Position numbers and translations under genes: made by a program. Below, one piece after another: positions 1 through 64,000 of a stretch of 64,000 nucleotides of DNA (its first letter is position 1; the number at the start of each line of letters is the position of its first letter). The stretch covers positions 69,750,001 to 69,814,000 of the forward strand of contig NC_083232.1 of the NCBI RefSeq assembly GCF_032191835.1. The letters are read 5' to 3'. The stretch is from Heteronotia binoei (taxonomy: Eukaryota). The notes below the pieces were generated by a model. It worked only from the letters and a program-made list of their open reading frames with translations, was not told the origin of the DNA and made no database searches.

Positions 1-5
1 GATAG
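1..5 (-). CDS. ENTPD3: Start of next ENTPD3 coding exon (runs off the window)
   Basis: Minus-strand polypyrimidine tract ccctttttcatttttccatctgcag|CTATC, with acceptor AG at 7-6. Phase-1 join gives G|CT ATC (A-I). Only 5 nt are visible. Confidence 0.55.
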
Positions 6-466
6 CTGCAGATGGAAAAATGAAAAAGGGTACTCCTGGAAGACTTCGCAAAGGGAACAGGGCCAGACTCGACGGTATGCAGAGCCGAAGTTGCCTGGGC
101 TTCCACTTCATGGGAACCAGCCAACAACAGCATTTCAGAAACGAGAGGCGTGTTGACAAAATCTCAATCTGTAGCTGAATTTCCCTATTGGAACAGCTGC
201 CTTCTGGAGCAAGGAATAAAATAAATACAACCAATTCTCAAGTACAAATTCATTTATGTATGCAGGACCACACAAGACCATTTGTTTCCAAAAGCTTACT
301 AAAGAATTGCTAAAAATGAAGTTGGCTCAGCAGCTACTCATTTTCGATTATCAAAACATGTACAGAGCAAGCCATGTTAATATACATCTCCATTGTACAT
401 ACATATAAAAATGTATCACACATACATCTTGATTTGTTGCCATGCCAGCCTGTTGAAAGTACTAAC

Positions 467-506
467 CTGTTTGTTCACAGGGTTGGCGGGACAGGGCCGT
501 AAACAT
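467..506 (-). CDS. ENTPD3: ENTPD3 (NTPDase3) first coding exon, 40 nt CDS within a 53-nt exon (467-519)
   Basis: Minus strand reads ...gtgtag|TTTGAACAAGGAG ATG TTT ACG GCC CTG TCC CGC CAA CCC TGT GAA CAA ACA G|gttagt = MFTALSRQPCEQT. This matches the human ENTPD3 start MFTVLTRQPCEQA, with the same phase-1 exon end as recalled. Canonical AG and GT sites. Confidence 0.88.
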
Positions 507-2979
507 CTCCTTGTTCAAACTACACAGTAGGAGAAATACACATTCAGCATCAGACTAGTTGAGGAAAACAATATGACAGTCACAATGAAATGGTTTCAGA
601 CCATCAAGTATTCTTTACCCTGTAAAGAAAAAGCTCAGGACAAAAACCTTTTTCCAGAGAAGGGAAGAAGGCTTTTTGAAATTCAAGATTTGGAAAAAGA
701 ACACATGAACACACAAAGCTGTCTTTGTGTGTTACTGAGTTAAATGATTGGTCCATCAAGGTCTACTTGGATGGGGAGCAACTCGCTTGGGTCTCAAATA
801 GATCTTTCACATCACATACTATCTTTAACTGAAGATGCCAGGGACTGAACCAGAAAGGCATAGCTGTTGAACTGTCCAGACCACAGGGCAGAGGGATCCA
901 ATTCTCAGCCAGCAGAGACACAGGGCACAGCAAGAGGAGAACTTCCTTAAAGATCACAACAAAACAGGAGTCCAGGAGCACCTTAAAGCCTGATTTCCAG
1001 ACTGCAGTTTTATTTTGCTGTTACAGGTTAACGCAGCTGCCCATCTGGAACAACAGATCAAAGCAACCCCCTCCAACAACAAAGGGCCAATTACATTTTG
1101 TACTCAGATATGGATGGATGGGTACAAAATGCATGCTGTGTTCATCAGCTGGGACATTCACATACAATCCAATTTGTGCTCTTTAGGAAGACTCCCATGT
1201 GGGGGGCAGGAGGGTCCAATCACCACTTCCTTATATTTAAAGATACAGATTTAGTACAGGCATGCCTTTCAGACTTGGTAAGAGATCCACATGTTCTGTA
1301 CCTAAGGTACTTCAGAACAAAATGTGAAGTGGGAATTAGCCCTCATTTGCCTGAGGCAGAATAAGGAGGAAAGCAGGGGCAATTGGGCTGCAGCAGGTGA
1401 ATTCCACAGCTTACTGTGTGGGTAAACAGGACAGAAGAAACAGAGAGATGCTTATGTTGGATGTCTGTGTGTGTGTTCACAGGTCTGGCAATTGTCTATA
1501 CAGAAACTAATTGCATTGTCCAAGTTTGTGTGTAGCAAAGACAACTGTCAGATCCTGGTGGTGGTGGTGGCAAATGCCATGAAGACACAGATGACTTATG
1601 GCACCCCGTGGGGTTTTCAAGGCAAGAGATGGTTTGCAATTGCCTGGTTCCATGTCATGACCCTGGTATTCCTCAAAGATGTCCCATCCAAATACTAGCC
1701 AGGGCTGACCCCGCTTAGCTTCTGAGACTGAGCTAGCCAGGGGTCTCTAGGACAGGGCTCTCAGATCCTAATTGGGCATATGATGGGAGCCCACTAGATG
1801 AGAGAGAGAGCATGTGAAAGGGAGAAGCATGTCCAGAAATGTCCATGCCTATCTGAAACAGAAAGCTTTGCATATATATATATGTGTGTGTGTGTGTGAA
1901 TTTACATAGAAAAGCATCTGTGTTGTGTTTGTGTGAGAAAAAGCACATGAGTATGCATCACATTCTACATCAGGGGTGTTCCGAGGGCTGGCCAGAAAGA
2001 ATGGCTGCAGGGCCTTGAAAAGTTACTGTCACAGTTCAGTTTGCACTTGATTATCCCAGATGGTGTGGCCTAATATGCTAATGAGTGTGTGACCTAATAT
2101 GCTAATATTAGGGGATGTGGTCATAAGAACATAAGAGAAGCCATGTTAGATCAGGCCAATGGCCCATCCAGTCCAACATTCTGGTCTAATATGCTACTGA
2201 GTTCCTGCTGGGCTTTTCCTACAAAAAAGCCCTGGATCCATGCATTTGTCTAGGGCGGTGGGCCGCGTGTGTGTGTGTGCGCGCAACAGATTAGGCTCTT
2301 CCCACATGACTTCAAATAGAAAAACAATTATTTGCATTAATTTGGCTGGCCTGAATCATTCTCCCTCGGTGGAGCACTGTTTTTTAAGTTGATAGTTTTT
2401 ATGGCCCGCGAATGATGTTATAAATATCCATATGGCCCTTGGCAGAAAAAAGGTTCCCCACCCCTGTTCTATATGAACACCCCACGAGAGGAGAGGTCCA
2501 TGTATTTTGTACCCAGAGATTGTGGCCACAGTTTGAGGCAGACCACAGTTGGCCAATAGACCTTGAACACCTTTTTAGATGGTAAAGGCAGCACCAGCCC
2601 TGGATTTTCCTAAACAGGTGGCTCAGCATGAGTGCCTGTACACACACACTCTCTCTCTCTTTGGGAACTTCCATTCAAATGAATTAATATCAGTACTGCT
2701 GTACACACTCTCCGACTTCCATTATTTTAAAAGTGTAGCGTGCAGCGGAAAGCATTTGAATGAAGATGTGGTCTGTCTGAATAAAGAACTCCTAAAAACA
2801 AAAGCAATAAGTTAAAAAGTTTCGAGGTCAGTCCAAGTCCTGGCTGAGTACGCCCTAAATACCTTCATATTGTTCACAGGTTATCTCTTTTATAAATACG
2901 TATTGCCGACACACCGCTTTAGCGGGTGGGTTTTTGTCTCTGCCCATTGCTCTCTGTCTGTCCATCATTTCCGATCATT

Positions 2980-3900
2980 GCTTCTCTCTCTCTAAATGTC
3001 ACCCACGCAGGAATTCCTCGAACCCCCCCCCCGCCCCCGTGTGAGTGTAGGCGCCACTACCCCGCGCATGCAGCCCCGGGCCCTGTCCCCCCACCCTCCC
3101 CGCCGCAGTCTCTCTGCTCAGTCGCCCCCCAGAGTCCCTCCTTGCCCCTTGAAGACCAACGGCGTAGCGCGACCCCCACCCCTCCATCCTGCAACAATGC
3201 ACCAGAGACCCCCCCTCCCCCATTAATGGCTCCCGCAGCATTCGGCAAGGAGACCAGCAAGGCTCTTCCACCGCACACCTCTCACGACCCAAAGGCACCG
3301 AAGGAAACACGCAACCCGACCGCCCCCCCCCTTCCCCCGTACCTCTTCTCTTCCGCAGCAGCAGCGGGGTCCAGCAGGGATGTGGGGCGGCCGTCCCCTC
3401 CGGTCAGGCTTCCCAGGCGAGGAGCGCCTCTAGCTTCTGCTGCGACCCTGCGTCAAGGGGGAAGGGGGCCGCTGCTGCCGCTGCTCCGGCCGGGGCTCCA
3501 TCCTCGTCGTCAAGGCAGGAATGCCGCGGCGTGCGGGAGGGAGGGGGCGCGCGAGAGAGAGAGGCAGGCAGGCGGCCCCTTGGCGGGAGCAGCACCTTTC
3601 CTTTCCCAGGGCTGCCCTCTCGCCGGCTATAAACCCGCCCGGGGCTGCTGCCGCTGGCCCCTCCCTCCCGCCTTCCCCGCCGCGCTGCTGCAGGCCGCCG
3701 AGCCGAGGGGGATGGGGCCGGGCAGCCAGAGGGAAAGGAGTCCCGCCCCCCCTCCGCAAGTGCACCGGCCAGCCGCCTCTCCGGAGCCTGCTCCACCAAG
3801 GCAAGGTTTGCAGGCCTTAGCAGAGAGAGACGCTGTGGAGGTCAGCTGCGGGGGAAGTGGCCTCTGAGGCGGGAGATTAATTCCCAATCAGGTTCTCCCT
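2980..3900. promoter_or_regulatory. CpG island / ENTPD3 promoter
   Basis: Very high GC and CpG density versus the CpG-depleted flanks, with GC boxes (cccgccc). TATAAA at 3628-3633 on the plus strand. Confidence 0.85.
3343..3600 (-). other. ENTPD3: Probable non-coding exon 1 of ENTPD3 (5' boundary approximate)
   Basis: Donor-like GAAGAG|gtacgg at 3343/3342 at the edge of the CpG island, 2.8 kb upstream of the first coding exon. Human ENTPD3 also starts with a non-coding CpG-island exon. Confidence 0.6.
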
Positions 3901-5605
3901 TCCCTTGTTTTAGCCTTACAACAGCCCTGTGAGGTAGGTTAAGCTGTGAGAGAATGGATCACTAGGGGTCCCCCAGGTCACAGAAGAGATCTGAATGGAT
4001 TTCTTCCTGGTTCTTCCTTGGCCCGTACAGGCTGCCTTTGCTTCTGTGGCATAGGTGGTTCTCCTTTCGTTTTATTCTCACAACAGTCCTGAGAGGTAGG
4101 TTAGGTTGAGAGAGGTTGACTGGCCCAAGATTACACAGTAAGTGACATTTTCCTGACACTAGCATCCATTTGTCTGAGAACTGATACAGCCTTGAAAAGA
4201 GGACCATATGGACTGGACTGGACTCCTGGGGTGGGTAGATCTCCACATGGGAAAGTGACCGCCTCAAAGTTTCCTTGCATGCAGAAAGCCAATTGGAAGG
4301 CAAATATGTTTATTATTTAATATACTAAACCAATATTTATTATATAATGCTGGTCCTTGAGGTATTTTTGTATTAAAACCATTGTTAAAAGTTTTAAACC
4401 ATCATTGAAATCTAGCAGATAAACAAAAAACCATGATTACCCATCTCACCTCAAAGCCGTTAGGAATTAAAAATTAAAAAAAAAGATTTGACCAGCTTTC
4501 TAAATGTGAGAGGTGGGTGTAGCAGGCCTGCCTTCTCAGAAAGGAATTCCAGGCGAGGACACTGCTGGGAAAGTAGTGCTCCATTCTGGCATCTAGTGCC
4601 ACCCAGACAAGGGCTTCAGTGAATCAACATAGGAAAGTGCTGGGGCTATAACGTTCAAAACCAGCAACTTGAATGGTGCCTAGAAACTAACGGATAACCA
4701 GTACATTTAAAACTGGAGAGCTCACTCCACTGACTGGTTACATGTTAGCTTACCCCATGCCCAGAATGCCTTGCAGCTAGACTCAAAATCTGTATATGTA
4801 CAGAATGTCTTTCAGGGCACTTTCAAACAAGCAATCCCAGTACCAGGAATGTGGAGCCAATATAGCCTGACAGTGCAAACTGTAGCAGCTCATTTTAATT
4901 GTCTGCTGCTTCACCATTCTGCAATGCCCAGCAATTGCTGTCTCCATTCTTTCCCTGGCTTCTGCCAATTGGCTCTTTATTCATCACACCATTCATCTTG
5001 GTCCATCGTCCCTGATAAGTCTGCATGCTTCTTAAAGCTCTGCAGACCATGTCCATTTCCTTGTCTTTCTCCAGGCTGTTTCTCCTTCACAGACCTGGCA
5101 AGAATATTTACCATATTGTAAATTTTCTAAGTTAATTCATATCAGTAGTCAGCAACTGGAGGCCTGCATGCCAAATCTTGGCTAGAGACAAGTGCCAGCT
5201 GGTCAAATCTTATATCACTCATCCATTCCTTTCTATCTCCTGTCCTTCCTCTTCCAGCCACAGCCTTTTTCAGGAGCCAGAAAGAGGTGATTCTGATGCA
5301 GTACATAGGCATGCAGGGTCCTCAGTCTCCTATAATGGTTAGCACAGAAGTCCCCAGCATGATTCCTATGGGCACCAAGATGCCCATCAACACCTTTCTT
5401 GTGCCTGCCAGGTGCTATTAGAAAGCAGGCAGGGCTAAGTGGGGCTTTTGACCAGCAGGGCTTCTGATTGGCTGTTAAAAAGGCATCCTGTTAAACAAGA
5501 GTTTCCACCTGAATTGCTGAAGAGTTACTATTAGAGCTACGTATATATAACCTTGATCCCTGACAATTTATGGTTGGCTCCACTTCCTGATTTGTTCCTT
5601 AACAG

Positions 5606-6012
5606 GACCAGTTTAGTGTAGTGGTTAAGAGCAGTGGACTCTAAACTGGGTTTAATTCCCTAACTTCAGGGGTGGCCAACAGTAGCTCTCCAGGTGTTTT
5701 TTGCCTACAACTCCCATCAGCCCCAGCCAGCATGGCCAATGGCTGAGGCTGAGGGGAGTTGTAGGCAAAAAACACCTGGAGAGCTACCGTTGACCACCCC
5801 TGCCCTACTTCTACACATGCAGCCAGCTGGTGACCTTGGGCCAGCCACAGTTCTCTCAGAGCTGTTCTCAAATCAGCTGTCCTTAAAAGAGCTTTCTCAG
5901 CCCCAGCTACCTCACAGGGTGTCTGTTGTGAGGAGGAGAAGGGAAAGGAAACTGCAAGATGCTCTGGACTCCCAAGAGAAGGGTGAGATATAAATCCAGT
6001 CTCTTTTTCTGC
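5606..6012 (+). mobile_element. Squam3-type tRNA-derived SINE interrupted by a hAT MITE
   Basis: Head gaccagtttagtgtagtggttaagagc. Body ctacctcacagggtgtctgttgtg. Tail gagatataaatccagtctcttttt. Confidence 0.75.
5667..5802. mobile_element. Palindromic hAT-type MITE nested in the SINE
   Basis: TIRs caggggtggccaac / gttgaccacccctg, internal inverted arms, and imperfect 8-bp flanks cctaactt / ccctactt. Confidence 0.75.
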
Positions 6013-6140
6013 AGCTCCCATTTTGTGACTGGCTGTGCCCACTGAAGCAGCCCCGCCCCCTGTATCAGAATTCCCGATGTGCCTGCAGGTTCCATAAGGT
6101 TGGGGACCTCTGGGTTTGTGCATCAGACTAGGATGTAGGA

Positions 6141-6490
6141 CAGGGATCCCCAATCCCCAGGCCGTGGACAGGTTCAGGTCAGTGGCCTGTCAGCAGCCAG
6201 AGTTAGCCAGAGACACCACACTGCCCCTTTCGCCCATCCAGGTCCCAGGCGAATGAAAGAGGCAGCAGCGCCTCACTCTGAAGCACTACCTCTTTCATTC
6301 ACCTGGGTCCCAGGTGGGCGGAAGGGGCAGTGTGGCAGTGACCTTTGCCTATGCCTCATTTAAAGACCCCCATGGGAGGCAGGGATGGAGGCACCCTGGG
6401 GCAGCAAAAACCCGAGTACCCCCACCAGTCCATGGAAAAATTGTCTTCCACAAAACTGGTCCCTGGTGCTAAAAAGGTTGGAGGCCACTG
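6141..6490 (+). mobile_element. Non-autonomous hAT-Charlie element with MER1/Charlie3/OC1-like ends
   Basis: Left end cagggatccccaatccccaggccgtggac, right end ccatggaaaaattgtcttccacaaaactggtccctggtgctaaaaaggttggaggccactg. TSD atgtagga / atctagga (7/8, NTCTAGAN-like). Confidence 0.8.
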
Positions 6491-9400
6491 ATCTAGGAGA
6501 CCCAGGTTCAAAATCCCCACTGGGCTGTGAAGCACACTGCATGACCTGACTTTGAACAGCTCCCTCTCTCTCACTCTAACCTACCTCACAGAGTTGTTGT
6601 AAGGATAAAATGGAGGGGGGGGAGCACCAGCCTGAGCTCTTTTTGAAGAAAGGCAGGCTAAAAAGGTATCTAATAAATGAAGTTTGCATCATTCCTGGAT
6701 TGTCCAACAATAATAGAGTGTGTTCACAGGCCATTCACGTTCTCCTGCCTTCCACTGTATTGATGAAGAGGGGCAGAAAAAAGAGGAATGCCTCCGTGTG
6801 TACTGTGAACACAGGTGCATGGGAGAGCAGGAAGTGAAGGAGCACTTGAGGAGGAAACACAGATAGAAAGACTCTGCCTATTGCTGGCCAATTCGTGGTG
6901 CAAAACTAGGCAGACTTTCCTCAGTTAATTTAGATTGCAGTAACTCCATAGGATTGTACTGAAAATTGCCATTGCCTGTTAGGGAATAATTTATCTGTGT
7001 GTTCAAAGCAAAACCTCTGTTTGGATCAGGCAGGCACAGGCTGATGGGAAGCAAACCCTCAGCAGTTCTTACCCAAGTCAGAGCCAATTCCTTAAATGAA
7101 TAATCTCTCAGTCACCAACAGTCTTGCATGTTATTCCTTCTCCAACTCGTTCCACCCCTTTCTACCAGTCATTTCAGAACACCCACCTTTCTTCAGTTGA
7201 CTTCAGATGCTTGTTGTCAATCATCTTGACTGCAGTCACCTTTTTTTACCTCACAGTAGAAGGAAGTATATTTTTAAAGAGAAACAATTGCCCCCATACT
7301 TTGGATTTTAATGCCTAAAGGGGGAAAAAAACAATGCCTGGGTTTAATAACTTTTATTTCACACAGGCTTTTTCACCAAAATACAGCATCAGCATCTTGA
7401 AATATGCATAGAGATTACTGGAACACATGTTTGAAGGAAAGATCATACATTCTGAGGGGGGAAAAGTACCATTCACTTGGTGATGAATGCGATATGACTT
7501 GCCTTTTAGGGCACATCATGTGCAAGAAGAAAGAGGAATAAAGATCATCAGAGTCCAAGCTCTAGATCTGCCACGGTTGATAACTCAGCACCTTACAGTT
7601 TGTATATTGCAGACAAGGCTTTTTACGCTTGAGTTATTTCAGATAGCCCCAATTCAGCTCTAAAGAAAGCTGATCTGTAAATGGTATATATTATTTAAAT
7701 AGGTTTACTTACATTGAATCATTTATTCTTGCTTAAGAGGACAAGGACCTAGGAAATGAAGCCTCAGACCCTAACTAGTAGAAGCCTTTCTACATGCAGC
7801 TTCTGAAATTCACTAGGTATTGACTTCATAGTTTGCAGCCATAAAGACTATTAACCTGTGAGGCTACTGGGAAATGAACCTTAAGTTTCACAGAATGTTT
7901 GGTTACATCTATAGATCGCAGATCCTCAGGCTTGTGGAACTTCTGGGTACTTTTTACAGAACAGGTAATATCACAGCAAAATGGCTGCCCTGATGGTTGG
8001 GTCCTATCACAAAATATTGGGAGGTTCCATAAAAGTTTAAGTGGTTTCAAGCCAAACCTCCTCCTATGATGGCAGCAGCTGATTCTAAATGAATGTTACC
8101 TCCAGACACAAAGGCAATGTCTCCTGGGCTCTTCTGAAGCACCACCTACTCTGATTAAATGCAAAAAAGCTAAGATGTGCTCTTTGCCTTGGAGAAATGG
8201 TCCTTTGGAGAAGAAGCAAGTGGATGCCAGGAAATACATTGGTGAGCACCATGATGCAGATAGGCACCTCACTGGGAATTACTGCTGTACAAAGTACCAA
8301 GGTGGGTTTTTAAAAAATACTTGACTAGAATATTGCAATAATGTCCTCAGTCATATCAGGATTCATGTTATTTCACTCCCAGTTCTATAGCACTAGAGGA
8401 CGTGTGTACACTGTACTGTGCCCCAAGTAAGCCCCCCTTTTTGAAATTGTCATGGAGGCCCAGCTCTGCCAGGGACCAAAGTACATGGAGATGAGAGACT
8501 GTTGTTACCCTCCCCGCAGTTGTCCAGAGTCAATGGGTCAGTGAGGCTGACTACTAAAGGTATTACTGGACCTGAAGGTGCCTGGAAGTAACTAACAATT
8601 TCAAAATTATTTGAGTACTCTGAAATGAGATAATGGACCAATGCAGTTAAAAGCAGGGAATATGAATGTGTGAAGCTGCATTCGCATCTAAGTATTTGTC
8701 TACTCTGATTGGCATCAGCTCTCTCCAGGGTCTTCAGCTCAGAAGGGCTTTCCCCAAACCTGCTGCTTGACATCCTTTACATAGAAATCCTAGGGAACTG
8801 GAACCTGAGACCTGCTGCATGCAAACCCTGCTCTGCCACAGTTCCCTCACAATAGAAACCCACACAAATAGACCAAGCCACTGCTTTGCTCGGACAGTTT
8901 CCCAGCTGGAATGCATCCACACAGCCACTTTGGTGGCCCCAGTTGAGTAGAAAGGTGGGATGCAACAGTTGTAAATAAATAAATAAATATTGCCAGGGTT
9001 CAGGAGCTCCTCTGCCATCATATCCATCAAGCATGAGACAGCAAATGGTGTCCACCATTAAATGGCATACCTTTTGTCAGGATACAGTCCATCCCCTTGC
9101 GAAGGCAGCGGCATAACTCATGTCGATCTAAGCAAGCAGGAGAATCCAATGGCGCAGTCAAACTTCCATTGCTTTTTTGACCAGGCAGAAATTCAGCTGA
9201 GATGTTTTAAAAAAAACTGACGTCAAAAGCGAGATTCTTTGGGAGGGAATTTCTGGGATAATAACACCCCTCCTTCTTGTGCTCTATCATGATAATTGAC
9301 AAAATCACCACAATTCAATTTTTGGCAGGTTTTGTAAGCAGATGGCCCTCCCATTCCTAAAACACATTTCCTGCCTTTCCAGTTAATTACATGGCTTTCT

Positions 9401-9994
9401 ATCAAACTCTGACATTCTTTCATTGACAATTTCAGTGCTTCTGCTATTATTGGTCTTGTTGATGATAGAATAAATAGGCCACTATTGAAATATGCACAAT
9501 GCCTCTGATTTGTTTGGCTGCTTTTCCAGAAATAACAAGACAAGTTCACATTTGCTTGCTCTCCCCCACCCTTAATATCCCCAATGCTGAGATTGCCAGA
9601 GGCTTAAGATAGCCTGGTAATAAGTGGAACATGCAAATGGGAGGGAGCAGAAAGGCCGAGGGTGATGTTGATGCCTCAGGTTTAATGACTGCAAGATTGC
9701 AAATCAGATTCCACACAGACTCTGAAGAAAAATTACTGGCATTGTGTATTTCTTTAGATATTGGTACTCTACTTTTCATCCTCGTGGGCTCCAAAGTGGT
9801 TTTTCCTCCCATCAAGCACCTTGTCAGCTAGGTGGGTGGAGAGAGTGGCCGGACCAATTTTGCTCAGGGAACATCTTTGATAATGTGGTTGGGATTTAAA
9901 CCTGGGTCTCCGAGAGCTAGTCTAGCACTCATCATAGTAATGTTATTTTGTCTGAAAGAGCTCTTGTGCCTTTAATCTATTTTGGACCTGCAAA

Positions 9995-10290
9995 AATCAG
10001 CAGGGGAAACTGTTCTGGGGACATATCTTCATGCTGAGAAGAACTACTGAATTGGAAGTTGTTAACGCTATATAAGCTCCACTAACAACCCAACCCTCTC
10101 TATCTGGGGCAAGTGATGCTTTATATTCTTTGGTGCTTGGGAGGGACAACAGTGTGAGGGCTTCTAGTGTCCTGGCCCCACTGATGGACCTCCTGATGGC
10201 ACCTGGGTTTTTTGGCCATTGTGTGACACAGAGTGTTGGACTGGATGAGCCATTGACCTGATCCAACATGGCTTCTCTTATGTTCTTAAC
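9995..10290 (+). mobile_element. CR1 LINE 3' UTR fragment
   Basis: Ends ...gtgttggactggatgagccattgacctgatccaacatggcttctcttatgttctta, the typical squamate CR1 3' end. The same end recurs at ~49490-49612 (+) and ~2122-2185 (-). Confidence 0.75.
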
Positions 10291-11489
10291 CCCCAATGTC
10301 CCTTACCAATCCAGAAGGTACCAGTCTCCAGAAGGTATCCTTCATGCATCTACCATTTCTTTATTGCTTTTCTCAGAGCCACTGACTCTCCCCACCCGAG
10401 ACTTACATTTCTCATCTTTTTCACACTTGATTTTCTCTCCACTTATCAGCCCACCTCATTCTGATTTCAGCCAGTGATAAAAATGAAGAGAGGACTGGTG
10501 GAAGAAACTGGCAGGAAGCTAGTCCCAACGTCGATGTGGGGCAAGGCAGAGAAACTTGTGAATGATAAAACCCAGGTGCAGCTGAAGAAGCTGGGGCAGG
10601 AGTCTATCCTTATTTGTTAAGGAGGTCTGAGCCCAAAGTATGTTTTGTAAACTTCAGCTCAAAATAAATATGAATCCAGTGTTGAATCAGAATGAAGCTC
10701 TGCTTGAGAATGGAAATACGTCCTCTGCTGTCTGTCAGATGGCACATTCCCACAGTCATGAATCTGTAGTTGTCCCTTGTGGCCCATATGTTAGAACATT
10801 ATTTGAATTATTATGTGTTCTTGTAAAATAGTCTAGTCTTGCTTAGGGCAACTGTGTGTGTGTATATGACTTATTTCCTTAAATATGAACCCACACCCTT
10901 TATAATTCCCAGGATGCTTCACAGTAGTAATTTGTTTGCCCTCCCTTCCCAGCATGCTTTATAGTTGCCTCAAATTTAGATGTCCTTTCCTAGGACAGCC
11001 TTTGAAAACAACTTGTAGGATTCTCAGATGATACAAAAGGAGGAGGGCCCATCTACTGAGCAGGTCCAGTGGCTAATATTTCTGGATGGGCTAACGGGCC
11101 TTAAACAGCTTTAATATGAAGAGCAACTAATACATTGTGCACAGCAGTCTCAAAGCCTTATTCTTGTCATTGTAGAGCAAATGCACAAATTACCAGTTCT
11201 TTAAGACTATTAATATAAGGTAATGTTGCCAACCTCCAGGTGGTGGCTGGACATCTGCTGGGATTACACTTGATCTCTTACCAATCCAGAAGGTAAAAGA
11301 GATCAGCTCACCTGGAGAAAATGGCCACTTTGGAAGGTGGATTGTACAGCATTAAACTGCGCTGAAGTGCTTCCCCACACCAAGTCAGGCTCCACCCCCA
11401 AAATCTCCAGGTATTTCTCAACTTGGAGCTGGCAACTGTAACATAAGGGGAGGTCTCTCAATTATAACTTCTGTCATGATAGAATCTCT

Positions 11490-11690
11490 GACCTGGATGG
11501 TCCATGCTAACTCAATCCTGGCAGATCTTGGGAACTAAGCAGCCAGGGTCAATCCCAATTAGTATCTGGATGGAAGACCACCAAAAAAGTCCAGGGCCCA
11601 CGATGCAGAGGAAAGCAATGGCAAACCACCTCTGCTTGTCTCTTGTCTTGAAAACCTCATGAGGGGTCTCCATAAGATGCCAGAACTTGC
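11490..11690 (+). mobile_element. 5S rRNA-derived SINE (5S-Sauria-like)
   Basis: Degenerate 5S internal control region (agatcttgggaactaagcagccagggtc...tagtatctggatggaagaccacc) fused to a gcaatggcaaaccacctct...ccataag tail. Other copies at ~1557-1738(-), 12435-12628(-), 41400-41548(-), 52975-53105(+). Confidence 0.7.
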
Positions 11691-13444
11691 TTTTTAAAGC
11701 TGTTCCTGGCCTGAGACCCCCACTACACTCATAAAGGGCTGCCTCTCTCTCGAGGAACCCACACCACAACTTTGCTTAGGTCAACAGCTCCTCTTATTGG
11801 TATTTTCACTGCAAGTATTTGGTATTTTCACTGCAAGTGGCACGTTCAACAGTGCTTGACAGCATTTTCCACTGTTGTCCCTGCCCTTTGAAAAGGGCTC
11901 CCTGGTCTGGTGTGAAGGGCCTCATCTCTTTTCAGCCTTATGGAAATGTTCTATTTCACCAGCCCTTCGGCTGAGACCTGAGAATACATATTTTAAAGAA
12001 GGGCTTTATTTTAGATCAGCAAGTTGATCGATGCCTCTGCGGGCTGTTTGTAATTTGCTGTACAAATGTGGTTTTGTTCTGTTCCACCCTGAACTTTTAA
12101 ATTTTTAAATCAATAAACTCTTGTGGGAGCACAAACTGTGGTTTTATAGTTCTGCTAGAGAAGCTTCCAACCTGCAGCCATTGATACAAGAATATGTGCC
12201 TGTGAGGTGCACCAATTTTTCTGAATCTCTAGAGCCCCCAAACCACCACAGGATCATATATACCACATAATGATTTCTCCTCACTGCTGGCTATTCCTTA
12301 CAGTTGTGAACCATGCTGGCTGCCTGGTTCTTTCTTTATTAATAAATTCAGTTAGCATATTTATATATGTCACCTCTCCAGAGACTTGCTGGAGGTGGCT
12401 TATAACCAAAACAATAAAATTAAGCCATGAAAATGGTGGTGGAAAGTGCTGTCAAGTCACAGCTGACTTATGGTGACCCTGTAAGGTTTTCGAGGCAAGA
12501 GACAGTCAGAAGTGGTTTGCCATTGCCTGCCTCTGCATCATGACCCCGCTATTCCTTGGAGGTCTCCTATCCAAATACCAACCAGGGCTGACCCTACTTA
12601 GCTTCCAAGATCTGATGAGACTGGGCTACTCTTGAAAATACAACCGTTAAACATGAAGCCATTAAACAATCCACTAAAAAAGCCAATGCCATTAAAACGA
12701 GCCACTAAGAAAACAAGCCGAGGCCAATTAAAAAGAGCCAGAGTATGATCACAACATCTAATGTAGATAAGATGATACTCGGGTTAGAAGCAGCTCAATA
12801 AAATGTTTAGAAAATTAAACCTCTCCGTTATTCCAAAAAAGGTATACATGCCTGAGGGGTGAGGTTGTGTGGAAGAAGGAGCCAAGCTCAGTCTAAGAAT
12901 GCTTTGATCGGCTTCTAAGGCAGGGCCTGAAATACAGGGAAAGGACAGAAGTCCCTTTGCCACAGAGCTTGGACTACTGGCTTTCCCGACCTAGATGTTG
13001 CATTCTTAGGTTTTCTTCCCACATCACCAAGACAGCTCTTGTACATCTGAACCATGTTGGGATCAAGTGATGTGATGGTTTCTTCTCATACGAGTCTTAC
13101 GGGGCAGTTAAACTTTAGAGTTCATACCCTTCGTCACCACATGGTGCAACACTGATCCTATGATATATCTCCACTGATGGAAGGGATTTCTGTCAGTGAG
13201 GCAGGAATTCCTCGCCCCCCTGGAAGTGCAGAATTATCCCTGGCCAGGGCTACAGGAACCCCTCACAGAAACAGCATGGCGGAGGGGGGGTGTTTTAGAA
13301 CTCTCCAGTGGTATCAGCCAATATTGCCTCCTGCTTCCATTAGCAGAAATTTTCAGTAGAATCCAGCTATATATCTACAAGTAGAGGGCTGGATCCAGCC
13401 AGCTTTTTCTCACTTAGCTCAGTCCCCCTTCTAGTTAGAGCTTC

Positions 13445-13733
13445 TGTTAAATACTGGGTTCAATACACAAGGAGATGTTTGATCAGCATCCTTTATTAGT
13501 GATTACAGCATAGTAAGAATGAGACTAGAGCTGAGAACTGTGCCAACCGGGCCAACTATATACAGTTCCAGTTCCCGTGCTAATGCACCATAGGAGGGTT
13601 TGAACCAGCAGGGGGACTAGTAATTGGTCCAAGGAAGCGAGAACTAGGATCCTGCTTCCCATTGTCTTTGTGCCCCAAGCTCGGTCCTCAAGGTTCCAAT
13701 GAGCCCGGCAGGAACTAGCATAGTACTACAACA
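13445..13733 (-). mobile_element. Probable solo LTR (~290 bp)
   Basis: Minus strand begins TGTTGTAG and ends TTAACA, and contains TATATAG followed by AATAAA in U3-R-U5 order. No clean TSD found. Confidence 0.55.
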
Positions 13734-14659
13734 CAACTCCACTTCCCAGACATGACAGCTTCACTTTCACATTGTTTTGCCCATGCAACTATCACAATCC
13801 CCAGAAGAGCCTTTTTGGTGGTCAAACAAACCCTTTCTTCCTCTTTTCAGCAGGAAAAAGATGGTTAGATCCTATCAACATGCAGGTGCCAATACACAGG
13901 TGGCAGAATCATTTTGTACTTTCATGCCATTGAGTGTGTATACAACTTGTATTCCCAATATGTGAATGTGGTAAAAGCCAAGAGCTAGATAGCAAACGGA
14001 CACTTTAGTCATGGCAGCCAAGGCATGACAAACAGTTTGGAAACATCTGTCCTCTCACATAGCTAATTGCTTCTTGTGACATGCATGAAAGGAATTACGG
14101 CATCGTTCAAGCCGATTGCTGAGGCAACATTGGTGTTTATGCCAGGTCCACAGCACAGCGATATGTCAGCATGAAATCTGATGATATTCACAAAATCTCA
14201 GCATCGTTAAAACAATATATGTCAAAAACACAAATAAAAATAGCCTTTTGTGGCAAACCAGAACAGTGCAAAAAAGAAGCCCCAACTCCTTTTTTATATA
14301 ACATACAAGTAAACCAAAAATGGTCTTTTTCGGGGGGGGGGGGGTGTTAAATGATAAAAATAGAACATGAATGCCATTAATGGGGAACAGTCCTTATGAA
14401 TCTAACCCCAGAAAAACATACGATGAAAAAGTCACTCTAAAAAAACTAAAGCATTAACACACTATAAAATACTAAGCATGCCTTCATAGACAACCATGAC
14501 ATACCATGTTCAAAGTGTCATATGGAAATGAATCAACAATAACACAATCTAACATCAAACCAGACAAAAGTCTGAGCAAAACTGCTTCTAATGGAAGAGG
14601 AGTTATTCCAGCTGAGCTCCTTGCTCTAATCCTGTCCCTGGGTTCCTCAGGGACAGGAT

Positions 14660-15028
14660 TGGAGCAAGATCTCCTGGAATTACAACTGTTCTCCAGACTA
14701 CAGACACCAGTTCCCCTGGAAAAATGGATGCCTTGGAAGGTGGTCTATACCTTGCAGAGGTCCGTCCCCTCTTGTAACCCACTAGGGTTGCCAATTTCCA
14801 GGTGGCACCTGAAGATCTCCAGATCACCAAGATCAGTTCCCCTGGAGAAAATGTCTGCTTTGGAGGGTAGATTCTGTGGCATTATACCCTGCTGAGGTCC
14901 CTCCCCTTCCCAGGCTCCACCTCCACCTCCCAAATCTCTAGGTATTTTCCAACTCAGAACTGGCAACCCTACCCCACCCTCCATTCCCAAATCCCCAGGA
15001 ATTTCCCAGCCTGGAACTGGCAGCCCTA
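14660..15028 (+). mobile_element. TAGGGTTGCCA-TIR MITE (14783-14971) nested within a copy of the same family
   Basis: Inner element tagggttgccaa...tggcaaccta. The outer halves are homologous to the same consensus. The family recurs at ~11222-11440, 20330-20520, 38360-38620, 52485-52690 and 60380-60540. Confidence 0.7.
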
Positions 15029-15379
15029 AATACACCATTGTGGAAAAGATGTCCTTCGTATAATTTATCTGGATGTCACCTCTGTGGAGTAGATGCATTA
15101 TAGGTGTCAGCCTCCACCAGAAGAGTCCTGTGGTGCAGTGGCTAGAGTGTCAGGCTAGGATCCAGGAGACCTGGGTTTAAATCCCCACTCTGCCATGAAA
15201 GGTGGCTGGGTGACTTTGGGCTAATCATACACACTCTCAGTCTCACAGGGTTGTTGTGAGAACAAAAAACACAACAAACTGGATCCTGATTTACTCATGC
15301 ACTAGAACACGGTAGTGGAATGCTAAAGTGACATATGAACTTATTCTGTTCCTTTTTAGAGTGCTTGTGAAGATTCACA

Positions 15380-15632
15380 CCGAGAGCCAGTCTGGTGTGG
15401 GGTGAAGTGTGCAGTCTCTTATCTTGGAGAACCGAGTTTGATTCCCCACTCCTCCACATGTACCTGCTGATATGACCTTGGGTCATCCACAAGTTCTCTA
15501 AGAACTGTTCTGCTCAAGAGCCATTCTGGGGGAGCTCTCTCAGCCTCGCCTACCTCACAAGGCGTCTGTTGTGGGGAGGGGAGGGGAAGGAGATTGTAAG
15601 CTGCTCTGAGACTTCTTTGGGTAGTGAAGGCC
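15380..15632 (+). mobile_element. Squam3-type SINE lacking its 3' tail
   Basis: Head gagagccagtctggtgtgg and body ctacctcacaaggcgtctgttgtgggg. It ends abruptly at gtagtgaagg and is flanked by a 26-bp direct repeat. Confidence 0.8.
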
Positions 15633-16789
15633 TTTTAGAGTGCTTGTGAAGATTCACATTTTCAGTGCTCCCCTTATATTAGAAATATCCTGCTATGTTC
15701 ACGTTTCTAATTTGCAGGGAAAGAGTTGGGCTACAACCGATTTTCTGTTTGTGCCGGTTTGAATGCTCAAAGCTGGATTAATAATTAGGCCAAGTAGGCA
15801 CTGGCCTATGGGCCCCCACACCTGCAAATTAGAAACGTGAACATAGCAGGATATTTCTAATATAAGGGGGGAATACTGGGGTGGGGGGGGGAAGCTAGCC
15901 CGGGGCCCTGCTTGCAACCTTCCCCCCTTGCTTGCAACCCTCCCAGCCTGCATGCACAGCCAGCTCTCTGCCCGACTTGCCTGGTGTGGCTGCTGCTGGC
16001 ATTGCCACCAAGTTTGCCTCTCTATGCCTCTCCCCTGCAGCTTTGTCAAAGGGACTTTTGAGAAGGTGTCTGCAGGCTGCGGCAGAGGCAACAGGTGGTG
16101 GGGTGGCCGCTCCAACTCTGAGATAATTTGTGAGGAGGCCCCCAAGATTTTGACTGCCTAGGGGCCTCCACAGGGTTTAATCCGGCCCTGTGAATGCTCC
16201 ATTTATATATACAAGAGCATTTAAATAGATTCTCCCCCTTGGGGTCTAAAAGGTTCTCTGACCATTTTACCACCTCATTCCCACCTCATTCTCTGTGTAG
16301 ACCTAACCTACTGATTTGCATGTTAAGCAGTCCTCCATACAGCCACCACCTGTCAGGTTGATCAAATGTTCTCTGAGACTTCTGTGCTCAAGACTTAATT
16401 TCTAGGAGTGTGCAGGCCTAATTTGGTCTGAAAACATGGTGTGCTACGAGAAGGGCCTTCCCACCCAGCCCTTGTGCCAGTTACCTTATCTGGATTTGCT
16501 CCACACTGTACTGATAGCTACAGCTAATTTCTCACTGGGGCAAATAACTGCTCCCTAGAGACATTTCAATTCAGGAAAACAGAGTGGGAGAGGGAGGTTT
16601 AAAGCCCCTTTACAATCTCAATTGGGCCTGTGAATTCCTGGAAATTCAATTCTGGCCACAGAATTGCTTGACTGCAGCTGTTGCTCCAACATACAAGGGG
16701 TTTGTATCGTGTGAATCAGTCTTCAGTCTCCCTGAATTTTAGATAGGATGCTCCAGGATCTATGCTCAGCAGGTCTGGAGATTCTCTCT

Positions 16790-17277
16790 TTCTCTCTCTT
16801 TTTTGGTTCGGTCACACAGTTGAGTCTGACTCTTTGCAACCCCATGGACCAAGTCATGCCAGGCCCTCCTACCATCCTCCGAAGTCTGCTCAAATTCATA
16901 TTAGTTACATCAGTAATGCTGTCCAGCCATCTTATCTTTTGCCATCCCCTTTTTCTTTTGCCTTCTGTCTTTCTCAGTATCAGGATCTTCTCCAGTGAGT
17001 GCTCCCTTCTCATTTGGTGGCCAAAGTATTTGAGCTTCAGCTTCAGCATCTGTCCTTCCAGGGAGCAATCAGGGTTGATTTCCCTTAGGCCTGACTGATT
17101 TGATCTTCTTGCAGTCCAAGGGACTCTCAGGAGTCCTCTCCAGCACCACAGCTCGAAAGCATCTAATCTTCTGTGCTCGGCCTTCCTTATGGTCCAACAC
17201 TGACAGCCATACATTACCACTGGGAATATCATCGCTTTGACTATACAGACTTTTGTTGGCAGGGTGATGTCTCTATT
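16790..17277 (-). mobile_element. BovB (RTE) LINE 3' fragment
   Basis: ORF 16723..17232 encodes IFPVVMYGCQCWTIRKAEHRRLDAFELWCWRGLLRVPWTARRSNQS...LKLKLKYFGHQMRR, the BovB ORF C-terminus. Confidence 0.92.
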
Positions 17278-17280
17278 TTG

Positions 17281-17556
17281 AGAGCCAGTTTGGTGTAGTG
17301 GTTAAGTGCACAGACTCTTATCTGAGAGAACCGGGTTTGATTCCCCACTCCTCCACTTGCAGCTGCTGGAATGACCTTGGGTCAACCTTGCAGAGGTTGT
17401 CCTTGAAAGGGCAGCTTCTGTGAGAGCTGTCTCAGCCTCACTCACCTCACAGGGTGTCTGTTGTGGGGGAGGAAGACAAAGGAAATTGTGAGCCGCTCTG
17501 AGACTCTGATTCGGAGTGGAGGGTGGGATATAAATCCAATATCTTCTTCTTCTTTT
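17281..17556 (+). mobile_element. Squam3-type SINE, full length
   Basis: tRNA-like A/B boxes (tggtgtagtggtt; ggtttgattcc), conserved body and (CTT)n tail. Near-identical copies at 27121-27395(-), 29189-29462(-) and 35421-35700(+). Confidence 0.85.
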
Positions 17557-18689
17557 TATTATACCACCTAGGTTTGCCATAGCTGACTTCCCAAGGAGCA
17601 AACGTCTTTTAATTTCATGGCTACAGTCACCATCCGCAGTGATCTACTGAAGAGCTATGCCATTTCCATGTTGCTATGTGCAGGAACACTTTCTAGTAAA
17701 TTGTACCAAGGGTATATAAAATATAAACATTCTTGGTTTGGGGAACAGAATGGCAAGACTTTGTTTAGCCCGATAATAATAATAATAATAATTAAAGGCT
17801 ATGGCTTATCTCAGGCTGACACAATAAATATTTTGGAGAGAAAGAGAAAAATTAAGTGGAAGGACTGCCTCCCTTGTGGAAAAAAGGACCTATTTGAATT
17901 CTAAACACTGAAGAAGTTGTTCTTGCATGTGTGGGAATGTGACCCTGTTGACGTTGCCAAGAATGCTAGCCTGTGATGATTTAAGGGAACATTTAGCCTC
18001 TTAATATTACGGAGATTTAAGAGTCAGAGGGATCATTTGTAATTAGCTTTTGGATCCAATCACTTCTGTTAATAAAATGAATAGCCCTCCCCCTTCCACT
18101 GTTGTGCCTTTATACTTGGCAGTGTCCCAGCCTGTCCACAATAATGATAGTGTTTATCCTCTCCACATCCCTGAGTGGTGGGAATTTCCTGGCAACAATT
18201 ATTGAGATGGTGGGTTGGTTCTCTTTGGAGGAGAGGGCCCAGGAAACGATTGTAATCTTCACAAGGAAGACTAGGGGTCCTTCCCCTATGTGGTCTAGAA
18301 AAAGATTAAATTAGCATACTAGTTATAGTAAGGTACAGTAATTTTTTGTGTAGCCTTTTTTAAATAGGGGGATTGCCTTACATTCACAGTTATCTTCCTT
18401 TACTTTATTTACAAATATAAACCAAAGCACAGGTGGGTGTGTAGACACCCTCCTAAGGGCAGCAGTCATGAAGCTTGTTAGATATTCTCAGCTTAGCTTT
18501 TCTCCTGCAGCAGGGACATCACAGATCTGTCTTGAGCAAAGCCAGCACAGTGCTTTCAGTCCCCACTCAGTTATGAAGCACATGTGTGTAGCATAGCCAG
18601 GAGATCCTACAATTGTTTGGCTGCCAGAAGTCCTAGCTCTTTAACATTATCCAGGGTGCACCCCAAGGAGAGGAGCTAGGATTGCAAAC

Positions 18690-18960
18690 ATAGATGCAAT
18701 CAGTTCCACCTGATATCCACAACCTGATAAGCACCAATGAGAGGCCCTCAGGATTTGACTTGCCACGTGAAAGATGGAAGATGGCTAATAGAATACGAAC
18801 AGGCTTTGGCAGCTGTGCAGACCTGTTGTTGAAATGGAGCAAAATAATGGGACCGGCCAAACTATTTTCCATCACTCACAGGAACATAAGCGCCATGCTT
18901 TCCAGGGAGATGTGGAGGAGCTCTTTGAATTTTTCCCAGCTGCAACTGAGTGGATTGAAA
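18690..18960 (+). mobile_element. Vingi/Ingi-like LINE ORF C-terminal fragment
   Basis: Translation PSGFDLPRERWKMANRIRTGFGSCADLLLKW resembles the recalled GFDLPR.W..LNR.RTG.G.C...L.KW motif of Vingi/Ingi-type LINEs. Confidence 0.6.
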
Positions 18961-19274
18961 ATCTAGATATTAGTATTTAAGGGGATTGCCCAATCAATCT
19001 GCTTACCCATTGTATCAAAATAGCTATGTATTTTATATTATTATAGAAGAGCTTCCTGTGTGTAACTCTCCATACAATAAATAAATAATATGAAGCATAG
19101 TGATGATTGTGGGTTACTCCTCCTTTTTTAGTTTAAGCAGCCTATCTTGCTGTGAGGCTAAAAATGGAGAAGGCAAGGGCCATGTATGCTACCTTGAGGA
19201 CGAGTGGGGAGTAAATGGGGGGCGTTTGTTGTATTTATCCTGATATTGTTTTGGAGGAGTCCCATTGTTGTTCC

Positions 19275-19455
19275 CAGGGCTTTATTTGTAGCAGGAACTC
19301 CTTTGCATATTAGGCCACACCCCACTTATGTAGCCAATCCTCCAAGAGCTTACAAGGCTCTTAGTACAGGGCCTATTGAAAGCTCCAGGAGGATTGGCTA
19401 CATCAGGGGTATGTGATCTAATATGCAAAGGAGTTTCTGCTACAAAAAAGCCCTG
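19275..19455. mobile_element. Palindromic MITE family (CAGGGCTTTTTTTGTAG TIR)
   Basis: Long inverted arms agggctttatttgtagcaggaactcctttgcatattaggccacac...gtgtgatctaatatgcaaaggagtttctgctacaaaaaagccctg. Copies at ~2060-2235, 21200-21300, 21378-21548, 24344-24512, 32590-32768 and 33100-33330. Confidence 0.8.
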
Positions 19456-22400
19456 TAAAATATTTGAGCTTCCACTGCAAAAGAGCAATGAAGGTATAGT
19501 GATGGTGGGGGAGGAGAATAACATTCACCTCCCTTCTGTGCAGTTGAGTACTGTGCATAGACCCTGGAAGGATACACATTTTTCTTTATGTAACAACAGC
19601 AATTGCCAATGACGGCGTTCTCTAGAGTAATTCAATCAGGAGGAGGCCATGGCAGAAGAAGGGACAGTCTTGTGTTCTATATTCGTTTCTTTTACATTTT
19701 GTTCCGCACATCACAGGTTTTTTGTTTTCCTTTCCTGATCATATCTATGCAGTGACCTCTGCTCACAGAATACCATATTTAGGAAGGAAATTGTGTTAAG
19801 AAAGCTTTCGCACAGGCTTCCAGGGGCCTCTGCTAGACTCTTGCGAGTATGATGCTTAAAAGCAGCTGACACATGAACAAATCAAAGAAGATGGGAAAAG
19901 CACACAGGCAAGGGGAAAGACAGTGCTAATCTTTCCATCATCTTCCCCCCTTCCCATATGCTTTTCTCCCCAGCAGTGCTATACCAGGTTTTGGAGTGCC
20001 CTGGGCAGACAGTTCCTTCTGTCCCCCACCAGGTCCCTCTCATGCCTCTCTTTCCTTCCACCCACCTACAAGTTCTCCACATACCTTTGCACCCTCCCTC
20101 CACCAATCCTCCCACTGCCTGCACCGGCAGGCATTTGTGCCACATTCATTTCCTTGGTGGTGCAGCTGTTGTGGCCTGCAGGAGAGCCACTACTGTGTAC
20201 CACCTGCATACATTTTTCCATCCCTGCTGCAAAGCTAGAAGCCTGGGTGATGAAGCACTTTAGGGAAGAAGGCCGCATGAGGAGGTCACAGAGGAGGCTC
20301 ATGTGTGGGAAGGTTGCTGGGCTGGGAAGTAACTGGAGATTTTGGGGCCGGAGCCTGAGGAGGGTGGGGCTTGGGGAGGGGAGGGACCTCATTGGTATAT
20401 AAGGCCAATATAGTCCACCTTCTAAAGCGGCCATTTTCTCCAAGAGAATTGATCTCTGTTGCCTGGAGTTCAGTTGTAATCCCAGGAGATTTCCAACCAC
20501 CACCTGGAGGCTGGCAACCCCAATGCATGGGAGGGTCAGCAATAGTGGGCTCCTCTGGAATCCCTGGGCCCTGGCAGCTGCCCCACCTCCAGGCATGCTG
20601 ACTCTGACCTGCTGCTTAGCTAAATCCCAATACCAGAAGTGATCTTATCTGTATTTGGAGAGGTGGGAAAGACTGTTGGAAAGAGAACTTTGCACTCTTC
20701 ATCCAAACACCTTTTTGGTGTTATAACAGAACTCTATTCCCCTCTTTCCGTATGTATGGGGGCAGATCCAGATTTAAATATGTTACCCTGAGATCAGTAA
20801 ATCACTGAATGTGACTGAGGGTAGGGCAGACCTGTTGGACATGTGAGCAACATCATGCAATAATTTAACATGTACTGATAGGCTTCATGCATCCTGCAGA
20901 TAAGTTTCCACAACAGTTTACACACAGCAGCTCTCCAGAACTGTTCCAGGTTGTGAAGCCACAGTGGAGGGTGGGGGAGGTTCTTTGCTACACATGCTGC
21001 AGTCCCAGTCTGAATTGGGTTTCTGTGCACCTAGGGCTGGAGTTCCAAGTGCAAAATTCTCAGTCCTCATCTGTCAGTTAGACCCAAGAAAAGTATAACA
21101 TGTACAGTGCAATCCTTAACAAATCTACCCAGATTCCTACTGAGAAATATTTAATGGGGCTTACTATGAGCAAGGCTTTAAAAAAAAAAAAAGGCAGGGA
21201 TGCACAGGAATGCAGTTCTGGCTGGCTTGGCATCAGAGGGTGTAGCCTAATATGCAAATGAGTTCCTGCTGAGCTTTTTCTACAAGAAAAGCCTTGACTA
21301 CTAGGACAAAAGTTCTTTCAGGATTATGTTGGTTAGTTACACCCTCAGTGTTCAGTGGGAGGGATACTAAGAAGGAAATTGTAGCAGGAACTCCTTTGCA
21401 TATTAGGCCACACACCCTGATGTCGCTAATCCTCCAAGAGCTTACAGTAGGCCCTGTAATAAGAACCCTGTAAACTCTTGGAGGGCTGGCGACATCAGGG
21501 CTATGTGGCCTAATATGCAAAGAAGTTCCTGCTGCAAAAAAAGCCCTGCCTCAAAGTAAAATATGCTCTGGAACTGGAGATCTGGGAGACAAATCAGAGT
21601 CATTTTTATCAAATAAGTGAGGGTATCTGACTGCCACCATTGGGACTGCTTCAACCAAAAGTCTTGGGCCTGAATATTAAGGGGAAAGAACCAGGTATGT
21701 TATCCTCTGGGAATTGTCAATGGACCAGGGTGGTACACCTGATGTTCTAGCCAGCTCAGCGGCAGAATTAAGATGTGTTAGCAGTAAATGAGAATGGTGC
21801 TAGAGTTCTTTGGAATGGGGAATTGGTCTGCCTAGGATCACAACACAGGAGAGTTAAAGCAGTGAAGTGCTTCCAATAAAATATTGGCTCTGCTGCAGTT
21901 AATGGAATTTCCCCACTGCCTTCAATCTGGACTACCACTCTACCTCACTGTTGGAAGAACACATCTCCATTTTTGTTCATCACTGTGATAAAAATAGCCT
22001 GTATGCATTGTCAAATTTCCTTCTCTACCAACTAAGGTTCAATCATAATAGCATTGGAGCCCCAGGCACCTCAGGAAAAGCTAGAAAGAATCAATGCAGA
22101 CACAATTTCAGCATTCTCTGTGGGCTGAATTTCTACCTGATTAGTTTAAGCCCTGCAATAGACCTTATGTCCTATCTGAAAGTATTACAAATAGAGTCAA
22201 TGAAGGGTTCCAACTAAAATGCTTCCTCAATGAGAAGAAACTGATACCAAGAAAGGCTCTAATGACACTTCTGAAATGTAGTTATCCGTGCTGCCCAGAT
22301 TCTTAAAATATCACAGAATGAGGAAGGCATTTTGCTAGACAGACCCCCCCCTTTAAAAGAAGTCAGAATATGGCAGTAATTCCTTGAGGAAAATGACATA

Positions 22401-23570
22401 TGTTTTATGGGGACACAGAATAATCTAATTTCCTATATTATTATTCCATTTCTGTAGCCTTGCTTGTTGCATGCTTTATGCTGTCATATTTAGGGTAGCC
22501 AGCTGGCAACTGATACCTGGTTGGAATGTGGGAGGTGGGAACATGGGGGGTATCACAGCATTGCTATGACATCCATGGTGAACCCAGAAATGATGCCATC
22601 ACATTGCAGTGAAGGATTCACCCGAAACTCTATGGCTTTACCCCCAGAGATTGGGTGAATCCTAGAGTGTCACATTAACATGATAACTTCTGGGTTCATT
22701 CTGGAAGTGATGTCACACTGTCCACATAATGATTTTCCTACCGTTTCTCCCCCTGTCATCTTACTGAGCGGTGGCAGCTGCCCATGGGAGGTCTGGGCAT
22801 CCTTATACTGTGTGTATCATGCTATTTTAGTGCATTGTTCTCTAATCTTTTTTCATGTTTTAGTCCTTGCTAGGCGTATTTTTTTTAGTGTTCTCACTGC
22901 ACTGTGTTCTAATTCTGGAATCTGCCATGAGACTCAGTGAGAAAGAGGGGTGGTCTTGGTCATTGGGAAACAAGGGCAGAGATGCCTCAGATGCCATGCT
23001 GGGAGGGCAATCACCCACAGACCCATCTGTGGGAGGGGACCTGGGGGTGGCATTGATTCTGGGACACTACCCTGGACTTTTGCATAAGGCCCCAGAATCA
23101 CTAAGACAGCCACAAAGAGAGAGGAAGAGAAACTTAACCAACCAAGCAAAAACCTCCAAAGAAAATTTAGAATACCAAGGGGCCAAAGATTAAAAACATC
23201 AATAGTTAGAGTCAAAAGTACACATGTTTATTACAAAAACATATTAAAACCTTGTAGGGGCCCAAATGAAACCTCATAAAATCATCGAAGTGACAAATGC
23301 GCATGAGATACATATATGACCTGACAAATTATACATACTGATACATACTGATGTTACACTGGCCCTGATAAGGGGATTTTACTCTTAGGACCTAAAATCA
23401 TATTTGCAATATTATTATTTGCTGTATATGTAATTGCTGCTGACATGAGGCCAGATACATCTGAGGCCTTCCAAAAATTGTGTCATTCATTTCCATGTTA
23501 GAACATTTCATTTGGGGGTCCTATATTAATTGTTTATTGTTTTATAAGCGTAACTGGGGCTTTGTTGTAT

Positions 23571-23615
23571 TGACCTTTGAAGAAGGCCTCCTCAGACCAA
23601 AATGCATCAGGGTCA
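23571..23615 (+). ncRNA. Decayed minimal type I hammerhead ribozyme (GAAACGCGUC type)
   Basis: tgaccttTGAAGA aggcc tcct cagacc AAAATGCATC agggtca. It converts to CUGAAGA...GGCC GAAACGCGUC AGGG by a few substitutions, mostly CpG-type transitions. Flanking arms tgacc/ggtca. Almost certainly inactive. Confidence 0.45.
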
Positions 23616-25470
23616 TATACGTATCTTAATACCTGAGTTTAGAAATGAACAAAACAGTAGTTCATCAGCATGTCTATGACAGATGATGGGGGTCCCTGTT
23701 TTACTCCTTACAAAAATATTAATAATAATAAAATTAGGAAGCCTTGCTTCTGATACAGTAATCTTCTTCCGCCACCACCAACACAAACACCTCTGCTGGG
23801 AGATGAAGATAACCTAGGGCAGGTACTTTTTTCAAATACAGATATTAACATTCAAGAGAACTGGTTTTTAAATAGAGCAATGAGGATGTCATTGGACTGG
23901 TTCAAAAGCCTCACAGAAATTGAAGACTCTGAATTGGTGACTCCTCAGAGTGTCAGCTCAGACAATTTCATGCTGTCAGCATAATCACATCATGTAATAG
24001 TTTCTTGAAACAATTAGTTCTGTAGGAAGGAAAGACCAGTAATCCAATAACAGTATTATTACTTTTATTAAAGACAGGGCAGGGGGAGATAAACTATATA
24101 TGGATTAAAGGGGCAGATGATCAAATCCTGCTCATTTACAGAGACTTTCATACTGCCCCTTCAAATCCACACAGATGATTCAGTTCTACTGGGACCTGGA
24201 AGCCTTTTCCCGCCATCTACTTTTACCACACTCAAGAATAGAACAAGAAAGAACAGGCAGCATCTTCACAGCATACCATCACACAATCAACTGGAGAATG
24301 GCTATCATCCTTCCAGCCCACCAATGAACAAGACACTTACCACCAGGGCTTTTTTTTGTAGCAGGAACTTCTTTGCATATTAGGCCACACACCCCTGATG
24401 TAGCCGATCCTCTAAGATCCTGTAATAAGAGCCCTGTAAGCTCTTGGATGATTGGGTACATCGGAGGGGTGTCCTAATATGCAAAGGAGACCCTGCTACA
24501 GAAAAAGCCCTGCTCCCCACCACATACCATCAAAACAATACTACAAAAAAGGAACTCCACAAGTACCTCTTCTGCTGGTCGCAATGTCACACTGGATCAC
24601 TACATAGAATGCTTTTGCCATAGAGTCCAAACCAATATGACCAACAAACAACATCATGTACAATTGAATCTCAGCTATGCTGAAAGGAAGGCCATAGACA
24701 GTCTCAGGAACAATCCAGATATTATAATTAAAGAGGCAGACAAAGGTGAGGCCATTGTCATCATGAATAGATTGGACTACATTCAGGAGGCTCAAAGACA
24801 ACTATCAAATACTGCTTTTTACAAACAACTGGACTCAGACCCCAAACAGAAATTTAAAAAAGAACTAAACAAGATTATAAAGGAATTGTTCCTGCACATT
24901 CAGGAACAAAATCCTTTCAGACTCACCACAGGAACCTCAACCAGGTACCTTTTATCTTCCACCCAAAATATACAAACCTGGTGACCCAGGATGCCCCATT
25001 GTCTTAGGCATAGGCACTATCACAATGGGAGTATCTGGATATATGGACTGTTCTAAAACCCTATGCCAGTGGCGGCGAACCTATGGCACGGGTTCTAGAG
25101 GCGGCACTCGGAGCCCTCTCTGTGGGCACGTGCACTTCCTCATCCCCCCCACCCCGCGCACAAGGCTCTGGAGTCATATCTCATTGAAGCTCTTCCTCTC
25201 CCCAAACTCAGGCTCCTTCCCCCAAATCTCCAGGTATTTCCTGACCCAAACCTAGCAACCCTAACTGGGCCTCCTTCAGAGAAACAACAGGGTACTCCAA
25301 TCGTTTTGAGCTCATGGGTACCTTTGGAATTCTGACTTTGGGGGGAGGGGTGCAACCACAATGCAGCCCCCAAGCACAACACACAAAGGAAAATTCCTTG
25401 CAGGTGTTCCTGCAGTTTTAGGGAGGGGGTTAGATGGGACCCACTAGGTCAGGGGTGGCCAAACTTGCTT

Positions 25471-25986
25471 GCTCTATATGGCCGAGGACCTGCCTACCTT
25501 AGGGACCGCCTCTCCCCATATGTTCCCCAGAGAGCACTGAGATCTAGCTCTCAAAACCTTTTAAAAATCCCTGGGCCAAGAGAGGCTAGACTGAAGACAA
25601 CCAGGGAGTGAGCCTTTTCAGCAATGGCCCCTCGATGGTGGAATCAACTTCCAGAGATGGTACGAGCCCTGCGGGACCTGAATCAATTCCGCAGGGCTTG
25701 CAAAACCATTCTCTTTCAGCTTGCTTTTAAGACAGAACCTGGCTAAACTGACTTGTAACCACCTAGCCATCTTATGTACGATTGTGATCTATAGCACCTC
25801 AACTAATTTTAATTCCATAATAGCTATTTATTTATTTTAACCAACTTATGTAACTGAATTGTATTTTAAATTTGCTTGTCTAGATTGTATTTTATTCAAA
25901 TCATGGTATTCCATGTCTGTGAGCCGCCCTGAGCCCGCCTTTGGCGGGGGAGGGCGGGATATAAAAATAAATTTACTTACTTACTT
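25471..25986 (+). mobile_element. L2 LINE 3' fragment with (TTAC)n tail
   Basis: Encodes YLRDRLSPYVPQRALRS...RERAFSAMAPRWWNQLP...FRRACKTILFQLAF*, followed by a 3' UTR gtgagccgccctgagcccgcc...gggcgggatataa and a ttac repeat tail. Confidence 0.85.
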
Positions 25987-26034
25987 AACATAAGAACCAC
26001 ATAGAATAAATGTCATATGTGTGAGAGCCACTAG

Positions 26035-26191
26035 NNNNNNNNNNNNNNNNNNNNNNNNNNNNNNNNNNNNNNNNNNNNNNNNNNNNNNNNNNNNNNNNNN
26101 NNNNNNNNNNNNNNNNNNNNNNNNNNNNNNNNNNNNNNNNNNNNNNNNNNNNNNNNNNNNNNNNNNNNNNNNNNNNNNNNNNNNNNNNNNN
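26035..26191. other. Assembly gap (157 N)
   Basis: Run of n characters. Confidence 1.
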
Positions 26192-27429
26192 AGAGGTGGA
26201 AAGAAACAGAAAGCAACTTGAACTTTAAATGCATTCTCCAAGCCACTGGCTGGCTTGACTTGAAGTGGTTTAAAGAGACAAATGCCTTCTCTGATGAGGA
26301 TTTCAAGAGCCACACGATGGGTGTGAAAGAGCCACATGTGACTCCTAAGCCACAGTTTGGCTACCCCTGCACCAGAGAGATGGGTATAAGGCAGCTTCAC
26401 ATTTTCATGTGGCCAAGACCTGATTGCGTGTCATATTTAAAAACTATTGTGGCACAGTCCAAGCCGAAGGGAAGAAGAGAGCATGAGTGTGTGAAGATGG
26501 AGAGGGGGGAGATCAGGACCTTGAATCAAGCACATTTTTTGAAGGCATGTGGGTTTATTACAGGAAATGTTGAATCCCACTAATCTGGCAGAAACAGCGG
26601 CCAGGATCGCCTCTGGTTTAGGAGTGGAAAGGGAGGAACTGCAGGCTTCCTTGCTTTCAAATACGATGCTTCTAATAGCAGTATCTGAGCAGAGCTCTTT
26701 CAAGCTACAGGAACCATAAGGCAAATTCTAGATAAGCTGTTTTTGAACTCTTGCACTGCTGTTCTGGTTTCTCAGAGCATCCCTGACAAGTATTTGTTCA
26801 TCCGCTACTTAAAGACTGCCATTGAGGGGGTTGATTGGACTATTGAACAACTCTTACTGTTAAAAAGTTTTTCCTATGCCAGTCCTCTCCTCTGCTGCCA
26901 GCAGGAACAGCTCCCTGCCCCTCTAAGTGGTAGCCCTTCTAATACTTCAAAAGAGCAATCACGTCTCCCCCCTCAACCTCCTCTTCTCCAGACTGAATAT
27001 CCCCAAGTCCCTTAACCTTTCCTCATTGGACTTGCTCTCCATGGTTACTTGGAAGTAATCTACAGTGAGCACTGTGGCACCTACGCTCTACACATGCACA
27101 GGATTGCAGTTTTAGTTTAAAGAAATAAGAAGATATTGGATTTATATCCCGCCCTCCACTCCAAAGAGTCTCAGAGCGGCTCACAATCTCCTTTATCTTC
27201 CTCCCCCACAACAGGCACCCTGTGAGGTAGGTGGGGCTGAGAGAAGCTCTTCCAGAAGTTGCCCTATCAAGGACAGCTCTGTGATAGCTATGGCTGACCC
27301 AAGGCCATTCCAGCAGCTGAAAGTGGAGGAGTGGGGAATCAAACCCAGTTCTCACAGATAAGAGTCCACACACTTAACCTCTACACCAAACTCTCTCCTT
27401 TCTCACATCAGACTTTCTAGTTAATACAA

Positions 27430-27635
27430 TTCAGACTATCCCTGAAGTTTCCAAGGGTAGCCATGCTGGTCCATAGTAGAACAACTAGATTCGAGCCCAG
27501 GAGCACCTTAGAGATCAACAAGATTTGGGGGAGGGGGCACAAGCTTTCCAGCATTAGAGCTCCCTCGATTAGATAAAAGGACCTTTGACTCTCAAAAATC
27601 TTGTTCTCTAAGGTGCTGCTGGACTCAGATTTAGC
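27430..27635. mobile_element. Inverted pair of Penelope-type terminal-repeat fragments (second pLTR subfamily, hammerhead core deleted)
   Basis: gagcccaggagcaccttagagatcaacaagattt...aagctttc and ctttgactctcaaaaatcttgttctctaaggtgctgctggactc are mutually reverse-complementary and resemble the cttaaaggtgcc...ggactc pLTR ends. Confidence 0.55.
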
Positions 27636-29476
27636 CATATAAATCAGTGGACTCCTTTCATCAACTTAATTTATTAACTAATATTATGTATCCCCTGCCT
27701 TCCTCCCCCAAAAGGACGCTGAAGTGGTTTGACACACTCTCCCCTTCTCTTTTATCCTCACAACAAACCTATGAGGTGGGTTAACTCAGTGTATATTACT
27801 GGTCCAAGGTTTCCCAGCAAGCTGCCAGGGCAGAGTGGGCATATGAATCAGGACCTCCCAGATCTGATTTGGACACCCTTACCAGCAGCTCCTACTAAAC
27901 ACACTATATTTTAATGTATTCTTTCTCCCTAATGGTAAACTAGAATGATGTTTAGAATATATGTTACATGTTCAAAAGTAAATTAGTTGGACAGAAACAC
28001 CTCTGGGAAAGGCATGTTCTCAGTTTAACCCAGACTTACAAGCAACAGAGCAATGAACAGCCTCCATTTATTGCCTTATGACACTCTCACCATCATTCTC
28101 CCATTCTGACATGTTACTATTTTGTTGGTTTCCTAAGCAAATGCTATCCAGACCAAATGTTTTTTCTGTTTGTTAATTTCACTATGAGTTGTTTTTTCTA
28201 AACTAAAACCTCAGTATTCAGGTTAAATTGCCTTGTTGGCACTTTGCAATAAATAAGTGGGTTTTGGATTGCAGTTTGGGCACTTGGTCTCTAAAAGGTT
28301 CGCCATCACTGCCCTATGCCATCAACACTCATAGTTATGTGCACAACACCACAGACTTTCTGAGGAAAATACAATCTTTGAAAAATGTTCCAAAGAATAC
28401 TATTTTAGCCACAATGGATGTGGAATCTCTGTATACCAACATCCCACACAAAGATGGATTACAAGCCATAAGGAATATGATTTCTGACAATACCGCAGCT
28501 GACTTTGCCACCAAACTCTGTCATTTTGTTCTCACCCATAACAACTTTAAATTTGGTGACAACTTGATCCTATAGGTCAGTGGTATGACTTTCTCCCCAT
28601 GGGTACCTGCATGGCCCCACAGTATACTAACATCTTTATGGCTGACTTGGAGCAACTCTTCTTAAATTTCCACCTACTCCCACCACTCTTATTCCTATGA
28701 TACATTAATGACATTTTTATTGTCTGGACACATGGTAAAGAAGCCCTGGACATATTCCACCAGGCACTCAATGACTTTCACCCCACTTTCAACCTGACAA
28801 TGAATCAATCTATGCAAGAAATAAATTTCTGAACACTAGTGTAAAAATACACAATGGACGCATAAACATCAGTTATACCTGGAAACTTACTGACTGAGAA
28901 ACATACCTACGTGCCTCCAGCCACCATCCTAAACATATTAAATGATCCATTGTATTAAACTAGGCTCTACACTACAGCCGCACCTGCTCCACTCCTACAG
29001 ACAGAGATTCTCACCTGAGAATCTACAACAAACCTTTTTGGAACTAATGTATCCACCTGATGAAGTCAAGAAACAGATTAACAAGGCTAGAATAGAACCT
29101 AAAGAAAAACTATTGCAAGACAAGCCCAATAGAGACAATAACAGAACACCATTGGAACAGATTTGAGTCCAGTGACACCTTTAAGATCAAGAAGAAGAAT
29201 ATATTGGATTTATATCCCGCCCTCCACGCCGAATAGTCTCACAGCGGCTCACAATCTCCTTTACCTTCCTCCCCCACAACAGACACCCTGTGAGGTGGGT
29301 GGGGCTGGAGAGGGCTCTCACAGCAGCTGCCCTTTCAAGGACAACCTCTGCCAGAGCTATGGCTGACCCAAGGCCATGCCAGCAGGTGCAAGTGGAGGAG
29401 TGGGGAATCAAACCTGGTTCTTCCAGATAAGAGTCTGCACACTTACCTACTACACCAAACTGAAAGTTTATTTAAG

Positions 29477-29514
29477 ATATGAGCTTTCATGTGCATGCAC
29501 ACTTCTTCAGATAC
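29477..29514 (-). ncRNA. Minimal type I hammerhead ribozyme (Penelope pLTR), intact core
   Basis: Minus strand: GUAU CUGAAGA A GUGUGCAUGCACAU GAAA GCU C AUAU. Stem I GUAU/AUAU, self-complementary stem II, palindromic AGCU stem III, CUC cleavage triplet (after 29481). Confidence 0.8.
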
Positions 29515-32500
29515 ACCATTAGTGATTGCATACAGCTCTCAACTCAAAACAGCTCAACCTATCGTCAGTGACTTACAACCTCTGCTGCATAAGTTCTCTT
29601 TCACAAGTACTGAAGGACAAACCTTTTCCTGCATCCAGACAGCCCCCCAATCTCAAACAACTCCTCACCCACATTAATACAACATTTGAACATAGACACA
29701 GATAACAGAGCTTGCAATAAACCCAGATGCCAACTTTGCTGCCACATACACCCAGACAACACAGTCACTGGACCTAACAAAATCAACTACACCATCTCAG
29801 GTGTATTTGCCTGCTCATCTTCTAATATTGTATATGCCATTATATGCCAACAATGTCCCTCTGTTCTCTACATAGGTCAGATCCTACTCCGAAGGATAAC
29901 AGACACAAATATGACAAAAAGAATCACAAAACCAAGAAACCTATAAGAGAACATTTATACCTCCCAGGGCACTCAATTGGTGACCTCAAAGTAGTTTTTT
30001 TTTTATTGCAAAAGACTTTCAGTAGCAGACTGGAACAGGAGACTGCTGAATTACAAGTTATTACAACACTAAGGACAATGGAACTTCCAGGGCTTAATAG
30101 AGATATTGGGCTTTTATCTCACTATACATGCTAAGTCACTCATTTCTCACTTATGCCCTAAATTAAACTTTGTCGGTCTTAAAGGTGCCACAGGACTCAA
30201 ACATCTGTTATTAAGTGCTTTATTATTTGTGTGCCAGTTTGCTGCTATTCACAGATTTTAGCAAGCATGTTATTCCAATCTTAGCTGTATTTATTGCTCA
30301 GTTACTTATTCATCTTAATTATAATCAGCACTTCCTGGCAACTAAGCCTCCCACCTACATGCAACATTTGAGGAAATCTGTTTCAATGTATCTAATGGGA
30401 GACCGCCAAAGGGGACCTCCAATTTCTTTGGGGGGCTCCCACTAGGGATACCAGCCTCAGATTGGGAAATACCTGGAAATTCTGGGGTTTGGGGAAGGGA
30501 GGTATTATGCCATGGAGTCCGCCTTCCAAAGCAGCCATTTGCCTCATATGAACTGATTATCATGGATTTTTTCCCCTAAATGATAGAGCATACCCATCCC
30601 CCGGCAATATGCCTGGTGCAATAGCTTCATTCCGGATGATGTCATCACTCTGGGCACGTCACAGTGTGTCAGGGCTCTTTGGGGGTGGGGCTTTCCCTAC
30701 CAGTCAGCTCCGTGGCAGTAGGTTGGGGCCCCAGAAACCAGGGGAACCCCCACCCCCTGGCAGGAAGTTGGGAACCTACCTGGAGGTTGGCAACCATATC
30801 TCCCATCCAAACACTAACCAGGGCTGACCTTGCTTAGTTTCCAAGATCTGACAAGACTGGGCTATTCTGGGTTGTCCTACCCCTCTGGAATAAGAACTGA
30901 TAGCCTCTGGAACTGTTATCGTTTCTGTAGTTCCAAGCACCTAGCATAACTCCACAAAAACTGACAATCAATCTAGGGAGAAAGGCAACAAAGCAAAGCA
31001 CCCATCAGAAAACTGCTCTGAAGATATCAGAGCTTTGGATTCAATATAAAGCATAGAAAATGAAGGGAGCAGTGAGCTTCAGTACATCCTTCCTGGCATT
31101 GTTTTCCTGGAGTCAGAGTGGCACCTAATGGTTGTAAAGGTGTATTACCAACTCATACATTTTATTTGGGACACGGCCTTGGCTGCAGACCAGCACTTAC
31201 ACAACATCCCGGGAGTCTAAAAAATCGGTGTATAATGACCCAGTGGTGAGGTGGGAGGAAGCTCTCTGTCATGGAGGGGGCAACAGCTAGCACAATAATT
31301 ACTCAGAAATGTTAACGCTGCTCAGAGAGGGCAAGTTACAAATGCTTAAGCTGTCAATTCACGGCAATCAATTCAAGAGTATTCTTTTAAAAATACGATA
31401 TTGAAAGCAGAAATAGCAAAAATGTCAGAGATTAAAAGGCAGCAATGAATAATTAAATGTGAACTTCTGTCTGAGGTTGCATTAATTTCCTCTGTTTGCT
31501 GTAGAGTTCCCGCTAAAATCATGTACTTGAGCACCAGCGTTGGCAGTAGTCTGCTTGCAGGTGTTGATGCCAGCTGAGCACTTTGACAATCATCCACAGA
31601 GCACTTCTAGAATGGGATATGATTTTTGGCCCAAATCTTCACTCAGTTGCTGTTTCACTGCTTGGAAAATGTCATTCTGCAATGATGTTCTTTGGGTGTC
31701 AATCTAAAAGCAATGATGCCAGACTGTAGTCCTATTAACAATGATATAATACCAAAGTACAATAGAGATGGCAAGGATTTTAACTGGCCTAAATAATGTG
31801 TCTAAATAATACGACATAGAACAACATTGTCAAAAGCAACCCTCTTAGGCAGTGTAGAAATGCACCTGCATGTCTATTAAAGTTGGCTACTGTGGGGTTT
31901 TGCAAATAGAGAACTGGACATGCATTGACCTTTTCCAAACCATGCAAATGTTGTAGAGGAGTTGCTGGGCTGGCCCAGCCCCATGGAATGCACAGAAATA
32001 CAACACAGTGTTCTCAGTTAAGGGACCTGAGCTGATTTAAGCATTTTAATTAGCATTTCTGCAAAAAAAAAACCCAACCAAAAAACAATAGCACCCAAGG
32101 TGATTTATTTAACATATTTATTTGCATACAGACAACATTGCCTACTTTCCTGAGTAATAGGGTACCCCAGGGCAGAGCTATCAGGCTGGTTTGGAGGAGA
32201 AAGTGCTGGACTCATGTAATGTTTCTGGTAACATGTGCTATATTTACAAATATACTAGAGTGCAGGTGGAGACAGAGATACATACATCCACACAGGGCAG
32301 CTACTCTGTTGCCCCACATCTGATCCTCAGAAAGATACTGCCCTCCAAACCAGCTCAAAAGATCTTTCTAAACCAAAACATGCTGGCACATATGCTCACC
32401 TCCAGCCATCATCTGGGAGGGGTGACGGGTCACCTTCTTCAAGTTCTCATGGATCAGGACAGAGTTGTCCTAATGACCATTAATAATAACATTTAGTTAT

Positions 32501-35500
32501 TTCTCTTCATTGATAGCTTGCCTTTCTCACTGAGGTTACAAGAAGGTTACAGAAGAAGACAATGCAGTGATGACCAGTAGGATACAGACTTTATTTGTAG
32601 GAAAAGCCCAGCAGGAACTTGTTTGCAAATTAGGCCACATCCCCTGATGCCACACAGGTCTTTTTTGTAAAAAACAAAAAACAGTCCAGCAGGAACTCAT
32701 TTGCATATTAGGCCACACCCCTGATGCCAAGCCAACTGGAACCGCATTCCTGCTCAAAAAACCCCCTGCAACACAGCATTCAGTAAAACTGGATTACAGA
32801 ATTAAAGAACACTGAAATAAAAGAACAGTGTAATATATCCAATACACAATGCAGAGGGGGAAAACCTACCCTGGCTCTCAGCAAGTGTACCAGTTTGGTC
32901 CTAGTCTATTAACTATAACCAAAGAGCAAGCCTACAACAATACTTTCACTTATTGGTATTCTAGGCAAAAGATGTGCATTCTCTCCCCTCCCCTTTAGAA
33001 TAAAAACTAACAACAGCTGTGAAGAGCTCCCCATTCTGATCAGGGCTGGTGGTGCTCGGTGTGCCCTGTGAGTGTTACCTCATGCCCCTCATAGTTTTCC
33101 TGATGCAAATCACCTACACTGCACACCCCTGACATCACCATTGTTTCGCACAGCAGGGACTAATTTGCATATTAGGCCATGCCCCTGACATCACCATTGT
33201 TTCACACAGGGCTTTTTTGTAGAAAAAGCCCAGCAGGAACTTATTTGCATATTAGGCCACACCCCATGATGCCAAGCCAGTGGGAACTGTGTTCCTGTGC
33301 ATTCCTGCATTAAAAAGAAAGCCTTAATGTGGGATATAATGACTGAACAGATGTATCAGAAATTGCTTGTATATAAAATCATTTTGCCTATACTAATTTA
33401 TAAGCAAGAATTGCTGCCAAAATGATTCATGGAGAACAATGAGGGGAGGTCCAATACAGTAAATCTCAACAGGAACAATGACCAAAATAAATTTGTCATA
33501 GCCAAAGCCTTATTTACTTTCTCTGCTAGTTATTTATTACTGCATGCGTTTACAGAGTTATAGCTTGATTTGCTTTACTGGCTGCCAGTGTTCCCTCTAA
33601 AATGAGTTAGTGTGAGCTAGCTCACAGTTCTTTTAGCCTCCAGCTCACGCTTTTTTGTCTTAGCTCAGGAAAAATGGCCCCCAGAGCAAACTAAGTAGCT
33701 CACAATTTTAATGTCAGTAGCTCACAAAGTGGAATTTTTGCTCACAAGACTTCACAGCTTTGAGAGAGTATTGCTGGTCTCCCAGTACAATTTTAGCACA
33801 CATTGGAGAAATGTATATTTGGTTAGCTGTTTGTGATAAATAGGATGTTTGTGCTCATGTGAAAAAGCATCCAAATAATTAGTGGTTGCTGGAGACAACT
33901 TCACACAACTTAAATGGCTACAGTGCCATCAGCAGTTTTCGGAGATACTCTGGACCTAAAAGCAAGCCTCATTCAGCAGTACGGTGAGTGAACTGTCAAT
34001 TAGAAAAAGCTGGAATATTCTAAGCAGCCCAGTTTCAGCTCACCGATTTCTACTGAATTCAGTGGACAATAGTCTCCTAAATGTTTCCTATCCAGTAGCA
34101 TCAGGGAGGTCTTTTGCCTTTAACCTTTTTGAAAAACAGAGCTAGCAGATGAGTGCTGCATTTATTCTAGAGGTGAACTCACATGTTCAGGCTTCTGATT
34201 ACTGTGTTTGTCACGAATGACCATGTTGTGACTCTGCATTCACTGTCTACTATTTGTTTCTGTCAGGTTGTGAAGTACTCTGGGTGCTTGGAAGTGTTAA
34301 ACAACTCTTTTCACTTATTCACTTAATTCAGTGCTTCAGTCTCAAGTGTTCAGAGCACTTCACCTAAATTTTCTTATTGTAACTTTAAAACAACCTTTGC
34401 AAGTATGATTATCCTTGATTTGAAAATGGAGTGCTCAGCCTGGGAAAGACTAGTTGGCCTAAGGCTACCTGGTGAGATCATAACAAAAATAGTAAAGGTA
34501 GTCCCATGTGCAAGCACCAGTCATTTCCGACTCTGGGGTGACGTTGCAGACTTTTTACGAGGTGGTTTGCCATTGCCTTCCCTGTCATCTACACTTCCCT
34601 CCCAGCAAGCTGGGTACTCATTTTAGATATCTTCTTTTCCCCACCCCCTTCTTTTTTATCTGGCCAACAATATCCTTGTGAAGCACCTAGACTGAGAGAA
34701 TGTGATTGACATACACACCCAGGGAAATGCTGATTGCCTTTTTGGGGTCAGATAGTAACTTTTCTCCAGGCCAGTTTGGCAAGAGATCCTGGAGGTTTTT
34801 GCCATCTTCTGGGCATGCAGCAGGGGTCACTGGGGATGCATATGCGAGAGAGGCATTTGTGTATTTCCTGCATTGTGTAGAGATGACCCTGGAGGTCCCT
34901 TCCAAGTCTCTGATTCTATTATCTGAACCAGATTATTTACTTACTTCTTTATACTCCTCCTTTATCCCTCCCTGGAGATTCAAAATGCCCTACTTCGTTT
35001 TCCTTTCCTCCATTTTATCCTCTCAGGATCTCTGTGAGATAGGTCAGGTTGAGAGTCTGTGACTCAAGGTCGCCCAGCAATCTCCCATGGATGAGTAGGA
35101 ACTCAAACCTCTCCACATACTGTGGTCCCAATCCAAATCAGGTCCCTGCACTGCTTCAAACAGACCACTGAGGCTTCTCCCCTCCCCAGGGCCTGGAAAT
35201 CTTCCACAGTGACAACTGATTTCCATATTACAAGTTCCCCTAGAGAAAATGGCTGCTTTGGGGGGTGGTCTCACCAGCATTATTCACTTAATTCAATGCT
35301 TCAGTCTGAAGTTTCCAGAGCATTTCACCTAATTTTCTTGTGATAACCTTCAATAACCTTACAAGTATGATTATCCCTGTTTTGCAAACAGAGTGCTCAG
35401 CCTGAGACAGACTAGTTGGTGACCAGTTTGGTGTAGTGGTTAAGTGCACAGGCTCTTATTTGGGAGAACTGGGTTTTATTCTCTACTCTTCCACATGCAA

Positions 35501-35956
35501 TTGCTGGAATGATCTTGGGTCAGTCATAACTCTGTCAGAGGCTGTTCTGGAAAGAACAGTTTCTATCAGAGTTCTTAGCCCTACCTACCTCAGGGTGTAT
35601 GTTGTAGGGAGGAGAAGGGAAAGGAGATTGTAAATTGATCTGAGACTCCTTCAGGTAGTGAAGGGCAGGGTATAAATCCAATCTCTTCTTGTTCTTCTTC
35701 ATTGTATCCAGTGAGGTCCCTCTCTTCACCAGAGTTAAAAGTTGAAAGAGGCTTGTCATAGACTTATCGTTGCAGAACCGTAGAGCCGCATGTCTGCCTC
35801 CCACGCTTCGGCCCCTCTCTTCACCAAACACCGTCCTCCCCAGACTCTGTCCCTAAATCTCTGGGAGTTTTCCAACCTAGAATTGGCAACCTTACTTTAT
35901 TTTATTCTCACTTCAACTCTGTCAGGTAGGGTAGTCTGAGACTGTGTGAATTACAT

Positions 35957-36815
35957 CTGAATTACAAGTTATTACAACACTCAGGACAATAAAGCCCCCA
36001 GGGCTTAACAGAGATATTAGTTTCTTATCTCACCACTCATGCTAAGTCACTTAGGTCTCACTTGTACCCAGAAATAAACTTTATTGGTCTTAAAAGTGTC
36101 ATTGGACTCAAACTTAGTTCTTATATCTGTTGGTAACTCTTTTATTATCTATATATCACTTTGCTGCTAGCCACAAATCTTACCGAATGCATTATTCAAA
36201 TCTTAGCTGTCTTTATGGCTGTTACTTCTATTAACTCTTTTATTGTCTGTATGCCAAATTGCTGCTATCCACAATTTTTATCAAATGTGTTATTCCAATC
36301 TTAAGTATATTTATTGCTCAGTTACTTATGCATTTTGACTCTAATTAGGCCTTCCTGGCAACTATCCTTCTCTACCTATATGTAACATTTGAGGGAATAT
36401 ATCTGAAGGAGTGTGCATATCTACATATGCCAAGTCTCTCATTTATTCCTGATACCCAAAATTGAACTTTGTTGGAGATGGCAATGCCTTGGGACTCAAA
36501 TTTTGTCTACACATCTGTTTGTTAACTCTGGTATTTATATGCTAATTTACTGCTATTCACAGATTTTACCAACCACCTTAATCCAATCTCAGCTATTATT
36601 GCTGCCCAGTTACTTATGCATCTTGACTTTAACTAGTCCTTTCCGGGAACTACTACCACCACCACCCCTCCCCCCTTATGTATGTGAGGAAATCTGTTTC
36701 AATGTATCTGAAGAAGTGTGCATGCACATGAAAGCTTATACCTTGAATAAAACTTTGTTGGTCTTGGTGACCCTGGACTCAAGCTTTGTTCTGCTGCTTC
36801 AGACCAACACATGAA
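35957..36815 (+). mobile_element. 5'-truncated Penelope-like element: last ORF codons (stop 36043-36045) plus tandemly repeated 3' UTR/pLTR
   Basis: Roughly 80% identical by eye to 30045-30200 (ELQVITTLRT...GLNRD..LSH..C*). The aaactttgttggtctt-like motif recurs at 36076, 36464 and 36750. Confidence 0.85.
36704..36741 (+). ncRNA. Minimal type I hammerhead ribozyme (Penelope pLTR), intact core
   Basis: GUAU CUGAAGA A GUGUGCAUGCACAU GAAA GCU U AUAC. Perfect 4-bp stem I, palindromic stem III, CUU triplet (after 36737). Confidence 0.8.
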
Positions 36816-36979
36816 TTGTGTGGGGCTTACTTTTGAGTGAACATCCACAGGACTGTGCCCAAGCAGCGCTCTGTTAAACAAAAAACATTATTCTTCTGTG
36901 GTCTGGCTTTGGCCAGCGCACCTGAGCAGTCACAAATGAACACGTAGCTAGTCAGCAGCAATCACTGGAAACTTCAAGC

Positions 36980-37280
36980 GCCTCAACCTGCCTGCAAACC
37001 GACCCGTCACCTCAAAGAGAAAGGAGGAAGACTGCAACGGGACCTTCTGCCAATCAGAAGCGTCGGCGACGGCAGCTGAAACATTCTCAGCCAATGAACA
37101 TCGCCATCGCCGACTGTACGGGTTGCTGCTTGCTCTTTGCGAGAGGTCAGCCGCGGTTGCTGCCGTGAGGAAGGAAGAGGCGAGCGGGAACTGGAGGCTG
37201 TAGGTTGGGGTTCAACGGGGGAGGAGGGGAGTCTCGAGTCCGAGAAGGGGCGGCCTGGGCTTGGCCCCACAGGCTCTGAA
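36980..37280 (+). promoter_or_regulatory. GGCT: GGCT promoter / small CpG island with two CCAAT boxes and probable non-coding exon 1
   Basis: CpG-rich patch with CCAAT at 37050-37054 and 37091-37095, and a donor-like GCC|GTGAGG at 37164/37165. The first coding exon downstream has its own splice acceptor, so it needs an upstream exon. Confidence 0.65.
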
Positions 37281-39400
37281 GAATGGGGAGGAGGGGGCTG
37301 CATATTGCAAGGGGAAGGTGCATTCTTGGAAGGGTAACTTGGTCTCTCGGGAGGGGGTTATATTTGGGACATCTTGGAGGAATCAGTAACCTTGAGGATA
37401 CAGGACATGTGGGAAGGGGTCTGAACAGAAGAGGAGGGGTAGAATTTTTGTGTAGAAAAAGTACTGCCTGTCATGTATAAATTTAATATGATCAGAACTT
37501 CAACTCAACTATCTAATCTAAAGGAGAGGATAAGGGGGGGGGGGAGCTAGTACGGTCCACCAAATAAATAGGCGCATATTCTGGCTTGACTGAATAAACT
37601 AGCCCCAAACATGACAGCCCTCATTAAAGCAATTGGTTTGTAGTTTACTGGGCCTCTACTGAGAAAATTCTCTCCAGAGTGACTTGTGATTGAAGACAAG
37701 AGCATCAGAAGAGATCTGTGTGCCCAGTCTTAAAAAGTGGGATGGTGAAGATGTATGAGAGAAAGCCCTCCCTTGAGAACTGAGAGGTTTTGGCTCAAGA
37801 AATGTTTGGATTCAGAAGGGCAGTTCTTGAGAGCATGTGATAGAATTTGTATGTTTCTGAAACTTTAGATAACGGACATAACAACAATATGGGAATGAGA
37901 ATGCTTAAAAAGGTTTGTGATGATTCTGATAGGAGACATTGGGCAAATTTTAACCAGCTACCTGAAACAAGTGCCAAATGTGCACATTTACATTGACTGT
38001 CTGAAATTTGTGAAATCAAATTAATGGTGATGTGCCCCTTCTTCCCCACAAAAAACCGACAACCACCCAGGGAAATGCAGTTAGTGATTCCTTTACTAGG
38101 TATTGCCAGCCATTCCACAAAAGCACAGTTACAAAGATTCTATGGCTCGATATCTATTCATTTATACCCTGCCTTCTCCCCGGTGGCTTACATTTCTCCC
38201 ACCTAAAGTGACTTACATTGATCTCCTTTTCTCCATTTTATCCTCACAGCAACTCTGTAGGATAAGATAGGCTGAGGGTGTATGACTGGCCAAGGTCACC
38301 CTGGCACTTTCATGGCACAATGGGGCTTTGAACCTTGTTCTATGATGACAAATTGATTTACATTTAGGGTAGGGTTGGCAGGTCCGCTGTGGCCACCAGC
38401 AAGGGATGGGGGAGTAGGGTGGCCAGACCCAGGTTGCGAACTTCTGGAGATTTGGGGATGGAGCCTGGGGAGGACAGGTACCTCAATGGGGTACAATGGC
38501 ACAAACTCCACCCTCCAAAGCACCCATTTTCTCCAAGGAAACTGATCTCTGTAGCCTGGAGATGAGCTGTAATGCAGGAGAATCCCCAAGTCCTACCTGG
38601 AGGCTGGCATCCCTAATTTTGGTTACCATCTTGTCAAAGATGATGGAGATAACTTAGCATTTATATGTTTGAATTGATTCATACTGGAAAGCACTATAGA
38701 TGGAAGGGAGAGGAGTGAAAGCATGGCTAAAGCCTTTGCTGCCTCAGTCAAACTAGATCAAGTCTGATTAGGAAGCAGTTCTTTGGGCCTATCTACACAA
38801 GCTGCACATCACCAAAGGAGAATACTTATCTCCCAAATACCCATTCCTCTGAACCATATAAATTAATATAAATAAAACGATTGATTGAACCAGTGACAAG
38901 AACTGTGCAATACATATTGCAGGGATGATCTCCAGTGCCCATGTTAGTCTCTGGGCAGAGGCATGTTTCATCTTAGATAGGAGCACTTTCTCCTTTCCCT
39001 CTTGCATACACACAAAACTGCTTTTCACTTTTGCACTGCAAACTCCCCAGTCTTTAGCTTGCCTCCTTTTGCACTGCAGGGATACAGTTTGCTTTAGAAT
39101 CTGCAAAACTCCTTCCTCCACTGTAGTTGCTGTTCTAAGAGAGAGCTTTTTGTGTTTCAAGGGTTATTATTAGGTTATTTTCTTCCTAGGGGGAAACGGG
39201 TGGAGAGGAACTCCACCAAGGGACAAGAAATTTCCAAAGCATCAGCAGAGCAGCAAGGAGAAATATTTTGTCCATTAACAGCCTGAACAAAGGTAAATGC
39301 TGAGGCGCTCTGGAAAAACAGCTCAGCGGTATTTTCATAGACCAAGTCCTGCCCTAACAAATAAGTGCACTTTCCTTTCCCCAGAGTTCCTCTCTGGTCG

Positions 39401-39568
39401 ATGGAAACCCTCAAGAATTGTGCTTGTGCTGGATCAGGTGGCAACTTGGGAGACTGTAACTCTAAGGAAAAACATTTCCTCTATTTTGCCTATGGCAGTA
39501 ACTTGTTGCGGGAGAGGATAACATTAAGAAACCCATCTGCAGCTTTTCATGGCATAGGAAAGTTACAG
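39401..39568 (+). CDS. GGCT: Gamma-glutamylcyclotransferase coding exon 1 (exon starts 39385)
   Basis: METLKNCACAGSGGNLGDCNSKEKHFLYFAYGSNLLRERITLRNPSAAFHGIGKLQ matches human FLYFAYGSNLLTERIHLRNPSAAF. Acceptor tttcctttccccag, donor CAG|gttggt. Confidence 0.95.
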
Positions 39569-40849
39569 GTTGGTCCTATTTTTGTTTTTCTTTTTACATA
39601 TGTTGAAGACACTTGGCTATTTAATTTGAGACTGCTGTAAATGGGAGATGTGTGATCATGAACAAATGTTTGCCTAACAAAAAAGGAACTTCTGGGCTTC
39701 TTGAAAAAAGATGGGATAAAAATTTAGTAAATATATAAGGTTACTTTTAATCCTATTGATCTTTTTGCAGTTCTTATAGTGAAAGTAGCTAATAAGATAT
39801 GGTCATTTGGGATTTGAAAGCCAAATATGTTGGCACCTAGAGGGCAACAACACAACTGTTATTAGCTTGCCTGGAGACTGTAAATATACTAAGTGGGGGT
39901 TCTGGATCAGCTTTGGGATCTTAGAATATAGCTCATTTCTGGTAAAGCTGAAGACTGCTTTCAACCTACACAGAAGTTTTACTCCAATTCGGCATTCAGA
40001 CTGGAGGGAATTTTTTCATTTGTTTTTGATTTTTTAGCATCCACGTGAAGCTGTCCCCTAACTGTCCACTCTCCATGTATTCCCCTGCTTTGCATCCATA
40101 ATTTCCAAACATGATTTGATAATGATCTTTTCAAATCACGTTTAAATGCTGTGTGGGACAGGAAAGTTGGTATTGCTGGTTCTACCCACATCTGTCCCAT
40201 TTTCTGCACCACCATAGCCGCCATTTCCCCCACGCCAGTGGAATTTCACAGAGGGTGGTTTTTTTAAAAAAAAATCTAACAGACATGTTGAGCTAGCTTA
40301 AAATTGGTAACTGACTGTTGCTTAATACTATAACTATACATTAATTTCTGTGATTTTTTTAAAAGGCTGAAAAAACCCTACAGTGGCACAGGATGGGGGG
40401 AATGGTGGACATGGGGGCCAGGGACAAGGAAAATGTGGGGGAAACTGACTATATGGACTCCGCATTGCCACTGAGAATGCCTCTGCATTTGCTGCAGCAG
40501 CAGAAGAAGAAGGAAGATGGAAAACTGGCTGTGTGGATGCAGCCAAATAATATTATTCTTTTATATCTTGCATTTTGTTTTATTTGGTCAGTTATCAAAT
40601 TGAAGCTAAATCAGGCACATGACAAGGGAAGTGATTTGTTTGTCCTCTGGTATTCAGCTGATTCTTCATGAACTTTGTTTCAATTAAATCAGTGATAGGA
40701 AGACTGGAAAGGTATCTGTGTGTTGTGATGTTCTATCTCTTGTATTGTTTGTAATATTGTAAGACAGCTGGAATGCTCAGAAAGGATGGGATTGAAACAA
40801 AGCCAGTAAATAAATAGGCAGAGACTGATGGTTTCTATTTAATTCACAG

Positions 40850-40995
40850 GATTACAAGCTTGCTTTTGGCTCTCCTCAAGGGAAACAGAGTTTGACCTGG
40901 CATGGAAGTACGGCCACTATTCTACACAGTCCTGGTGATGAAGTCTGGGGAATAGTGTGGCTAATGAACAGTTGTGATTTAAGTTCTCTGGACAA
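40850..40995 (+). CDS. GGCT: GGCT coding exon 2 (146 nt)
   Basis: DYKLAFGSPQGKQSLTWHGSTATILHSPGDEVWGIVWLMNSCDLSSLD versus human DFKLDFGNSQGKTSQTWHGGIATIFQSPGDEVWGVVW. Splice sites cacag| and |gtaagt. Confidence 0.96.
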
Positions 40996-43509
40996 GTAAG
41001 TGGATTTATTTCATTCATACTTTACATTTCTCCCTAACTGGGCACCCAAGATGGTTTACATAATTATCCTCTCCTCCATTTTATCCTCACAATGATCCTG
41101 TGAGATGGGTTAGGTTAAGTGTACAAAACACTGACTTAAGGTCACCCACAAACCTTCCAGAGTGGGGATTTGAACTTGGGTCTCTCAGATTGTAGTTGGA
41201 CACTAATCACTACACCCCACAGGCTTCTGACAGTTTATTAATGGTGGTCTTCTGTGTGTTCTGTTGTAAGGTGTCAATTCTTTGCCAAAACAATTGTCAA
41301 CACTAAGATGATACTTTAAATATTGTAGTGTAGAAAGAATATTGCATTGATCTGAATGGCTAGCTTTGTAATAATAATTTAAAGTTGTGTATGTGTAAAG
41401 TGCCATCGAGTCCTAGCCAACTTATGGTGACCCCAGCAAGTGCCTTTCAAGGCAAGTGAGGTTGTTTGCCATTGCCTGCCTCCGCAGAGTTTTCCTTGGA
41501 GGTCTCCCTTCCAAAAATTGGCCCTGCTTAGCTTTCAAGATCAGCCTGTAGACCATGCCACTTTCTCTCCAAATTTAAAGCCGCATAACAGAATTTTTTT
41601 TTTAAATCTCGTTGCGTGTTCTATTAAATCTCAAAACTTCACTTTAAAAAATAGAAACAGCATCCTAAACTCTTGCAGAGCATGATTTAATCAGAGCTGG
41701 GTTTCATCTTGGATTTTTGCTGCAAGAGGCATAGGGTACACAGTCAAAGACAAAGGCAGCATAAGGAATTTTGTTTCATAAAAAGGTCTCTCCTTTGTGT
41801 GCTTTCGCATGATACTTCTATTTGGCAGCAGTTGTGGAGCAATGGGGAGGATTCTGTTAAAGGGGAACTTTCTGCTGCAGAGGTTCTGAGGTATCACCCC
41901 TGTTTGGCATGATGGCACTTGCTTTCTTGTGCCAGTATGACTTGGTCTCTATATGAGTAGTCAGAACAGGAGTCTTCTCCTTACTCCATCCCCCAGGAAG
42001 ATCTCTATGTCTTTGTAAGTGTTAGGACTAGGAAGTATTGCAAATCAAATTGATTGTCTTTGCAAAGCTGATTATAGTGCTGAATAGGTGTTCTGATGAA
42101 TAATCTACGGTTGGAGTCCTCATTGAGCCTGATGGCAGTTTTGGAGAACAGCCACACAAAGGCCACCGTGAAGGCTGCGGCCAGTTTCCAAAAGGCTGCC
42201 AGAAACTGCTTGGGCCAATCAGAAAATACTGGAAGGTTGCAAGCCAAGTGTCTTCCTACAACAAAGGCAGCTGTTTCTGAATGGGTGGTTCCTGTAGGCA
42301 CAAAGGTGATGCCTCCTGCACCAATTCCTCACTAACAGTTGTTCTGCCCCTGGGCTTCTGGTTTCCCCAGCTCACATGATCAGTTCCCCACCAGTTGCTG
42401 CATGGGTGCATTTTGACCTACGACTCTCTCCTATTTCCCTCATGGCTTCCTGATCTCTAAAAAAACAAGACCAAAAATGGCTAACCACCATTCAGATCAC
42501 TGTCTGAAACCTTGATACCAGTATAAGTAGATGTTTTTTGAAATTTTTATGTTTTATGTTTTTATTGTTTTATTTTATTTGGTCACACAATGTAACTGTG
42601 TGACCTCAAATTTGTGAGCCGCCTGAGCCTGCCTTGGCGGGGAGGGTGGGATATAAATTAAATAATAATAAAAAAGCCACAAGGGAAGTTGGAAGGAGCT
42701 GCAGGTCAAAATGTGCCCGCACAGCAACTGGTGGGGAATCGATCACTTGAGCCAGGCAAAGCAAAAGCCCAGGGGCAGAGCAACCGCTAGTGAGGAACTG
42801 GTCCTGGTTTCTTCTGAAAGGCCAGGACTGGCTATGTGCTTTATGGACAAAGTAAATGCACCCCAGGAAACCCATCAGAAGCATCAAGTTGAGCATCACT
42901 TATCTAAGGTGGCATATGAGCACATTACAGGTTTGAATATGGGCTTCTGCATATTCTTGCAGATAATTTGGGGTGTACCAATCTAGAAAGTGAAAGATTT
43001 GTAGGAGACAGTATTTCCTTCTGGCAAGGGTAGTGTCATTAATAGTCAGTGTCCTATGACTCATTTCTTGAAATGACTGGCTTCTGTTAAAATCAGTTTT
43101 GTGGGGGTTTTGAGCATGGATGAGGTTGCACAATGTACATCCAGACCACCAGCATGCAAACACTCTGTTGATCCTTTCTCTATCCACTCAGGAGATTAGA
43201 GAACTAACAGGGTCATCACAAGTGGCACAGTGCTAATGAGCTGTTCTCGCTGTTAAATATTGCATAACTTTATTTATTCCTCTTTCACTTCCAGTTCAAC
43301 ATTAAATTTTGCAGCTAGCAGCACATAAAGCTGCTGTTGAGACACAGCCTAGTTGCATAAATGTAGGTGTTGCTGGCATTCTAAGTGTTAGAAATTGCTG
43401 GGAAATATACTGTTAAACTTTGTCTCATATACAACACTTTAAATAGATAAATTATTGCATTTGTTTTCTTGGTCATGATTTGATGTGAAAGGTGTGACTT
43501 CTGTTTCAG

Positions 43510-43645
43510 ACAAGAGGGAGTTGAAAGTGGTCTTTATGCCCCAATGGAAATCAGCGTCAACACACAAGAAGGGAAAACACTAAGATGTCGATGTTATCAG
43601 ATGAATGACTATGTTCATAATCTTCCTTCTCCACACTACAAAAAA
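43510..43645 (+). CDS. GGCT: GGCT coding exon 3 (136 nt), includes the catalytic Glu
   Basis: (K)QEGVESGLYAPMEISVNTQEGKTLRCRCYQMNDYVHNLPSPHYKK. The QEG Glu corresponds to human E98. Splice sites ttcag| and |gtatgt. Confidence 0.96.
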
Positions 43646-45015
43646 GTATGTATTCTTTGTCATCTTAACAATGCAGCCCTAAACAGAGTAACACTCTTCT
43701 AAGTCCAGTGAAGTGAATGGGCTTAGAAGGGTGCAACTCTTTGTAGGATTGCATGAGAGAAAGGCTTGTACAGGAGGTGATAAGGAGAACCTTGTTCATC
43801 ATCTAGGACAGAGTTGTGCTTTGGTATTAGTTTTAGGAACTGAGCCAAGGAAAGAATTGGCCTGTGTCTGACAAGGAACCCCAACTCCTAAGATCTTAGT
43901 TACTGCTGTGCTATATGGCAGGCCGAAACAGAGAACATTTTTTTAACGTAACTATCTATCAAGAGACTATACTGTAGGTGTTCTAATTTCACACAGCAAA
44001 GATCTTGCCCAGATGTGTCCATGGAAGTCATGTCCATATTCCATGTTTTCTCACTGCTGCTTTGACACTGCAATTCCATTTTTGCTAAATACGATGTACA
44101 TGTCCCAACCAGTTTTCCCTCTAAGCTGAGTTAGTGTGAGCTAGCTCACAGATTTTTAGCCTCTAGCTCACACATTTTTGTCTTAGCTCAGGAAAATGGC
44201 CCCAGAGCACAATAATTTATGCAGTAGCTCACAACTTTAATATCAGTAGCTCACAAAGTAGAATTTTTGCTCACAAGACTCTGCAGCTTAGAGAGAACAT
44301 TGGTCCTAATGAATTCATAAAAATTGACACTGTTTTCATCACAAGTCTCCTTGGGCATCCTCAGTGTACCACAGAGGAGAATACTGAAATGCTTTTTGAA
44401 TAGCAAAGTCATCACTGGAAGGAAGGTAGCTCTGCCTTCCTTGCAGCCATTTCACTGTCAGTGGAGCACAGAAGGGTAGTTCTTTCCCCATTGCCAAACT
44501 TGAGCAGGATCCAATCTGGCATGAAGATGAGGTGAGCTTGCAACACCTTCCCACTCCTGTTCACTTGGGTGGGAAGCCACACAGAGGCGAGGAAGGAGAG
44601 TGGAGGAGGCATGCCAGCAATGCTGGAGAGATTCGCCAGTCATGTTAATTTGCCCCACATGCGTGTTGAATGCTTGGAACAAGCTGAACCTGCAAGATCT
44701 GTTCCTAGCCTTTGGCAATGTCGCTGCATGTCTTGAATGGTTTGGGAGATGCTTAATTGCACACACAGCCCACAACATATTACTCGTTTGCAGCTACAGT
44801 GTGTGGATGCTGGAGCCAAAAGTAAGCTATTAGAATAAAAGGTTACTTTTTTTGAGTCTTGCAGTTAAACCTCCAGCTTGGGACTTTTACTGTTTTGAGA
44901 GTTGTCTGCCAGTCAAGGTTAACAGCGCTGTCCTAAACAGATAGCCTACTGTGCTCTGGCCACCCAGGTCTTGATCACAGAAGCTAAGCAGGGTTGGCCC
45001 TCATTGGTACCTGGA

Positions 45016-45761
45016 TGTCATGGGTCAGTCAGGAAGAGAGGAGTCCTGTGTAGTCAGCAGCAGAAGCCGCAAGCAAGAAGAGCAACTGCAGCTTTGTCAA
45101 GAGTTCACAGCTGATGCAGAGCCACCAGCACCTTCCAGCCCTGTTCCAACAGATGAAACCCAGGTGGTTGTTGCCTGCCTTCCAGTTTCACCCACACCCT
45201 TTGAGCTCTAGAGATGAAGGCTTAGAATGGAGCTCCAGAAGAGAAGACAAAGCACATATCTCCTGGCCTGACACCAGCTGCTTGCTCATGATGAGTAGCT
45301 GCGGGGCTACTCCCAAGCAGATGACTACAAGAAAGCCCTTCCAGCAGATGCCTGTAAAAGACTGTATCTGAAGAAGTGTGTGTGTACATACGAAGCTTAT
45401 ACCTTGAATAAAACCTTGTTGGTCTTGCTAGTGGACTGTAACTTCATTCTGTTGCTTTAGACCAACACAGCTGCCCACCTGGATCTATAACAGCCAGTCA
45501 AGGGAGATTGCTCAATGTGGAAGCAACAAATCACCATCCAGTGGACTCCGCAATCAGAGCTCCTGATTCTGCTTGTGACTCCACTCCAGTGACCTTTGAA
45601 CCAGCTTTGGACTTGGATATCAGACCTGCTTGCTCTTGTATGCAACCTTGGACTGCTAGACTTCGCTTTCTGGACCACACTTTGAATTGGCCCTGCTCTT
45701 TGGCAACTAACCCTCTGGACTGAATCTTGACTCTCACTCAACTTGCATCTCAACTGTGACG
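45016..45761 (+). mobile_element. Probable Gypsy-type solo LTR in GGCT intron 3, splitting a 5S-derived SINE
   Basis: Begins TGTCA and ends TGAC(G). The 5S-like sequence ...tacctggatg resumes as gagtgactactaaggaagtcc after it. A TATA-like tataacagcc and gacct/ggac-type internal repeats are present. TSD not clear. Confidence 0.5.
45364..45490 (+). mobile_element. Solo Penelope pLTR with defective hammerhead (GAA instead of GAAA)
   Basis: GUAU CUGAAGA A GUGUGUGUGUACAUAC GAA GCUU AUAC then cttgaataaaaccttgttggtctt...gaccaacacagctgcccacctg, collinear with 36704-36810. Confidence 0.8.
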
Positions 45762-45769
45762 AGTGACTA

Positions 45770-46245
45770 CTAAGGAAGTCCTGGATGACCTGAATGGGCC
45801 AGTCTTGTGAGTTCTCAGAAGTTAGGCAGGGTCAGCTCTTTTTAGTACTTGGAGGGGAGGCAACCAGGGAAGTCCTGGATGGCCTGGCTGTCCTGCATGG
45901 TCCAGACTAACCTGACCTTGGAAGTTAAGCAGGGTCAGCCTTAGATAGTACATGGATGGGAGGCTATTAAATAAGTCCAGGGTTGCTACCCGAGGCAGGC
46001 AATCGCAGACCATCTTTGGGTATCTCGCCTTGAAAGCCTACAGGGTCACCCTAACCTGGATAGCCCAGGCAAGTCCAGTCTGGTCAGATCGTGGAAGCTA
46101 AGCAGGGTTGACTCTGGCAAATACTTGGATGGCAGACCTCCTTGGAATGCCAGAGGCAGGGGCAGGCTCTATTCAGCCACCTCTCTAAATATCTTCCAGG
46201 CCCCCAGTAGGGGTCAGTCACCAGAGGTTACCATGTCTTCCAGGT
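45770..46245 (+). mobile_element. Three consecutive 5S-derived SINE heads
   Basis: gaagttaggcagggtcag..tagtacttgg, gaagttaagcagggtcag..tagtacatggatggg and gaagctaagcagggttg..aatacttggatgg, each matching the 5S box A/IE/box C region. Confidence 0.7.
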
Positions 46246-46252
46246 GCACACA

Positions 46253-46521
46253 GAAAGGCAGTCCCCTGCAAGCACCAGTCGTTTCCGTCTCTAGGGTGAC
46301 ATCGCATTACAATGTTTTCACCGCAGACTTTTTATGGGGTGGTTTGCCATTGCCTTCCTCAGTCATCTACATTTCCCCCCAGCAAGCTGGGTACTCATCG
46401 ACCTCGGAAGGATGGAAGGCTGAGTCAACCTTGAGCCAGCTACCTGAACCCAGCTTCTGCCGGGATCGAATTCAGGTTGTGAGCAGAGCTTAGGACTGCA
46501 GTGCTGCAGCTTTACCACCAC
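46253..46521 (-). mobile_element. Sauria SINE (Squam1)
   Basis: Reverse complement of the 49668-49964 copy. A partial copy lies at ~34490-34625. Confidence 0.85.
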
Positions 46522-47573
46522 ATACAAAATACAAAAAGAAAGAAAAGAAAACCCTGCAGGGTCGCCGTAAGTTGGCAGTGACTTGACGGCCCTTTCCACC
46601 CACATGCCAGTGTGGGCTTAGAAGGGTGTAACTTTGTTTAGGATGTCACTGTTAAGATTCAGTTCCCTTTTCTCAGTTGTGCTTCATGAACTTGTGAAGA
46701 AAAACATCCTCTTGGTTGCCACTAGATTCATTTCTCTGTCCTCAGTCTATTATTATCTGTATATTAAAGGACCAAACTGTTATTTTAAAATCCTTTGAGG
46801 CTATTTAATTTTTTTGCTGCAGTCAATGTCTGAATAATAGTCTGTTCATTTTTTAAAAATCACATCATGCTGAGGGTGCAACTTCTTGCAGCAATTAGAA
46901 ATACTTCTGCTGCTTTGTTTCTCTCTGACTAGAACTCCACATTTTGACAATGGTGACTGCAGATCTCTCTCTTTCAGTTGCTTCTCATAGCTTTAGCAAA
47001 TGTTGAAAATGGAAGAAATGAACTTTTTAAAAAGCATTGTTTAGGATATCTGCAAGGTAAATGGTGCTTTGTAAGCTGTAGGACAATCTACCGTTATCGT
47101 TTCAATATTTGTAAGGGATGGGACATACTTGCAGGTCCTCAGTGGAAGATGTTCTTTTCAATGCGACGAATCCAGTCAGCTTTTTCATTCAATGCTTCTT
47201 AATGCCTCTTCTTACTGCAGCCCCCAGCCCACATGGCTTTTATCCATGCAGGTCTTGTGATGATCACCAGAGTCTGTTTAACAGTTAAAAGGGCCATTTT
47301 TCCTCCCCTTTTCAGCAGTGGAAAAATGGCTGGATCTAACCAATTGTGACTGAAAACAGCCAGTTTTATTTTTCTGTCACATCTTGTTTAGTGGTAAGAC
47401 AGGAAAAACAGGTCAGCAGGTGGTGCACCCCCCCCCTTCAGGGGAAAAAAAAAGCAGCCACTACCGTCAAGCTGGCTACATCCCCCTCTGTCAGAGTGCT
47501 GAGATTGGAGGCAGTTAAGGGCCCCCCAATGTGGAACCCTGGGCAGCTGCACTTACTGGGCATTGGTTAAGAC

Positions 47574-47767
47574 CAATGTTCCCTCTAAGCTGTGGAGCCT
47601 TGTGAGCAGAGATTCTACTTTGTGAGCTACTAGCACTAAAGTTGTGAGCTACGGCATAAATTAGTTTGTTCTGGGGCCATTCTTCATGAGCTAAGACAAA
47701 ATTCTGTGAGCCAGAAGCTAAAAAACTGTGAACTAGCTCACACTAACTCAGCTTAGAGGGAACACTG
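47574..47767 (-). mobile_element. hAT MITE with perfect 8-bp TSD
   Basis: TIRs caatgttccctctaagct / agcttagagggaacactg, TSD GTTAAGAC at 47566-47573 and 47768-47775. Same family at 33586-33773 and 44110-44302. Confidence 0.9.
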
Positions 47768-48706
47768 GTTAAGACTACCCCGTAAATATTATTTGAGAGT
47801 AGGGGAAACACATAATACACTTTCATTGTTGAGCATGTGTAAAATGCAAGATGGTACAAAAACTTTGATGCGAAACATTTGGAGTGACTTCCTTGTCCTA
47901 GGGTGGATTTAAATGACTCCATACCACCTCTTGCATGGCAGAATGTTTTTTCCCCCAGCAAATCCAAGGTTGATAGCTTGAATGATGGCCTGTATTGTAG
48001 TAATAATAGTAATAATATTTAATTTGTATTCCGCCCTCCCCGCCAAAGCAGGCTCAGGGTGGCTATTGTATTGTACCACTCTGCTAAAATTATAGAACCT
48101 TCAAATGGCTCTTCCTCCACTTGAGTTGTATTTATCTGTTTAGATATTAATTTCTTATTTTTCCCCCTAATGGGAACTCAAAGCAGCTCACAATATTGTT
48201 GTCCTCCTCCTCCTTTTTATCCTCCAAATAAACTGATTGATGGTAGGTTAGGTTGAGACTGTAACTAGCCCAAGATTACAGTAAATTTCTGTGGCAAAAT
48301 GGAGGCTCAATCTTAGGACGCCAAGATCCTGGTCAAACCAATACACCATGCTGGAGAAAGGCTTCAAGCTTTGCTGAGTTTAGTGGAAGGTTACAAGCCA
48401 ATATATTTACGTGAATTCATGCCTGATGTATGAAAGCTGGTCTACATGAGCATGCTTATCACTTGCAGCATCAAGCAGTCATTTGTATGTGTGAACAGGT
48501 TATCACTTGTCTGAGATGAGACAATTTTTATATCTCATATCTTCTTGTTGGATTCACTTTACCCTTTCAGCTGCCAGTCATCAAATGCAGAGAAATATGA
48601 TGGTATGCATGTATGTGTGAACAGGCTGGTCCCTTAACCCATTTTGCGTTTCTATATATTATCAGTGGCGTTAAAATAACTCCATATGTGCCTTTTATTT
48701 GTGTAG

Positions 48707-48853
48707 GTTATCTGTATGGGGGCAAAGCAGAATGGCTTACCAAATGACTATCAGAAGAAACTAGAAACTATAGAGACAAACAACTATACAGGAAGTGTGC
48801 CAGTGTTTGAAGAAATTGAAGCTGCTGTCAGTGCTTCTGAGAAGACAACATAA
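48707..48853 (+). CDS. GGCT: GGCT coding exon 4 to stop; total CDS 597 nt, 198 aa
   Basis: VICMGAKQNGLPNDYQKKLETIETNNYTGSVPVFEEIEAAVSASEKTT* versus human IICMGAKENGLPLEYQEKLKAIEPNDYTG. Acceptor gtgtag|. Exon phases join in frame. Confidence 0.96.
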   Translation, partial: VICMGAKQNGLPNDYQKKLETIETNNYTGSVPVFEEIEAAVSASEKTT

Positions 48854-49667
48854 TAAAATAACTATTTGGAACAAATCTGTTTTTGTTTATCTGTCTTGAT
48901 TGACTATTTATTTGAGCATAATTTTCATGCAAATCTTTATAATTATTAAAATGCACTTTAAATGGAGTCTTGTTTAGTACCTTCTGGATGCCTGGTTTAA
49001 CAGGACAATCCAAAATAGAATTTGTATCTAAGCACGTTGACTTCCATGGATGTGAAATGAGGTAACACAACCTGGAATTTTCTGTAAGTACTGAAATGTA
49101 AGTTCCTGATTGCAATGTTTACATGGTGCTGTAAAGTCCACCGTGTTTAACCCTTTTTCTGCTTCATTTTCTGTAGCTTATAAAACAAGATGGTCATTCA
49201 TAATTCTGCTTTAGTAGAATACCAACCTTGTTTTCATACTGCTAGCTAAAATAGCATTTGGAAATGATGCTGTCCACATAGCCTCTTGTTGATTTAGCTC
49301 CTTTTACCCTGCTTTTCTTCCCAATTTGAACCCAAAGCAGTTCCTCCCTCTGCCTGTTTTATCCTCACAACAGTCCTGTGAGGTAGATGAAACTGAGAGG
49401 TACTGTTGCCCAGTGAGTTTCCACGGCAGAGTGAGGAGTTGCACCTGCAGCTGGTGTCTCTCAGATCTTAAGCCTAACACTCTGTGCCCTGCTGGCCTTT
49501 CATATGACCTCCTGATGGCACTTGGGGGTTTTTTGGCCACTGTGTGACAGTGTTGGACTGGATGGGCCATTGGCCTGATCCAACATGGCTTCTCTTATGT
49601 TCTTATGTTGTTCTTGGCTAACCATATGACATCCAATTTCTTTATCATGCTGTCTGCCTTCATTAAA

Positions 49668-49964
49668 GCGGCCCTGTGGTGCAGAGTGGTAAAGCAGCAG
49701 TACTGCAGTACTGAGGTCTGAACTCTGCTCACGACCTGAGTTTGATTCTGGCGGAAGCTGGATTCAGGTAGCTGGCCCAAGGTTGACTCAACCTTCCATC
49801 CTTCCGAGGTTGGTAAAATGAGTACCCAGCTTGCTGGGAGGAAAGTGTAAAAGACGGGAAGGCAATGGCAAACCACCACATAAAAAGTCTGTCATGAAAA
49901 CGTTGTAAAAGCAACCCCAGAGTCGGCAACGACTGGTGCTTGCACAGGGGACCTTTCCTTTCCT
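49668..49964 (+). mobile_element. Sauria SINE (Squam1), full length
   Basis: tRNA-like head gccctgtggtgcagagtggtaaag...gagtttgattc, body ggttgactcaaccttccatccttccgaggttggtaaaatgagtacccag, (CCTTT) tail. 12-bp repeat ctgccttcatta at 49654-49665 and 49963-49974. Confidence 0.88.
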
Positions 49965-50500
49965 GCCTTCATTAGTGCACCATTAAAAAAAACTTTATAT
50001 AAATGCATCTTTTAACAATAGGCATTTTACTTTTAAGAATCTACTGAATTATGTAGGGAGAAGTCATTCTGGAGGGTACAGCAGCATGAATGCTGATGCT
50101 AGAAACCGTTTTGTTAATCTTTGAGGTTCTGCTGGGCTCCTGTTTTATTCTCCCAAAAAAGTTGTTTCTGTATGAGTCCAACTGATCCATAACTCAAGAG
50201 ATTCTTGAACTCCTCCAACCGCTTTCCTTTATCAAAGCTGCTGATCTGTGCAAACAGGAGGGCCGGGGAGAGAAGGAAAGATAGTGGAAGAATTTGTGAC
50301 AGCTCTTTGGTGCAGCTGGTCTCACGCTCTTTGCAGCAGTGTAAAAGGGGTAATGAAATAAAAATAAATGTTAAAGGGATATACTTGCGAAGAAACAACA
50401 CACCACTTCCCGCCCTAACTCAAAACACAGGCACCGCCCATCCGTTACCCAATAAACCCATTTGTTATTTTACACGGCTGAAATATAGAAACCTCTATGG

Positions 50501-50840
50501 CAGGGGTGGCCAAACTGGCTTGGGAGCCACATGTGGCTCTTTCACACACATTGTGTGGCTCTCAATGCCCCCATTGCCCTGGCTGGCTTGGAGAAGACAT
50601 TTGTCTCTTTAAATCTCCTCTCCAAGTCAGCTGGCAGTTTAGAGAATGCATTTAAAGATAAAGTTGCTTTCTTTCTACCTCTTCTTCCTTCCCCATCTAT
50701 TTTCCTTCCTTCCTTCCAGTCTTGCTGCTCTAAAACATCTCATGTTAATATCTTGCAGCTCTCAGACATCTGACGTTCATGTCTTGCGGCTCTCGGACAT
50801 CAGATGTGGCTCTTATGTTAAGCAAGTTTGGCCATCCCTG
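50501..50840. mobile_element. hAT MITE abutting the NOD1 CpG island
   Basis: TIRs caggggtggccaaact / agtttggccatccctg, perfect TSD CTCTATGG at 50493-50500 and 50841-50848. Confidence 0.9.
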
Positions 50841-50859
50841 CTCTATGGCTTCCCCAGGT

Positions 50860-51270
50860 TGTATTTCCCGGCTCTTTCCCGCGTTTGTTTGTTGCCACCC
50901 CGCCTCCTCCCGCGGTCTCCACCTCCTCGCTCTGTTTTTCCTGCCCACCGGAGCTCGGCTCCTGCAGAGGGCACTGCGAGGCTCAACCCACCGCCTGGCA
51001 AGGAGGCCGGACCTTTCTCCTGTTCCAGCTCCTGGGGGCGGGGGCTTCAAGGGACGCGGAGCAGGGCAGGGAGGTTGGAGAGAAGCCGCCGCCGGAGCTG
51101 CAGCCGTGCTCGCCTTCTTTCGCCCGGCGCCGCCTCGCTGGAGGGTAAGTTGTGGCTGCGCGCGCACCCACTGGGGGACTATAGGCAGGGGGAGAAGGGG
51201 AGCTGGCCTGATGTGGGCAGGGCACAGCGGCAGAATATGAACCACCCCCCCCCCCCCCGCCCGAGAACAG
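50860..51270 (+). promoter_or_regulatory. NOD1: NOD1 CpG-island promoter and probable non-coding exon 1 (donor at 51144/51145)
   Basis: CpG-dense, GC box ggggcgggg at ~51034, strong donor GAGG|GTAAGT. It lies ~11 kb upstream of the NOD1 CARD exon on the same strand. Confidence 0.7.
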
Positions 51271-51299
51271 GTGCTGAGCTGTTGGGAGAAAAGTAGATT

Positions 51300-51470
51300 C
51301 AGGTGGGCAGCCCTGTTGATCTGAAGCTGGAGACCAAATTGGTACCTTTAAGGCCAGCAAAGTTTAATTCTGGGTATTATACGCTTTATTATGCACGCAC
51401 ACCCATACCTTCAGTTAAAAACTTGGTTGGTCTTAAAGATGCCATCCTGGACTCAAACTTCGTTCTGCTG
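51300..51470. mobile_element. Inverted (back-to-back) pair of Penelope pLTR fragments
   Basis: 51300-51402 is the reverse complement of the pLTR up to the stem II palindrome (atgcacgcacac). 51405-51470 is the forward pLTR (ataccttcagttaaaaacttggttggtcttaaagatgcc...ggactcaaacttcgttctgctg). Confidence 0.75.
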
Positions 51471-53138
51471 TTGGAAGAAAAGTTGCTCTTCGCCTCCGCT
51501 CGGCAGGAGTTTCGCCTTCAAAGGCAAATGCCTGATGGGGGGTGGGTGGAGGGGAGTTGGGAGGTGTAGGAGAGAAAGCAAAAGTTGAACATCTCGCCAG
51601 TGCCCTGTGAATGGATCCAGCAGTAGTGAAGCCAGTGGCGTGTGGCCTTTCTCCCTGCCCGACGCCACACCCCTGACGGATCGCGACTCTTTACGGAGTG
51701 GCTTTGGGGATACAGTGAACTTTAAGCAGGAGGAAAGGGTTTCGCTGCTTGGTCGGGCAGAGGGGGAGGGGGACTGGCCCCACCCCCGCCAGAAAATATC
51801 CTGCGTAAGGGGGATTGTTTGGGGCGGCTGGAACCAGAGAGGCTGCCCATTTTTCTTGTCTTCATTTCAGGATGCCGATTTTTAAAAAGAAAGGAAGGAT
51901 ACACTAACTTGAAATTGTAAAATTGAAAGTACCATACTGCTGAATATGTTATGTATTGTTTTGTATTGTTTTAAATGATATTGAGAATATCAATGATGAT
52001 TTCATTTTTGTAATTTTGATAAAATAAAAAATATATTGGGGGGAGGGGGAGAAAGGATACAGAGGTCCGGCTGAAGGTGGTGTGTGTGTGTGTGTGCAAA
52101 TATCATGAAGACTAGCAGCAGAGCAGGGTGTTCAAAGTAAGCGAGCCCCCAAACCCGCCCCTGTCGCACTTTTGAATTAGACAGTTCTTTGCAACCACTT
52201 TGCTCCTTCAAAATCCAGTCCAAGGGATACCTTTTTATCAAGAACCAACCAGCATGACCAAAAAGAGTGCACAAGTTTCTGAGTTCCCCAGAACTCTTCA
52301 TCAGACTGGATGGGGGGGGGGGGAATTGTTTAGGGGGGAGGTGACCCTGATCATTTATCTTAAGACCTGGATGTGCCAGCATCCTCTGCAAAGTGCTGTG
52401 CAGGGCAGGCAGACTTAATGCTGCTTGTATTAAGTTGCCCTACAGGCTTCAGGGAACAAGAAGTGACAAATGGTTTCTTTCTGTAGGTAGGGATGCCAGT
52501 CTCCAGGTGGGACCTGGGGATCCCCTGGGATTACAGTTTGTCTCCAGACTACAGAGATTAATTCTCCTGGAGAAAAGGGATGCTTTGGGGGTTGGACTCT
52601 CAGGCATTCCACCCCACTGAGGTCCCTGTCCTCCCCAAGCCCCATCCCCAAATCTCCAAGAGTTTCCCAGCCTGCATCTGGCAACCCTCCCCACATCCCC
52701 CATCGGTGGCCAGGGGGTACCAGGCAACCCTACTGGTAGGCAATACAAGGGCCAGCTAATAGCCTCCAAATCACTCTTTTATGATTGGACCCTTACCTCC
52801 ATGGCAGCCATTTTGTTGTGTCGTTGTTCCTTAAAAATTCTGAAAGTATCCAAAGGCTCACCAAGGTTGGATACCCCCTAACCTAGCTATGTGTTGTCTT
52901 AAAAAGTCTTCTCAAGCTGTTGTCCTCAAACAGCTTCATTCGATTAGAAAATTCATGTGGGGCTAAGTCTTTCAGGGCCCTGACCTGGATCATCCAAGCT
53001 AGCCCATTCTCATCAGATCTTGGAACCTTAGGACTTGGCTGGGAGACCATCAAGGAAGTCCAGGGTTGCTGCGCAGAATGAAAAGGCATTGCCAGTCAGA
53101 GCAGATGGCACTGAACTAGATGGATGAATGGTCTAAGT

Positions 53139-53620
53139 CAGGGGTGTCAAATTTGCGACCCTGGGGCCAAATCAAGCCCCCAGAGGGCTCCTATCAGCCC
53201 CCTGAGCAACTGGCTGTCATTTGCTTCCTTCTCTCTCACTCGCTTCCTTCTGCATCACAGCTTGCTTTGCCAGGCTTCTTGTTCAGTCACACAGCAGAGC
53301 TACTGAGCCAAGCCTCACTTCCTTCTGTTGGCTGAGGCTCTTCCCCCTCCTTCTTCCCTGAATAAGGAGGGAAAGAACCAGAGCTTCCTTTGCCCTACAC
53401 AATAGAGACACAAAGAAAGCACCTTTAAGACCAATGAGCGCTAATGTTGTAAGCATGTTTTATTTTAAGCTTTTAAAAAATCTTTGTGTTTGTCTGTATC
53501 CTTTATAAAGTTTATATCTCTGCTACCTGGCATTACATTTTATGAAACACATGGCCCGACCTGACAAGGTTTTATTTATGTCATTTCCGGCCCTCATAAC
53601 AAATAAGTTCGACACCTCTG
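53139..53620. mobile_element. hAT MITE with perfect 8-bp TSD in NOD1 intron
   Basis: TIRs caggggtgtcaaa / ttcgacacctctg, TSD GTCTAAGT at 53131-53138 and 53621-53628. Confidence 0.9.
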
Positions 53621-56600
53621 GTCTAAGTCAATTTCAAGGCAGAGTCATATTTTTCAAATATAAGCAGTACTGTGGCAGGATCGATTCTAGCGTTTTTGGT
53701 GCCCTAGCTGGCCCTGGACTTTGCTGCGTTCCCACTGTGCACAGAGCTACTGTGACCCAGCTGCCCCCTGCCATGACATAGCAGCATGGAGAGCTGGGCA
53801 GGTATGGAGCCACTGCTGCCACTGGCAGCCACCTTTTCTTCCTCCATCTGTCCATCAAGGACTTGGAGCCGGGGCAGGAGAAAGCAGCCTGGGTGAATGC
53901 AACCTGGTATCCCCTGCCACAGATGATCGTGTGGTGCACCTGGGTGGCATTGCTGGAACAAGTGGTGCTACCTGGGGCTGCCACTTGGCACAGCTAATCC
54001 TGTCCTGGCCAGAACCTGGCCTGAATCTCTTTTGGTACTTCATCATCCTTTCAGCTTAAGCAGTTGCCTAGGTCTGTCTAATGTATAAGCCAGATCTTGG
54101 TGTAAATTGCAGCTAGGGCAAACATTGGTTAGCATTAAATTTGGATTTGAAATGTGTTTTGTAGTGCTATCCTAGGCAGAGTTATACCCTCTTCTGAACC
54201 TATTGATTCAGTGTCAAAGTCAAAGTACTTTATTGGTGTAGCATCGGCCATAACAACCCAGCAAACCCCACAAAATATACAGTTTACATCAGCCATAAAA
54301 ATTAAAATATAAAAAATACATAGCAAAATACAGTACCATGAACAAGATTTAAAACATATATAATAAAACGTGACAGAATGAGACTATAACTTGACCAAAA
54401 CTCTTGTATGGGTGGCTGTAGTTATCTTCTTCCTTATTTTCATTGCTAAAAACATGAAAGTAACTACCTTAAGGGTAACATCTGGAATGGCATCAGCCAA
54501 TAAAAATTTAATACATTCCTCTTCTGATTTAAACTTTGTGAGAAATTGATTCAGCAGTTTATTTCGAACGGGCCCATGAAATGGACAGGATAGACTTCAG
54601 TGCATTTGACTTTAGTGGATTTAGAAGAATGTAACATGGTTTAGAATTGAATTGATAGGTCCCAAGATAAGAGAAACTCCAGTTGGTCTTGATATTGGTG
54701 CCAAATAGCTGCTTAGCCATAGAATCATAGAGTTGGAAGGGACCTCCAGGGTCATCTGGTTCAACCCCCATGTTAGCCATGTTTTGTGGATTGTTGTTTC
54801 CAATTTGGTAGTCGATTAGTGCTGAGTTTGCACCGATCCCAAACTCTAGAAGTAGCTTAGGGGGAGAAGAGGCTTTCAGTCAAGACTGGGCACTGCCTAG
54901 GAAGCAGCATCAAAGCCAGTTTTATCTATGAAAATATTTTAAATGATAGAGACTATATTAGCAATTTTGATACTTTTTCCTGAGTCTAAATTTTCACCAG
55001 GGTAGTTATTGTATGTAAAAAAAAAATCAAATCTCTGTACATAGTAAACTGAAAAGATTTAATAATAATAGACACTGTACTATTCCTGCTCTTTTGGGAC
55101 TGCAATCCAGTCCTGAAGCTTCTGGTTTCTATGGGAAGAGGCATACCCTTGTCTCAGGAATTTGTGACATGTTTATGTTAGGCAATTCATACATTAAAAT
55201 GCATCAGCCACTCTTTAGCCAAAACCCCAAGGCAGACAAACAATCAAAAGCAAACATGAAAAGAGTTCTTCAGATATCACCTCCAAGCAAAGAGGAATCC
55301 ACAGCTTTAATTTTTTGTTCCTGATGGCTAAGAAAGATTTCCTACTCATTACTATTATGCAATTTCATTTAAAAATTTCAAGATAGAGCCTCTTGAGTCA
55401 TTTTACATAAAGAATTGGTTCCAAAGAGCTTCTTTAGTTGTCCAGATCTGTGTATACAAATGCATAGCAACATCCTAATTAATAAACATGGCTTGGGATC
55501 TACAAACATAGTTACATTCCTGCCTGTCACTGAAAATATCCCATTCCCCCAGTCTGAGAACTGTTCTAGTAATGGGGCTGTTGGGCTTTGCATGTTACAG
55601 CAGGTTCTGGGAGATAACAAAACAGACATTGGTCTGGAGTCTTTAAAAATGAAAGTTTAAAAGTTAAGATTTTGCTGACTGGCCGACCTTTGAACCTGTC
55701 ATTAATACAGCATTTATTAAGCCCTGCGGATGGGTCTGAGTAGCAATAAATATCTTGAAATAAGTAAATGCATCCTGTGAAATAAATATAAATAGAGCTT
55801 TGAAAATGTTCACAGTCATGAGGACTAGAAACTTCATTTTGAAAAGATTGTAAGCCAAATTGCCCTCAAATGAGGTAGGGGAACTTATTTAGGTGGCAAG
55901 GATGGCTAATTTAGTGGGGTCAACAACCTTTGTATACCAGAGTGGGTCTTCCCAAATGCTCAAACCAAATAATGGGGAGATGATAAACTAAAAGTGGGTA
56001 CTTATGGGAAAATAGTTCAATTATACAAGAATAAAAACACACCACAAACATACAGTTCCTAAGAAATATAGTGGTGAATAATTGGATAGGGAAACACAAA
56101 GGTGAAAACACAGACAAGACAATACTATACTTCTCGTCTTCAGAAGAGATGATTCCAGGAGCGACTGAAGAAGGGGGAGGGGGAAGCAAATAATGGCCAG
56201 CATACTTTGCCAATTAAAAGGGACCCAAAAAGTGATCAGATTTCTGGGGGTGGCCCAAACAGAAAGCTAGGGGTATTGTAAGAGACACACCAGGCTGGCT
56301 CAAAGCCAGTCTAGATATAGGCAAATTCTTGACCCCAGGCAATGGCATCAGGTGACCCATGACACTATTACATGTGACCTGTGACATGTGACTCCTGATG
56401 TCACTTGAGGGACAGGCTCCCAAGTTTTAGAAAAAGGACTAATGGGGCTTGATGGGTGTTCCTATTGTTTAACCTGGTCAAAACAAAGAAATATAGGTGG
56501 GGAATTTAGATTCAATTGACTCCTATTTGTAACACCATAGCAAACACAATGGGGAAGGTCTGCATGACAGGATTAAATCTTGGGCAAGGATATCTTTCTT

Positions 56601-58699
56601 AGGCTTCTTCTTTATGTCCAGTGATCTCCTAAATGTTTGACAGGAACAGTCTTTTACTATATGTGCAGGCGTAACAGCAAGCTCTATTGTTAGCGGCTGG
56701 ATGCTTCTATTTGCATCTGCATTGACACACCCAGAGTATGTGATGCTTGCGCTTTGCTCTCATGGTGCTGAGCAGGAACAAGATGGATACAGGACCTCTT
56801 CCATCATGGCTTCTGGTGAAGGCTGCTTTTGGACACTGTCTTCTGTTGACAGGATCACGGTTGTGTTCTTCATGGCTTGGCAGCTTCTTGGGGAAGCCTG
56901 ATCTGGAGTCCTTCTGTGCAGGGGGATGCACACAGTCGCAGCAATGGTAGGAACAGGCAGGGAGTCCTGCAGGGCCTGGCTGGAAAGCTTACTATCTGGG
57001 TGCACACTAGTAAAAGGTCCTTATTTGAGCTCTTTATTATACTCACTGCTCCTTATCACTGAATGTCCATAGAAGCAATGTGTTAGTATTATATTATGAC
57101 ACAAGTTCATAACATAAGCCCACAATGACTAAAGTCCTGTAGTCCTGGCTCTGAGCCATAAATGGTGAAAAGGGGTTTGGGGGCTTACAAGATGGAAACT
57201 TAGAATTCTCTGGATTCTAATAACAATAACGAAACGGAATCTTTAAAAAGATCCACAGCATTCTCATGGAGTGTATTTTGCTTAAAGAATTGCTTTTTCG
57301 TGGTATTGCCCTGGAAATTTGCTTGATTCTTTCAGCCTAATTCTGCTCCACAGAGTTGTTGATGATGATAAAATGGAGGGGAGGATGACAATGCAAGCCT
57401 CTTCGAGTCTCTGTTGGGGAGAAAGATGGGGTATAAATGAAGTAAATAAATTATTTTTTATGAATTGCTAAAGATAAGTTATGTGTCTTATTTTTCAAGA
57501 GTGAAATAGTTCTTAAATGTGTGGATTTGTTTTTTCTTTTTTAGGTGTGTATGTGAATGCAAATTATGTTTGTAAGACTTGAAGGATGTCAACTGAGGGG
57601 GCCAAAGAGAGTCTGTGATGAGTGCCAGTATATCTTTCTTAACCTGCCTGTCTCCAGAAATGATCTCATTGTCTCCAAATGAGTTTGAACTTTTTCTTGA
57701 TTCTTCTTCCCTTTTTCTTCCTGTGCTTCTGAGAAATGGGATGGGCAACAGGAGCTGTAACAGAAACAGGAATGAGCAACTTTAACAAATATCCCCAGAT
57801 GATTTAGATGGGGTCAGAGGTTGCTCAGCTGGAAAGAAAAGGGAACCAAAACCCACTTTTTCAGTTACTAAACTGTTACATCCTTCTGTGTAGGATTTCA
57901 GTGTTTGTTCATCTGACCACATTAGTGTGCTATTTAACATATGCATACTCAGACTCTACATCACTGTTTCTCAGATGTCTGTTGACTGGTGTTCATTAAA
58001 ATATACACTCTTCACATGCACAATATGCACAATAATTTAAAGCTGTAATTGGCCAGGAGTGTCAAGACTTGTGTTGTTGTGTCCATTCAATTAAATGATG
58101 GTCAATGTTTTGAATCCATTTTTTTTCTTTTCTTCCTTGCCTGCAGATTACTGAAATGAACAACACACTTCCTTAATTTCCAATCCCCTGTTATGATTTT
58201 TGCCCATTTTTATTTTGTAGGAACTAATCTCCCTAGACTAAAACAGAATTTTAATATCAGTCAACATTTAAAATTTCAATTTTGACCTTAGAATGCCAAC
58301 TGTTCTTTAGACTTCCCGGGCAGAGTCTTAATTGTATGTTTCCTGTTCTCCCCCCCACACCACCCCAATTGGTTAACATTTCCTCCCTGATGTTTTAAGT
58401 GGGCATTAGATAGATGTAAAAATTAAGTTACATCGTTCAGTACTGTAAGAATATTTCTCTTCTCTGCAGCTGCATTGACTGCCTTAAATTGGCAACACTC
58501 TGTTGCATGTTGTGATGTTAAAATTGTGCAATGTTTGGAAGCTGTTTGCGTCAGTTTCCCCTGTGAATCAGCAGCAACCAGGATTCCTATCCAAGCTGTA
58601 TCAGTGAAATGAAAAATTGTAATGAAGTTAGATGTGTCAGAATCTGATCAGCACAGATTGTGAAAGCATGAGAGTTTTGGTCAGGGTCTGAGGTTTATT

Positions 58700-59260
58700 A
58701 TTAAGACTATTTCTATACTACTTCTTCAAAGCCCTGCTCAAGGCAGCTTACAATTAAAACCCACAGTGTTTTTAATAAGCCATTCAAAACAAACCACCAG
58801 AAATAAGCAGCATAAAACCTATTTATAAAACAGCAGCAGAGCATTCAAAAGCTAATTAGGTAGGACCCCTCATGAGTAGCCTGGGTTAAAAGATGTGTTT
58901 TAGGTTGGCACCTAAATAAAGTAGAGTAGGTGTTGGGCAAGCTTTGATGGGGGGAATCCCAAAATCAAGATGCCACCAAGGGAATGCCCTGTTGCTGGCT
59001 GCAACACTCCTCACCTTTGAAGGAAGGGGTACCAAGAGCAGGGCTCAAGAGACAGATTTTAACTGGCAAGCTGGATAGTATGGGAGTATAAAAAAGAAAG
59101 GAGGATTTCCTGCAGAAGAGCCCACTTCCTGTGTTTTGCTGCATGTCACTGAGACTAACTGGGCATGCCTCTCGTAAGGAACAGAGAATCACGCAGAGAT
59201 GCCACAGACAGCCTCTTCTGGGTCCTGCTTTATCTGGAGTGACTGAATGATTCACTCATC
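58700..59260 (-). mobile_element. Old L2-like LINE 3' fragment
   Basis: Reverse-strand L2-type tail (ttattaagactatttctatac...ctgctcaaggcagcttaca) followed by degenerate ORF-end sequence. Similar remnants at ~4390-4720 and 12630-12960. Confidence 0.45.
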
Positions 59261-62143
59261 CTTGATACTGAAATGTAGCAGAATAGTCTGTCCTTGTCAG
59301 AGTCTGGTTGGAAGAAAGCAAAGCGAAAATCAGCACTCAGTATATAAGAATATTAGGTGTAGTAAATCTTAATAAGCTGGCTGCTGCTTTTGAATCAAGA
59401 ACCAAAAAGGTTAATAGAATACAAAATAAGGGGCCCAATATTAATTTCAAAAAGCATAAAGCATCAATATATAAAAATACAAATTATATAAAAATGCATG
59501 TATTATGAATTGGTTTAAAAACAGTTATAGGCCTAAATGTAACCTCAATAAGAATACAAATCATTGTTTCCAAATTAGGATCTTATGCAACCCTTCAACA
59601 GCAATTAAATGAATGGCTTACATATACTGTAACAAAATTAATCTACACGTTTGTTGATGAATACAGTAGCTGCAGCCTCTATCTCTAGCCCCAGAGGATC
59701 TTTTGTTCTGGCTTAGACTGAGTCATCCCACTGCCTTCCTAGACACCCATTGCTTTAGCTTATTCGTTGGTTGACCTTCAGACGTTGTTGTCCCAGAAAA
59801 GGCATCCCAGGGAGGGGAGAAAACCTGGCAGTTGCCTAACTTTTAACCCTCAAAGTTGAATTTTGAAATCCCCTGCCATTCCATTGAGCTTAGTGTGTGA
59901 TGTGTGCAAGGCCACCAGGAGTGTGTCAAGGGCATTGATTGCATGGTGCTGGCGAGGTCATGTGATTGCTGCCCAGGCCCCTGTTATTTTGCAGAACCCT
60001 TTTCAGTCTGTTGATTGGTTGCTCTATGTGGTCCTTCTGTCCAGTGCACACTTTTCCAGCTGAAAAGTAAACCAAACAGCTGGCTTTCTTTCCTCCCCCC
60101 TCCACCCCAACCAACAGGAAGAGAGCAGCAGAGATGGTGTTATCTCAAGCAAGCAGAAACTGAAGCAACTAGGTGGAGGTGAATTGTGGATGAGGGAGGT
60201 TTCACCACAAGGCTCTAATGGTGCTGCAGAACTTTCTGTCCAGCTGGTAGCATTGTCAACTATAGGATGGGAAATTCCTGGGAATTTTTTGGGAGGGAAA
60301 GCCTGGGAAGAGAGCTCAGCAAGTTGCAAAGTCATAGAGCCCACTGTCCAGGGGAACTAATTGTCTGACAATCATTTGACATTCTGGTGTTGCCAACCTC
60401 CAGGTGGTGGCTGGAGATCTCCTGCTATTACAATTGATCTTCAGGCAATAGAAATCAGTTCACTAGCAGAAAATGGCTGCTTTGAAAGCTGGATACCCCA
60501 AACTCTCCTCTCCCCTGGTTTGATCTCCAGGTTATTACACAAGTGAAAAATATCTGAATCGGAACACATTTCATATGGTGAAACAAAGGCCCGATTCAGA
60601 GAGTTATGTTTTTGAAGGCATAGCAGACATACCTTTTTCACAGGATTTACTCAGAGATGTCAAACTCATTTGTTATGAGGGCCAGATCTGACATAAGGGA
60701 GACCTTACTGGGCCAGACCATATGTGTCATAAAGTGTAATGCCAAGTTGCAGAGATGTAAACCTTATAGGCACAGACAAACACAACTAAAGGTTGTTTTT
60801 TAAAAAATACTTAAAATAAAACATGCTTAAAACAGTACCATGTTTGCAATATTTTGTTTAACAGTTTCTGATAACTGACCCCTCTTGCTCTGAATTATTG
60901 CACCAAAATCTGGAGACAATGTCTGTGCTGTAGCAATCTTGACTATGCTGTTAAAGTGTGTATCTGTAAGTTGAAAATCTACTTATAATTTCTTGAAATG
61001 GCTGGGCATTGTGAGCTTTTGTTACATAAGTGCTGGTCAAGAACAGGTGAAGGCACCATAGACTGAGGAGTATGATTTCATCTATAAAACTTCAATCTTT
61101 CCCAGAAAAATAACTGCAACTGCTATAAGGCAGTGCAGGTATAGAAAGACAGTTAGTATAGTGGTCACTATCAGCCTACTATCTGGGAAGCCTGGATTCA
61201 AAATCTGCAGTCTACACAGGAAATGTGCTGGACACACACTTTTAGCCTAATCTGCTTCACTATGGATTGTGATTATTTCTCATCTAAATTGTTCCCATTG
61301 CGAAAGACTGGATCAGGACATGAATACAGTGAAAAGCAGGAGGGAACCCAGTTGCACCCAGGAGAGCCCTGACAAAAGGAGCTTAACAACACAGAGAGAG
61401 AGAGAACAGCAAGGCAAAAAGCTCATACCTTGAATAAACTGTGCTAAAGCTCCTAGGGGTGTTTTTTCCATTCTCCAGTGGAATTAAGGCAACTGAGCAA
61501 AGCACCCTCTGCTCTTTCCCTTCCCTTTTTCCCAAGGAAGGAGGCCTCAGCCAATGAAGGGGCTTGCCTCTGTAGCTCTGCTGTTTGATTAAGAGACCCA
61601 GGCTGTATCAGTTGCAAAGCAGAGCTACAGAGCCAAGCCCATCCATTGGCTGAGGCTCCTCCTCCCTTGAGGAAAAGGGAGGGGGAAGAAGGAAAGGGTC
61701 AGAGGCTGCTTGGCTTGGCTGCATCGCAGGGGAAAGCACAAAAATGGCAACTAAGGAAAGCAGACAAGAAACACAGAAATGATGACCAAAGGAAGCAGGG
61801 GAGGAAGAAAAATGCAGACAAGGGCCATTTTCTGGCAGGCCTGATTGGAGCCCTCTGGGGGCCGGATTAGGCCCATGGGCCACATGTTTGACACTTCTGG
61901 TCTACATGAATTAATTGCTTATCTAAATACAAACCTGCTTGCTGGCAACTGTGGAGATGCTTGAGTGTGTTTTATTTCTATTCTGGCTATATTGAATGGA
62001 TATTGTATGCTGTTTTCAGGCCCAGCAAGGTGCAGGACCATCACGCATTGTGCTCAAAATCAGTACCCCACTTGACTTTCTGCCACACTTCTGTCACTTT
62101 CCAAAGATGAATGTGAAACAAACGGTATCTTGCTGTCATCATC

Positions 62144-62359
62144 ATGGAAGGTCAGCTGATTGGTAATGTGGAGAGTCTGTCCCAAGCCTCTTCAGGATCC
62201 GACCCACCATCCTTTGTCACCTTGCTGAAAGTGCACAGAGAGCTGCTGGTCAGCAGAATCCATAACACCCAGTGTCTGATTGACAACTTGATTAAGAATG
62301 AATATTTCTCAACTGAAGATGCAGAGATTGCTGCCCAGTATCCTACACAAGCGGACAAG
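62144..62359 (+). CDS. NOD1: NOD1 first coding exon (N-terminal CARD); exon begins 62020; gene continues beyond the window
   Basis: MEGQLIGNVESLSQASSGSDPPSFVTLLKVHRELLVSRIHNTQCLIDNLIKNEYFSTEDAEIAAQYPTQADK|gtatta matches human QLLKSNRELLVTHIRNTQCLVDNLLKNDYFSAEDAEIVCACPTQPDK. GGCT-NOD1 adjacency agrees with human synteny. Confidence 0.96.
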
Positions 62360-64000
62360 GTATTAGCTCTTGTTTCTGTTTTCTGTTTTACACCCAGAGC
62401 ATATTCATTCAAAGTGTGACTGCTAATCTAATGGGAGCTGCCTGTTCCCATTGATCAGTTGCTGTTGCTACTGCCTTCATTGAATGACTTTCATTCAGCT
62501 GCTGGTTTATATGTTGGAAGAGCATGAATAATCAGAAATATCACTAAAATCAGGAGGCAAGAAGAGACTCCTTTTAAAAAATGGAATAACTCTGCACCTA
62601 AATTATCCACATGAATATCTCAGATTAGATGTGCTCCAGTCTTTCTCAGGGAAAGGCCTATGTTTGGAAAGCAGATCAGAACAGAACTCTGGAATATTCT
62701 TACATGACTTCACAGGAAAGTATTTTTCTTGGGGAATGTGGGAATTTAGATATAGACTAGAGGTTTCTGCAGACACAAGGTTTTCTGCTCACGGAGAGTG
62801 ATTTTCCTACCTCCCACTTCCCACAGAATTCTGAACCCCCCCATATCCTGTTCTTTGAGGAGAGGAACCCACAGGTAGAAGATTGGAGGGGAATTTCAGG
62901 CTGCCATTGGAGGGAGGAGGTGGGGAAATGGTGCTCCGTGAGTAGAAATCCTTGTTCCTACAGAAATGTTAGTGTGGATCCAATCCGGGGTGCATGACAG
63001 TGCCTATTAGAGAGGAAGCATTGGCTACTAGAATAGTGCTTCATAAATTTTGTCTGCACATTGTCTCTGCTCCTCTGGGTACCACTGATAGCAAAATTCT
63101 CAGTGTTGTTTCTCAGGTTGTATATATTTGAAGAGGCAGAGAGAATGAGTGTTCATTGCAGCATTTCAAGGTAATAATTGTTTCCTTCATCTGTCAGTAA
63201 CTCCATGCACACTGTGGCTGCCTGGAACAGTAGATGCTTTCTGTCTTTTCACAAGGCACAGGTCTCTCGATTTCCTGCCTCGAGAGTTAATTCTTTCACA
63301 GACTGAAATGGGTGCCTCTTGGGCTGTTTCTTCAGTTAATAATTACTACTTCACAACCGTCTCTGACTGATTTGCTTGATGAACCAGTTCTTCAGCATTT
63401 GAAGTGTCTGTGCTCCTCTCTGTGGTCAGTCAAGATGTTTATGTGTTCAGGAATTCTTCATGGTTCAGATTCCCTGACTTCCCAATGACTGTTATTGTTC
63501 TGTGGAAATGTATTTATATTTTTTGACAGCAAATCTGAGAGTTCAAAAGAGAACAGCCCATTTCTCTGTGGGCTTTAAAGAAAGTGTGGATTTTTTGCTG
63601 ATGTGTTAAATGTATTATTTTGCACATTGCCATATATTGTAGGCAGGTATTGTATATGTTAAGCCACCACTTGCTGGAAAGGGCGGGATATAAATATAAA
63701 AATTAATTTAAATTAAAATTAAATTAAGGGCTATGGTGCCCATTATTAGATTCAAGTTAGATATTTGTAAAACTGCATGGGTTGAGGTCAAACATTTGGT
63801 CCAGAACCATGTCTGCATCCACATATCATTGGATACTATATTCTCATTGTGCTATAGCAATCATTCATGACTGGAGTTGCTTGTCCACACTGGATAATAC
63901 AGCTGCAAATGATGACTACACCACAAGGATAGACACAATATGCAACAATATGTGGATGGCCCATGTCAGATCCTTGTTACATGCTTAGAGGTGAAAGAAA

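What the first reader, a model, noticed from the sequence alone, without database searches (positions are those of the whole stretch)
36704..36815. Intact minimal hammerhead ribozyme at the end of a Penelope 3' UTR, ~300 bp upstream of the GGCT promoter and in the sense orientation
Seen: the full core CUGAAGA / GAAA / NUH (CUU) with a perfect stem I (GUAU:AUAC), a self-complementary stem II and a 4-nt palindromic stem III (AGCU). Established: Penelope-like elements carry minimal type I hammerheads with palindromic stem III that cleave as dimers. Inference: this gecko family may still self-cleave and could truncate upstream read-through RNA entering GGCT. The stem II closing pair is G-U here (probable CpG decay of G-C), which may weaken activity.
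Basis: partly seen in the sequence, partly recalled or inferred. Interest (0 to 1): 0.75.

Follow-up and report, generated by a model that had tools for sequence, protein, structure and literature searches.

The report
Relic Penelope retrotransposon hammerhead motif
The small self-cutting-RNA (hammerhead) motif is really there, but it is one ordinary, probably inert copy of the motif carried by a very abundant lizard jumping gene, and nothing links it to control of the neighbouring GGCT gene.

Summary
At 36704-36741 (+) lies a complete minimal type I hammerhead motif: stem I GUAU/AUAC, core CUGAAGA, one extra A, a 5-bp stem II with a CAUG loop, GAA, the palindrome AGCU, then U17. A structural descriptor finds it and one more copy (29481-29510, minus strand) in the window, and none in 200 shuffles. 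It closes the 3' untranslated tail of a 5'-truncated, partly duplicated Penelope-like element (PLE), and homologues of the family's ORF carry RT plus GIY-YIG domains. It lies about 380 bp upstream of, and in the same sense as, a non-coding GGCT first exon; spliced contigs join 37199 to 39385. The G-U pair closing stem II is a decay product, because most other copies of the family read C at 36729. The architecture matches the published PLE "min-HHR" class. The proposed function is not supported. There is no second complete motif in cis. The active dimer fold is predicted to be less stable than its alternatives. Published relatives cleave poorly or need the element's protein. No contig links the element to GGCT. 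This scan already holds 97 notes with these words on this same genome. Verdict: a real feature of a known kind, of low interest.

The parts
36700..36707 (+). Stem I, 5' strand: GUAU (36704-36707), with a possible extension CAA (36700-36702) across a 1x1 mismatch
   Evidence: sequence; fold
36708..36714 (+). Core box CUGAAGA (C3-A9)
36715..36715 (+). Unpaired extra A between A9 and G10.1, a hallmark of published PLE min-HHRs
   Evidence: PMC4209133
36716..36729 (+). Stem II hairpin GUGUG/CACAU with loop CAUG. The whole 14-mer is self-complementary. The closing pair is G10.1-U11.1, and 36729 reads C in most other copies of the family
36730..36737 (+). GAA (G12-A14), the palindrome AGCU (A15.1 to U16.1, a stem III that can form only between two copies) and U17. 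The putative scissile bond is 36737/36738
36738..36745 (+). Stem I, 3' strand: AUAC (plus UUG extension)
36742..36811 (+). Post-hammerhead tail of the element. It holds AATAAA at 36746-36751 and ends in the AC-rich ...CAGACCAACAC. Two other copies run about 25 nt further (an optional tail)
   Evidence: loose-end consensus; PMC11167929
35938..36703 (+). The 5'-truncated PLE fragment that carries the motif. It holds the last ORF codons (about 35957-36050) and a partly duplicated 3' UTR. A half hammerhead at 36402-36420 is joined at loop II to a second copy of the ORF end and 3' UTR
   Evidence: joints 36362->36693
29481..29510 (-). Second complete copy of the same motif. The core and stem II are identical, including U11.1. 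H17 is C, and stem I ends in a G-U pair
45364..45470 (+). Decayed copy of the hammerhead plus tail. Stem II is altered and one A of GAAA is lost. It keeps C before the G12 position
29017..30393 (+). Larger copy of the same PLE family. It holds C-terminal ORF pieces with a zinc-finger-like motif and a GIY-YIG endonuclease motif, and is interrupted at 29158-29503. Its 3' UTR is cut off just as the hammerhead begins (GTATCT at 30388-30393)
37120..37199 (+). Non-coding first exon of GGCT within a CpG-rich stretch (37000-37250). The donor at 37199 is spliced to 39385, or alternatively to 39190
39385..39569 (+). First coding exon of GGCT (...FLYFAYGSNLLRERITLRNPSAAF...)

Best explanation
This is a fossil copy of the minimal type I hammerhead motif that Penelope-like retrotransposons carry in their pseudo-LTR. 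It was laid down as part of a 5'-truncated, partly duplicated PLE insertion spanning about 35938-36811.

In the living family the motif sits about 260 nt after the ORF stop, and about 75-100 nt before the AC-rich site where reverse transcription starts. Its stem III is only the 4-nt palindrome AGCU. A catalytic fold can therefore form only when two copies pair as a double hammerhead, with stems I and III formed between the copies. That would happen in tandem transcripts, or when the element's own protein brings two RNAs together. Cleavage after U17 would then trim the element's RNA.

At this locus the copy is alone on its strand, has lost the G10.1-C11.1 pair to CpG decay, and most likely does nothing. 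Its position about 380 bp upstream of the GGCT first exon is incidental.

What is shown: the motif, its family membership, its location, the decay at 36729 and the GGCT exon structure. What is inferred: the dimeric mechanism (from published relatives) and inactivity at this locus.
For: The motif is complete and non-random. [quoted passage not shown]

It belongs to a PLE. 35957-36709 is homologous to 30046-30393, which follows a GIY-YIG ORF. The ORF fragment has 319 homologues, and the long ones carry RVT_1 plus GIY-YIG.

The family is very abundant. The summed contig depth over 36662-36788 is 3 to 5 orders of magnitude above the unique flanks in four runs. This scan holds 97 notes with these words on this genome.

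C is the majority letter at 36729. The copy ends at an AC-rich site, while two other copies carry a further ~25-nt tail. This fits the two RT start sites described for the anole PLE (PMC11167929).

There is no complete partner on the + strand. The active dimer fold is not favoured. No contig bridges the element and GGCT exon 1.
Against: No cleavage assay or raw-read end mapping was possible, because all available runs were contigs, which cannot show RNA ends. The core itself is fully intact, and a G-U pair still offers G10.1, so residual activity in trans with other abundant PLE transcripts cannot be excluded. Nearest-neighbour energies ignore the tertiary contacts of the hammerhead core and any help from protein. 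Rfam hammerhead models do not recognise the motif, so its classification rests on a descriptor and on the literature.
Confidence: 0.85

Rival explanations
1. The motif is still catalytically competent. By pairing in trans with other PLE transcripts, it cuts read-through RNA coming from upstream and so shields the GGCT promoter.
For: All core nucleotides are intact and the motif is in the same sense as GGCT. RNA contigs of the family are abundant (X1), so partner RNAs may exist. Dimeric cleavage by such motifs has been reported (PMC4209133; Lunse et al. 2017 as cited in PMC6765202).
Against: There is no cis partner. The G10.1-C11.1 pair is lost. The double-hammerhead fold is less stable than two monomers, and far less stable than an inactive duplex made through the palindromic stem II. 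Published in vitro activity is low, even for dimers. No contig covers 36916-37042. No upstream + strand transcript was shown. An AATAAA 8 nt downstream of the putative cleavage site (36746-36751) could end such RNA by ordinary polyadenylation.
Confidence: 0.05
2. In this PLE family the conserved motif serves mainly as an RNA structure rather than as a cutter. It would act as a protein-binding or template-switch hairpin. The hammerhead-like core would then be retained for folding or for a rare, protein-assisted cut.
For: The upstream unit breaks off exactly in loop II of the motif and continues with another copy of the ORF end (36417-36421). In the anole PLE, hammerhead mutants did not affect insertion in vitro, cleavage needed the protein, and no RNA-seq ends were seen at the cut site.
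Against: The exact catalytic boxes and the palindromic stem III are kept across PLEs of many phyla, and plant and fungal PLEs have fully canonical, active hammerheads. One junction in this window is an anecdote.
Confidence: 0.1
3. The motif is a chance resemblance to the hammerhead consensus in AT-rich repeat DNA.
For: No Rfam hammerhead family matches, even at E<=10. The monomer fold is no better than shuffles (z = -0.36).
Against: There were 0 hits in 200 shuffles against 2 observed. The 30-nt core is identical in a second copy. The motif sits at a fixed position in a PLE tail. Extra class features that were not part of the search are also met.
Confidence: 0.01

Closest known systems
Minimal hammerhead motifs (min-HHR) of metazoan Penelope-like elements (Cervera & De la Pena 2014, PMC4209133; Lunse, Weinberg & Breaker 2017, cited in PMC6765202)
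   Same: Type I topology. It has no stem III of its own, only the palindrome A15.1-G-C-U16.1. An unpaired nucleotide lies between A9 and G10.1. Stem I is short at 4 bp. The motif sits in the PLE flanking repeat and has a very high copy number. Reptile genomes were already reported to hold such motifs.
   Different: Stem II is 5 bp here, against 7-8 bp in the fluke families. This copy has G10.1-U11.1 instead of the nearly universal G-C, although the family majority has C. No gecko family was named in the papers I read.
Hammerhead of Poseidon_Ac (PAc), the anole PLE studied in vitro (PMC11167929)
   Same: A squamate PLE with the same layout: the end of the 3' UTR, then the hammerhead, then an AC-rich reverse-transcription start about 100 nt further on, with an optional tail. 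It also has an extra nucleotide after A9 and a 4-nt palindrome (ACGU there, AGCU here). An ATG lies inside the stem II region in both.
   Different: The sequences are unrelated (CUGAGGA-U-GCCUGCC... there). The endonuclease region here has a Cys-rich motif before GIY-YIG and looks like another PLE clade. That was not resolved. Whether the ORF of this family really starts in loop II was not shown.
Newt satellite 2, Schistosoma Sm-alpha and cave-cricket type I hammerheads, and metazoan non-LTR retrozymes (PMC7229834; bioRxiv 10.64898/2026.07.22.740005)
   Same: A weak, palindromic stem III and dependence on a double-hammerhead. The bioRxiv preprint argues that they derive from PLE flanking repeats.
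   Different: Those occur as tandem arrays of complete motifs, with canonical loop-loop contacts, and they make circular RNAs. Here the neighbouring unit has only half a motif, so no array of complete ribozymes exists at this locus.

Membership tests
Hammerhead ribozyme (catalytic motif) | Conserved core C3 U4 G5 A6 N7 G8 A9 ... G12 A13 A14, with a cleavage triplet N-U-H | tested here: met
   CUGAAGA at 36708-36714, GAA at 36730-36732, and C-U-U at 36735-36737
Hammerhead ribozyme (catalytic motif) | Three helices around the core | tested here: inconclusive
   Stems I and II form in the monomer. Stem III exists only as an intermolecular AGCU/AGCU duplex. That dimer fold scores -10.1 kcal/mol, against -14.8 for two monomers.
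Hammerhead ribozyme (catalytic motif) | G10.1-C11.1 closing pair of stem II | tested here: not met
   The pair is G-U in this copy (36716/36729). Other copies of the family mostly read C at 36729.
Hammerhead ribozyme (catalytic motif) | Match to a curated Rfam hammerhead covariance model | tested here: not met
   No hit at gathering score or at E<=10. These models expect a real stem III.
Hammerhead ribozyme (catalytic motif) | Site-specific self-cleavage | not testable with these tools
   Only contigs were available, and these cannot show RNA ends.
PLE min-HHR class (Cervera & De la Pena 2014) | [quoted passage not shown] | tested here: met
   A at 36715. The criterion is in PMC4209133.
PLE min-HHR class (Cervera & De la Pena 2014) | Palindromic positions 15.2-16.2 and no independent stem III | tested here: met
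   AGCU at 36733-36736
PLE min-HHR class (Cervera & De la Pena 2014) | Location in the flanking repeat (pLTR) of a PLE | tested here: met
   The motif follows the 3' UTR that is homologous to 30131-30393, downstream of a GIY-YIG ORF.
PLE min-HHR class (Cervera & De la Pena 2014) | A large family of copies within the genome | tested here: met
   There are two intact copies and two decayed copies in 64 kb. The contig depth is huge. The scan holds 97 notes with these words on this genome (unchecked notes).
Penelope-like element | [quoted passage not shown] | tested here: inconclusive
   Only broken C-terminal (endonuclease) pieces are present in the window (29017-30131). Pfam misses them directly. 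Their homologues have RVT_1 plus GIY-YIG. No RT part was found in the window.
Penelope-like element | A 3' end at an internal AC-rich RT start, with an optional ~30-nt tail | tested here: met
   This copy ends at ...CAGACCAACAC (36811). Copies 45364 and 51410(-) continue about 25 nt. The criterion is from PMC11167929.
Non-LTR retrozyme | A tandem array of units that each carry a complete hammerhead | tested here: not met
   The upstream unit has only the 5' half of the motif (36402-36420), then jumps to ORF-end sequence.

The most novel reading that the evidence does not exclude
The single, slightly decayed motif still cleaves. It would pair in trans with the abundant transcripts of the same PLE family, possibly helped by PLE protein. 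It would then act as a ribozyme-based insulator that cuts upstream read-through RNA just before the GGCT promoter.
Probability: 0.03. Interest if true: 0.7.

Novelty: new member of a known kind. Interest (0 to 1): 0.1.

Why it matters
It matters little in itself. The copy documents one more squamate PLE family with the published dimer-dependent minimal hammerhead. It gives a clean example of CpG decay hitting the one CpG inside the motif (C11.1-G12). The practical value is for annotation. Such motifs are everywhere in this genome and should be masked as PLE tails, not scored as candidate regulatory ribozymes. Rfam models will not flag them.

Tried and rejected
Rfam searches at three stringencies found no hammerhead.

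Pfam on the window's own ORF pieces found nothing. The PLE assignment therefore had to go through homologues.

My first dimer structure was pseudoknotted and gave a meaningless energy. It was corrected.

I tested whether the stretch after the ATG in loop II (36722) is the N-terminus of the PLE protein, as in the anole element. blastp against the 150 homologues gave nothing, and the other copies have stops in that frame. This stays an untested analogy.

I looked for a target-site duplication around 35938 and 36811 and found none convincing.

The Lunse et al. 2017 paper is not held in the library, so it is cited only through a review.

Sequencing runs were all Logan contigs with small shares. 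RNA ends, strand and level could therefore not be read.

Full report
**What is in the sequence.**

Window 36704-36741 (+) reads GUAU-CUGAAGA-A-GUGUGCAUGCACAU-GAA-AGCU-U-AUAC. It holds every invariant hammerhead core position:
- C3 to A9 at 36708-36714;
- G12 to A14 at 36730-36732;
- A15.1 and U16.1 at the ends of the palindrome AGCU (36733-36736);
- H17 = U at 36737.

Stem I is 4 bp and can be extended by CAA/UUG across one mismatch. Stem II is 5 bp closed by a CAUG loop.

The motif is not a chance match:
- A loose pattern finds 2 matches, where 0.15 are expected.
- A structural descriptor of my own finds exactly two hits in the window (36708 + and 29481 -) and none in 200 dinucleotide-preserving shuffles. 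It requires both core boxes, stem I and stem II of at least 4 bp, a complementary 15.2/16.2 pair and U-H.

No Rfam hammerhead model matches at any stringency. This is expected for a motif without a stem III of its own, but it means that curated models do not vouch for it.

**What it belongs to.**

The 750 bases upstream (35957-36709) are homologous to 30046-30393. That second stretch directly follows broken + strand ORF pieces at 29614-30131. These carry a Cys-rich motif, then ...NIVYAIICQQC...YIGQ..., and end in ...PGLNRDIGLLSHY.

Pfam does not recognise these short pieces. A full HMMER search with 29614-29943 found 319 homologues. The long ones have RVT_1 plus GIY-YIG, the architecture that defines Penelope-like elements. 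tblastn shows the same ORF continuing at 29017-29157, on the other side of an inserted block.

The copy that carries the finding is 5'-truncated and internally duplicated. One unit runs from the ORF end (about 35957) through the 3' UTR into the 5' half of a hammerhead (36402-36420). It breaks off in loop II and continues with a second ORF-end-plus-3'-UTR unit. That second unit ends in the complete motif and its tail. Contig joints 36362->36693 show that the canonical element lacks the duplication.

The insertion ends at the AC-rich ...CAGACCAACAC (about 36811). The decayed copies at 45364 (+) and 51410 (-) run about 25 nt further. This matches the anole PLE Poseidon_Ac, which has two reverse-transcription start sites in an AC-rich stem-loop and an optional "tail" (PMC11167929).

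**Family-level evidence.**

Contigs of four public runs were laid on 35900-39700 at 85% likeness or more. The summed depth over 36662-36788 is 12,627 / 3,379 / 2,716 / 688,953. The depth over the unique flanks is 0 to a few tens. The family is therefore extremely abundant.

In the part of the difference table that was shown, only one difference falls inside the motif (58 weaker-supported rows were withheld). It is 36729 T>C, carried by 79%, 98% and 93% of the depth in the three runs of organism A, and by 46% in the fourth run. The ancestral stem II thus closed with the canonical G10.1-C11.1. The copy at 29481 has decayed in the same way.

After 36765 the family continues AAAGGTGCCACTGGACTC..., seen in 860 loose ends in one run. 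The window copy has diverged from it at that point.

This scan already holds 97 notes with these words on this same genome. Its follow-ups call the element abundant and ordinary. I used these as leads only.

**Relation to GGCT.**

One search places the exon encoding ...FLYFAYGSNLLRERITLRNPSAAF... at about 39485 (+). Contig 19 of run X3 covers 37120-37199 and 39385-39569 with no differences, joined across a GT..AG gap. X1 and X2 show an alternative acceptor at 39190.

The CpG-rich stretch at 37000-37250 (GC 0.60, CpG o/e 0.93) therefore holds a non-coding GGCT first exon. No contig of any run covers 36916-37042, so nothing links the element to the GGCT transcript. Contigs cannot prove absence.

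**How it works, and whether it works here.**

The architecture is that of the published PLE "min-HHR" class. That class has an unpaired base after A9, a palindromic 15.2-16.2 pair, a short stem I and a location in the flanking repeat. Reptiles were already listed as carriers (PMC4209133).

With only AGCU as stem III, an active site can form only as a double hammerhead. Two copies pair through AGCU/AGCU, and each core holds the other copy's cleavage site through intermolecular stem I.

For the natural 46-mer, the predicted energies are:

| Conformation | Energy (kcal/mol) |
|---|---|
| Double hammerhead (active) | -10.1 |
| Two separate monomers | -14.8 |
| Extended duplex through the self-complementary stem II (inactive) | -31.8 |

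With C at 36729, as most copies read, the values are -14.5, -17.8 and -34.8. These energies ignore tertiary contacts.

They agree with the literature:
- Fluke and fly min-HHRs cleave weakly, even as dimers.
- The anole PLE hammerhead needed its own protein.
- Its catalytic mutants did not affect insertion in vitro.
- The authors found no RNA-seq ends at the cut site.

At this locus there is no complete second motif on the + strand. The nearest + strand relatives are a half motif 300 bp upstream and a decayed copy 8.6 kb downstream. The other intact copy is on the minus strand, 7.2 kb away.

I therefore read the copy as an inert relic (confidence 0.85). An AATAAA 8 nt after the putative cut site (36746-36751) is conserved in the other copies. 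It would be a simpler way to end any read-through RNA, but I did not test this.

**Comparison and novelty.**

The closest known things are:
- the PLE min-HHR class;
- the Poseidon_Ac hammerhead, which has the same layout but an unrelated sequence (CUGAGGA-U-GCCUGCC...GAAACGUC);
- more distantly, the newt and Schistosoma type I motifs and the metazoan retrozymes, which a 2026 preprint derives from PLE flanking repeats.

It is not a retrozyme array, because the neighbouring unit lacks the 3' half of the motif.

The finding is a new member of a known kind and of low interest (0.1).

Noticed in passing
window 36402-36421: The upstream repeat unit carries only the 5' half of the hammerhead (TATCTGAAGGAGTGTGCAT). 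It then switches, inside loop II, to sequence homologous to the end of the PLE ORF (30115 onward). The stem II hairpin looks like a breakpoint or template-switch site.
   Followed up: partly
window 36738-36790 versus 30150-30200 and 36061-36121: The ~55 nt that follow the hammerhead cut site (TTATACCTTGAATAAAACTTTGTTGGTCTT...GGACTCAA) recur right after the ORF stop codon of the same element, at about 75-78% identity in my BLAST comparison. This is an internal duplication within the family's 3' region. Its meaning is unknown.
   Followed up: partly
window 36746-36751 (also 45407, 29470 minus): A canonical AATAAA followed by a GT-rich stretch lies 8 nt after the putative cleavage site and is kept in other copies. 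It may be a polyadenylation signal inside the element's tail.
   Followed up: no
window 36722-36811: From the ATG in loop II the frame stays open to the end of the copy (MHMKAYTLNKTLLVL...). In the anole PLE the ORF starts inside the hammerhead. No homologue confirmed this here.
   Followed up: partly
window 29158-29503: The PLE ORF at 29017-30131 (+) is interrupted by a block that holds a tRNA-like SINE and an antisense hammerhead-plus-short-tail mini-copy (29463-29515, minus strand).
   Followed up: partly
window 37199 -> 39385 and 37199 -> 39190: The GGCT gene has a non-coding first exon ending at 37199. Two alternative acceptors are seen in spliced contigs. Runs X2 and X3, labelled 'DNA?', behave as transcriptomes.
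   Followed up: yes
proteins P0001, P0002, P0008 (public predictions): Public gene models fuse PLE GIY-YIG fragments to host domains (CARD; MROH2B-like HEAT repeats). These are probably mis-annotations in which intronic PLE pieces were taken for exons.
   Followed up: no
window 38439-38615: A second, unrelated and very abundant repeat lies in GGCT intron 1 (summed contig depth up to about 850,000 in X4).
   Followed up: no
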